Positions 1 to 64,000 of a stretch of DNA of 64,000 nucleotides are shown one piece after another. Each line of letters opens with the position of its first letter. Position 1 is the stretch's first letter. A program made the translations under genes and the position numbers. Below the pieces are notes generated by a model. That model worked only from the letters and a program-made list of their open reading frames with translations. It ran no database searches and was not told the origin of the DNA. Origin of the DNA: Auanema rhodensis (taxonomy: Eukaryota; Animalia; Nematoda); the NCBI GenBank assembly GCA_964057225.1, contig OZ059897.1:13578001-13642000 (forward strand), given 5' to 3'.

Positions 1-259
1 TTCGTTCTCTCTCTCTTTCTCTCTTTGTCCTTATCTCTGTTTCTTTCTCACTTTCTTTCTATTTTTCTCTCCCTTTTTTTCATTCTCTCTGATTCTTGAG
101 TAAAGTAGCATTGGTGAACAATCAGTCTTCTTTATAGTTTACAATCATGAATCCATATGTTCTTTTGGTTTTTTCTTCTTTGTGTTTATAACATTCATAA
201 GATCTTTTCATACTCTGTTAGCAGGAGTTGTTATGGGAAAAAAGCAAAAAAATTAAAAA

Positions 260-262
<3 letters not shown>

Positions 263-294
<32 letters not shown>
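263..294. repeat. (TC)n microsatellite
   Basis: Uninterrupted TC run. Confidence 0.9.
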
Positions 295-298
<4 letters not shown>

Positions 299-3200
299 CT
301 TCTCTCGTTATCTTTTACCTTCTCTCTTCCATTTTTCTCATCACTTGATCTTTTACTTGCCCATATTTCTTAAATTGTAACACGCGTTACTTCACTATGA
401 ATTTCATTTCTGAAACTATTATTATGTTTATGAATAAACTAAGAAACATTAAAAGGAAATACGCTAGCTCAATATTTCACCTAAATATTCATATTACTTA
501 TACTATATGTACGTATAATTATTTTGTCGAATATGGGAAAGAGGTGACACAACGACAGCTACCACGATACACCCAGTTCGCTGAGCCTCTGCTCCTTTCG
601 TCTCATATAAACCTACTCCATCTCATTCTCTCTCTCTGCTGTCTCTTTCTATTCGTCTCTCTCATTCTCAGTCTTTCCTCTCTATTTCTTCTTCCTCTCT
701 CATTCTCCCTCTCTCTTCGCTTAGCACTCCGAAACCCTAACATACTCACCACGCTTTACGCCGTCGTCTACGCGACAATTGCACGAAAAACGAGCCGACG
801 AGACCGGTTGGTCTTCGTAATTTTTTTCTCCAAATTCGCCACTCTGTTTGGGTGCGAATTTCGAGAGCCCTTTTTGGGATTTTCTCATCAGCCCTTTTAC
901 TCCTCTCCATACAACATAGACAATCATATCTGCCAGTCATTCTTAAAGCTTTTGTCAACTGTTGGTCAGCCATTTTCCCCGAGAATTTATAAGCTATTCA
1001 ACAGCATTGTGTTTCTTCTCTATCTGTTGATTTTCTTAAATTATGAGAAGAAGAAAAAAAGAAAATACATTTAACCATTGTTGCTACTACCAAATTCATG
1101 CTTTAAACTTCTACGTTACGTATTGAAAGTAGGACTCGTTAGCCTTGTAGTGTGAAATTGAATTGTCTTCTAATTTCGATTACTCTTTGAATTTTCTTTT
1201 AGCAACTTGAAACGTTTTTCTATAATATACTAACGTTGAGAGAGCTATGTGTGGTCTTCTTTTCTCTTCTTTTGAACATCTTATTTCATTTTCCTTTTGA
1301 GTTTCATCTTTCAGATTTTTTCTAATCGTAACTTGGAGTAATCTGAAGATTTGGAGTTTTGTTTTGTTTTTATTTATTAATCTTTGATTAAGAATGGCTT
1401 TTTTGTAAATAGAGCTGCATTACCTTTTTTCATAATTAATTTTCGATTTTTCTCAAAGTATTAGTCAAAACTTTAATTTTGATTCTCAAATCCGCTTTTT
1501 TAATTCGTTATCCTATCTCCTTCTCACATTTTCATCAAAGACAAAAGCCAATTTCATTCAGGACTGATTACTCATGTTTCCAAGAAACTGCGAAGCATTT
1601 TTGATGTTTTTTTCTTACGCAGATTCCGACCACCTGTGCCACTTCGTTTGCTTGTTGATGTATTTTGTTCTCTTTTTCTCGTTTTCTAGTTTTGCTTCTA
1701 GTATACCATTCTGTCTATTTATCTTAGATTTTGGTTCTTAAAAAATTTAAATTAATATTCATTTTTGAAATATTTTTAATTTTTGGAGTATCCTAATCTA
1801 GGATATCAAGTAAATTTTTTCTTTACTTTCATCTCGAAGAAAAAAGAAAATTAATTAGTTAAATGAAAATGAAATTACTTGTAACACGGAAGAAAATAAC
1901 TGAAATGTTCAAGTACGTGTGCTTAATCATGCACGTCGATGAGTTGCTGTTCATTAACTTTTACAACTTTCTAAACAGCTTTATACCACCGTTAAAGCTT
2001 CTATTTTTTATTATTTTCTTTATTTTTAACAGAAAAAAAAGATTAAAAGAAACCAGAACTATTGTTTCATTAATTCAAAATTAAAAATGTTCCTCATATT
2101 ATATTTGGTGAGCTTATCGGCAAGTAAATGAAGAAGCTGATGTATATACAAGTATTCATATGTATTTGTTTGTGACATTCAATACATGTATATTGAAGAC
2201 AAGCAAATACATGAAATACTCTATGCTTTTAGTCTCTAGTTTACCCGTCTTTTATCTATTCTCTCATGTTATTTCTTGTTTTTTTTCTCTTTTGTTTTAT
2301 TGTGATTTTGTTAAAACCGTTCCAGATATTGAGCATTAAATTTCATTTATTTCATTGCTGATATCATATCTCTCAAAATCTCAGCCATATTCTCTCTTTA
2401 TGATCATCAAATGTAACAACTTGTGTTTTTTCTATATCTTAAATGTTACTTTTATCAAAATATATACAAACTTTGAAGCATTAAAACTTGTTTTTTCATT
2501 TAATATTTAATAACTTTTTCTTTTTTATGAAGATAGAAAAATTTATTGCTCTCGCTTAAGCTAAGGAAAAGGAAAGAAAAAAATCCAACTTTTCTAAATA
2601 TTCTGAGATATTTCTTATGTTCCAAGAGAATTTTAAAATAATATCAAATGCTTGATTTTTATTTTTTTTTAACGAAATATATTGAAATGTAGTTAGTTCT
2701 CTGCCATGAAAGCTTCCGAAGCTTTTCTTCTTTAGCTTCATCTCAGGTTACCGTTGATGTGCCATCAGTCACACATCCAGTTCGTATATTCTCAAGCTGC
2801 TTGAGCTATAATAATAAATAATAATAATTCATTATTAGTATTAGTATTATTGTTTAGAATAAACATTTTCAATTTTTTTGATTGATCACTTCTCAAAAAA
2901 AATATAAATTATCTTTACTAATTTCTAGTAAGTATTAATATTTTTAAAAAATATAATATATTTATAAATATATTATATTAGTATTCAACTGCTTTCGCAT
3001 CATTTTCTTAATTAAAATGATAAAATAGATCATTGACTCCATTAAACTGAAATGAAAATTAATATTTTCCATTCAATTATTTTCTTTTTTCAATTTCTTA
3101 TACACGAAATAGTGATTTTAGTATTTCAAATATTATATTAATTAGTTAATTTAGAATCTTTCATTATATAAATACTTAAAGATTCTAATAAGCATTTCGT

Positions 3201-3900
3201 GAGCCACTTCAAACGGTATTACCAAACACTTGTGCGTAGAAACATTGCAACTTTATTTGGATTATATAATTCAAATATATAGTATATACACACATCTATA
3301 TTTGATCGAATGATGTTATATTAGTTTTTCAAACTTTTACCTTATATTTATGAAAAAAAAACTTTATATTTTGATTATATTTATATTAAATTGGATATAA
3401 TACCATAATCAAACAGTTTTTGATGTTTGAAATGCTTATAACTCATTAACAATTATTTTGAATATTTTTATAATTTTAATTATTATATTTTCATTAAGAA
3501 AATTTAATTTTTTTATGCTCCAAAATAAGGATCTGTGTATATTTTCCCTTATTTTTTGATATTTACTTACCAATAGAATTAATTCTTTAATATCTAAAAC
3601 TACTTTTTGATTTATACACATGAATGCATGAAACTATTGTCTAATCTAACAAGACTTCATTTAATATTTTCTATTCATTCTATATTCTCGTTCACCTGGA
3701 AGATGATGAGAACAAGTGAACAATTCAATTTTATTATTACATCATTATAATTCAAATCTATATATAGAAATATATATTCCAGAATCAAATCAAATAATTA
3801 ATTTTTTAATAATTTCTTTTTTTTTTCTTGATTATGCTTATAGATGGTAACTATAGCAATTAAATAAACTACAAATAGCTAACAGCTGGTTGTAATTTAG

Positions 3901-4531
3901 TTCGCAAAGTGAACCATCATGAAGTGTAATCCTAACGAAAAAGTAAAATTTAGAATTTGAAAAAAAAAATTTTTGTACATCATTGGGGTAAAAAACCCCT
4001 TGATTTATGTAGGCGAAGCTAGAAATCATTATAGCAGATGATCATCTAATGTTCCAACTACTACTGTAGAAGAATTAATTTCAGAGGAAATTTCACCACA
4101 AAAAAATTATAAAACAGATAGCAATTGCTATCATAAAACTTATAAAATAGAAATATAACCTTTTTTAAATTAGTATTTCTTGCTGACATTTTTTTAATTT
4201 CGTTTTTTTCTTTTTGAAATAAAATCGAAGAGAAAATACGGCTTGATAATATTTGAAAGAGAAACAAACAACTTTTTTGAAATTTTGAACATATAAGAAG
4301 ATCATTTCATAATGTTCTTATGATTATACAAATATATGAATAGAAAAAATGAAGAAGAAAATAGAGAAAAACTAAAAAGAAAGAGTCAGAATATACATTT
4401 TCATATTCGTAATAATCGGAATGAAAAAGACTTTTTTTTTCTAAAAAAAATAGTTGAATAGGCAAAAAGATGACGTAACAATCGTTTTTATGTATAAGAT
4501 TCTCTATGATCATGATGGTTCACTTTGCGAA
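3901..4531. repeat. Perfect 22-bp inverted repeat pair bounding about 630 bp of AT-rich DNA (MITE-like)
   Basis: TTCGCAAAGTGAACCATCATGA (3901-3922) is the exact reverse complement of 4510-4531. There is no clear target-site duplication and no coding capacity inside. Confidence 0.75.
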
Positions 4532-4886
4532 TCAGAATATAGTCAAGTTGAGATGCATGTATGACTGATGTCCAAATATGACTACTACCTCATCACTTCT
4601 AGCACCTCTTTCAATTCTTGAACAGTGAACAGTCGAATTCTTTCCCCTGTACATCAGACAAATTGTATTGGTATTGAAGCGAAACAACATTTTGTATGTA
4701 ACTGTTAGCTCAGTTACTACTACTTCAAGAATCTACTTATTTCATCTTTGCAACCTTTCGATACAGTGCATTCTATCAATAGTATTGAAAAAGGTGTGAA
4801 ACTATTCTATACAATTTGTATTCCCACGTTGTCATCATCCACGTCGTCGTCTCATCTTCAGAAGAATCTTTTTTGACATTTTGATC

Positions 4887-4933
4887 ATGGCTTCATATGA
4901 ATGTTATGAATCACATCAAGTTCTTGTAGTCAG
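4887..4933 (+). CDS. lec-3: Candidate alternative first coding exon of lec-3 (MASYECYESHQVLVVR...)
   Basis: ATG at 4887, open to a CAG|GTATGC donor in phase 2. It joins the TTTCAG acceptor at 5616 in frame with the ATG at 5654. Confidence 0.35.
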
Positions 4934-5354
4934 GTATGCAAATTCTCAGTTCAATTCAACAATCTCCAGGTGACACCTTGGTGACATTACAGTATTACCC
5001 TGTTAAAGATTTTCATTTTCTCCATATGGAACGGTTTCTTATACAATTTTCAAGTCTAGAACTTTAATCTGATATCTTCATTTTCTTTCAAACAAAACAT
5101 GAAATGAACATATTCGGTTGCTCAATCTTTTCATATCAATAACTTCATATTAATGTATCATTTATTTGTTTTGTTAACATTTTTTGTTTATTTTATAACT
5201 TACTCGTGGTGAGCTGTTAGATCAGATTGTCATGACTCATCAAAACGTCTCAATTCTTTCGAACTTTATCAGTCCTTCTTTCGAAACTTTTTCTGGACTA
5301 TCCACTAGCTCACTCCACTAGCTCACCAATAAATATTCTTTTTTGACCAATACA

Positions 5355-5395
5355 ATGGGTCGATTATTTCGTTCTAAAAGTACATTATCAGTTGT
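5355..5395 (+). CDS. lec-3: Candidate alternative first coding exon of lec-3 (MGRLFRSKSTLSV...)
   Basis: acaATG at 5355, open to a perfect GTAAGT donor in phase 2. It joins acceptor 5616 in frame (VSVKLPYYVQLQK-MSEKNY). Confidence 0.5.
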
Positions 5396-5653
5396 GTAAG
5401 TTCAATTATATTTTTTATAAATTTGTAAGATTATTCATTTTTTTTTTGAAAAATGAACTTCTTAGGACTATGTGGGGTGCTTATAACTTAAATAGAAATT
5501 GGAGTTAATCAAAAACTATTGTTTTATAATAACTATACTCTATATCATATTTTAATTTTAATTTCTTTTTATTTGAATATTATATGATTATTTTATTATA
5601 TATTATATATTTTCAGAAGTGTTAAACTACCTTATTACGTTCAACTACAAAAA

Positions 5654-8600
5654 ATGTCTGAGAAGAACTACGTAAGTTTTTATCTTTCTTGTTATTTTTC
5701 TTTAAAATATAGTGTGAGATTGAGGCAATAGTATAGAAAACTACATAAGATTCACATATTTTTCATATATTATTGCCTTTTTTGTTCTTTTATTTGTTTA
5801 AAAATTTTGATATTTGAGAGAAATAAGGGACTAGTGATATAATGCACTTAACGACATTTACAGTCAATCGTCAAAATTCGTCAGGCCATTTCCATAAACT
5901 TCCCCAAAAAAAAGTTCAAATCCGTCTTTATTTGAGATTTTATTTGAGTTTCATCTAAAGCTCCATCAAATCTTGATGCTCAATCTTTGAATATTTTCAA
6001 CTATATTCTTAGAACATTATTATGTTTGTGTTCTATTTCCAAGGTTTTGATGTTCCATCCATTTCCGAAAAAACAATTCAAAAATCTTCAACGAACAAGT
6101 TTTTTATTGCAAGAAGTATTCCAATTCATAAAAAGAATCTGATAATTCATAATACCTTTTGAGAAAATGAAAGATGAGAAGTTACAGATCCAAAATTTCA
6201 GCTTTTTCTTTCATGACTTTACCCTCTCCTCAATAATTTTTGAACTTTTCAAAAATCTCCAAACAATATTTTTCCCTTTCTCTTTATCTTTTACTCTCTC
6301 TGCTATTTAGGCTTTTCCTTCACTATTTCAATCTCTCTTTCTGCACTCTCTACTTTGGTTCATAGTATTGTGCTGCTTCTCAGCCGTCCCACCCTCTTTT
6401 GGTTTCGTCATCCCGCCCTCGGCTGCGATCCTCCGCCTGCTTTCAACCTCTTTTCTCTATTCCAAGTTACTGCTCCATCATCCCGCTTGTCCTTCTCCGG
6501 ACAATATTTTGAATCTCAGCAGCTTATTAGCTATCTGTTGATTCATCAATTTCTCACTCAAGTTTTCTCACCTGTCAACTAAAAATTGGTCGTGCTGTTG
6601 ATTCAACAGCTTCCGCATATCATCGTGTTCGATTCAGATGTCTGATTCAGTAACCACGTGCTATCGACGACACAATTCCGCAACTGTTTCTTCATTAGAT
6701 ATTTGGATTCAAGTTATCGTGCCTCTTCAATAACAATCTATATCTTACGTCAGCTGAGATACTTCCACGGCAACGAATAACTTTTTCTTAATTCTTGAAG
6801 AGCAGCAAACGTAGAAACAAAAATTAAAAAGTGAGAGATAGATAAACGACGACGGCTCATCAGCAACTCAGCTGAGCTTATCACTTCACTAAGTGATTGC
6901 AACTGAAGAAAAGGCAGTAGTAGATCTATTAATCTCATCTACTGCCTCTATTCTTCAGGTATTTTTCCAATACAAGCATCTAACCTATTCCTTCTTCAAA
7001 AAATTCCTTTCTGAACACTTTTTCTGTGTCAGTAATCTGATCTCGTCTATATATTCTTTTTCTATTCTTTGTGCATTCCCAACATTTTCGAGATAAGTCA
7101 CCACTTGTCTTGCTGTTACTTCTACTGAATTCGGGTAGTCAACTGATTTTCACCTAATACATATATCTCCGTTCCTTCATTCATATCGTTGCGGAACGTA
7201 TGCCGACACTCTGGCATTTTGCCAAATACATTGTAAGTTGAAATATTTTCATAAAATATTTCATATATTCTTTATTCTAACTATATTATAAGTAGTTTTG
7301 CTATATTTCCGACCTTCAACTGACCATCTTATGGTGAGAATCAATCTCAATTTGCATATTTGCCCGCATTGAATCCTCAAAATTTCCCAGAATCAATTCT
7401 TCTTTTTGCTATAACCAATCCATCTTGTCAACTTCTTCACGGAGCGAATGAAAAGCTGAAAAGATATGCGTTGGAGCAAATGAATCTTGTTGAAAAGCTT
7501 TCTCTCTTTTTTATGAAATTTGGAATATTTTTGAAAATTTACGAGGAAGTGAGCTATTAAGATAAGATAATGGGAGAAAAAATAAGAATAAGAGAATGAG
7601 ATAGAGAGAGAGAGTAAGATAATAAGATTTCATGATGATATGTTAAAAAGATTGAATTTGATGAAAAGAAAGAGAAGCAGAAAATCCCAAATAACCCAAA
7701 CCATGAAGATTCAAAAGATGTGAATGTTGTTTCAACTCTATTCAAACAAAAAAAAACAAAGTCATCAATCATTCTCTTAGAGTATCTTCTCTAGTTGTTC
7801 CAATTGGCTAGTACCTTTTAAGCGTTTTTCACATATGTTATCTTTCTATTTCAAATGTTCTATTCAGTTCTACTATTTCGGTCTTTTTGCCTTATTGAGC
7901 GCTTAAGTTTGCAAAATTTTTTTCATATTTTCTGTTGAAAATTTTGGAACATTCTTCTCAATATAATCGCAGAAAGAATCTGAGGAAAACGATGACGACA
8001 AGAAAAATGATGACAAACCACAAAGTTTTCGTGTTCACATGCCGTTTTACAGAATTTGATTCTATTTCATTTTAATAGAATAACATGAACAAACTAAATT
8101 AGATCCGATAGGAATAGTCCTTCAGTGGAAAAAAAAGTTCTTATCAAGATTTCTCATCTGAAAATGCAATTAAGTTCTGACAAAACTTTACTTGCTGAGA
8201 CAATTGAAACTTTTTTTTTATCTCATGAGTATAATGTCATTTAACTACATTCATTAAAACATTTTCTGTTGAAATCAATTAGAAAAGTGAAGAATGAAAT
8301 AAAGAATTTTGATGGAAAAGTGATATATTCTTCTGATTTTCAATATATTTTAGAATATCCCATATCGCAGTAAGCTGACAGAGAAGATCGAGCCTGGTCA
8401 AACCCTCATTATTCGAGGAAAAACTTCCGACGACGCCAAGAGGTTTGCTTAATAAGATTTCTGTGAATCAACAACAAGATTATCATATTATTTAGATTCA
8501 ATATCAATCTTCATAAGGATAGCCCTGATTTCTCTGGAAATGATGTTCCTCTCCATATCAGCGTCCGCTTCGACGAAGGAAAGGTAAGTAGAACAAAACT

Positions 8601-9168
8601 CTCGTGTTTTTCAAGATTTGAGAATACAGTGAATTGTCAACTATGGTCGTCCAAAAGACCTCACAAATCTGTTTATCTTAAATAAATAACAAAAAAATTT
8701 CAAGTAAAAAATGGCTTAACAACAATGCTTTCTTCATATAAACTGAAAAGCTAAAAGCCGTTACATAATTGGTCTACATCCTGTTTGCAAGATTTTTTGC
8801 TAAAAAAATCTTTTTTTAGTATATAGGGTATATGACTGATGTTTGATTTTGTGAAAGTGAACCTCAAAACAGAAATTGACTTGTCATTACTATTGAAACA
8901 CCAAACGAACACCAGAGCAACTTTCAATGTTTAACTTGGCTTCCGTTCAGTTTGGGCTATCTACGCTCCTTACGTTTTTTTTCTCTTTTCCTCTCTCTTG
9001 TAGATGCATTGTCTCCATCTCAAGGGATTGGAATCATGAGCCAATTCGAAGCTTTCTTCTACTTGTTTTGTCTGTCGAAAGATGTGTATATGTGTGTGTC
9101 TATATACATATAGTATATAGCTATACTCTATAAGGATGTATGTATATCGAAGTTGCATATGCATATAC

Positions 9169-9214
<46 letters not shown>

Positions 9215-12200
9215 AGAGATTGCATGCTAAACTCAAATAGAGCGACACAAAGATAACAAGGAAAAGTCAAAGTTAAAGCTAAGCTTGATGCTACTCTTGT
9301 TTCAATATTCTGATTGTTCCTTTCTTCTTTCAAAAATGCTATAAATGGCTGTGAGTCAATCACTTTTCTAGCTGATAGTTGAATGTCGAGAGCTGACTCA
9401 ACTTATTGGGTCCCAAAAGAGTAAAGACAAACCGCCTTCTAGTCACCAAAGAACTCGTAATCATTTTCCTCCAAAAAAAACTAATTCGTTTTCACGAAAA
9501 AAATTTATTTTCATTCAAACTTCTATTTGAACATAAAACGAAAATTGTTTGCTAACATATAATTTTATTTTAATTTGAAAATTATTATCGAGTATGTAAT
9601 GATTTGATGACATATTCTTTGGCACGTTGTCTGCCTTTGTTCAATCGTCTCGAAACAAATATTTTCTGTCATCAAAAGCATGATGAGCACCAACTGTTCA
9701 TCCTCCTGGCGGGATGTGTTGCATGCCAGAAGAACAGTTGCTTTGCCACATCGTTTGCAGATATGTGACACCATGATAAATCTATTGATATTCTGGTAAA
9801 CATTCGTCAGAACGTTGACAACATTATTTCTATATTTGATATCTGATAAAATAAGAAATAAGGTTCTTGTTATCGTTGCTTTGATGATATGTTAAACAAC
9901 TTTTAAAATATTCAAATGTTAGCAAATCTCTCCTGTTTCATCTAGCTTACAGGCGTTATTACAAACAAATCTTTCTTCTCTCTATTGTTTCCTAAACGAC
10001 ACCATGTTCAAGCGTGGGTGTGACAAGTTTATCTAACGCTTGTTTGTCTTTAGTGTGATTACTGACATGCTTTCCTTCTTTCCTTGCTTACAAAATATTC
10101 AAAACACAGGCAAAGGCCGAATAGAATGAACAAGGAGAGCAACAGCTTCTTGAAAATCAGTCTCCAGAGGCTGCAAACACACATACACATACACACATAC
10201 ATACATTGTGGGTGTTGGAATTGGAAGACCCGTTAGTCGACATTGGACCATCTCATTTTAAATTTTTTTCCATAAATAGGATTTCAAATTATAGCGAAAA
10301 CATATAAATATTCATAGATTTATATATAGAATGTGAAATCAAATAAGAGAACAATCTGTATTTGTTGAAATACATTGAGAAATTCACATCATCAATAGCA
10401 TCATATAATAAATTATAAATATATTATATTTGTATATAAATAAATATATGTTTACATATGTATAATAATAATAATTATTATTATTATTTAAGGAATATGA
10501 TCCAAAAACTAAAGTAAGTTAATATATAAATTAATTCTTTACTAGAATTTATCTAGAAAGATAAATGTTTAATTATATATTATTAATCTTAATTATATAT
10601 TTATTCATAATATAGTTAGTTAAATTATAAATATTTACTAATTTAGATATTTATAAATAGAAATAATATTATTATATATATATAGTTAAATATATATATA
10701 TGTATGTATGTATGTATATGTAATCTTTAATGTTAAAAAAAACTGAAATATAAATAATGGAAATGTTCTTATACTAAGATGAATAACCTTATAATCTCTA
10801 TACTTCATTCTAGTGATTCTTTTATTTTTCAGCTTGTTTTCAACTCTTACACCAAGGGTGCTTGGGGTAAAGAAGAGAGACAGAAAAATCCCGTTAAGAA
10901 AGGTGAACCTTTCGACATCCGTATTCGTGCCCATGACAACAAATTTGTCATCTCCATCAATCGTGTAAGGATTTTTTTTTGTTTTTATTTAAATAAAAAC
11001 ACAGCTAAGTATGCTTATATGGCATGCTTACACATTAAAATATATGCTTGAGGCTTAAATGTTAATAAAAATTGAAAGAAAATTCTTATTTTCAGAAGGA
11101 GGTAAAGCAATTCGATCATAGAATTCCTCTTCAACATGTTACTCATCTCTCCATTGATGGAGAAGTTGTTCTTAACCATGTCCAATGGGGAGGAAAGTAC
11201 TACGTAAGTTCTTGATTTATTATTTTTATTTTAAAAAATATTTATCTGAGATAAGAAAAAGAAAGCAAACGAAGCATCGTAATTTTTCCAGATTTTGATT
11301 AATGATATGAAGATAAGAAAAGGCATCAAAGCTTATTTTATAAAAAAAAATTAAAACTTTTATAAAACTTGAAGCATTTTTTTGATTTTATCATTTTTCA
11401 GCCTGTACCATATGAATCAGGAATTGCTGCTGATGGACTTGTTCCAGGAAAAACTCTTGTCATCTATGGAACTCCTGAGAAGAAAGCCAAAAGGTATAAT
11501 ATACAAGATATTCTTTAATAAATAATTATAATAATTATAGATTCAATATTAACTTGTTGAAGAAGAATGGTGATATTGCTCTTCACTTCAACCCACGTTT
11601 CGATGAAAAGGTGAGATAAGATAAGACACTATTTCGATGAATTCGTATTTTTATCAATTAATTATTTTTACAATAATAATTATAATAACTAGATATTTAC
11701 TATATATTTATGGTAAAAATTTACATTTATATCATTTCAAACAATTTGTAGGGAAATGGGCTAATCTGCGGAAAACTGAAGCCTGGAGTATGTTACATTT
11801 CATATAATATTTAAGTTATATGTTGTGCTCGTACTCGTTGTGTGTGCTTTTTCTTTTTCTTTATCTGTTCTTCTTTTTTTCTTTTTTTTTTGATTTAGAA
11901 AAGTTTTATTTTTCCCTTTCTAAATGTTGTGTTCAAACGTTTTTATGTTTGTCAATTTAATACTGAACTCCCATATTATCCATAATAAGTTTTAGTTTTT
12001 TTTTACCAAAAATTATCATTACATAACATATTTTACCTTTATCATCTGAAACAAAAAAATTTAGTAGTTGACAAAAACAAATTTAAGCTTTAGTTTCTAT
12101 TTATTAAACTAACTATTGTCATAACTGCTACTTCTGATGCATCATCTTGATGCTTTCGTTCGCTAAAAAACATAAGTTCACCTCAATACTTTAACATGAA

Positions 12201-13356
12201 AGCTTTTCCTATTTGATCATGGATTATAAAATGATGTTGAAAATGAATTCTATGGATATTCACAATAAGAATCAAATCTCCAGAGATTTTTTCTCTTTTC
12301 TTTTTCCATTTAAAAACATGTTTCATAGGCTTTAGGACACAGAAACAAACACCCTCCAGGAAAATTTCCTCATTCATGTCCTCATTTTTCGTTTTTCATT
12401 TCTCTATGAACAAAAGCAAACGAACTATGACGCATCAGAAGAACAATGAGATAATATTTTTCTCGATTTGGAGTGCATCTCTAAATAGATGGTCGATTTG
12501 CTTTTGATGCATTGAGCAACACAAAATAGAAACAACTTACCATCTTATGCTTGTCAACTATTACAAGTTAAACTTTCTAGCAAATAGTTGTTTTCTCAAA
12601 TAGTTTAACTCAATTTCATAACAGAATATTATTCTAAAAATATTTTATCTTCCGCATTACAAAAATAGAAATAAAATATGAAATATTTCTGAGATAGCTT
12701 GCTGTGGGTGTTATCGTATAAATATAGTTAGTATAAGTATCCTAACAACTCTGTCTTTCAGAAAGATTTTTGTGATTCCTGTTGCACAAATGAGGTTAGA
12801 TATCGGCATTTTGTGTGCTGATGGATGATATCTCAATATATTTGTTTTGTCTGCTAAAAAAAAATATAAAATGCGCTTAAATTACGGTTATAGGCATAAC
12901 TATATGTTGCATAGATTATTAGTTATTAGTAAATTAGTTTTAATTGCCTGTTCAAATGGTTGTTCATGTTTTTGTGATGAAGCTAGTTGATATTGTTACT
13001 GATATCTTCGTTTACAGTGTGTTATCCGCAATTCTCTTATCAATGGAGAATGGGGAAATGAGGAACGTGAAGGAAAGAATCCCTTTGAAAAGAACGTTGG
13101 ATTTGATCTCGAGATCAAGAACGAGGAATTCGCTTTCCAGGTATATTACTAAAGCTTTGAATGTTTTATATTACTGCATTATTCAGGTCTTCATTAACGG
13201 AGAACGATTCGCTTCCTATGCTCACCGCATTGACCCCCACGAGATTGCTGGTCTTCAAATTCAGGGAGATCTTGAGCTAACCGGAATTCAGGTTTGCACA
13301 ACGCCAATACAGTTTGTAACATAATGTTTTGAATTTTCCAGGTTGTTGGAAACTAA
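5654..13356 (+). CDS. lec-3: Tandem-repeat (two-CRD) galectin, lec-3 orthologue
   Basis: GT-AG exons 5654-5671, 8354-8442, 8496-8583, 10833-10964, 11096-11203, 11402-11493, 11541-11610, 13018-13140, 13187-13291 and 13342-13356 splice in frame. Product: MSEKNYNIPYRSKLTEKIEPGQTLIIRGK...HISVRFDEGK...WGKEER...WGGKYYPVPYESGIAADGLVPGK...HFNPRFDEK...WGNEEREGKNPF...GLQIQGDLELTGIQVVGN*. Both CRDs carry the galectin motifs, and the sequence closely resembles C. elegans LEC-3 as I recall it. Confidence 0.93.
7200..7232 (+). CDS. lec-3: Candidate alternative first coding exon of lec-3 (MPTLWHFAKYI)
   Basis: ATG at 7200, 33 nt, perfect GTAAGT donor in phase 0. This matches the phase of the 8354 acceptor (NIPYRSKL). 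Confidence 0.5.
9174..9211. repeat. (TA)n microsatellite
   Basis: Uninterrupted TA run in a lec-3 intron. Confidence 0.9.
11752..11787 (+). CDS. lec-3: lec-3 alternative micro-exon A (GNGLICGKLKPG)
   Basis: ttgtag|36 nt|gtatgt, phase 0-0, no stop, lying between PRFDEK and CVIRNS. It resembles the 12-aa insert ending ...PG that I recall in C. elegans LEC-3 isoforms. Confidence 0.75.
12062..12563. repeat. Nested imperfect inverted repeat (four paired blocks) in the lec-3 alternative intron
   Basis: 12062-12074 pairs with 12551-12563, 12093-12102 with 12524-12533, 12131-12145 with 12427-12441, and 12155-12164 with 12415-12424, all in nested order. Confidence 0.7.
12762..12794 (+). CDS. lec-3: lec-3 alternative micro-exon B (KDFCDSCCTNE)
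   Basis: ctttcag|33 nt|gttaga, phase 0-0, no stop, in the same intron as micro-exon A. Confidence 0.65.
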
Positions 13357-13860
13357 AATGCCCAAAATTCTTTCGTCCTTATCACTTCACCTCGGTTTCA
13401 TTGATTCTTTTTCTAAAAAGTATTAACTTTTTTTTCGAAACACTATGAAGCATTTGGATATTACAAGTTGCTTTTATTTTTATTTCTGAAAAAAATAACT
13501 TGAAGCCGTGAATTAAAAATCAGATTTTAGTTCTCGTCTAGGCTAGTCTTTGCTAGTCATATTGCTTTGTTTAATTTTCTTTTAAAATTTTTTTTCTAGC
13601 ATATATTCAAGAATAACATTTCCCCCCCTATTCTCTCCTAATCTTTCAACCGAGTTCATCCGGCCACAGACCAACAAATCCAAATAGTACTTTTTGACTA
13701 TCTAAGACAATCAATCACACAGAACAAACTATATTCTTTTTTTTTCTTATTCCATCGATTATTTGCTATTTCTTGCATTCAATTTTATACATAAAAGCAC
13801 AAAGCTTTTTTTTTCTTCAATCACTATAACATACTCCATTTGTGCCTATCCATCTGTTGA

Positions 13861-13866
13861 AATAAA
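13861..13866 (+). terminator. Probable poly(A) signal of lec-3
   Basis: AATAAA about 500 nt after the stop, following a pyrimidine-rich 3'UTR-like tract. Confidence 0.5.
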
Positions 13867-14438
13867 TGCTAACCTCTCATACGTTTTTTCTTCTATTTTT
13901 ACTATTTATAAACAATATAATTCTTTTTTCACAAAATAATAACAAATTAATTTACATGATTACATATTTGAATATAAACAAAAACAATTCATAATATATA
14001 CAGAAGCGATAACCCTAATGCCCAGCATATTTTATGAAAATGATAATTTAGTATGTAATTACGATCATTACATTGATTTATAGAGTATTATAAAGCAAAT
14101 AGATTATTCACAATCTAAGTTATTGATAACAAAAAATTGTTGAAATTATATTTCTATGTGTCACTTCAGTGTTATATCATATGACATAACAGTTTTACGT
14201 AGCTCAGTTGTAAAGCTTAATAAAACACGTGGTATTTCATTATATTTTCAGATATCATGTATAATTGAATATTAAACATTTAATAAATGATAAAATAGTT
14301 TATTTAATTAAAACTAGTTAACTTTTCAATAAAAAAAGGTACACATCTTAAATTAATTTCAACATGAAAAACTTGCTTAGCGCTTGGACACATTGTTGAT
14401 TTACATGGCTAAACATATCATGATCCAGACTAATCTGT

Positions 14439-15927
14439 TTAGATCTTAGCCTTAAGCATTTTAGGGTCAAGGAGATTTTTAAGTTTCATAGCCTTGGCAA
14501 TATTTCCCTTCAACTTCATCTTTCCTTGCATGAAAGCTTGATCGGGCTTCAGTTTACCAGCAGCAATAAGCATGAAGTCGGCATCCTTGATGTTGATTTC
14601 TACATCGACTGGCTTCTCGTCATGTCCAACGTAGGCTGGTTCAGACTGCAATGAGAATCATAGAGAATATGATATCTTTAACAGAATATGTACCTTGGTG
14701 TCGATGGTCCACTTCTTAACAGCTCCGTCAGAACCGGTAACATTAATTCTGAAAGCAGTAGCGATCTTAGTTACCAAAGCCTTCTCCTAAAAATGAGCGT
14801 TGTATATACAAAATGATATTTCAATTGCTGGTACCTCGCTGAGGCGCTCCTTGATTTCGTCAAAAATGATGTCAGACTTGAGACTCATGTTGCTGGTGGG
14901 GATAGCTGTAGAAACAGAAGAAGAGCTAGGGAAGGCTAAGCGATACAGAGCAACCACACCGGCTCCTCCGATTCCTGAAATAAATGAAAATAATTAATGA
15001 AAAATGAAAGAATTAATATGCAAATATGATTGCGACAATTGAAAATAGATGGACATGGATCAGAAAATAAGAATAGAACCGTTTTGGTTATCTTTTATGA
15101 TATCGAAACAGGTACTAGAGAAAGAAAAGGCGAAGATAGCTTGCTTAACAGGAACAACGAAGAAGAGCTTAACGAAAAAGATAAGAATTATTGAATGGCT
15201 CAGCTACAGCGAGGCATCCAATACCTAATTTTTGCATGAACAGAACGAATATATCATCTTCTAACATACTGATAACCTACTTCATTTTACGAAGTCTTCA
15301 CGAGTTATTTGGAAAAATGAATTACAAGGGTATTATTGAAATGATTCAAAAGACAATTTGCTGAGATCATTGTTGAAAAGGGAATCTTAGTTGTAGTGGA
15401 AGAAATATTGGAAAAATGAAAGAAGAAGAACATGTAGAGAGAAGTAGGTCAAACAGCTCAAATATTTTCAAACATCATGTGAAATATATAGTTATATATA
15501 ATATAATTATTGAAAATGGCGAAGAAATAACTATATATATCTATATGAAGTGGAAAATATAAGAGACAGAGAGAAAAAAATATATAACTATATATATACA
15601 TTTAGATATATAACAACAACACTACAACAATAACAACAATAACAGAAACAGAAACAAGGAAATCGACCTAGAATTTCAATAGATGAAGTTTAGCTAAGAA
15701 GTTGGAAGAGAGCTAGTAGAACAAGCTTCATGAAACATTAATGTGAGAGTGAAGAGTTCCCAAGTAAAAACTTCATATATAGTAGAATTATCATGTAAAA
15801 CATGGTTGTTCAAGCAAGAAAACGAAAGCAAATCAAGCAATTATCAGTAGACTTTTAGCGTGATGCGTGCAGAACGGGGAGGAGAAAGAAAACGGATACA
15901 TGACTAGACTACAATATGATAAGAAAG

Positions 15928-15962
<35 letters not shown>

Positions 15963-17747
15963 TTATTGATGTTATTCGATTATAAAAAATATTAACTTTA
16001 AAGAGTCAAACATACCAATGTTATGTTGCATTGCAACTTTAGCGTTTGGAACTTGACGCTTGCCACATTTACCGCGAAGTTGATTGGATAATTCAACAAC
16101 TTGTGCAACACCTTAATGAAATCATTATCTTGTTTTTCTTTAAGAAATCAATAAAAGACTACAAGTAATTTAAGCAAACCTGTAGCTCCGATAGGATGAC
16201 CTTTGGAAATTAATCCTCCGGAAGGATTGATAACCCATTTTCCACCATATGTGTTATCTCCACGATCGATTAATTCTCCGGCTTTTCCTAAGAATTTAAG
16301 ACATGAAATGCCAAGAGCGAAGAGCTATGAATTACATACCAATAGGGCAAAGTCCGATGGCCTCATATGTGATCAGTTCATTTGGAGCAAAACAGTCATG
16401 AAGTTCAATTACCTGAAAATGTGATGTTTCATCAGTGATGCTAGTTTTTCATTTGAATGCTTTTATCTTCATGTTCACTTGTTTGAGATTACCTGAACAT
16501 CATTAGGTGTAATTCCAGTTTCCTGGTAAAGTTGCTTGGATATCTTCTCAATCATGTCAAAACCAATCATCTTAATGTTTGATTTCTCAGCAAATACTGA
16601 TGGTTCATCAGTTCCGAGTTTCATGCCTATGAATTACTTCAATATTCCCAGTGTTTTTAGGACACACTTACCAACGAGCTCAACAGCTTGAGCTTTGAGA
16701 TGTGGATGCTTGTTCAAAAAGTTTTCTGAGCATAGAACAGCAGCAGCGGATCCATCAGAAGTTGGACTGCAAGTTAAAAAATCATATTTTTAAATCTTCA
16801 AAAATGAAACTACCTGCACTCTAAAAGTCCCATGAAATCATAGATCTTACGGGCATTCATAACTTGGTCGAATGTAAATTCTTTAGTGAATTGAGAGTTT
16901 CTAAAATGAAAACAAATTAAAATAAATTAAATAAACTTCAACTCACGGATTATGAACTGAATGAAGATGGTTCTTATGAGCAATCTTAGCGAAATGTTCA
17001 CGCTTAGTACCTAAACTATCACAATGAGTTACTAGACAGAATAACTTTCAAACCATATTTTTCCATGTGCTCAAGTCCAGCATTACCGAACATCTGAGCA
17101 GTGATTGGTACAGGGTGGATACCATAAGTGTCAGACATAACCTATAAAGTTTGAGCAATGAGTAAATTTGTATATAAGCTATGAAAACCTCTATATGATG
17201 ATCTACTGACAAAGCTCTGTCATCAGAGTGTCCAGCCTGAGCATCAAGAGAGCCTGCAGCCATCTTTTCAAATCCGACTGCGAGAACGCAATCAGCATTA
17301 CCTTACAAGAAAGAAAGCATAAGATTGGACATGACAATAGCAGCATCTTACCACTTTCAATAATTTGCTTGCAGAGGAAGACACCACTTGATCCGGAAGC
17401 ACAGGCATTGTTTACCTGTAGTGGAATATGTTCATTGTATACATCCTGAGACAAATAGATCTTACATTAAAAATAGGGATTCCGGTGAATCCAATCTCAT
17501 AGAGAGCTCTCTGACCACAGCAGGTTCCTCCGAACAAGTATCCAACAGTAGCTTGTTGAACATCTTGATATTTCAATTTACAATCATCCAAAGCCATTGT
17601 AACTGTATATAATGTAATAAAACTGTTTACTCTTTCACACTAGTTACCAGCTTCTTTAACCATATCTGGATAATCCCAGTTTTTGCTACCTGGCTTGCAG
17701 AATTTGGTCATTCCGACTCCAACAACGTAAACCTTAGTCTTAGTCAT
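14439..17747 (-). CDS. daf-22: SCPx: peroxisomal 3-ketoacyl-CoA thiolase (DAF-22-like) fused to a C-terminal SCP2 domain (NLT-1-like)
   Basis: Spliced product [20 protein letters not shown]...[10 protein letters not shown]...[10 protein letters not shown]...[10 protein letters not shown]...[18 protein letters not shown] continues with no stop into [16 protein letters not shown]...[20 protein letters not shown]...LKAKI*. It has the SCPx-type thiolase motifs (catalytic Cys, HDCF, GHP) and a PTS1-like AKI terminus. About 15 exons. Confidence 0.93.
14975..16015 (-). promoter_or_regulatory. Large intron with candidate internal promoter/outron for an SCP2-only transcript
   Basis: The intron is 1041 nt, whereas the gene's other introns are about 40-70 nt. 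TGATAA/TTATCA sites occur at 15270, 15788, 15841 and 15917. It ends in TTTCAG, and the first downstream ATG (14888) is the SCP2-domain Met. Confidence 0.5.
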
Positions 17748-17757
17748 TTTTTTCTGT

Positions 17758-18229
17758 CTGAAACAAATGAAACTTTTAAAATAATGGAAGTAGAAATTGA
17801 AGATAATAATTGAATGAATGATAAATTGAAAACAAAAATTTTGCTTTAATAATTAAAAATATTGACAAAATAAGCTATGAGTACAGGTTTGATAAGAATT
17901 CTCTTTTAAAGCGATGGACTATGAACGATAAACTAGAATATAGGTAAAACTTAGAAGAATGAACAGCATAGTACAAAATACAAGAACACAGTGATGCATG
18001 AACGAAAAACGGGAAAGGTTTAAAACTATATAATATTAATATTTAAAAAGATAATACGTATTTGTGAATTAGCCTGATTAATTGAATATTTTCTTTTTTT
18101 TTCTGCTGAAAAAGAAAGAAGATGTCAAAACGAAGATTAAATCCCAACTAGTGTGCAAGTTAAGAACGTATTTGAGTGTATTTTAGACTTTGATTGTCTC
18201 TGCAGTGAGAACAAGAGTCTGTATGATAA
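17758..18229 (-). promoter_or_regulatory. daf-22/SCPx upstream region: trans-splice-like acceptor and GATA sites
   Basis: TTTCAG lies 10 nt upstream of the ATG. TGATAA occurs at 17819, 17890 and 18224, a motif typical of ELT-2-driven intestinal genes. Confidence 0.5.
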
Positions 18230-18778
18230 GATAATATGATATTAACTGACTGATTTAGACGTATATATGTTTTTTTTTATTCGACAAATAGAAATAATAG
18301 GTGATGATATTACCAACAATAATATATATATATATATATTTAACTATATATATATATATATATACATATATAGTTAAGATATACAATAAATATTTGTAAG
18401 AAAAGATAATATGAAACAGACATTTTCATTGTTAAATCGATATAATCAAGCAATGTTAAAATCATGTTGGTATTAAGAAGATACAAATATAAAAGACAAA
18501 TGGACTGGTTCGATGCGATTGACCACGTTATAACTAATCAGTCTATTTCAATTGATATGCAAGTTTTTAAGTAATTTGTTACAATATTTTGATAATAGGT
18601 AAATATATGTACTGAAAATTATTCTATTTATAATAGAAGTATGGGTATGGAAAAATAATTCAATTTAAGTATAAGTATAAAATTTTAAAGTATATTGAAT
18701 AAAAATTTTAATTATTCTTATAAATTACAGTAATCTCTATTATATTTTAACGAATTATTTGAATGACTTTTGATTTTA

Positions 18779-18902
18779 CGTGAACTTTTAGGTTGTCTTC
18801 ACATAGCGCGTGAACTTTCACGTCCTTGTACGTCTATGTAACGTGAACTTTCACATATTGCCCACTTTCCTTTTAAAATTTTTGATTTCAATGAAATTCA
18901 CG
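18779..18902. promoter_or_regulatory. Cluster of CGTGAACTTT(CAC) / CGTGAA-N2-TTCACG motifs in the divergent daf-22/agr-1 intergenic region
   Basis: Copies at 18779, 18809 (perfect inverted repeat) and 18842, plus a variant at 18892, in otherwise very AT-rich DNA. Confidence 0.5.
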
Positions 18903-19245
18903 TTTAGTTTTTGAGATATAACTGCATTTGGTAATAGATTTCTAATATTTCTAATTCCATGTCTTAATTCATATTGTTTCTTTATAATTAATCTTATATA
19001 TGACATAATTTGTTTTTAGGCTCTTCCTTCTATGTTACTTCATTTGAATCTCATTGTCTTCTATTCATTGACGACGATGACCTTACATAACTGGCCCTTC
19101 ATGAAATCGTAAGAGTCGGCCGATGATGATGGGCGGAGCATCGTTGGCGGAGGTTAACCTGAGCTAATCCAATCTGAGCCAGATTTCTGTAGGCAAAGAC
19201 GTCGTTAGTAACGTGAAGAAAAGATAGTATTTTCTAAAATCTATA

Positions 19246-22200
19246 ATGAGTATACTATATTCAACTCATTTAAAATATTTATTATTAATATTTGTATTTA
19301 TAATATTATTATCTCAACTTGTTAATGCTAAAGTATGTGAACGAAAAAAAGCGGGACGTAAAGCTTTAAATGATTCATTAACTATAGCTGATGTTGTATT
19401 ATCAGCTACAATACGTGAAGTAACATTTGATACAGATGGATCTCTTCAGGTAATAGTACTTTACATCATTTTTATTATAAAGAAACTCATATTTCAGTCG
19501 CTATCCCTTAGAACACGTCGTATATTCAAAGGCCGGGAATATTTGACAGGAAAGCGTCATGTTACTGTTTTTGGAATAGAAGAAGTTGAAGTAAAGATTA
19601 TTTTTTATTTAATTTATACGTAGTTTATGAATAATTTTAGTGTCCTAAGCATTTATCTCTTCATTCGACTTTGGTATTCCCTCTATCAGTGTCCGGTGAT
19701 CACTTCTTCTTAGCTTCATCTATATTTCCAATTAATCTTAGCATTCTTGATTCTCTTCATGCATTTGCCAGAGGTTAGTAACAAAATTTTATTTATTTTT
19801 ATTTAATTATGTTATTTCTAATTTTTAAAATATCATATAATCTTAATCTACTCTTCATGTTCTATCAAAAATTCACAAATTAATATATTTGTTTTCACTC
19901 GCTTTTACTTGCTATGAACAAGTTTTAGTACTTTTAACTAGCTTGTCCTATTTTATACTTCTTTTCATCTCCTTCTAAGCACAATAATTAGCACATTATG
20001 AATTTTAATTGTCCTGGCTTCTCTCTCTTTCAATCTTTTCTTCATGAAAATATAATGAAAAGCATAGTAGCCTTATACTATTCTCTGAATAGCCAACCAG
20101 CTTGCTCACCAGCTAAGGTTATGTGCTCCAAATTTTAGGAGCAAATTTGTATTTTCCATGCTAATTGTTACAGAACCATGCTTGACAGGTGTTTAGCTGC
20201 TAGCATTGAGAACATATAGACATAGAAATATATAATTAGGGGTGTAATTGGCGCATCCTTATTGAATGAGATTTATGGTAAAATTCTGAAAATATGTTTT
20301 TTAAGTTGTTAACTACATGAAATTACTGTAATTCTATTTTTTTTATCCTTTATATAGAAAAATTATATAATTTAATCGGTACAAGTGATACATTTTACAT
20401 AATTGAGGTATTAATCCGTTTACATAATCTCATCTCCATATTATATCATTTTCTCTACTAGATTTCGTGTATCTCTGCGGTTTTTTTTTACAAATTTATT
20501 TTACTTATACGTATAATATGCGAAGATATTGAATATGTAATTGTGCTAATACAGGTCAAACTCTCTTATACTTGTGTATTTCTCGTAGCTGCCCAAATAT
20601 CTTCGCACCTGACCATGTCGCTTCTATTTGTATTTAGGATTTATAAAATAGCCATCTATTTTGCTACCTTTTCCACTATCATCATTAGTCTATCCGTTCT
20701 TTGGGTTCTGAATGTAAATGTTCCTTCTTTCAATACATCAATTGCTTTGAAAGAAGAATTTGTGTTAGCGAACATGACAAAATGAATTGAATAAGATTTT
20801 ATATGTATAAGTTGAACAAGAAAATATTAAAGTTTTCAAGTAACTATTTGCTCACGCAACTTTTAATCAAAATTTATTTTATAATATAGTCTTTATGTAA
20901 TACAATAAGTAAAGAGTTTTTTTTTAAAGAATAAGAATATTTAAAATTGAGAAAATCTTCTCTTTTGATGATATAAATCATTTTAGGATTACCACACCGG
21001 AAACGACGAAAACCCAAACATAGTAAGTCAATAGTTTTATTATGTTATAAAATAATAAAATAAATGTTATAGTACATAGTAAATATATAGATATACATAT
21101 CATTAAGACAGCTTTCCTTTTTTGATCTGACAATAAACATTTTTTTTATATGATCATGTCACGGTCATCCCTTTATAATATACAATTTTATTATTTGTTT
21201 GTTATTTGTTGTTTTTGTTTTAATTTCAATTAAACTAAAATCAGTTTTAACATTATAATTTAAAATATTTATTTTTATTTATTTCATTACATATAGTAAA
21301 TTTAAAATTAGAAAATAATATATTTCATGTTAAACGTATTCCGACAAACATTCTTAAGACCATATAGCTTGCTTCTGTTAATCCTTTTATACTTTTTGCA
21401 AAATATTTAATGTCTGATAATACTATGGGAATGTTAAAACACATTTTTCACGGATTTGTTGTTTGAGTAGACAAAATTTCTTCTTTTTGAAAAATATGCC
21501 AATTATTAGGGGATCGAAAATAAATTAATAATATCTGTTTTACTATATATTGAAGTAAATTATTAAAATTATATTATATATTATTATTATTTAAATTATA
21601 TTTTTAGCTGTATGTGAATCATCTTTGTGTCCATTAGGATCAAAATGTTCAATAGAAACGTAAGTTATTTGATATAATAATTGAAATATATTAATACTTT
21701 TAATTCTTGAAGTGGTATGTGCGAATGTCGAAGTCATTGTCGATCAGCTGGTCCTCCTGTATGTGGTACTGATCATGTATCATATGCTTCACATTGTCAT
21801 CTGTCTATCCGCTCTTGCTTATTACACAAAAAAGGAAAATCACAGCTCAAATTAGCTTCTCATGGTCATTGCAGTAAGTTTTTTTGCTCAAAATTTTAAA
21901 TACATAGCTAAAGAGCATTTGAGAGATATTTGACTATCTGACTTAAAAGTTCTATTCATGTTTATCCTAAATCAATATTCGGCATTCTTTCGACCTAAAC
22001 AACATAATTTACCTTTTGGATTACTGTATTCAGTGACCGTAGCTACTATACACAAACAGCGTCCTTTGCTTTCATGGCAATGCCAATGATTTTCTTTCAT
22101 TCCTAAACCAATCTATTTGAGAAAGAATATAGGGTAATCTTACTAAATACTATATTTCATTTTGAAATAAACGGTATGATGTTTTTCATGAGCCAAAAGC

Positions 22201-24881
22201 TTAAAACAAGAGTCCATTTTAAGTAAATGGAAAAGATTAACTAAAGACTTAAAAAGGCAATTTCGATAAGAAACTATGCATACATGGGAAACAGACGATG
22301 AGAATAGTGATCATAAAAGTCTGGATATCAAAGAAACATTGTCTCACATTGGATTCGAGAATGATGAAGAATCATCCTTTGTCTGCTGTGTGAAGGGGGA
22401 TAAGCTTCAAGCCAACAGACAGCCTCGTTAGTATGTGATGGGGGCATGTACGCTTATGCGAGAGCTTCTGTTGTTCGCTTAAGCCTAAAGTCATCAATTC
22501 TTCATTCCACTTAGAATCATTTCGTGTCAAGAGTCAATTTTCCCTCCAATTGGCTTTATGCAGTAGTCTGTTGGACTTGATTTCTTAGCTCTAATCTGTG
22601 TGCAATACAAAACCATTTGCATACAACTTGTTGCTTGAACTTTATATATTTCCAAAATATCATAATTCCTTATTTATTATGATTATATTAAATATATTAA
22701 AAATAATTTTAATAATATTAAATGTTCAAGCATGTTATAAGTATCCGCAAGGTAACACTATTATAGCATCTGAATCTTAAACATTCTCTTTTAGGCAAGC
22801 GAAATCCATGTGATGATCTGAGATGTGGCCCAGGAGAAGATTGCGTTGTTTCTCATGTATAAACTTTACAAAAAGTTTTATTGAAAAACAAATTTTATTT
22901 CAGACAAACGGTATTCTATCAGCTACATGTGTATGTCCAGCTTCTTGCCCAAATTATGGAGATGCAGGTAACAAGATTTTTTTCTTCTAAATAGAAAAAT
23001 TTATAATTTTTTATATTATTACTATTATATAATTTATATAAATATTATTTTAAAAATATATATTTAGTTGATTCATCACCCGTTTGTTCTACAAACGGTG
23101 TAGATTATCCATCGTTATGTAAGATGAAGCAGCATGCTTGTTCTGCAAAAACTAATATAACAGCAAAATATTTTGGAAAATGCGGTTAGCTATTTCAATT
23201 TACTGAGCCTATTGTATAAATTTCTTTATTCTTTCTAGATCCTTGCCGTGATTTCACATGTCCCACTGGTACATCTTGTCATTTAGGTGCTCATCGTAAA
23301 CCAGAATGCAGGTAATAAAAGCTTTTCCTTGAGAGTTGATTTGAGAGTTATATTAATCTTCAGATGCAGTGAACAATGTCCTCTAAATTTTGATCCTGTC
23401 TGTGGGACTGATGGAAAAACGTATGCTTTAAAAGATTAACGCAAATATAAAAAACATTTTTCTTAGATATTCAAATGAGTGTGTTATGAGAGTCTCAGGC
23501 TGTAAGCTGGATCAAGCACTTGAAGTTTTCAAGAAAGGGAAATGTGAAGGTTTTTTACTTCAAATTCATTTCAATTTATTAATTTTATTATATTAAAGAT
23601 ATTAAAACACCATGTAGTGATTTGACATGTAGTCATGGAGCTCAATGTCAAATACGTAATGAAACAACAGCTAGTTGTGAATGTGATGCTTCTTGTAGCC
23701 AAATCATGAAGCCAATCTGTGCAACAGTAGGATAACTCTAACGTTTCAGAAAATATTGTTTTTTAGAATGGCATGACTTTTGATAATGATTGTGAACTTC
23801 GAAGATATGCTTGTGAACAAAAAGCTAGAGTTGCAGTTAAACATCAAGGAACCTGTGGTATGCTTGTCTTATTTTTTACATTTAAAAAATTGTTTTGAAT
23901 AAGCATACACCATTCTTGTAGTTTTTTTGTAAATTAGCATTTATATCCCGTGACGTATAAGCATATTCTAATATATATCACGTGCAAAGAGTTTAACGTA
24001 ATTTTTCCTTTTTCCTTTTTATTTTTTTTCAAACACGAGCAAGCTAATGAACTATATTCATTTTTAATTGTGCCATTACATAAATTAAAAAAAACATTAT
24101 TCCAGGTTTTGGTCTCTGTGCTTCCTTTGAAGGATGTGTAGCTCCACAAGTGTGTATACTAGTTCAAGAGAAGCCTGTATGTGCCTGTCCAGAATGTTCC
24201 GATGAACTAAGAGAGGTTTCTATTATTTAAAAAAATTTATAACTAATATTCAATAATTTAGGTTTGTGCCAGTAATGGTAGAACTTATCCGAATGAATGC
24301 AAAATGAGAAGAGAAGCATGTTTATTGGATGACAAGTTTTATGTAAAATACAATGGTGTTTGTGGTTCGTTAATTGTGAAAATTTATAATTTGTAAAAAT
24401 AATTATTCATAGATGGTTGTTCCAAAATTTCTTGTGAATTCTACTCTGTTTGCATTTCTGATGGAATTTCAAAACCAGGTTGTCGTTGTCCTAATGATTG
24501 TCCCAATATCAAAGATACAAAAGTATGAAATTGTTGTTTTATTTAATTTTTTAAAGACTATTGTAGGCTCATGTTTGTGGAACGGATGGTGTTACTTATT
24601 CATCAGAGTGTCATCTTCGACGTAGTGCTTGTGAGCAGAAGAAATTTATTGTTGTGGCATTTAAAGGCAAATGTGGTAAGCTAATTAATTTTTAACTAAT
24701 TACGTTAATTATATTGTATTTATATATATTTTTTGTTGTTTTAGATGCATGTCAACATGTAGAATGCAGATACGGAGAAGAATGCCGTAGTGGGATATGC
24801 GTATGCAGTTATAATTGTCCAAGTAATCCACCAGCTTCTATGAAAGTTTGTGGAGAGAATGGAGTAAGTTTATTTTATTAT

Positions 24882-24961
<80 letters not shown>

Positions 24962-27900
24962 ATATTAACTTTCAATTAATTAAAAAATTTATATAATTAA
25001 ATTATTTTTTTTTAAATAATAATATTTTTCAGGTTTTATATCCGTCTGAATGTCATTTACAATTAGCCGCATGTCAGAAAAGTTCTCCGATTTCTGTAAT
25101 GCCATTAGCTCATTGTCATTCATCAGTATCAACGTTCAGTGGTAAGTTAACACTAAATTGATTGAACTGTGTTTCTTATCCCTTTCTTTCTAGTTTACAG
25201 TCTTTTCACTCATATTAGTTTATTGTTTTTTCTTTTAGCGACTTCTATGCCTTTTTTTTTTGCTTTAAGTTTTTTTTATGTTTGATGTAGCTTACGATAA
25301 GTTGAAGGTTACTCTTAGAACTCATAATTGGATGTGATCTAAACTGATTATCGGCTTTTTTCATCTTTCAAGTAATGATAGATAGTTTCGCTTTACTTTC
25401 TGTTCTATCATTATCTAATTATCTTTTTGAAAACAAAAAATCGTTTGTTATAGCTCGTTACATGTGTTCAGCTTCAAGCTGTTCTCATGGTGGCTATTGT
25501 TCAACAGATTTATCACAATGTATTTGTGAGCCGAAAACTTGTAAGGAACGCAATTATTCTCAGTGTGGTTCTGATGGCAACGTCTATCTGAATCAATGCC
25601 ATATGAATATTGTTTCATGTTTGGAACAACGTGATATACATGTTCAGCCCCGTCTATCAGATTGTGCCCAGAGAAACTATGGTCTCATATGCAAATTTTC
25701 AACAAATAATGTTTAAATCTATTAATATATGTTATAGATACATGTGAATGTAATCGTATTGGATCGATTGGCCCAGCTTGTGATTCAGATGGATTTTGCG
25801 CGTAAGTTTCAAAAATTCAAATTATTCTAAATTTATTAATTATATTCTATTTCAGATGTCGTGCTGGAATTGCTGGTAAAAAATGTGATCATTGTTTACC
25901 TTCATTTTGGGGAATACATCTGATTGCTAACGGAGCATTATCATGTCAACGTATGATCAAATCAGATACTCAACAACTTACTTTTTCTAATTTTCAGCAT
26001 GTGGATGCTCAGCTTTCGGATCAGCTCGGGCTGATTGTGAGCAAAGTACTGGAAGGTAGGATGAATTTTTCAAATATAATTGAAGCATAAGATATTTAGA
26101 TGTGAATGTAAAAATGGAGCATTTGGAGATAAATGTGATAAATGTGGATCCGATATGATTATGACACCCAGTGGTTGTGTAAGTAAAGAAGAATATCATT
26201 CACCAGGGTATGCATTTTTAATTTTGTATTCAATATATTCAATATAATTATTATCATATTTTATAATTTTTTATTTAGTGATTGTAATGAATTGAAATGT
26301 TATCATGATGCTATATGCTCTTCTGAGCCTGATGGATCACTTCCAGATTGTATATGTCCAGAACAATGCAACTCTAATCATCTAGGAATTGGTATAACAT
26401 TCTTCATTTATAAATATTTTTTTATTTTTTTGTAATAATTTCAGCTGCTAATATGACTGTTTGTGGAACTGATGGTGTTACGTATGAAAACTTCTGTCAA
26501 CTTCAACAATTTGCTTGTAAGCATCAAATCGATTTAGTTGTTAAATCTTTGGGAATTTGTGATGAAGGTAAAATAAAATAAAATATTATATTTTATTATA
26601 ATATTTATTTATTATAGAATCAGAGATTGTAGATAGATTTGAGAGAAATAAGGATTCTACAGTTCGCCTTGGCTCACATTGTACTTTACCTAGTGATTGT
26701 GCAGAGGTGCGTTTGTTTATTCAAAATATTGAAAATACATATATGTATATGCATGTTTGTATGTTTTCTTAAATAATAATTATAATTCTTTCACCCTACA
26801 TGCAGTTTGTTGTTTATGGATATCCTTTTTTTGATATTTCTTTAAATCCCTAGCTGGCAAACATTGTTTGTCTGTCTATAGTTATTCATATATGTAACCA
26901 AGCTCTAAAGTTCAGACATTAATTATTTGAATAAAAATATGTTTTCATTGTAATGAAAAAATATAAAAACTATAAAACATATGTATTATTGTATATATCT
27001 GTTTAGATTAATGCAATTTGTAAGCTTCGAGCTAATCGTCGCGGAGTATGCTCATGTTCAGATGCATCTCGAAGAACAATGGATGGACGTTGTGAAGTCA
27101 TTAATGAGATAGGTTGGTTACTTCTTGATGCCATTTTTCTCAAATCTTTCATACGCCAACACATATACATATAAGATAATGTAGTCATTTAGTTTATTAA
27201 CTCAACTCAAAAGCTAAATATACATTATAGTAATCTGGCACATAGTTAAATATTTATGTTTTTTTTTCTTTTGAAATAGTCTTTTGATCTTTTGAAATAG
27301 AATAGAATATAATATTATTATTATTTCATTTTATTAATTTCCATTTTTTTAAAAATTTGGAATGGTTTATGATTATGATATTTTACTTTACTTTGTGTGT
27401 TTTTTAAGAGGAAATGAAATTAGATGTCAAGATTAATGGACGCAATGGTTATAGAGTTGACATAAAGGATTTATATTTATATTTTAATTTTAGTCTAGAG
27501 GTAATCTTATGACCTTTTAATAATTGAAAAACATTTTATTTTTTTCCTAGATTAATCCACAGGTTTCAAATGGATTAATATTACTTGGAGAAGGTGAAGA
27601 AGGATCCAACTTTCAGCTGAGATTAGAAAATCGCCGATTTGTTGTTGAGTAAGTTTAGCTGTTTTCTCAGAAATACAAAGTTCTTCATCGAAAAAAAAAT
27701 AATTTAATCAAAATCAAGTGCATGATGAAACGTCTCTGAGTGTTCAGAATGTTTGAAGTTTAGAAAAAAAAACATATGTTTATGTACAAATATTCAACAA
27801 TGAGTTATCCTAGTAAAAATACTAAGACTAATATTAATGTGACACAAAAAAAAGTTGCAAAAGCTATTAAAGCCACCATGAATATGGAAACAAAATGTCC

Positions 27901-30900
27901 AAACGTGTCAGCATCGTACTCATTCATACAACATGGAAACCAACTGCATCGAAGATGACGTCCTTGGATTGAAGAATATTCACATGACTAAAAAATGAAA
28001 TGTATATCTATATATATCTATATCTATATATATATTAACTTTTTTTTTGTTTTTAAATGAAATTCAGATCTAGTACATGCTTTTGGTTTGGTTTCAACAG
28101 GCTTGATTTTGAAAAATTTAGTTAGAAAGAATACAGAATACTTACACCTTCATCACTACCATTATCATCATCTACAGGAGCACGACTATATTGTGAACTT
28201 CTTGGTGATATGCCGATCGCTCCTTTTCCTGGTTCAATTGAAATACTTAAAGATGGGGCCCTTGAATTGCTTAAAGCATTATTTGCTTTTTGTAAAAAAA
28301 ATGTATTAGGCAATGTATTTCTTAGGAGGAAGATAATTCAAACATCATACCTATTGAATATTACCATAACGTTCAACTATAGAGCTTGTTAATATATTAT
28401 AGAGATATATAGAAAATATAAATATTTGATAGAAAAATGATCAATAACTCTGAAGAATTTTAAATTATTAGTTCTTATCTTCATATTGTCTTATTGATTA
28501 TTCTATACGGTTTGAACTGATTAGTTATAGTTTGAGAATAATTTTGATGATATAATCCAAAGTTTAAAATGAAAAAAGTCAGATGATATTAATTTGAATT
28601 AATTTTTTTTGCAGAATTGGAGATGATTTATTATATTCAAGAGATTACGTTCCATTACATCTGAATAGTACAGTTAGCTTAGTATGGAAAAACAAGTTGG
28701 CCACGCTGCATACATCAGATGCTCGTGTATCTATGAGAATTGAAACAAAAAACCAGAAACTTCGTAGTTTATGGATTGGTTCAAATACGTATGAATAGTT
28801 ATATAATATATGTTTTAATTATATTATTATAGTTTACAATTTGGAAGACCAAATGAGGGTACTATTTGGAAATTGAATGTTAACCAAAATCCTATTTACC
28901 AGAATAATGTTATACCATTAAGTAACTTTGAAGGTAGCATTGATGATGATTTAGAGTACTTTGAGTAATCACTTATGTTTTTAGGCAAAGCTTCTCATCC
29001 ATACTTACACCCATTGTCATTTGTTGGAGATGGATATTTAGAATTTTTCAATGTTTCTATTGATATTCGTAACAGAGCAGAGTTTGAGATACAGTTGAAA
29101 CCAGTTGGTGGCGATGGTACGAATTATATTTCTATATATTTTTTATTTTTATTTTTATTTTTATTTTTAAGGATTAATATTACATTGGACTTCTACACGT
29201 AAAGAAGAATTTAATGATGATTTTATATCTCTTTTCCTTATTGGATATGAACCACATTTATATTGGGATTTAGGATCAGGAGTAGGACATCTAAAGTTTG
29301 TACTAATTTTATTTTATTTTAATATTCAATATAATAATAATATTATTATTTTGTAGAGGAACAGTGTTAAATAGCCAACAGTTCAATACAATACGTTTTG
29401 GACATCATTTCAAAAATGGTTCTATTTCTGTGAATGGAAAATCTCCAATATTTATGAATTCACCGGTAAATGTTTTCACCTAATTGCATGAGAATGCCCA
29501 AAATTTTTTATTTCATATTTAAAAAAGATTTTATAATTTTTGAGAAACGGAAGAAAATTGTTTTACATCTTATAAGTATTCAGAATCTTTCATCAACTCC
29601 AAATTCCAAAGCAATCCATAGAAAGCAAAACTCTTGAGTATTTTTTTCAATTCGATAAGTACATGAGAAGCAGAAAAAAATGAAATAAAAAATAAGTCAC
29701 AACAGCATAATTTGGCAAATTTATGTATGGTTGAATGAAACATAGTTAGGAAGTTTGAGCTTTCAAGTTTTTTTTCTATCATATCATTTTCAATCACATT
29801 CTAAAACTTAATCATATATACGTTCAACTAATAAAAAACATTTCAAAACGTTTTGAAACTTAGAATGTTCTTATTGAGACTTTTTTCCTGTTTACTATCT
29901 GTTTTTAAATATGTCTCGTGTAACATTGCAATGATTCAATGTTTAGTTTTGGTAAAAATAATCATTATACTTTTCAGGGTCGTCAACAACACCTGGATAT
30001 TTTGCATGAAACACTTTATGTAGGTGGTTTACCACCATCAAACAATGCTGAGTCTGATGATGAGAAGGACAGGGACGCCCTTCCGAATCATCATTTAATA
30101 TCATCGGAGCTTCAGTCGAGTCTTATATCCCGGAAATCCATCGAGCCTTTCCGAGGACGTATTGACTGGATATCTATTAATGAGCAGATGTTGGATTTCA
30201 GAATGGTGAGCTAGCTTAAACATTATAAAATTGAAAAGGCAACAGGGTTTTCTATAAAATGTTTTCAAACTCGAAGGTAAAATGATATTGATATCTTAAT
30301 TTCAATCTCCACAACTTTTTCCGTACGCTATGACATACTTGATCAAATCATTGTTGGAATGAAAAATAGTTAAGCTATTTACATGAAATATTGAAATGTT
30401 TACATGAAATAACTGATATGTATGTACATTTCAAGAAAAAGGACGTCCGATCTGAGTCTTAAAAGCCTCACTTTTGGAGAACTCCTTCGTATTGCTCTTG
30501 TCTTGTCTATTCAGCGGAAAACTGACGTTTATCCGTTTGCTCATTTTCTCCTAAAATTGAACCAAACATAGGAAATATTTTCTTTCCTTTTTTTCAACGC
30601 AATAGTTAATATATAGTAATAATAATCTATTATTTCAAAAGTATTCTATACTCTTAGATCATGTTCAGTACTATTTTCTAAAAATTATAGATATAGACAA
30701 GGAAACACATACTAATAGTTGTTTTTTTGGTGCATTTAGTATTTATGTTAAATTCATTTTATAAAAAGAAAAAGAAGATAATAAGTATTTAAATAATTTA
30801 TTAATACAGTTTATTATAACATGGATATAAACCATAATATTACGATTACATTCAAAGTCAAAAATTCAAAGTTCAGAATTACAACGAATGTGTAAATCTC

Positions 30901-33900
30901 ATTAAAAATGGCTGTTTTTTGATGTTTGTGTCTCAGAAAAAAATGTGCTCGATGTTCGTGTGATAGTCATCATTGTCTTAAAATAACGTTGATATATGCA
31001 AAATGACGACAAAATGTTTTAAACTTCTGTTGTCACATTTGATGAATTTCTTGAGACGTTTGTTAGTGGCCATGCAATAATCGTTGATAGGAGGATAACA
31101 TCAGAATTTTAAACAATGAATTAATCGACGTTAATAAGGAAAAGAAGTAATATATATATGTTTATTCCAACTTAACGTACTGAGATCGAATTAAGAGAAG
31201 GTATTAACAGAATAAATCAGGAAAACGTGGGTGATTCAGAGGAAAAAGGAAGACGGGGGAGATATAATGATAGAGAGAGACATTTAAAGGTGTGGGTGTA
31301 GTAGATTGACTGATCATAGCTGAGATATATTGATAAAAAAAACATTTTTTAGCTGAATATTGCTAATTGACCAAACACAATCAAAGATGTCGTACCACTA
31401 GATGTATACGCTTTCTTTACACATCTGAAAAAGCGGAACTTGTAACAATGCTGCATTGCGAACAGTACTATAGCTCAATTAAATGTTTCAACCGGATGTA
31501 CAAGCGTGACTAGCTTCATCAGTCGTCCAAAGAAACTTTTGGAACTTTTGTGAAAAACGAAATTGAACTATGTGCATAAGAAAGCAGACTAAACTGACGA
31601 TTGTTCAATGTATTTAGTCATGTCATTGTTCAATCTTCAGAAGTCACACGATGTTAATCAAATGAAGATCAAACAATAATCTAGATTACTACCATATTTC
31701 ATTTAGATAACTGATATCCTCTATACGTTGAACAAAGATTGAAATTACTACCTGTTATGTTTAGATCAGAGAAAAACCAGCAGAAGATTAGCCCAGTCTA
31801 TAGTAAGCATTAGCCCTTGCTCTGCTTAATGACTCAGTTCTTTTGGTGTTTTGCACACTTGGCATCTGAAAAAAAGAAAAATGGTTTTGTCGAAGACGCT
31901 TACATGAAATGTATCTATCTAATTTGAAATTATCTTTACTTTGTCTTCTTTTCTTAATTAACAGAATCGTTAGCTTATACGTAATAGGCAATGTTTTGAA
32001 GAAGAAAAAAAAGAAGAAGACATGACGACAAGTTATGTTTTTGAACTTGCCTCAAATGAGGCTTTGTTCCTTATTCGAAAGACAATGATATGTTTTTTTT
32101 CCATATTGTCATGATATTTTCTAGTTGTTTCAACTAGGTAAAGATAGGGTGAGAGAAAGAAAAAGAGAGAGAGAAAGAGAAAGAGAAAAAAAGAGAGAAA
32201 CTACGATTAACTATATAATATACCACAAATATGTTAGCTATTTTGAACAAGATGTCAAAAGTTTTTAGGATAAATAGGTAAGTAACTTCTGAAAAAAAAT
32301 TGCTTTGTATTCGCAGATTTTATCTTTTGTTTGAACTTATTTTATTCATGCTCAAAAAAACATATGCTAGTTATTTTGAACAAACCTAAGTTTTTAAGAA
32401 ATGCTCTTTCATAAAGAAATAAAAGATATATAGTGGTAATAGAAAAAGAAATAAACAAACTAGATCGCTTAGTATATCATAATTCAAAACATATTCTACA
32501 AGCTTTATTACAACTTTATGATCTATCTATATATGTTGCTTACGTCACTTCATGCAACGAATATTACTTATTGTAAATGAGTGATGAGTATTTTTATAGA
32601 TTGAATAGATATGAATGAGAATATTTTGAAAAATGACAATGCTGATGACTTGCCTGCATTTCAATATTTCTCCAGATATGTTGAAAGTTTCTCTTTGGTA
32701 AAGCATACTCATCTTGATAGTCAGAAGTATCTGTAGAGATAATAATGTATTACATAACTGAGGTTGTTCATTTCTCTCTCTCTCTTTCTCTTTTTCTCTC
32801 TCTTTACCATCTTTTCACAATTCCCCTCTGTACATCACTTATTTCAATGTTTTGGCGCAAACTTCTAGAAAGGCTCAATGCAAGATGTGCATTGAATACT
32901 CTCACGGTTGTACAAAACTGTGTTACATACCAATGCTGAAAGCTTGACAAGCAACTAGGATAGCACAGAATACGAGAAGCTTGAAATTCATGTTGGGCAA
33001 CGGTGTAGTCGATGAGAATTCTGAAGAAGACGCTTTGAGACTCTGGTCGGCAAGCTAAATGTCTTATCCTACGCTAGTAGGCGTGGCTTTAAGAGGAGGA
33101 GCCTTGGACCAAAATTTAAGAAAGAAAATGCCTTTTTAAGATTTTCTAGCTCAATGCTATAGAAGATGTGTATGTAATAATATAAATAAAGTGAAAGCAT
33201 TATGAGAAAACAAAAATAAAAAATCTAAATCAAGTATATAACTTTAAAAAAATCTTCGAAAGGTCTCAAATATCATAAAATTATATCCGTAGCTTCATTT
33301 ATGTTATCCGTTTTTTCATCTCCTTATCCTTATTTGGTTTATTCATAAAATTAGTACTAGTCAGACAAAAACCAAATGTTTTTGTAGAATTGAAATCAAA
33401 ACTAAAAATATGAAGAAAAATCTTATGGAATGTTCTAGAAAAACTTAATTTGCTCTAAATACTTTTCATTCAGGCAAAAATCAAAGGAGAAGTCTCACGC
33501 AATATTCGTTGTTCACAGAATTGTGATTTTGGAGAAACATGTTATCAAAAGAAAAATGATCAGTTTTGCCGAGGTAAAATATATTTAATATATAATTTGA
33601 ATAAAGAAAAATTAATTAAATCATAATAATAAAAACTAGGTTTAGGTGCCACCAATGTGACGTCCATTCAGCTCTCCGGCCGCCATGACTTTGGATATCC
33701 AAATTCTGGAGATAGATTGTATTTTTGTTTTTATATATTTTGATAAATTATGCAAAAAAGTAATTTTCAGCTTGTCATCAACTAATTCGTCTACATTTTC
33801 ATTCGAATTCAAGCCTCAGTCTTCAAATGGCATCATTTGGTGGGAATCAACATGGTTAGCAAGAGAGGATGGAGATTTTTTCATCATCTACTTAACAAAG

Positions 33901-34846
33901 GGTATGATTATATATATATAATATTATATTTATAATTTGTAATTTTGAAATATATGCACATTCTTGAACATATTTTTATTTGATGAAATAGTAAAGAATT
34001 GTCTTGCAGGTCAACTGAAAATGGGATTAAATTTGGGAAATGATCTGAAGTTTCGTCCAGTTGTATTAAAAAATAAAATTGAAAATGGAGAATGGTATAC
34101 AATAAATGTTGATAGGTATAGAAAAAAAAATTTAATATAGTTTAATTGATTTTAATTTGTTTAGAAAAGATCGAAGAATCCGCGTAAAAGTAAATTCTGA
34201 AAAAGAATTAACAATCGTAACAACGCCTGGTTCAACAGAATTAAATACAAATGGAATTGTTTATTTAGGTAAGAATCATCAATTTAAGATTTCTTTTTTA
34301 TTTCTTAATAATTCAATAATAAAACTTAATAATAATTCTAAAACTATTATTATAGTATCATTCATTTTTTTAAAAACCTAATTGCATTAAAATTAGAATC
34401 AAAAAAAAAGCTTACACTAACTTATTACGCAAAAACAAATGTCATGAAAAATGAAAGAAAGGTTCTCATGCTTGTTTTTATGTTAAAATGTCGTAACATA
34501 TTATATTTGAGATATTATTTCTAAAAGTCAAATAAGACATAAAAAAAAAAGAAAATCATAAACCTATTCATAAAATAATAATTTTGACAACGATATATAT
34601 TTTTTTTTCATTTTATTTTTGGTTTTGTTTATAAGTTAATCACAAAACAAATTTGTTATATTTATTCTTAATTATCTATCTATCAATTTTAAATTTTTAG
34701 GCGGCAGGAAAAACTGCAAGAAATCATCTATTCCTGTACAATCTATGTTTACCGGATGTGTGAGGAATTTGGTTCTTAATATGAAACCCGTGAACTTATT
34801 ACATGATTCTATTTCGGATGTTATGCCATCAGCATGTGGTGCATGA
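19246..34846 (+). CDS. agr-1: Agrin: signal peptide, NtA, 8 follistatin/Kazal repeats, 2 laminin-EGF, 1 follistatin, small Cys module, degenerate LG, LG, EGF-like, LG
   Basis: About 43 GT-AG exons join in one frame from MSILYSTHLKYLLLIFVFIILLSQLVNA (signal peptide). The path runs through NtA (ADVVLSATIREV...RRIFKGRE), repeated PVCGTDGxTYxxECxL Kazal motifs (21608-25681, 26279-26567), laminin-EGF (CECNRIGS..., CGCSAFGSARADCEQSTGRCEC) and LG domains (LYWDLGSG, LYVGGLP, PGSTELNTNGIVYLGG, FTGCVRNL) to TGA at 34844-34846. Confidence 0.92.
24885..24957. repeat. (AT)n microsatellite
   Basis: AT run of about 70 nt in an agrin intron. Confidence 0.95.
27805..28367 (-). CDS. Nested antisense gene in an agrin intron: small putative tail-anchored membrane protein
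   Basis: Exon about 28320-28146 (..KANNALSNSRAPSLSISIEPGKGAIGISPRSSQYSRAPVDDDNGSDEG) ends at GTAAGT in phase 0. Exon 27987-27805 follows a ttttttag acceptor in phase 0 and reads SCEYSSIQGRHLRCSWFPCCMNEYDADTFGHFVSIFMVALIAFATFFCVTLILVLVFLLG*. The 5' end is uncertain (candidate ATG at 28367). Confidence 0.65.
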
Positions 34847-35206
34847 TGAGAGCTGATATCTTTATATATTTTTCCTTTAACTATTAACTAATAAGTTAGA
34901 ATAATAGATCCAATAGTTTTGATGAAGAAGCAAAAAGATTTTTCTTAATTCTTCAAAATTTCATTCGATATTACAACCTTTACATAGTTATCAGTTAAAT
35001 GTTCTGTTCACATAGATTTAATCTAAATATTCTTGAATGTCTTTCTCTGATTTTCTAAAACAATTAATTTGCACATTTATTTTTTTTTATTTTATTCCAT
35101 ACTTTTGGAATTGAAAGCATTGTTGTTTTCATCAACTAGTCTTTTCTTTATTCAATGCTTGATTATGATTTACTGGTAGAATGATTCTCTTTTTATGATG
35201 TATATT

Positions 35207-35212
35207 AATAAA
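35207..35212 (+). terminator. Probable poly(A) signal of agr-1
   Basis: AATAAA about 360 nt downstream of the agrin stop. Confidence 0.45.
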
Positions 35213-35974
35213 AATATATTTTTATTTCCGCGTACTTGAGTGAAATTGAAAGAATTACTTTATGTTTCAAAGTTTAATTCAATATAACCTTTAGCTTTTC
35301 CTCATTAAATTCCTGTTTTCTTCAATAATATATAGGGATAGATGTGCATGTTTGCTTATACATACTTGTCCTTCAGTACTAGCAATGCAAAATGCAACTC
35401 TTCATATACAATTAATTGAACCAAAATAATTTATAGTAATCAACATTAATTCACATGAAATATTAGCTTTTCCTTTGAAAAAAAGCTTTCACCTACTATT
35501 ATTTCTAAATAATATCTGCAAATCTATTTAATATGTATAATGATTTCATAAATCTACAATTTATTAGATACTATACATCAATGAGCAATGATATCGAGGG
35601 TTGTCATAAAACAAAACGAGCAAAAAAGTATTAAAGAAAAATAACAAAAATACACAATTGCTTGGAATAATTGATCTGATGGAGGAAAGAAAATTAATGG
35701 AAAGTATGGGGAAAAATCTCTACAATGAAGTTTCTACTATGAGGCCTTTTTGTCTCTCGATATAAGCCGAGACTACCAGCTCGAAACTCTAAATTTCACA
35801 CAAAGATTTTTTTTTAATAAAAACAATGAAACAAAGAGAAGTTTGAAAAAAATTTCTTGACTTTGCTACTTGTTTCAGAAAATACTACTCAAAACATTAC
35901 TAAATGTTACTCCTTGTCGAAATTTAGGGGGAGCAATTTTTCTTTTTGAACTTCGTCGTCTTTGTATTCCTCTT

Positions 35975-38900
35975 TTAGAGGCCGATCTGGCGACTTGAAT
36001 GTTGGTGCGTGTGCGACGATCTAAAATTCATTTGGAAATGTTGAGAAAGAAAATTAATCAATGTGAAATTCTATTATGAAGTTTCTAGCATTTCTGAATT
36101 TATTCACAAAATAGATGACGATACAGTTGTAGTCCATAAGCCATAAATTAGTTTTTTAATTTTTAATTGTTATAAAACTATTTTCAGGGACATTTACACT
36201 TTCATCAATATTCTGCTTCCTCATTCAAACAAAAGAATTTTTATTTTTTGAAATAGTTTACTCTCTTTAATTTTCTATTTCACCAAATAAAAATATCTTT
36301 TTTTTTTCAAGCTTTTAAGTTTTTCGAAAAAAATGCTTGCTTTTCCTCCCACTCTACCTTCCTCCCCCTCAATTTTTCTGGAAAAGAGCAAACCTGGCTG
36401 AACTGTGTACTGTAATATCCACCCCTTTGACAACACACTTCGCCCGCAACTGCGCTGGTGAGCCCGCAGTGAAGGGATGCGATCGGTTTTGCGGTTCACG
36501 AAAAAACTGCTCCTCTCTATAGGAAAAATAGAGATTATTGGGAGAATATCTAAGGATATCACAACCTTTCGTGTCTATTTTCTTGAAATCTTCCTCTGGC
36601 GTTTCCATTTCCATCTTCAACTAAATTACATTGATTTGAAGAAAATAATACTAATCTGGATCTTTATACCTTTTGAAGAATGCTGTCTACCACGTTCTTC
36701 GTACACTTCTTCATTACGAGATTCAAAGTTGAAATAGCTGTCTGGTTTGTGATTGCTTAGGTTTTCCTAAACAATAAAGAGTTTTGAACGTTTTGTTCTC
36801 AAAAATATATTGAAAACCTCAATGTAGATGTTATGTGCACTTTGACTTTTTGTTATTTGTGGTCTTTGATTTGTGTTGTCCATCTGTTTTAGGTAATCAA
36901 GATTCTGAGAATTCAATCGAATAGGGCTTCTAAGAAATGGAAATGTTAAATTAAATAAAAACGTTCAAGCTGATAATACTTTCCACTCCATGTGTCCATT
37001 ACATCATCTAACGATGGAAGACCAAGCTCAGATCGACTACGTTTTAATTCTTCTTCTCGCTCACGAAGTTGTTGAATTTCTGCAGCGATACGTGGATCAG
37101 CAAAATCCGATGACATCTGTTAATCAAACTTTAAATACTTTTGGTTCACTTATCAACATACAGGTGCTTCATCTCCAGACAAGCTTTGTGGTATTCCTTG
37201 CTTTTTGGCAATTAAAGCTGCAGCTGATTTTTTAACAAATCGCCCTCCTCTATAACAATTCTAAGTAAACAAAAGTAAAAACACAATAAACTACCTGTTA
37301 TCTTGAGTATTTCCTTTATTACATGCATTTTCATTAGGATTTTGATATCCATTTTCTACAGTATCCGTACATAGTTCTCTTTCTAATGCTGTCATTCTTG
37401 GGCTCTGAAATGAAATCATAAAATCAAATAACGTTATAAATTTTTTTTCCAACTTGGTTGAAACGAGCTGATGGCTTTTGAGGGCTTTTAGATCGTGGTT
37501 GATGTTCAACTTTCTTATTTGGTGACATCGCTGCACGGGTTACGGTAATTTGAGGTGGTTCCATTTTTTTTACAATAGTGGGAGGAGGATGTGGAGCTGG
37601 CAATTTTGGTTCCATTGGCTGAAACAACTAATATCTTATGTTTTTTTGTGTTTATTTACCATATTATCCACTAATATCTCAGATCCACAATTCGGTAAAG
37701 CATGTACATGATTCCAAAGAGTTTCTGACAAACCAATACCTGAAAATATAAATCAGTCATTCATGAAGCATGAAGAAATATAAACCAAGATAATTCAGCA
37801 CATTTCGGTGAGTTTTAAAGTAAATCAACAACTTTTCTGCTTCATCGTTCAATTCTCGGACATTTGAAGGCATTTTACGCTGTCCTGTTTGGTGAGTTAT
37901 TTCAAATGGCAATGCAATTTTGTTCAAACTAATCTAAAGATTAAAGCTTTGAAACATGCTTGAAACTTGAAATAAAGTTTACAGATTCATCAGATCCCAT
38001 AGCTGAATCAGTAGAAACAGTTGTATTCTCTGCTTGATCACTTCTCTCTGAGTAATGATCAGAATCACAAGCATTAGCGAATTTCTTTTTCTCGTTAATT
38101 TCTTTAGGAATTCGTGAATTCGCTCCTCTTTCTGTATTACGCATATTCTGAAAAAAATGAATGTTTTTACAATTTTATTTGGGTTTTCTTTTAATTTTCG
38201 AAAAGTGTGAAGTTGGGGGTGTAAGTTTACATACTGGTGATCTGCGATCTAGCGTTTCCCATTGTTTAGCTTTGTCATTTCGTAAATGAGCTGCATCTGG
38301 AGGTCTTTGTACGTGTCGATAGTTTTGATTATTCTAAATAAAAAATAAAAAAATGAAATAATTAATGAAGAAGATTCATAGAAAAGATGGTTATATAAGA
38401 AAGCAATGGCCAATTAGTAGTTAGTTTGGTTATGCTTGTTTATTTTTTTTTTTTTTTTTTGTACTTCAAGTTTTTTTCTTTTTTTCTACCAAATTTTTTG
38501 TTTTTATAAAAAATTAGAAGCAAAAGAAGATGGCAGGAAAGTTTCAAAAAACCTCATCATCTATCTTAATTGGCCATTCTCCACTATTCATCTTCTGAAC
38601 TACTTCCTGTACATTTCGTACCATTTCCTCATGTGGAGATGGGTTACGATTGAATCGTAAGCCATTATTATCCCCATTTTTGAGAAAAGGATTTGTTGAA
38701 ACCTTAATAAAATAAAAATATGTAAAGATATATATATAGATATTAAACTTTATTTTTTGGAATATCTTTCCTATCATCACTTCCACGATTTTTTTGAAAT
38801 TCTGAATTTCCTTTCAAATTATTTATAATATTCTTAATAGAAGCTGCTGGACCCGGTGGAGCTGAAAAATTTGAATTCATAAAGCCTTCAGTTTTTTCTT

Positions 38901-40171
38901 TGAGACTACCTGGAGGAATTTCATTTTTTTTGGTAATTGGCTTATTTGTATTTGATTTATCATCCTGAATATTAAGTAAATTAATAAATAAATATTGTAC
39001 TGTAGTCCCAAAATAAAGTTTTTGGCTTTTGTTTATTTTAAATAGAATTGATCATACTTCGAATTTCTGCTTTGATTGGAAACCGTCAATGATGTCATGT
39101 TTGTTATGACCGTGAAACGGAGCTGAACTGTGTTCGAAGCGGAGATGTGGCTCCTTTCCTGCTCCGTTTAGACTTGTTGATTGTGCAACTTGATCTTTTG
39201 TTCGATTGCTATTATGATTCTGAAATATTAACGATTTCTTTTCTTTTTTTTTTCTCTAAAAAATTTTTTTAATTGGCAAATCTTTCGGTTTGTTCTCATT
39301 CATCGACTCATTTTATATTCTAAGGGCTTTTCTATGTATACCTGTACATTTCTCCATTGTCCGCCAGAAGCAGCTGGCGATGCATTTGATGTCGGTTGTC
39401 TCTCCATCTGTCGTCTGTCAGCTCGATGATCCAATGCATCCGGTTGACGAGCCGTTGGATGTTGTAGACGACGGTCATAGTCGTCTTCACAATCGTCATA
39501 ACGATCATCTAGATGTGAATTACTCCGAGGCTCAGGTTGTGATATTTGAATTCGAGCAATTCCTCTAGTCTCTTTTTCGTAATTTCCAGCAGAAGGTCGA
39601 CGATTATGTTGTTGTGGTGGTGGTTGGTGTTGCCAATTTCCACGATGATCGGGACAACCTGAATAGTTTAAACTTTAAGAATTTAGAAACCTATTATAGA
39701 GACGAAAAAAAAGATTGTAGAAAAACTTTAAAAGTTTAATTACAAAGTTAAAAAAATAGAATTTGAACTGAAATACTTACGTCGATCTGGAGGGAATTCT
39801 CTACAGTTATATTCATCTTGATATCTATCATACCCATCGTAATCATCATAATCCTTTAATAAATTCAAATTTTATATTATATAATATTTAAGATTTAAAT
39901 ATGAAATATCTTTTATATTATTTAAAATTTTTATATAATTTAAAATATTCTATAAACTGAAACATACCTTCCTATATTCATCTCTTCGTGGTCTCTCCGC
40001 TTCTGAATATCCAGACCATCTGAAGCATAAATTGATGAAAAAATATTTTTTTTTTAAATTTTATATATATTAAACGCAAATTAATATAATTTAATTTGTA
40101 TTTTAGAACTTGAATAATAAATAAACAAAATACCTGTTTTGTGGATGATTGTGACTCATATGTCCATGCAT
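35975..40171 (-). CDS. Uncharacterised multi-exon, largely disordered protein with an AKAP2/MISP C-terminal-like coiled motif
   Basis: About 21 GT-AG exons join in frame from MHGHMSHNHPQNRWSGYSEAERPRRDEY (40171). The product passes through Pro/Gln/Arg/Asp-rich segments, an NPF motif, a helical-looking block (ELNDEAEKLLIYFKTHRNVLNYLGIGLSETLWNHV) and DPRIAAEIQQLREREEELKRSRSELGLP (exon 37116-36980). The 3' end is ambiguous. Confidence 0.8.
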
Positions 40172-43100
40172 TTATGTTTATTCTAAATTAGAAAATTATA
40201 AATAAAAAATTATTAAATTTTTCTACAAAATTCCTTAAAATTTTTAAAAATTTTAAAAGACTAATCGAGAATGATGACAATAATGAAATGAATGAGGATT
40301 GAGGAAGGTGAGGGCTTGTGACAAATCTCTTGCTTTGAGAAGGTGGGCTCATTAAGATAAATAAAACTTTGACGGCTGGCTGTCAAACGACTGGACTAGA
40401 CCTAATATGGAAAATAGAAACAGACAAACGGAAACAAATAGTATATCTGGTTTCCAAATATAGCTACTACTAGGAAATCAATCAAAATCTATATATAAAA
40501 CTTTCTTTATTTCCTTAATATTCAAAAAATATGAAGGTACATGTGAATGAAAGTTCATGAAAGCTTGTTAAATATGGAAAAACATTCAGACGAAGAATAT
40601 TTATTCCTTAACTTAACCAATGTATAAAGTTTAGTAAAATTAAATTTATAATTATATAATTATAAATATAAATTATTTATAATATATTTGTATATATCTA
40701 GATTTTTATTTATTTCAATATTTCGTTCAAATATTCAATCCCCTGTACACTTATGGATAACATCTTTCCAATATTTTATATGGTATAATATATTCATAGT
40801 TCAACATGTAGAGCCAGATGTTTTTTTTTGGTATAAAATATATCAAAAGAATGATATTATCATCAGTTTCTTGAACAATCTGGTTCATCTGAACATTGTA
40901 ATCGTCGCCCGATTGTAGCACCTGTCGACAATTTGAGGGAAAAAACTAGAAGACGTTTGATGGCATTATCCGTATATGGATTGATACAACAAGAAAAAAG
41001 AAATATATGTTATGTATTGTCGGAAATGTTCAAAAGAAATTATTGTACTGTGATATGAATATTTCTTAATTATGCAATCTACTTTTTGATCGTTATTATG
41101 TTTGGGTCACTATAAATAGTCATTATATTTTGTGTTTATTATCTATTAATTAGATTCCCTAATAACAAAAAATCTATAAAAATTCAAATTTTACCATTTG
41201 AATCAAGCAAACAAGCATTGACATGAGCAGGAATTCATTATGAATTCCGGTAGACAAGCAGCTTACTGTGTGTGTGTATCTAAGACAGCACACTGCCTCT
41301 TTGTTTCTGACAATTATTTGAATTGTGACTGAATAATTAATGAAGAAATAACAATCTTTATTGTATATTTTTATTTATAGAATTCAAATTTTACCCTTTT
41401 ATTTTAAAAGAAGTAACTGTTTTTTCTTAGATAGTTAACCGCAATTCATCTTGCGGAACATTCTTTGAGTGATTGATCTCGGGAAAGATTGAATATCTTT
41501 AAACACGTCATCCAATTTTTTTTACAAAAAAGTAGGCTATAGAGGTTAAAGTACTTAGATATCAAGATATGATGCTCCGATGTCTCTTTGTTCTTAAGAA
41601 AAAATGTCTTTTTAGTTCTAATAGAAAATGTATAGAAGTTCAGCATATAAGGCACGCGACACAACTAGTTCATGATCTTATCTCCAATCCACATCTACAC
41701 TCAAATTCATTGTTAGTTGAAAAAAATGAAGAAAAAAAGGAGTTAAATGAAGGTTATAGTAGAATTTTTTGAGTTTTCAATGTATCTCTCTTATGTTTTA
41801 TCCAGGTACTATGTGTATGTCCCTCAAATATATTTGAAAAAGAAATCCCTTTTTAATGAAAGAATGAGTATTTTAAATGTCAATGAAAGGTATATTGATG
41901 AGGACTAAATGAGTATATCTTACTCTTAAGATGTTCTTCGTACTCTTATATTACATAGTTTCCTCTTTGTAAATCTTATATACCGATAGTGAGTTCCTTA
42001 TAAGGTTAACCATAAAATATGTCGGCATTACGTAAAAGTACGACTGAAGGACGAAACCTCGACTGATTAGCTAACTAATTACATAAAATCCTCGGTCTAT
42101 CTATTTCTTAAGTCGACGGCAACATTTGGAACAAAAATTTTTATTAACTAACGACACCTGACTAACTATGTGAAATTCATTTGTCCTTTACTTAGCAGAT
42201 TCAAATCACCTTCAAACTATGAACATTTGAATTTGTTTTTGTAACTTGAAATCGAAAGCCAAGCGTACTTAAACATTTCAGTATTGAAAAAATGTTGTAA
42301 AAGTTGTGTGATAAGAATAAGAACTGATTAAAAATTCAATTGAAAACGATCAAATATTTCCTTTTTTTGTTAAAAAAAAGAAAACAATGAATTCAATTCT
42401 TTCAAATTAACAAAATACTTGTATATTCCAATTCCAAAGACTTTCAAAGAATTCAGATGGATATTGATGGAGCCGTACGAATAGATTGTGATACATAATA
42501 ACAAATTACCGTATTTATCATATAAAAAAAATAAAAATAAAAATATATATTATTCTTATTATATAAAATATATTTTTTGGTTAGAATATAATTAAAAATG
42601 TTTATCATCATGTAAATATTATAATATAATAATACAAATTGTAATTACTATAGCTGATAAGACATCATATGTACGACGAATTTTAGCGCACAATTGCCAT
42701 TTTTGTTGAGAAAAAAAATGATCAAAATATGAAAACGCTTATCATTGGATGTTATATTACCAATCTAGTTTAATGTAGTCATTTTTTACTATAATTATAT
42801 CAAAGTTTTTTAAATACTAAAATCAAAACACTACTGATAACTACAGTTGCAAACTGTTTTCATTAATCTCAATAACTTATCTTTTTAATATTTTTTGTGA
42901 AAAAAGTTTCACAAAAAATGCATAATTTCGTAGATCATCCCTTAAGAAAAACATATTTTTAGCTCAAAGTATGCAACAATTGAAATTGAAAAGTTGATAA
43001 GGCTGGAGTATGGATCATATTCTATACATGTATGGCGCCATCTATACTTAACTGCTTACATAACAAAACAGCTTCCGATTTAGATATTCAATTAAACATT

Positions 43101-46100
43101 AGATTGATTTCATCTCACCAAAATGGAGACAATGATTTTCAAGTTATACTGTCAAACATCATTGAACATTTTTTTCCCTTTTGAGTATCTCTTGTATTAA
43201 TAAGAAGAAGGAGATGATCATGTTTTACTAAGGAAGATTAGAGATATTAATGTCATAATTCATTCCCGGATTGATTTAAATAAACAATCATTACATGAAA
43301 ACGGAAAAAAATCAAAATATTAAAATGGCCAGATAAGGACAGTAAATGTTACATGAGTTCGGTTCCAACCAGTGCCTGACACTTAATACCACCTATACCT
43401 GCTTTGATGCTCTCTATTCGCAACATTTCAAGCACATTTTGAGCATGAACTAATCAAGCTCTCTCGTTATTTCAAACTCTATTATCATTTTCTATGAGCT
43501 TCTGCTCAACGAATTAGGCTTGGCTGACTTCTGTACCAGACACGAAACAGCCCTTCGAGCCTTAACAGGTCACAAAGTTTGCAATCAGTCCAGCTTCATC
43601 TTATTTTTGAAATTTTCATTGCCTTGTCGGTATTTTTGCTCTTTGTATCAATATATTGCATTAACAATTAAGTCCCTCAAATGTTATTCTGATTATATTT
43701 ATCATATGTTTGCTTCTATTTTTGATTATTATCAGTTATTTATTTATAATATTTATATAACTTCTTGACACATTCTAATATAAATACTCTGAAAAATACT
43801 CATGAATATTCATTAAATTCTTATCATCTGAAGGTCAATCCTATCACCCTACTGTTTGTCTAACTAATATAATTGAAATTTTTTATAAATAATCAGCTTT
43901 TTAATCATTAAGACGATTAACTATAAGACGTTTGAACTGATTTTTTGAAGCTAATCTTTTCGTTAAGCAGAATATACTTTTTGTGACTATTATTCTTTTA
44001 CTAATAACATAGAAACATACTTACATATGCTTAACATTATTCTCCCCCCCCCCCCCTCCCTAATATGTTAAAAAATTCTTTGTATGATTCATTCAAAAAT
44101 TTAAAAGCTATAACCAATTTCAAATCAACCGTTCATCGCGTTTCAAATTATAACAATGATAAATGACCATTTATAACGTCATGAGCATTAGACGCTGCGT
44201 GAAATTTCACGTGACCACAATAACATACTGTAATGCAGCTTAAAGCCAGAGAATGTTCAAAGTCATGTCGTCATGCTCCTAAGAAAAAATGTTTTTTTTT
44301 TCCACTTTTCAATTTATTTCTTTATAAATACGTTGTTTTCTGAGCGGAAAAATCATTGTCTGGGATTCTTGTACAACACTAGGAGCATTCATTCATGGGC
44401 CAGATGTCCCATCGGATGTTCATCATCACTCCTAAATATCATCAAGCAAAGTCAACGTATGCATACGACGATATAACCGTCGGGCATGTTATCTCTCATC
44501 CAGACTAGTCTCAGTCGTTTATCGTATTGTCGTCAGCATCTTTCAATCAGACGGTGACGAAGTCGTTGTTAAGACGAAGAGGGCGAAAGAAAATGCAAGT
44601 AAGAGAGATGGGAGCAGATGAGAAGGCAACGATGACTTTTCCTCAGATGTCTTTTCTTTCTTGTATATAGTCTTTCTTTTATTCTATCTTCCATTTCTTT
44701 TCTCTCACACAAAGAAAAAGAAAATGAAAAAGAACATGAGTATGGCTTCGGATGGACGAAAGAGATGGTAGATAGTCCGACATAGATGAGATTTCAAAGC
44801 CATTTTTCACCCTCAAAACGTTTAGTTAGTCCCTAGTGTTGTTCATAGGATTATTGGTTTCCTTCGATGGTGTTCCACGGTTTCTTAAGATATTCGATAC
44901 AAAATATCTAAAACTGAAATACATTAAGGCTTTCAATTGTAGAGAAACACTCACCAAAATCACTTTAATGTTAGTTTTCACGGCTATTTGACTATAAAAA
45001 TTTGAAAATTGAGTTTTGACATGTCGGCACAGTTCTTAGAAGATTTTTTTCCATTCGTGTAGCCAACCTATACTTAACGCAAAAATAAGACGAAAGTTTA
45101 CTTACTAACTCAAACTTTATTTCGTTTTCTTTTACTTTTTTTGCCCTCGAGGCAAATCGATCTCTCCCACTGTGTAGTACACACATTTTTTAAAAGAAAG
45201 ATGGAAGACAAGGGCAAAGCTCTGCTGGATACCAACAGAAATTAAGATTTCTCTTGTTAATGTCTCTAATCTTAAAACTCTCCAGAAATCTCATTAGAAA
45301 GTACTTAAATATTTTGTTCTTTAATTAAGTGCCACGCGATTCCCTAAGAAGTTCTTTGTATCTTACCATGATGCTTCATGTTGGATTTCCTGCTGTTCGA
45401 AAACCTGGGCAAAGGAGTCTATCTAGAAGACATGCCGACAAATCTTTTGGCTTCTCGTTCCCCTATGTGATCCATCAACTACCTGCTGTTATCCACACTC
45501 CTCAGGAAGCGCAACAGCATGATACCATCATTTTCACGTCCGACGTCAATATTGACATACAGATGACAGAAATATATCCATATGTAAATTCTTAAAACAT
45601 CTTACAATGAATCTGATGATCATTCACATTTCAAACCAGGTGCATCTAATTACAGCAGACAGTTTAATTTGGTTTGACAGTACAATATGACTGTTCTGAT
45701 GAGATCTATCTCATTTCATGTCATGATGTTTGTCTGTTCGTCTATTGCCCTCATAATCTTGATATAAACAGCGTGAATATAGTTATTACCTGAAATAACA
45801 TCATGTCATCTACGAAATTGTTAGAGTAACTATGTTATAGATCGATATCGATCTATAGATTTAGATAAAGTTTTGTTAGTGCTCTGATGCCCATCAGTTG
45901 ACAGTTTTTGGCATGTCACAGCATCTTACTAATATAACTTGACAATCTAGTGACAAGCTGTTGAAGCAGATGCTGCAAACGTTTATACTACATTAGATGA
46001 AGTAAAGATAATGTTTTGACAAGCATTACAGGTGTCATCTGCCAAAATAGCCACTGACCTAAGCAATCGGAACTTAATCAAGGACATATAGGTTCAATTT

Positions 46101-49100
46101 TGAAATTCATGATGAGTCAAAATCAAGATTAATCAGAAATGCCACACAGTTCAGCCGACTACATGGTCATTTCGTTTGTTATGTCACAGTTTTTGAAAAA
46201 TGAAAACCGAAAACATCAACTAGGCTGATACAAGAAAATGATTAAACACCATGAATGCATCTCTCCCCATCTCCCTTGATGCTACCTCTTCAACACTTAG
46301 CCGATGATCATTTTAAGCATTCCACAATTTCTTATTGTTCTTAATTAAGCTTTTCTAATCCCTTATACTTCTCAATATCTAATTATAAATAGAATGATTA
46401 TTAAATAGAGATTATAGCCTTGTTAATAATACATAAGTATATATAATATACTTCTATAAGTCTCAATCAAACAGTAGCCGATTCCTAATGGCATACTGTT
46501 CTCACTCATATCTTTTGTATTCTGACATCAAAACTTTTCTTATTGTACTTACAGCTTTTTATATTATTGCCTTACAGTCTATTCATAATTGAACACAAAA
46601 AAAATTTATAAATGTTTCTTATCGACATAAATTTCTGATCAGAAGTTTTAGAAATGTATTACATTTCATACCCTGTGTTTAAACCTATTTGATATATAAA
46701 GAATCCTAGAACCAAAACTTTTTTATATATCTAAATCCGCGAAAACGTATGTCAAATGTTTTTCAAATGTAAAAAATGACTGAAACAAGTGAAATTCCCA
46801 GCTTTTTTACGTCTTTGACAAATACTTTTTTCATTTCATAGTTCTAAACCAATTCATTTTTTTTTTGCATTAGAATCATTCATTAAAGAAATCATCAAAC
46901 AAAACCAATATAACCTAACAATTTAGAAAAACAGAATAACAAATAAACGATGGTATTTTTTTAAATATTATGATGACGTCATTAAAAGTATTTATATCTA
47001 GGGTTATAGAACTTTCTTAATTATGCCATAATAGTATCTGATGCAATATTTCTCACGCAAGTCCCAAAGATTTAAATAGAGAAAAAATACTTTTTCTATG
47101 TTTGTTAACGTTAATGCATCATTAATCGGTTTGGATAGATTGACCTATCACGTAGAATGTTTCCTCAAGTTGCCAACACCTGCCTCTTACAGCCTAAGTA
47201 AGTTGCTAAGCCATCTTATCTGTTGACTTCAACCATGATTTTATTGACATTGTCAAGAATCATCTATCATATTAACTACAATAATAATACTAATCAGATT
47301 AAGTATACAAGCTTCTTAATGTATATCAAACGTTTCTTACCATGCTACTGTGACTCTCCATATAGTTCTGTACTTTCTTATAATTTATTTATATGAAAAA
47401 AAAAATCAAACCCCCTCTAAAAAATGTTAGGCATAAATATTTCTGCTCAAGATAAGGTCACTTCGTCACAGCATGACCATATGTGAATAAAATGCGGTAA
47501 ATATAAGTGAAAGACACCTAGAATTGCATAATTGATGTCCATAAACAGAATGTTTGATTCACAATATGCTATCTTGTCCGACAAACTTCATAAAAGCTTG
47601 CCGACTACGAGCATAAGTTTACGTAATGATGCGAGGTCCCAATTCCTTTTTTTCATGACATAAAAACACATGATGATGTTATAACATCCTCATAAAATTA
47701 TAATGATATTGATATTATTTACCTTGACGCATAATCAGCTTTTTATAATATGATGATAGACAACCATTCTTTCTTTCCCTTTCTTTCTCAATATCTATCT
47801 CTCTATAATAGTCTTTACCGGTATATGTATATGACGTAATGCAATGTCGCCTACTTTATCGGTTACCATAGATTACTGTCGAAATTATTTTGCGCGAAAA
47901 TAAAAATTGTTCCCAGATGGAACAAATGATCATATCCTTATCACAATAAGATAAAAATAGTGAAAAGACTGTATGACAAAAGACAAAGGCGCCTGAGTTC
48001 AATCTTCCGAGACCCACTACTTCTTACGTGTGAGTTGTATCTCTGCATGTATGATATGATATACAATTGATGATAGGAAAGCAAAAAAGTTTTGAACGTG
48101 TGTTCGTTCGTTTCGTTATCCCTCCATACTGTCATCATCGCAAATTCCGATTGTTGAACCTAGACAGCGATGAAATCTTTCATGGGTTTCTAGAAAAATG
48201 TATCTGGAATTATGAAAAATCATAAGAAGCATATGTTCAAGTTTGACCTTTCAATCTATTGTTAGCTTGAGCAATTTTTTTTCTTTGTAAGTCAGTATCC
48301 GTTTTCTTACAATAGGCTGTATGGTCAAATGCCAGATGCCTCTGCACCTATATGATCCTAACAATGCGCTAAGTTTTTGAAAAATTTTGAGCCTCAACTT
48401 GTTGTGTACAGTAATGGCTTTTGTGTATTTGAATTTTTGTGACCTCAGAATCTGCTTGTATTAATAAAATTGTAGAAAAACTTATGAAAATTTCAAGTTT
48501 TATGGCTTTGAATAGAAATGCCATGAGGGTACTATTGACGGTCGATTCAATTTCAAATAAGCTAATGAATGTGGTAGAGAGCAGGATGTAGAGAAAGATT
48601 CTCCTGTCAGCTATTTCTATCTCTTCTTCTTTCTCTTTCGATATTTTTTCTACCAATCAAAATGGTCCCAATATTTTCTTCTTTGAAAGACAAATTTTCA
48701 AAAAGAGAAGAACAGACGGTTGCCTGATGCTTTAGACTGTCTGACTGCTGTTGCTAGTTCAAGCAGGCAGGCAGGCAACTGAGCTGATGAGAACTGACGG
48801 TGACGACATCGAAGCCAGCGACAGACATCTGTCAATGTTACCTTGAAACAAGCAACCAAAGCAAGACAAGAAAGAGGAGAAAATCAACAGATGAAAAAGA
48901 AAAAGAGAATGGAAACAAGGAATCAGTAGCATATGAAGTGAATACCCATCATTTAATTTCCTTTCTGAATCTTTCCTCATAAGTTTAATGACGACAATTT
49001 TCCAAGCATCCTACTGCAAGAATCAGTTGTAACCCACGAATATATTGTTATCTAATGTCCAATTTTAGTAGTCATTCTTGCTGCCCTTCCTATCAAGCTA

Positions 49101-52100
49101 ATAATCATTTATACGTTTTCAAGCTTTTCCTATTCAGTCTTCATTTTACACCATCGGACAGACGTTCATTTTTCTTTCTTATCTTCGTTATCGATACAGA
49201 ATATCTTGTTCACTTGAGATTTATATCTATTCCACTCTGCTCATCCCTCCAATCATCATTCTATCACCAAAAATTCCATATTCGACATCCCATCAGGTGG
49301 TCGTGCATCCTGAGATCCAAAATGACCCATGGGCCCCCAGATGCTCTCAACGCACACCTCGAGGTCTTCTTCTCACCTACTCTTCCTTTGTTCACCTGCT
49401 TTCTGAAATCATCTTACTAGGTCAAATATAAATTGCCTGTCCTACGAAGAAAGTTTCTAGAGTTTTGACACGAGAATCGAGCCTGTTGAAGACAGAGCAT
49501 CATGTTCACACTTTGACAAAAAAAAATAAAAGAAAAAACGAACTTCCTGCTGTGTATATCTTCAGGGTTTTTTCTGATGTTTAATACATTGGCCTCAATT
49601 AACCATGAGTCCGTATACCGATGACGTTGACCGAGTATGAGAAGACTCCGTTTGAACTCTGCTAACAGAAAATCTGTGAGGACGTCAAACGACATTCCAC
49701 CTTTTTTTTTCATCATCTATCCTCTGTTTCCAGAATTACTGATTAATAGCATCTTAGCCATTTTTTTCGTGCCAGGACACAGCATGTGCGCGAAAGCAAA
49801 AAGAGGAAATAGAGAAAAGAACTGACAATATTCAAAAACGAAAGTGAGAGTTAAGACAAAGAACGAGACAGAGAGTTCCATCTCTTGTAGGTTACTTAGA
49901 TAAAATTCATTAAGATTTACCGCGTCCAGAAAGGCTCCAAATTCTGAACAGCAAGATTATGTGAGATCAAAAAAAAATGTCCTCATACTACTCTTTCTAG
50001 CCCTCATTATTCTGTCTCCGTTGAACCGTCATCATGTTGTAACCTAGGATGTAGAAAAAGGCTATCAACATCGTTATACACTACTAGCGACCACCCAACC
50101 ATTCCTAATTAAGCCAAGCGAAAGTTCCACGAAAGTAATTTTCAATCTGATACTTCATGGTTATTCTCCCCTCTTAAACGGAAAGCAATTATTGTCTTCC
50201 TGAAGGTCGTTGACCAATTTCTTGAAAAGCTACTTTTTAAAAATAAATGAGATTAATATAAAAAAATGTCTAACTCAAAAGCTTTTAATTAATTGGTCTG
50301 CTTTCAATTTGAAATCATTGAAATTTCTCCAAGAAACGATAAAAGATAAGAAAGTGCAACAGTCTTTAGACCTCTATTGCTACTCGCTTATTCATATCTA
50401 TTTCAAATTCTGAGAACAGATACGTTTGCAGTTTTTCGTTTCAAGCATTTTCCGGAAAATAATATTTTTATGTCGCTGTATGGAACTACAACCCACCCTC
50501 CCTTTCTCTTAAGTGCATCTCCCAAGTTTATTGTGAGCACAACCTGTGAATTCGTCCTCATCGTATAAGTTTTCAACCTAACTTATCCCAAAGCCTAGAT
50601 AATACACAAAAGCCTAGCTTCACCTCTTCCAATACAATAACGTGCGATCATTAGATGTACTTTGATGTAACTTGTTTTACTCCAAAATCATAAGAATGGT
50701 GTTTTTAATTCTTTTTATAAAACATTCATAAAAAAGAACAATTTGAATGTCAGCAAAAAGAAAATGTTGAGAAAAGAGGAAAGAGTCGAGTTACGCACTA
50801 TATCGAACAGACTGCCAGAGACGCTATGAGACAGTACCGACCCAGGCAAAGTATAAGTAGAAAGAAGAGATGGTGCAAGAAAAGTGCTGAGGGTTTTTCT
50901 GAAAGACAATGAGAGATAGCAGTTAAAACAGACTATGTGAGACAATGGTAATGAGAAAGAGAGTGAAAAGAAGGATCAGATATAGGCAATGTGGCTTACG
51001 AATCGCTTCGTTTTCGTTTCCTCTTTCTCATTTTGATGATATTCTTCCGTATCATATCAATTTTATGTATATGGAATATACATCATTCTTCTTCTAATAT
51101 ATTTCAATAACTTTCATCAACATTTTCTCATTTACATTTTTACAAACATCTTGTCTTTACAGTTTCAATTCATGTTATACCTATTCAAATGTGGAGATTT
51201 GTTAATATGATTAGAACTTTAAGTTAAGAACAGAACGATTGTGTTTGAGAAAAAGGAATAATGAGGAAGATGCACTTTTATACCAACCATACTCTAGAAT
51301 CCAGACGATAACACATTGAGATGATGATGAAAAGACCACCCCAGACGAACGATCATTGGATATGTTCTGACAACGGGCTCGAGTTAGAACAATGGTCAAG
51401 ATGAATGGAAAGCCTAAAGATGCACACAAAATCAAGATAGAATGAGCGAATGTTGATTTTAGACTTTCTAACTCCAGATGTCCATATTCGCTGCCAAGCT
51501 TTTTAGTCAGTAAAAATCTGGTAAATTGTTGACAAGATCATGGTCAGTATTTGAATGAGAGTGGCAAAGGGAATCCTCGTCACGTGAAAAAATGTAGCGT
51601 CCTTTCTCTCCAAAACCATCTACTGCTTTCTATATATGAACCAACTTATTATTTTTCGAAATCTATTATAATCACCCTCGATGTTGAGAGTTTTAGACTA
51701 AATCAGCAATTTTCTAGTTAGATACTTTCAATCTGTACATCTTCAGAGCTGAATTCAAATATGTCTCTGCTACAGAGAGAACCTTGATCATTAAGAACAT
51801 CAATTTCTATCTTTTGCACATGTGACCATAGATAGACGATGAAGATACGAACTATGCCTGCCTCACTACATTGTCAATTCTTTTTACATGCTCAACTAAC
51901 AGTTTTTTTTTTTCAATTCATGCTGATCGTTCAATCCTCTTCTCACTGTACTCTTATGAATCTTCATTACATATATACCTACAGTTGTACCTCTTTTAAC
52001 ACATTTTGTCTTCAGAATCAAGGTTATTGTTCTTACATGCGGCCTCATCTTCGTTTTTTCAACAAGCATTAACAATTTTTTTTGTTTCCGTATCGTTTTA

Positions 52101-55089
52101 ACTAGCACTCTGCTCTTTTCACTACACTGTTTGGAATACATTTTTTCATAGTTTGTCTTTTTTTCCTAATCCATTACATATCTTCAATGTTTTTTTCTGG
52201 ACACCTGCTAAACGTTAAAACCGTTTAGTTTTTTAATTTATATTAACATGTAGTTATAAATTCTGGTCAGAATATATTGCGACCTTCACTCTTAGCACTT
52301 TCTTTCTTATTTATAACATACTCCAAATTATTCTTTCTTTACTTATTATGATCATGCTGGTCCCATGATATTCTTTTTCTGTCTTTTTTTTGTGTTATAA
52401 GATAGGCAAAGAATCCTATTCCGCTTTCTTTTCTCCCCCCCCCCTTTTTTTTTCTTCCCCACATCCTGAATCTGAATTGGTTCTCTCCCTTCTTCATAAT
52501 CCGTCTTTCTGATCAGTCATTCTTTCTAACCTTTATCTCTGAATAGTAACCTCTATTGATTGTACCTGTTCCCTAATTCAAATTTCTGGATTTTGATCAG
52601 AACATGACGCATCTTGTATCTCAAATCATATCTTAGGTTCCTAATCCATTATTTAGTTCAACAAAATGTTTATGTTACCATCCTTTATATTTAACCTTTT
52701 AATAGAATTGTATGGGGCCACAAACCATCTGGGTCCAGGTTACCTGTTTTGTTTATGAGGAGAGCCTGGCGAAGCTAAAGACGATATCTAGTTAACCTCA
52801 CCTCTCTTACTCTGTTTTCCAAAGCGCAATAGCTAGGGCTATTTGTAGAGTGAGATTTCCAACACATCAACTCGAAGAGAAATACAGAAATAGAGAAATA
52901 AAAGAGAAGCCATCTAGAAGAGGTCAACGCAGACAGTTGGTTACTCCCTATGACGTCATCATGCCATATATGCTCCAAGTCCTAACAACAGAATTTTCCG
53001 ATTTGTCTCTCATCCTTCCAAATTATGATAGGTACAGCTTCAAGGTTTTGCCGACAGTGACCCGGACACATTCAAGCATGTTGCATGATGCAATAGTCAT
53101 GCACTTTGCATAAATTTGAAGACATTTGGCTTTTCTTCAGCCGTCGAAAATTTTAATAAGCCCTGCCTTAATGTAACTTTCGTCTATCACATGTTATCTG
53201 ATAATTAGATTAATTTAACAAAACAATTCATTGGGATATTTGCGACAAAAAAAGATTATGAGAAAATGTTAATATGATAATATAAAAGTACAAGTAGGGA
53301 TGGGTGGTCTTTATGTCTCATCTTACAGTACTGATTTGAATGATTTTAATCAATAAGTTTTGACGCAAACTGCTAATTAGAATTGTTAATGAATTCCGGA
53401 ATTTCTAATTTTTTTCTAGTAAAAAAACATCTTTTTAGATGTACAAAATCATTCATTTACTTCCGACGTTTATTTTTGCTCTGTATGTTGAAAATATCTT
53501 AGTCATCCATGAATGTTTTAATTTATTTATCTCAGTCGTCATGTGTTTAGTTTTCTTGAGTAAAGGTCTTGCGGCCAGGTGACATATTGCTAACTAATCT
53601 AAACTCGGTTGAATGTTTGTTACATTTAAAACATAATCATCATTTGTGAACTATGGAGCTCAATAGGTCTCAATCAGGCTAACAACAGGCTCAGTGTGGG
53701 AAAGTTCACTTTTACCACAAACAGGCTAGGACAATGAAATGGACTGAATGCCTCTGGTTATTTCCTCAGCTTATCTATTTTGTTTTCTTTTCGTTTCAAT
53801 TATAAGATTTCTTTTCCTGTTCATCTTATTCTAATATAGCAGTCTAGCTTATTAGCATAGTATTGGACCCGGTTTTTATTCAAATTAACATATTCTTTTA
53901 CTTCTTCACTTATATTTTACGTGAGCATTCCACTCATTTTATTTTTGTTTTTTCCACCATTCGGTTGTGCTCTTTAACAATTTAAGTTATGAGGTAATTA
54001 TCATTTTTTATAGACCGTAGAGAAATCATCACCTGGAAGTAGTGCTCATAACCCTTAGCGTTGTCCTTAATCCAGAAGCCTGGATACTAAAACCAGGTAA
54101 TATCTCATTCTTCTTTTGTATTTGTGTCACTGCGTATCCACCTGTCGGATATGCAATACCATGAATAACTATAGCTAATCTCTTTTTTGTGCTCTATCAA
54201 CTAGAGCTTAGTCATGCAATGAGCTTCAGTTGAGTTGACCACGAGATCTAAAGATAGTCTTTTATAATGACGTCAATTGTTGACAAGAGTCTTTGACAAT
54301 CCCATCAGGTCACTGCGAAGCTCTTGCTCCTGGCATTTATAAGACATTGGTATTAGAGGCAACTGTTAAGAACCTTCGCCAGATCCTCGTATATAGTCAT
54401 TCGGCTTTTGTGTCACTTGACTGCTGCATGAAAGGCCTTTTGTAAAAATGACCGAGACTATTTGCTTTTGGCAGTAGCCACTTGTACACTATAAGGACTC
54501 TAAAAAAAGAGGATTATAGTTGAATCTGGGCTATATTCTACAAAAACTAAGCATGAATTTTTTTTTATAATATTCCTATTAATTAATTCGCAACAAAATT
54601 TAGGATTACTGTTATTCATCATCAACAGTTTTTTATTTTTGCGTATTTGGGAAGTTGTGCAGTTTTCCTACTACGAATTTTACAGTTATTTTTTCCCACG
54701 GTTTAATATATGTAGTTTGATTTATTTATTTATATGTTGTTATTTTCCTAAAAAAAAATATTTTTTTTGAGCAAATTGGAGTCCCTTTTGTCCCGAGTGT
54801 GTACGAGACCTTCTTTCTTTATATAAAGTCAAGAAAAAATGAACTGTACTTAAGTTTAGAGAACTCTAGAATCATTTGCTCTCCTAAACTATATTATTTC
54901 TTATGTCTAGATATCATTAACTAAATTAGTTAAAGATAATTTTAAACGTTTCTGTGAGCACAATTTGTATTATAATTCTTTAGGTTATGGGAACATTTTA
55001 AGATTTCCTAAACTTCTCTTTTCCGTTCTATTTTCTTTAACTTCTCCTTGTACAGATGTTTTATTTAGATATCTCTTTGAGCGTATTGA

Positions 55090-55325
55090 AGAGGCGGAGT
55101 CTGGCTGCCGGGCCGCCCCCGCTGGAATGGTCTGCTGCCTCCCGCATAACCTGGGTTGTCTTTAGGGTTGCGAGGACAGGCCGTGTGTCTTAGATGACTA
55201 CACTCATGAACTTCCATTTTTTCATGGAACATTCTACCTCATTATATCTTTTATTCCTCTCTTGTCGCGCTCTTCTGTTTTTTCTATTAATTAAAAGTTT
55301 CTATTGGTTACTCATCTGTTTTTAG
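55090..55325 (+). promoter_or_regulatory. GC-rich promoter block and trans-splice-like acceptor upstream of cyd-1
   Basis: GGCGGAG, GGGCCGCCCCC and CCTCCCGC boxes at 55090-55145 in an AT-rich background. A TTTTTAG acceptor at 55325 lies 67 nt before the ATG. Confidence 0.5.
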
Positions 55326-55392
55326 CCCTCGCCCGAATACAGTCTGTGGTCCTTTAGCAACATCCAAGTTGTAGAAGGTTCCGTCAACTGTC

Positions 55393-58300
55393 ATGATGTC
55401 TACTGACGAGTTGGTCTCCTCTCTTAGTTGCACTGAACTTCTCGCTGATTCGCCATCAACATCAAGGTAACTTTCCAAGTGTCTTAGCTCTTTTAACTTA
55501 TTTCTATAGAAACCAGCAACGATCTGAGCATCGTAGGCGTTCCAATCGTATTGTTCTTCAACCTGTAACTAATAAGGTTCTTGGTTCGGTAAGTACTTTG
55601 TTTATTTTCTTCAATTATTCATCACTTCATCTTTAACCTCCTCGTTTTGAAGTCACTTTTGATATCTCAGAAATGTAACTCTTTGTTTGCCCCATACTGT
55701 GATCATATGCCGGCCAGATGTCTTTCTTCAATGGTCTGATTTCTAAGTATATTATGACTATTGATCAAATTTGGTGTATCAAAAGAATAATTCAGAAAAC
55801 CTTAACTAAAAAATAACAACTATCGTTCTACTGATTTCGGTTTCCTATCTCATCATCATCTGGTTCATGTACCTGATTACCATCTTTCTCACTTGGTTAT
55901 TATACTTAGAACATCAGTATACTGATTTTTCTTCTAATCTTATTTGCATCTAACTTAACTGCCATCTATGACCTTTATTTCACTCTGATACGGCTAGTTT
56001 TTCATAGATTGCCAGACACCACAACAATTTTTTCTAATATTTTCTTGTCACTGTTCACATCATGATTTTTGTGTTAAGGCTGTTGTTTCACGGAAGCGCA
56101 CTTCCGCTGATAGTCGTTTGAATACTGCTCAGCATGTTGCTGTTGGAACATTGCCTGATAAGACGCTTGCATCTGACCCTAGAGTCATGGGAAACTTACG
56201 GATTGCTGAAGTAGGATATTAATCAATTTATATATTTCTATTCTGTTATTCGTTTAGACTATGACTACTCTAAATAGCCATTATTTTACCTCTGTCCAAG
56301 ATCATGTTCAGCCTATTCATCGCGAACAAGCTATTGAATGGATTTATGATGTTTCTAAAGTACTGTTCTATATTATTTGTTATCATATTTAATTTACTTC
56401 TTTAGGAGGAAAGATGCGACGCTGACATATTTCCTTTAGCTGTTTCATTAATGGATAGATTTCTTTCGGTTCAAAATATTTTCAAAACTGATATTCAGGT
56501 GTGTGTCCTTCTGTTTAACTTTTACAGAAAATTTGTTACAGGTTTTGGCCGGAGTTTGTTTGTTTATTGCTAGTAAGGTCAAAGCTCCACAGCCCTTGAA
56601 TGCGCAACGAATGTCATACTACACGGATGATAGCGTTCAAGTTCATGACTTCTTGGTAACCTTACAACATAGTATATCTGAAGCATATTTTTTTTAAGGC
56701 ATGGGAGCTTTTAGTTTTGTCACAATTAGACTGGGACATCAACTGTCCTACCGCCTTTGACTTTTTTGACCAACTGTTAGCAAATATGCCATCCTTGGCT
56801 TTTGTTAAAGATGATTTTACTTCAATTATCCACAAGATTCAAAAGAGTTAGTTTCTTTTTTTTTCTCAAAAAACTATCGACCTTCTTAATTCTCGAAATG
56901 GGTGGTATTTTGTGCGAACACAATCTGTTAAGTCTTAAAGACACGAACACCCTGACGATTTTTTTAAAAGTTTTCTTATAATCTATAAATTGCCCTCAAG
57001 CCTTTTTGCCTCTTTTCTTTCTCCCACGGACAGGCATTTTTGGGTCCGGTCCTTAGTCGTGCGACCTAATCGGATACTCTTCTGCCGCATTTCAACGGGT
57101 GGTCCAATTCTGACAATAGGCAAAGTTTTGTGAAAGTGGGCTACGGAGTCTTGTTATAACTTAAAAGGACTCTACGATTATCTATAATCATTAAAACTAG
57201 GCTTCTTCTCATGATCCAGCAGATTCTTACTGTCTATTTACCGTATGCTAACTGAATTAGGGCAGTAAATGCTTACATAAACATTACCATGGCATGACTC
57301 TGTCTCTAATGGAGTTTAGGGTGTTGATGGATGATGTGCTCGTTGTATGATTTGTTTGTTGATTCTAATGCATCTGGGTTAATTTTAAGACTAGGAAAGA
57401 TTATTTAGGTAGAGTTAGTTGTGTCTGACTGGGTTATGTGCTATATAGGAGATAGATGGTTTCGGTTATATTGGACGATGCCCCGCAGAGTTTCCGACCA
57501 CGGCAGCTGCCTGATCTCGCGCACAATGACTGTCGTGTGGCCTGCTTATCATTTTATGCCCGAGATTTGGGTAGTAATGCAAAGTTTCGATTTTTTTAAG
57601 TTGGACGATGTATTTATGAATATCAAAGTATCGGGCAGATATCTTAAGAGTCGTACATCTCGTTTTCGAGCTCTTAATCCTGATCGAAAGAAAATATAAT
57701 TTTAACAAAGCCAATTTTCTTTTGTTGTCTTTCGGTCCAGCTAAATCTTTGTAATTTTGTTCGCTTATATCCGATTACGATCTCACTTGGTATAGTATCT
57801 ACATGTGTGAATCCCGGTTTTTCGACAGCAGCACGTTTATGAACATGACGAACGCGTGCCGAAATATCAGTAATCTCTTGAAGATTTATAGACTCATATG
57901 GCAATATATTGTAGGTCGGTAGACCTGCTATGCGTAGATTTAAATCATAGATGCGGACGAGCACTGTTTTCTGACAGGCTCTGCGGTAGTAAATCATATG
58001 CGATGTAACTTCCCCAAGCCGGGCCTCTTGTTGAACAAGACGGCCGATCTTTGAGTTGACTCTCCTAATGACTATGAGTAACAGAAGTAGTACATCATGT
58101 TATGTAACTGTCAAAGTCATTATTTGTTGCATATATCTTCATAAGGCCAAAAGAATGCGACAGGATGTGTGGAAAGGGAGACTTGGCTAATTTTTTACGT
58201 CTTTGCTTCATAAAACATTATTTTTTGAAGGTCTATTCTTAAAAAAATCATACTGTAGGTTTTTATGATTTTTTTGAATTAGTTTTTCCTGACAAATGGC

Positions 58301-59646
58301 TTGCACATTTTCTATACCCATACTCACACATGTTTTTGAAATTAATGGCAATAGATATAGAGGTTCTTGTCTTCTTTTACCTTTTTGGCCTTCCTTTGAA
58401 AGAACAAAAGGTTATTCTATGTATCTCCCACCTTGTTCTATGTTGATTTTCAACGTAGATGCGCGAACGTAAACTCTCATTTCTTTAGGAGAAAGTGCGT
58501 AAGGAAAGATGCACCCTGGGGGGTGCGTGACGTTGATGACGAAGATTTACGTTTTTCTCTTCTATGTCTAGACTTTTAGTGTCTTTATTCTTAATACGAG
58601 GGACATTCTTTCAATAAGAAGCCTTCTGATCTAATTGAGCGTGGTGATTTCTAAGAGACAAAGATTCTGAGGGCATGCATGGCTCACTGTGAACAACATT
58701 ACCAGAATGATGGCGCAATATACTTGCCTTCGCCCCATTGAGGATAATAACCTCAGTGGTTTTAAATAGGCTAGTATTGTTGCCTGTTGTGACATGCATA
58801 ATTGATTATTTCTCTTCATTCATCATTTCACTCATCAGGCTTTCGCTTGTCTTGTCCAGTCTTGGCATAAGTCAAAACAGTAAGACAATAGAATTAAATT
58901 AGCAACATTGTCTATGTCAAATATTCCAGCGTACTGTATAGTAATGTGATGATTGACGTATAATGTCCACATTTCGATTAATACTTTCCAATTTATTGAA
59001 GGACTTGAAAATCAAATTTATCCGAAGGGGTGCTAGAAATTACACCTTTCTACAGCCGCCTGTGGTACATACCGGTCGTGATAACATCTTAAAGGTGGTC
59101 GGTGTCGCTTGAAACAGTTTTGTAACACCTAAAGTTTTTCCAGTTTTTTTCGAAAGTCCACTTCGAAATGAAAGAAAAAAGAAAAATGTTATTCTCGAAG
59201 CTCATTTTTTTCTTTTCAGATGCTAAACTTGGCATGATGTTTCCATCTCTACAGTGTGCTCTTTCACTAATTTATGCTGTTGAGCGGTATGGCGACCAAA
59301 ACTTAATCAACGAATTTGATTTCGTTCTTCCATATGCCTTAGGCATGGAGAGGGTAAGATATATCTTTTGTAATCTCTCATTGTTTATTTTATTTTCCAG
59401 AAAATCCTGCGTGGATTTGTTCCAATGTTGGAGCGCGCGTTATCAGATGGATCTCATCCTCCTGCAACCTCACCTTGTGCGCCACCAACTTCTTGCCGAA
59501 CCCCTTCCCCTTCTATGTCTTGTCCATTTGTGCCAGCTACTCCTAATAATGACTCTGGATTCTGCTCCGGTGTCAGCTCTCCTGAATCTGCTTGCAAAAA
59601 GGATCTTGACTGCTCTCCTCCTAAGCATGCCAGACTATCATGTTAG
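55393..59646 (+). CDS. cyd-1: Cyclin D
   Basis: Exons 55393-55466, 55510-55588, 56079-56210, 56258-56359, 56406-56498, 56542-56655, 56699-56846, 59220-59353 and 59401-59646. The N-terminus has LSCTE (LxCxE). The cyclin box reads YFTSVQDHVQPIHREQAIEWIYDVSKEERCDADIFPLAVSLMDRFLS...GVCLFIASKVKAP...WELLVLSQLDWD, followed by FPSLQCA, matching C. elegans CYD-1 as recalled. The tail is PEST-like. Confidence 0.92.
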
Positions 59647-60282
59647 CTAGTGCATCTCTTATTCAAGGATCATTCCAAATGTGGAAAAAATAGACTATAC
59701 TTCTGGTCTTAATCAAGTCAATAATTTGAAATAGTCATCCTCGCGAATGCTTTCTTATGTATCTAAGTATTATGCGCAGATAATAGATCAACGGTAATCA
59801 CTTTCTATTTATTTTAGTTTGACATAGCCTACAGGTTAGGCAGTCTCAGACACGCCAAAACTCTAAGCTATAGGTAGCCTAGTCTCAATACTTCTGTCTT
59901 TTAGCAAACGAAATTATCACCGTATAGTAGACACATCATAGCCCACATCTTCATGACATCAGTCATATCATTATCAACATTAGAATTATTATCCGAAACA
60001 TATCTTCATTATCATATTCTTTAGTTGTAACTTTAGTTTTAACTGTATTATGTATTCGTTTTATCATCATCGCGATTTATCTAACGTGTATTTCTGTTCT
60101 ATAGTATGTTGTTAAACTCGGTGTCTTCGTTTGTTTTTATGTTTCCATGCGTTCTCTTCTCTGTGTCCTCGACTGTCTCTTTACTCGGTTTCTAGGCATT
60201 TCCACCTCTAATGAACCCCATGTAAAGTTACTGCCGTAGTGTACAGATCGTGATTAGTCAAAGATTTACTTACATATTGCTC

Positions 60283-60290
60283 TGTAAATA
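60283..60290 (+). promoter_or_regulatory. PUF/Pumilio response element in the cyd-1 3'UTR
   Basis: TGTAAATA (UGUANAUA) preceded by C, about 200 nt before the AATAAA at 60491. Confidence 0.35.
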
Positions 60291-60490
60291 ACGTGTTTTG
60301 TGTTTTATCTTTCTCCTTTTGGCCTGTTCCTCTGGATCTGAGGTGAGGCTCGCCCCCTGTGTATAGCAGCTTCGCGCTAGTATCTCCGGCTTTTGCCTTT
60401 GTTCTTATGAATATCTCTTCTTTCCCAGTATCTCTTTTACCAACTTACCATGTTTGTTATATTTTCGTTGCTCACTTTTATTATTGAATG

Positions 60491-60496
60491 AATAAA
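60491..60496 (+). terminator. Probable poly(A) signal of cyd-1
   Basis: AATAAA at the end of a pyrimidine-rich tract, giving a 3'UTR of about 850 nt. Confidence 0.5.
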
Positions 60497-61649
60497 TTCC
60501 TACTGACATTCTTTAGTTTTTTTCATAAAATACAAATCACTTGGCACACATGGGATGCGAACTCTAGATAATTAAAGGGCAAATGTCCTGCAAGCGGTCC
60601 GTTGTCTGGTTATTGTCCGATTTTTGTAGCTCATTTAACTCGCCCTCCTTCGACATGAATTTTTCCTCAGTTATTTCCGCCTTTTATATTTTGCCTCATC
60701 ATTGCTATAGGTTTGAATGACGGATGTAAGTCTAAGAAATCCATACCAAGTCTTATAGAAACTAGTTTTTACCCAACTGTCACCCCTAAGAAACTAAATC
60801 GTTAGGCGGCCGTGGTCACTACCACAAACTTTGGTTAAGCCATCTGCGGAAGAAACAAACCAATAGGCAGTTGAAATAAAAAATTTTAAAAAATGACTTC
60901 GTTCTGTGATCATTTCTTTGATCATTCATACTTAGACCAAACTTTGGAGAGTCTGAGTTAAAAAAATGTACAGAGGACGGGAAAAACAGTGAATATAAGA
61001 AAAAGAGTCGTAAAATCCTATAACTAATGAAACTCATCCTAATAAAACATCAACCGATCAGTGTACTTGATGATTTAAAAATGAACAGATGTGGTTGAAA
61101 TAAATCGGCGTGTTGCTCGGATTGAAGTCTGCTCTATTCCACAGAGTATCAATATAATAAAAATATGAGTATTCCCTGTAGAAGACAAATTCTAAAAACA
61201 TATAACTGGAATAACAGTTCGATTCATACATTCTTTCTCTACTTATTATTATTTTTAGCTAGATATGGATCGGCTTTCTGCGGTTACAATTCATAGTTCT
61301 TAGAGTTGTCCTTTAGCGCATGAACATGCCTCATTTGTTACATCGAACACAATGTTTGTTGATATCCTTGACGTCCTGGTACCGACCAGGCTTTCTTTGT
61401 GTATTAGGACTTCTTTGTAGGGCTATCTGTAAAGTGTGCAGAGCAATCGAGCGTATCAGTTGCATTGACTTTGGTAATCTACTGTTTCGTAGGTCATTGA
61501 AATGTCTCTAATTTCTTAAAATGCCAGTCTTATCCACAGGAGTCCCAGTAATGCGGCAACAACGTAACTGGGACGTCATATACGTTGTGTGGGCCACCAA
61601 AGTTGAAATTAGCATGACAAAGGTATTCGACCACACGCATTCTTCAATT

Positions 61650-61687
61650 TCTACAATTTCTACAACATCTACAACATCTACAACATT
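61650..61687. repeat. 9-bp tandem repeat (TCTACAAYW)
   Basis: tctacaatt-tctacaaca-tctacaaca-tctacaaca. Confidence 0.8.
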
Positions 61688-64000
61688 TATTCTACATTTT
61701 CCGTGTTCTCTTTCTCTCCTTGGCTGTCGAGACTCGTTTTCGATCTCATAGCCTTTTATAGCGTCTTTGCGAAACAGACGCGCGAAACACCTAGGAATAA
61801 CTACAGGGACCTTTTCTTCTTTTGATCTTATCTCAGTTGCCAGACAACTTTGTCATTAATAATGTATAGTTTGGAATGAGCGTTTGCTTTCGTCTATGAC
61901 AAGATTCATCACAATCTTTCTGTCGCAATCATATTCAGGTCGAGGGAAATTGGCTTCATCTTATTGTTTTACACCGTAAACTACATTCATCAGCAATGAG
62001 CTGTACGTACTCGGTAATATGAGTACAAGAGCCAACCATGCAGTTTTTTACATAGATGGGATGTGATCGGCGTCTTTTTGAACAAAGGAGGGCACGACTC
62101 ACTCTTCATGATGATGGGTTCCCATGGATAAGATGTAGGTATTTTTTAAAACAAACGGCTTCGCAGTGACTGGTACCCCCTTTCCTCCTCATGTTCCTCA
62201 GCAATTTTTTGAATGATCACGATGTATCAAACTTTACCCTGATGATTCAGATTTCTTCAAAGAGCATGGGCTAATGAACATGTACTCTCCAATCACAGTT
62301 CAGCTGTCTCACATAGGTTGGGGTCAATCAAAAATTGCTTGAATACATTGAATTTTGAATGATGGTTACTAAAGGAAGACAATACACATGAAGAGATGGA
62401 TTAGACGTGTTGGCATCTGCTGTTGCTGTTGTGTCCTCATATTTTTGTATCTGGTACTGTATGTGCTGTGAAAGATGAACCAAAAAGAGCCTAATGCACC
62501 TGTTACTTATTCACTTAACAGTATAGTAAGAAAGGGTCGGATAAAATAATTTGGCCGACTATCATAAGTTTGATTCAATGACAATGCATAATAGGTTTTG
62601 TTGTTTGATAGTGATTAAACACATCGTATGATGTATACAGTATTCAAAAAAGATTCAAACCTTATAACTTTAAGTTTAATGTTTAATTCTTCTAATTTTC
62701 TGTTCAAACAAGACTATATAAATCTTAGTTGAGAAAAGTCCTATTATGCTTAGCTCCACTCAAGCTCTCTCAATAATTACTTACGTATCAAAGAGTAGAG
62801 TCTCTTGAAAAAAAATAGTTAGATCATACGTATCGTCAATAACGGAAATTTCTACCCAGATTAATTGTTCTAGAGGCATCCGCCTAGCCATTAACGCTCA
62901 ATCTTTTTCATAACCACACATACCGCTCAACATCTGGCGACAGTTGCTTCTTAGATTCAAACATAAAAGCGATAGCATGAGTATTTCTTTGTTTCTTAAC
63001 GGGTCAATTATGTGTTCTGTTGCAATCTTGTGTTATTTTCAAAGAGTGCTATTATAATTCCTGGGATTGGCAGTTATTTCTCGGGACGTTCAACATCTAG
63101 TTTGGATATCCTTGGACTGTGGAACGGAGTTCTATAGACGAGTTACTACGCGCCAAAAACCAATGAATTCCTTGAAGTTTAACTCACTGTGACATTAAAG
63201 GTTGTCAAGCCTAAAGTGATATGCATTAACTCGCGTGCCAATCGCTGTCCATCCAGCATATTTTCTTGAAATCTTGAGGGCGGCAACGTTTCATCGGCCT
63301 TGGCTACTCATGTTATCGTTGTAGATCAGTTAATGTTAGAACTATCTTTTGCAACCTTGGGTTTATGCTGGGCTTTTCCACTTTTCACACCCATTGAAGC
63401 AACATCTTGAAATAGTAAGCGTTTGATCTTTATCGTATTTGCAAGCGCTAAAATGAAGCAAATGACTTCTTGAAAAAAAGATACTTTTATACAAAAGAAT
63501 ATTTTTCAATTTCTTGATTAATGGTCATTTTCCCGCTTCAAATTGGCAGTTTGCTATCTTCTTCAACTATTTAGAATTACCTCATTTGAGACATTGTGAC
63601 ATTTTGTCTGCCTGTTGCTGATAGCTACACATTTTCGAAGATTTAGATTCAATCGACCTCCTAGATGACTTCGGTTTATTAACCTCCTGCCATTGATATA
63701 AACAAATGAAGACAATGAAACAGTTGTTGGATATGCGAATTTGAGACAGCCTGAGATGGAACATCGTATCGTAATAGCAGTATGGGGGAAGGTACATTCT
63801 GCTCAAACTTCTGCTGACTCTCCTGTTTATACTTCATTCAAAAGAGCTATGATCATAAAAAACTTACCATTCAAACGGTACTTCTGTTGTTACCCAATAA
63901 ACATTGTTCCAAATAAGGCAAGGTGACTTGACCTATCACCTATAATGTATTCTTCCTTCGCACTCTAAAGAAAACCGCCTATAGTTTATGATTACAATGA

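What the first reader, a model, noticed from the sequence alone, without database searches (positions are those of the whole stretch)
27805..28367. Hidden antisense gene inside an agrin intron encoding a small Cys-flanked tail-anchored protein
Seen: agrin splices cleanly from 27648 to 28615, leaving a 966-nt intron. Its minus strand has a Ser/Pro/acidic exon ending in GAAGGT|GTAAGT (28146) and, in matching phase, a terminal exon (27987-27805). That exon encodes RCSWFPCC followed by about 28 uncharged hydrophobic residues ending right at the stop. A possible middle exon 28101-28040 (PVETKPKACTRSEFHLKTKK), flanked by typical 44- and 52-nt introns, would be in frame if its A9 run were A10, so it may be an assembly error or a frame-switching exon. 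The ORF track misses the terminal exon. Inference: an unannotated 120-145 aa tail-anchored, possibly palmitoylated membrane protein that I cannot assign to a family, nested within the diverged LG1 region.
Basis: partly seen in the sequence, partly recalled or inferred. Interest (0 to 1): 0.75.

Follow-up and report, generated by a model that had tools for sequence, protein, structure and literature searches.

The report
Nested F41G3.18-like gene in agrin intron

Summary
The + strand host gene has the agrin domain layout. It has a 966-nt GT-AG intron at 27649-28614.

On the minus strand, the terminal exon 27987-27805 is 69-82% identical to small proteins of about 30 nematode species. BLASTP against C. 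elegans F41G3.18 (88 aa) gives E = 4e-28. C. elegans agrin is F41G3.12, on the same cosmid, so at least the neighbourhood is conserved.

The conserved part is C-x4-CC, an acidic linker, FGH[HFY], and a nearly invariant 28-residue hydrophobic helix that ends at the stop codon. This is a tail anchor. It has no Pfam family, no PDB relative and no literature. Conservation starts upstream of the exon's only Met, so an upstream exon is required.

- it has 64 open codons ending in a phase-0 GTAAGT donor (p about 7.5e-4);
- its GC content is 41%, against 21% in the flanks;
- it shows no significant homology and has no ATG.

ATG 28367 with an 81-nt intron gives a model of about 107 aa, but the 5' end is unresolved. 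The proposed middle or frame-switching exon is unsupported. The function is inferred, not shown.

Verdict: a new member of a known but uncharacterised family, of modest interest.

The parts
27649..28614 (+). Host intron of the agrin-type gene (966 nt, GTAAGT...TTGCAG) that contains the whole nested gene as modelled
   Evidence: GT-AG boundaries, and the frame is open across the junction. Host architecture.
27805..27987 (-). Terminal coding exon of the nested gene (60 codons plus TAA), preceded by the acceptor TTTTTTAG
   Evidence: One search gives the translation. Searches give orthologue hits (E down to 1e-23 for this exon); 69% identity to C. elegans F41G3.18, E = 4e-28.
27928..27948 (-). 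Conserved Cys motif C-S-W-F-P-C-C (residues 14-20 of the exon)
   Evidence: C14 in 27/30, P18 in 27/31, C19 in 28/31 and C20 in 30/31 family members.
27808..27891 (-). C-terminal transmembrane tail anchor (residues 33-60 of the exon), ending at the stop codon
   Evidence: Kyte-Doolittle 19-residue means reach 2.97. AlphaFold2 gives one helix over residues 23-59, with pLDDT 88-98 in the last 30 residues; the segment is nearly invariant.
27988..28145 (-). Intron 2 of the nested gene (158 nt, GTAAGT...TTTTTTAG, 21.5% GC). It holds an AT/GATA microsatellite and an A9 run.
   Evidence: The phase-0 join is needed because conservation starts upstream of the only Met of the terminal exon.
28146..28269 (-). 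Exon 2, the Ser/Pro/acidic cytosolic region. It is the core of a 64-codon open frame (28337-28146) with no ATG. The 5' boundary is uncertain (28269 or 28320).
   Evidence: One search gives the translation; p about 7.5e-4 for such an open frame before a phase-0 GTRAGT donor; 41% GC against 21-22% in the flanks. No significant homology.
28270..28350 (-). Putative intron 1 (81 nt, GTATGA...TTTAAG). An in-frame alternative is a 30-nt intron at 28321-28350.
   Evidence: Read. The GC profile favours the 81-nt version. There is no RNA evidence.
28351..28367 (-). Putative first coding exon (17 nt: the ATG, four further codons and two bases of the next codon, ending AG|GTATGA)
   Evidence: This is the only upstream ATG that joins the exon-2 frame in phase. 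Inferred, not shown.
28040..28101 (-).
   Evidence: One search gives the translation. It is out of frame, its donor is AAA|GTTAAT, and orthologues have no counterpart.
21723..26581 (+). Upstream part of the host gene: about 9 Kazal/follistatin exons, then a laminin-EGF exon at 26080-26199 and a last Kazal exon at 26453-26581. This is the agrin layout.
   Evidence: 10 of the genome's 13 Kazal_2 matches lie here on the + strand. Kazal_2 at E = 7.8e-10 and EGF_laminin at E = 2e-4.

Best explanation
Window 27805-28367 (minus strand) holds a real, single-copy protein-coding gene. It lies antisense inside the intron of the agrin orthologue that interrupts the region after the last Kazal and EGF domains. 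It is the orthologue of C. elegans F41G3.18.

Shown:
- The terminal exon encodes the family's conserved module: C-x4-CC, an acidic linker, F-G-H-[HFY], and a 28-residue, almost invariant hydrophobic helix that ends at the stop codon.
- Conservation begins upstream of the exon's only Met, and a stop codon sits directly in front of the exon. The exon must therefore be spliced to an upstream coding exon.

Inferred gene model:
- exon 1, 28367-28351 (ATG);
- an 81-nt intron;
- exon 2, 28269-28146 (Ser/Pro/acidic);
- a 158-nt intron;
- exon 3, 27987-27805.
This gives about 107 aa.

Inferred mechanism:
- The protein is tail-anchored. It has no lumenal residues after the TMD, so it would be inserted post-translationally (GET/TRC40-type route). 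Its acidic, probably disordered N-terminus would face the cytosol.
- The Cys cluster near the membrane is a likely S-acylation site.
- The TMD is conserved on all helical faces from Plectus to strongylids. This argues that the helix is itself the functional part. It would pack against a conserved membrane partner or against itself, as a small accessory or regulatory subunit, and would not be a passive anchor.
For: Orthology:
- 6 hits at E = 1e-23 to 4e-12, 71-82% identity.
- a cluster member is named 'Protein F41G3.18 [Haemonchus contortus]'.
- C. elegans CELE_F41G3.18 itself (P0046, 88 aa, on a 15,279,421-bp contig).
- 38/55 identities, E = 4e-28.

Family breadth and conservation:
- Caenorhabditis, Mesorhabditis, strongylids, Strongyloididae, Steinernema, Panagrolaimidae, Acrobeloides and Plectus.
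- 25 of 60 columns invariant.
- per-position counts.

Tail anchor:
- hydropathy.
- a single helix over residues 23-59, pLDDT 88-98.

Copy number and upstream exon:
- single copy in the genome.
- upstream exon open frame, p about 7.5e-4.
- upstream exon 41% GC against 21% in the flanks.

Host gene and neighbourhood:
- the host has the agrin layout.
- PMC1939731: C. elegans agr-1 is F41G3.12, on cosmid F41G3, with a very big intron after exon 24.
Against: - No transcript evidence could be obtained.
- Exon 2 shows no significant similarity to orthologue N-termini (summed shuffle p = 0.09), and it has no ATG.
- Both candidate acceptors for exon 2 are AAG rather than the usual YAG.
- The window's protein has Phe where 27 of 31 relatives have the second His (FGHF against FGHH).
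- Membrane insertion, acylation and any partner are inferred only. No Pfam, PDB or literature link exists.
- That F41G3.18 lies inside an agr-1 intron in C. elegans rests on the shared cosmid name. Coordinates were not checked.
Confidence: 0.85

Rival explanations
1. The gene is real but shorter than modelled. One version is a two-exon gene of 68 aa. It would start at the +1-frame ATG at 28171 (MMIMVVMK), use the overlapping donor AAG|GTGTAA (exon end 28148), and join exon 3 in phase. The other version is only the 40-aa ORF from the internal Met (27927-27805).
For: -: ATG at 28171 directly after a TAG, and the donor AAG|GT has the consensus exonic AAG.
- a 40-aa ATG ORF exists.
- several database entries are 40-44 aa.
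- The long exon-2 frame has no ATG and no significant homology.
Against: - Conservation extends 13 residues upstream of the internal Met (QGRHLRCSWFPCC against QGRHLKCSWLPCC), so the 40-aa version loses conserved sequence.
- GTGTAA lacks the +5 G, whereas the other donor is a perfect GTAAGT.
- All full-length orthologues have a hydrophilic, acidic N-terminus of 30-50 residues, not a hydrophobic one.
- The 64-codon open frame and its GC peak would be left unexplained.
Confidence: 0.1
2. The locus is a decaying or unexpressed relic of the F41G3.18 orthologue. The terminal exon is still intact but the 5' part has been lost.
For: - There is no ATG in the exon-2 frame, and the candidate acceptors are weak.
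- The second His of FGHH is replaced by Phe.
- No transcript data are available.
Against: - The terminal exon is intact over 60 codons in a region with about 8% stop codons per random codon.
- It keeps all invariant positions of the family.
- Position 32 also varies in other species (Y in two relatives, Q in one).
- It is the only copy in the genome.
- An in-phase ATG exon is available.
Confidence: 0.04
3. There is no separate gene. The open frames are chance ORFs in an AT-rich intron, or the conserved block is an alternative agrin exon or a regulatory element on the + strand.
For: Hrus et al. looked for alternative exons in the introns between the LamG exons. Introns can hold conserved non-coding elements.
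Against: - The conservation is at protein level, in the minus-strand frame, and reaches the stop codon.
- Matches are to independently predicted small proteins in about 30 species, including a curated C. elegans gene.
- Hrus et al. found no alternative agrin exons.
- Rfam finds nothing in 24000-32000.
Confidence: 0.01

Closest known systems
C. elegans F41G3.18 and its annotated nematode orthologues (e.g. H. contortus CDJ80149.1 'Protein F41G3.18', S. ratti SRAE_X000255600, C. brenneri CAEBREN_02281)
   Same: - The C-terminal module is the same: C-x4-CC, acidic linker, FGH[H], and an invariant TMD ending ..VF.LG-stop. Identity to the C. elegans protein is 69% over 55 residues.
- The proteins are small, with an acidic/Ser-rich N-terminus.
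- The C. elegans gene sits on the same cosmid as agrin (F41G3.12; PMC1939731).
   Different: - The N-terminal half is not alignable with significance and is longer here (model about 107 aa against 88 aa).
- FGHF replaces FGHH, and WF replaces WL.
- The family has no Pfam model, no name and no published function.
Regulin-type tail-anchored micropeptides (phospholamban, sarcolipin, sarcolamban). This is a resemblance from general knowledge only.
   Same: Both are small single-pass proteins whose conserved C-terminal TMD ends at or near the C-terminus. Both have a short cytosolic regulatory N-terminus. In both, the helix itself is the working part.
   Different: - There is no sequence similarity. 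A profile search of all PDB chain sequences gave only chance-level hits (E >= 0.56), none of them a regulin.
- The Cys cluster and FGHH motif have no counterpart in regulins.
- No link to SERCA or to any partner has been tested.
CYSTM (Cys-rich tail-anchored module, Pfam PF12734) and the 'CX domain' name carried by one UniRef entry
   Same: Both are Cys-containing small proteins with a C-terminal membrane anchor.
   Different: Pfam scans of the exon and of 12 family members gave no CYSTM, CX or any other family at E <= 10. The database names are automatic and inconsistent.
Nested intronic genes in nematodes (a general phenomenon)
   Same: It is a small gene lying wholly within an intron of a larger host gene, on the opposite strand.
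   Different: Here the same pair of genes (agrin and F41G3.18) appears to be neighbours in two distant nematodes. The exact nesting in C. elegans was not verified.

Membership tests
F41G3.18 orthologue group (nematode small tail-anchored proteins) | Significant sequence similarity to C. elegans F41G3.18 and its orthologues over the conserved C-terminal module | tested here: met
   E = 4e-28, 38/55 identical; hits in about 30 species.
F41G3.18 orthologue group (nematode small tail-anchored proteins) | Cys motif C-x4-C-C upstream of the TMD | tested here: met
   C14, C19 and C20 are present (CSWFPCC). These positions are conserved in 27/30, 28/31 and 30/31 members.
F41G3.18 orthologue group (nematode small tail-anchored proteins) | F-G-H-H at the membrane interface | tested here: inconclusive
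   the window has FGHF. G30 is invariant and H31 is present. Position 32 is H in 27/31 members, with Y and Q in other species.
F41G3.18 orthologue group (nematode small tail-anchored proteins) | Full length of 75-135 aa with a Met-initiated hydrophilic N-terminus | tested here: inconclusive
   The exon-2 frame has no ATG. In-phase models of about 107 aa exist but have no RNA support. N-terminal homology is not significant.
F41G3.18 orthologue group (nematode small tail-anchored proteins) | Genomic position next to or inside the agrin gene | tested here: inconclusive
   Met in this window. For C. elegans, only the shared cosmid name with agr-1 (F41G3.12) is available.
Tail-anchored membrane proteins (class) | A single hydrophobic TMD within about 30 residues of the C-terminus | tested here: met
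   hydropathy up to 2.97 over residues 33-60, and the stop follows directly; a single helix over residues 23-59.
Tail-anchored membrane proteins (class) | No N-terminal signal peptide; post-translational insertion | not testable with these tools
   The N-terminus is unresolved in this window. Orthologue N-termini are hydrophilic. The insertion route needs an experiment.
Regulins (phospholamban / sarcolipin / sarcolamban) | Sequence relationship to known regulins | tested here: not met
   the profile against all PDB chain sequences gave no regulin, and the best hit was E = 0.56 to unrelated proteins; no Pfam family.
CYSTM / CX-module proteins | Match to the Pfam model | tested here: not met
   no such hit at E <= 10.
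Agrin (host gene) | Run of follistatin/Kazal domains, then laminin-EGF, then Kazal, then LamG domains | tested here: met
   10 Kazal_2 matches on the + strand at window 21723-26560. EGF_laminin at 26080-26199 and Kazal at 26453-26581. LamG is only weakly detected (window 34694-34780, E = 4.5). The exons flanking the intron are not recognised as LamG.

The most novel reading that the evidence does not exclude
The F41G3.18 family is a nematode (possibly wider ecdysozoan) regulin-like micropeptide. In this reading, its invariant tail-anchor helix binds and tunes a conserved membrane transporter or channel. Its conserved antisense nesting in the agrin gene would couple or oppose the expression of the two genes. 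Agrin alleles and intron-containing reporters would then have unknowingly affected a second gene.
Probability: 0.1. Interest if true: 0.65.

Novelty: new member of a known kind. Interest (0 to 1): 0.3.

Why it matters
- It adds a correct small gene to the annotation of this genome. Gene finders often truncate or miss this gene. Database entries for orthologues range from 40-aa fragments to fused 167-aa models, and they carry contradictory automatic names.
- It flags an unstudied family. The transmembrane helix is almost unchanged from Plectus to strongylid parasites, which usually signals a specific partner within the membrane.
- It warns that deletions, CRISPR edits or reporters that include this agrin intron may also hit a second, conserved gene.

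Tried and rejected
- Pfam on all three putative exons and on 12 family members: no family found.
- ESM Atlas with the exon: no usable hit. With the distant relative P0034: only sub-threshold leads to arthropod clusters, score 0.85.
- Profile against PDB chain sequences: chance-level hits only.
- Profiles of orthologues (whole length, and N-termini only) against all stop-to-stop fragments of the region and of the window: only the terminal exon scores, and exon 2 is not detected.
- Shuffle test of exon 2 against 14 orthologue N-termini: not significant, summed p = 0.09.
- BLASTP of exon 2 against F41G3.18: only a collinear but non-significant SI.I..G...SPR match, E = 2.6.
- Two metagenome scans for related contigs, to test nesting in other nematodes: no locus found.
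The genomic context of the H. contortus, C. auriculariae and C. elegans orthologues could not be inspected, and no transcript assemblies could be reached.
- Pfam and PDB searches on the agrin exons flanking the intron did not recognise LamG.
- Literature searches for F41G3.18 and for orthologue locus tags: zero papers.
- Rfam on 24000-32000: nothing found.
- A motif-based intron-length histogram was too sparse to judge the 30-nt intron.
It is out of frame, has a poor donor and has no orthologous counterpart.
- The joined (spliced) protein model was not searched or folded.
Full report
**Observation**

The window is AT-rich, about 30% GC. It lies at G000:C5:13578001-13642000 in a 181-Mb genome.

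On the + strand, an exon ends ..TTTGTTGTTGA|GTAAGT at 27648. The next exon starts after TTTTTTGCAG| at 28615. The reading frame continues across the join as ..RLENRRFVV-E-IGDDLLYSRDY...

The host gene has the agrin layout:
- Ten of the genome's thirteen Kazal_2 matches lie on the + strand at window 21723-26560.
- A laminin-EGF exon lies at 26080-26199, and a last Kazal exon at 26453-26581.
- This matches the 7F-2LE-F-EG-2LamG order that Hrus et al. describe for C. elegans AGR-1 (PMC1939731).

The LamG part is poorly recognisable. The two exons flanking the intron get no Pfam or PDB hit. The only LamG_2 signal in the window is weak (34694-34780, E = 4.5).

**The terminal exon is a conserved coding exon**

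Minus-strand 27987-27805 translates to 60 codons plus TAA. A word-based search returned six small nematode proteins at E = 1e-23 to 4e-12 and 71-82% identity. One member of the Haemonchus cluster is named 'Protein F41G3.18 [Haemonchus contortus]'.

Further searches brought in more relatives:
- C. elegans CELE_F41G3.18 itself (P0046, 88 aa, on a contig of 15,279,421 bp);
- other Caenorhabditis species, Mesorhabditis and strongylids;
- Strongyloides, Parastrongyloides and Rhabditophanes;
- Steinernema, Panagrolaimus, Panagrellus, Acrobeloides and Plectus.

Direct BLASTP of the exon against F41G3.18 gives 38/55 identities, E = 4e-28.

The exhaustive HMMER search of 1.84 billion representatives found only 13 proteins at E <= 0.001. 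Five of them are distant, unnamed sequences from assemblies (P0030-P0034) that keep the [VI]GHH.SI...V..IA..TF motif and the C-terminal position. The family is therefore small and specific. The gene is single-copy in this genome.

**What the conserved module is**

In an alignment of 31 members, the conserved elements are:
- C14 (27/30), P18 (27/31), C19 (28/31) and C20 (30/31);
- an acidic linker;
- F29-G30-H31-H32 (G invariant);
- an almost invariant run, VSIFMVALVAFATFFCVTLILVLVFLLG, that ends at the stop codon.

Hydropathy reaches 2.97. AlphaFold2 predicts one continuous helix over residues 23-59, with pLDDT 88-98 in the last 30 residues. This is the anatomy of a tail-anchored protein. Conservation covers all faces of the helix, not one stripe.

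There is no Pfam family, no PDB sequence relative and no paper that names the gene or its orthologue tags. The database names on orthologues (CX domain, Tetraspanin-7, U-box, COX2_TM, GPCR profile, Ovule protein) contradict each other. They have no Pfam support.

**Gene structure in the window**

The terminal exon's frame is closed by the TAG of its own acceptor. Its only Met is residue 21. The conserved QGRHLRCSWFPCC (compare C. auriculariae QGRHLKCSWLPCC) lies upstream of that Met. An upstream coding exon in phase 0 is therefore required.

Evidence for it:
- A first-order Markov simulation of the 627 nt upstream gives 0.075% for an open frame of 60 or more codons before a phase-0 GTRAGT.
- The segment 28146-28269 is 41% GC, against 21-22% on both sides and 34-37% in agrin exons.
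- Its acidic end (DDDNGSDEG) resembles the acidic stretch that precedes the Cys motif in orthologues.

Formal homology is absent, however:
- Profile searches do not detect it.
- BLASTP against F41G3.18 gives only a collinear, non-significant match (SISIEPGKGAIG--ISPR against SIVIDFGRKSIVNVESPR, E = 2.6).
- A shuffle test over 14 orthologue N-termini gives p = 0.09.

The frame also has no ATG. The in-frame ATG at 28367 is separated from it by a stop. Removing either an 81-nt intron (28350-28270) or a 30-nt intron (28350-28321) joins them in phase. The GC drop at 28270-28320 favours the 81-nt version, which gives a model of about 107 aa. Both acceptors are AAG.

A competing short model uses the ATG at 28171 in the +1 frame and the overlapping donor AAG|GTGTAA. 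It gives 68 aa. I rate it less likely, because the donor is poorer and the hydrophobic N-terminus is unlike any orthologue.

I reject it.

The spliced protein was not assembled for any search or fold. The exons were used separately by reference.

**Conserved neighbourhood**

Hrus et al. (PMC1939731) state that C. elegans agr-1 is F41G3.12 on cosmid F41G3. [quoted passage not shown] The orthologue's name, F41G3.18, puts it on the same cosmid. The host intron in this window lies at the corresponding place, after the last Kazal and EGF exons.

Conserved linkage is therefore very likely, and nesting in the same intron is plausible. Two metagenome scans also gave no loci.

**Mechanism (inferred)**

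- Post-translational insertion of the C-terminal helix, with the N-terminus in the cytosol.
- S-acylation of the Cys cluster 13-19 residues before the helix.
- A conserved Cys in mid-helix (28/31).
- Function through helix-helix contacts with a conserved membrane partner or with itself.

The family works like small tail-anchored regulators such as the regulins. Membership of that family was tested by sequence and not met. A metal site formed by the Cys cluster and the His pair is an alternative use of the same residues. The window's FGHF weakens this reading.

**Verdict**

It is not an orphan. It is the local orthologue of an annotated but unstudied nematode gene. The 5' end is unresolved, and the frame-switch exon is unsupported.

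Novelty: a new member of a known kind. Interest is modest. It rests mainly on the unusually invariant helix and on the possibly ancient pairing with agrin.

Noticed in passing
window 21723-26581 (+): Ten of the thirteen Kazal_2 matches in the whole 181-Mb genome sit in this one gene. A laminin-EGF exon (26080-26199) lies between the last two Kazal exons. This is a clean agrin (agr-1) architecture.
   Followed up: partly
window 27554-27648, 28615-28795, 28975-29139 and 34694-34780 (+): The presumed LamG exons of the host gene are so diverged that Pfam and PDB sequence searches miss them. The only LamG_2 signal is E = 4.5 at 34694-34780. This also implies that the gene runs on for about 6 kb past the nested gene.
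   Followed up: partly
window 27991-28048 (-): Intron 2 of the nested gene holds an AT/GATA-type microsatellite and an A9 run (28040-28048). GC here falls to about 12%.
   Followed up: partly
window 27776-27958 (+) and 28088-28309 (+): Two + strand ORFs of 60 aa and 73 aa mirror the two minus-strand exons. They are probably shadow ORFs opposite real coding sequence, not genes.
   Followed up: no
proteins P0030, P0031, P0032, P0033, P0034: These are distant, unnamed relatives from ENA, Logan and NCBI assemblies. They keep the GHH.SI...IA..TF tail anchor and a Cys cluster, but their N-termini are different and more GC-rich. The family may reach beyond Chromadorea. The ESM Atlas gave only sub-threshold leads to arthropod clusters.
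   Followed up: partly
orthologue database entries: Orthologues carry mutually contradictory automatic names (CX domain, Tetraspanin-7, U-box, COX2_TM, GPCR family 1 profile, Ovule protein). Their lengths run from 40-aa fragments to a 167-aa fused model. A 596-aa JGI protein (P0017) sits in one cluster although it looks unrelated.
   Followed up: partly
window 27779-27784 (-): CATAAA lies 21 nt after the stop codon, followed by a T-run. It is a possible variant poly(A) signal that would keep the 3' UTR inside the host intron.
   Followed up: no
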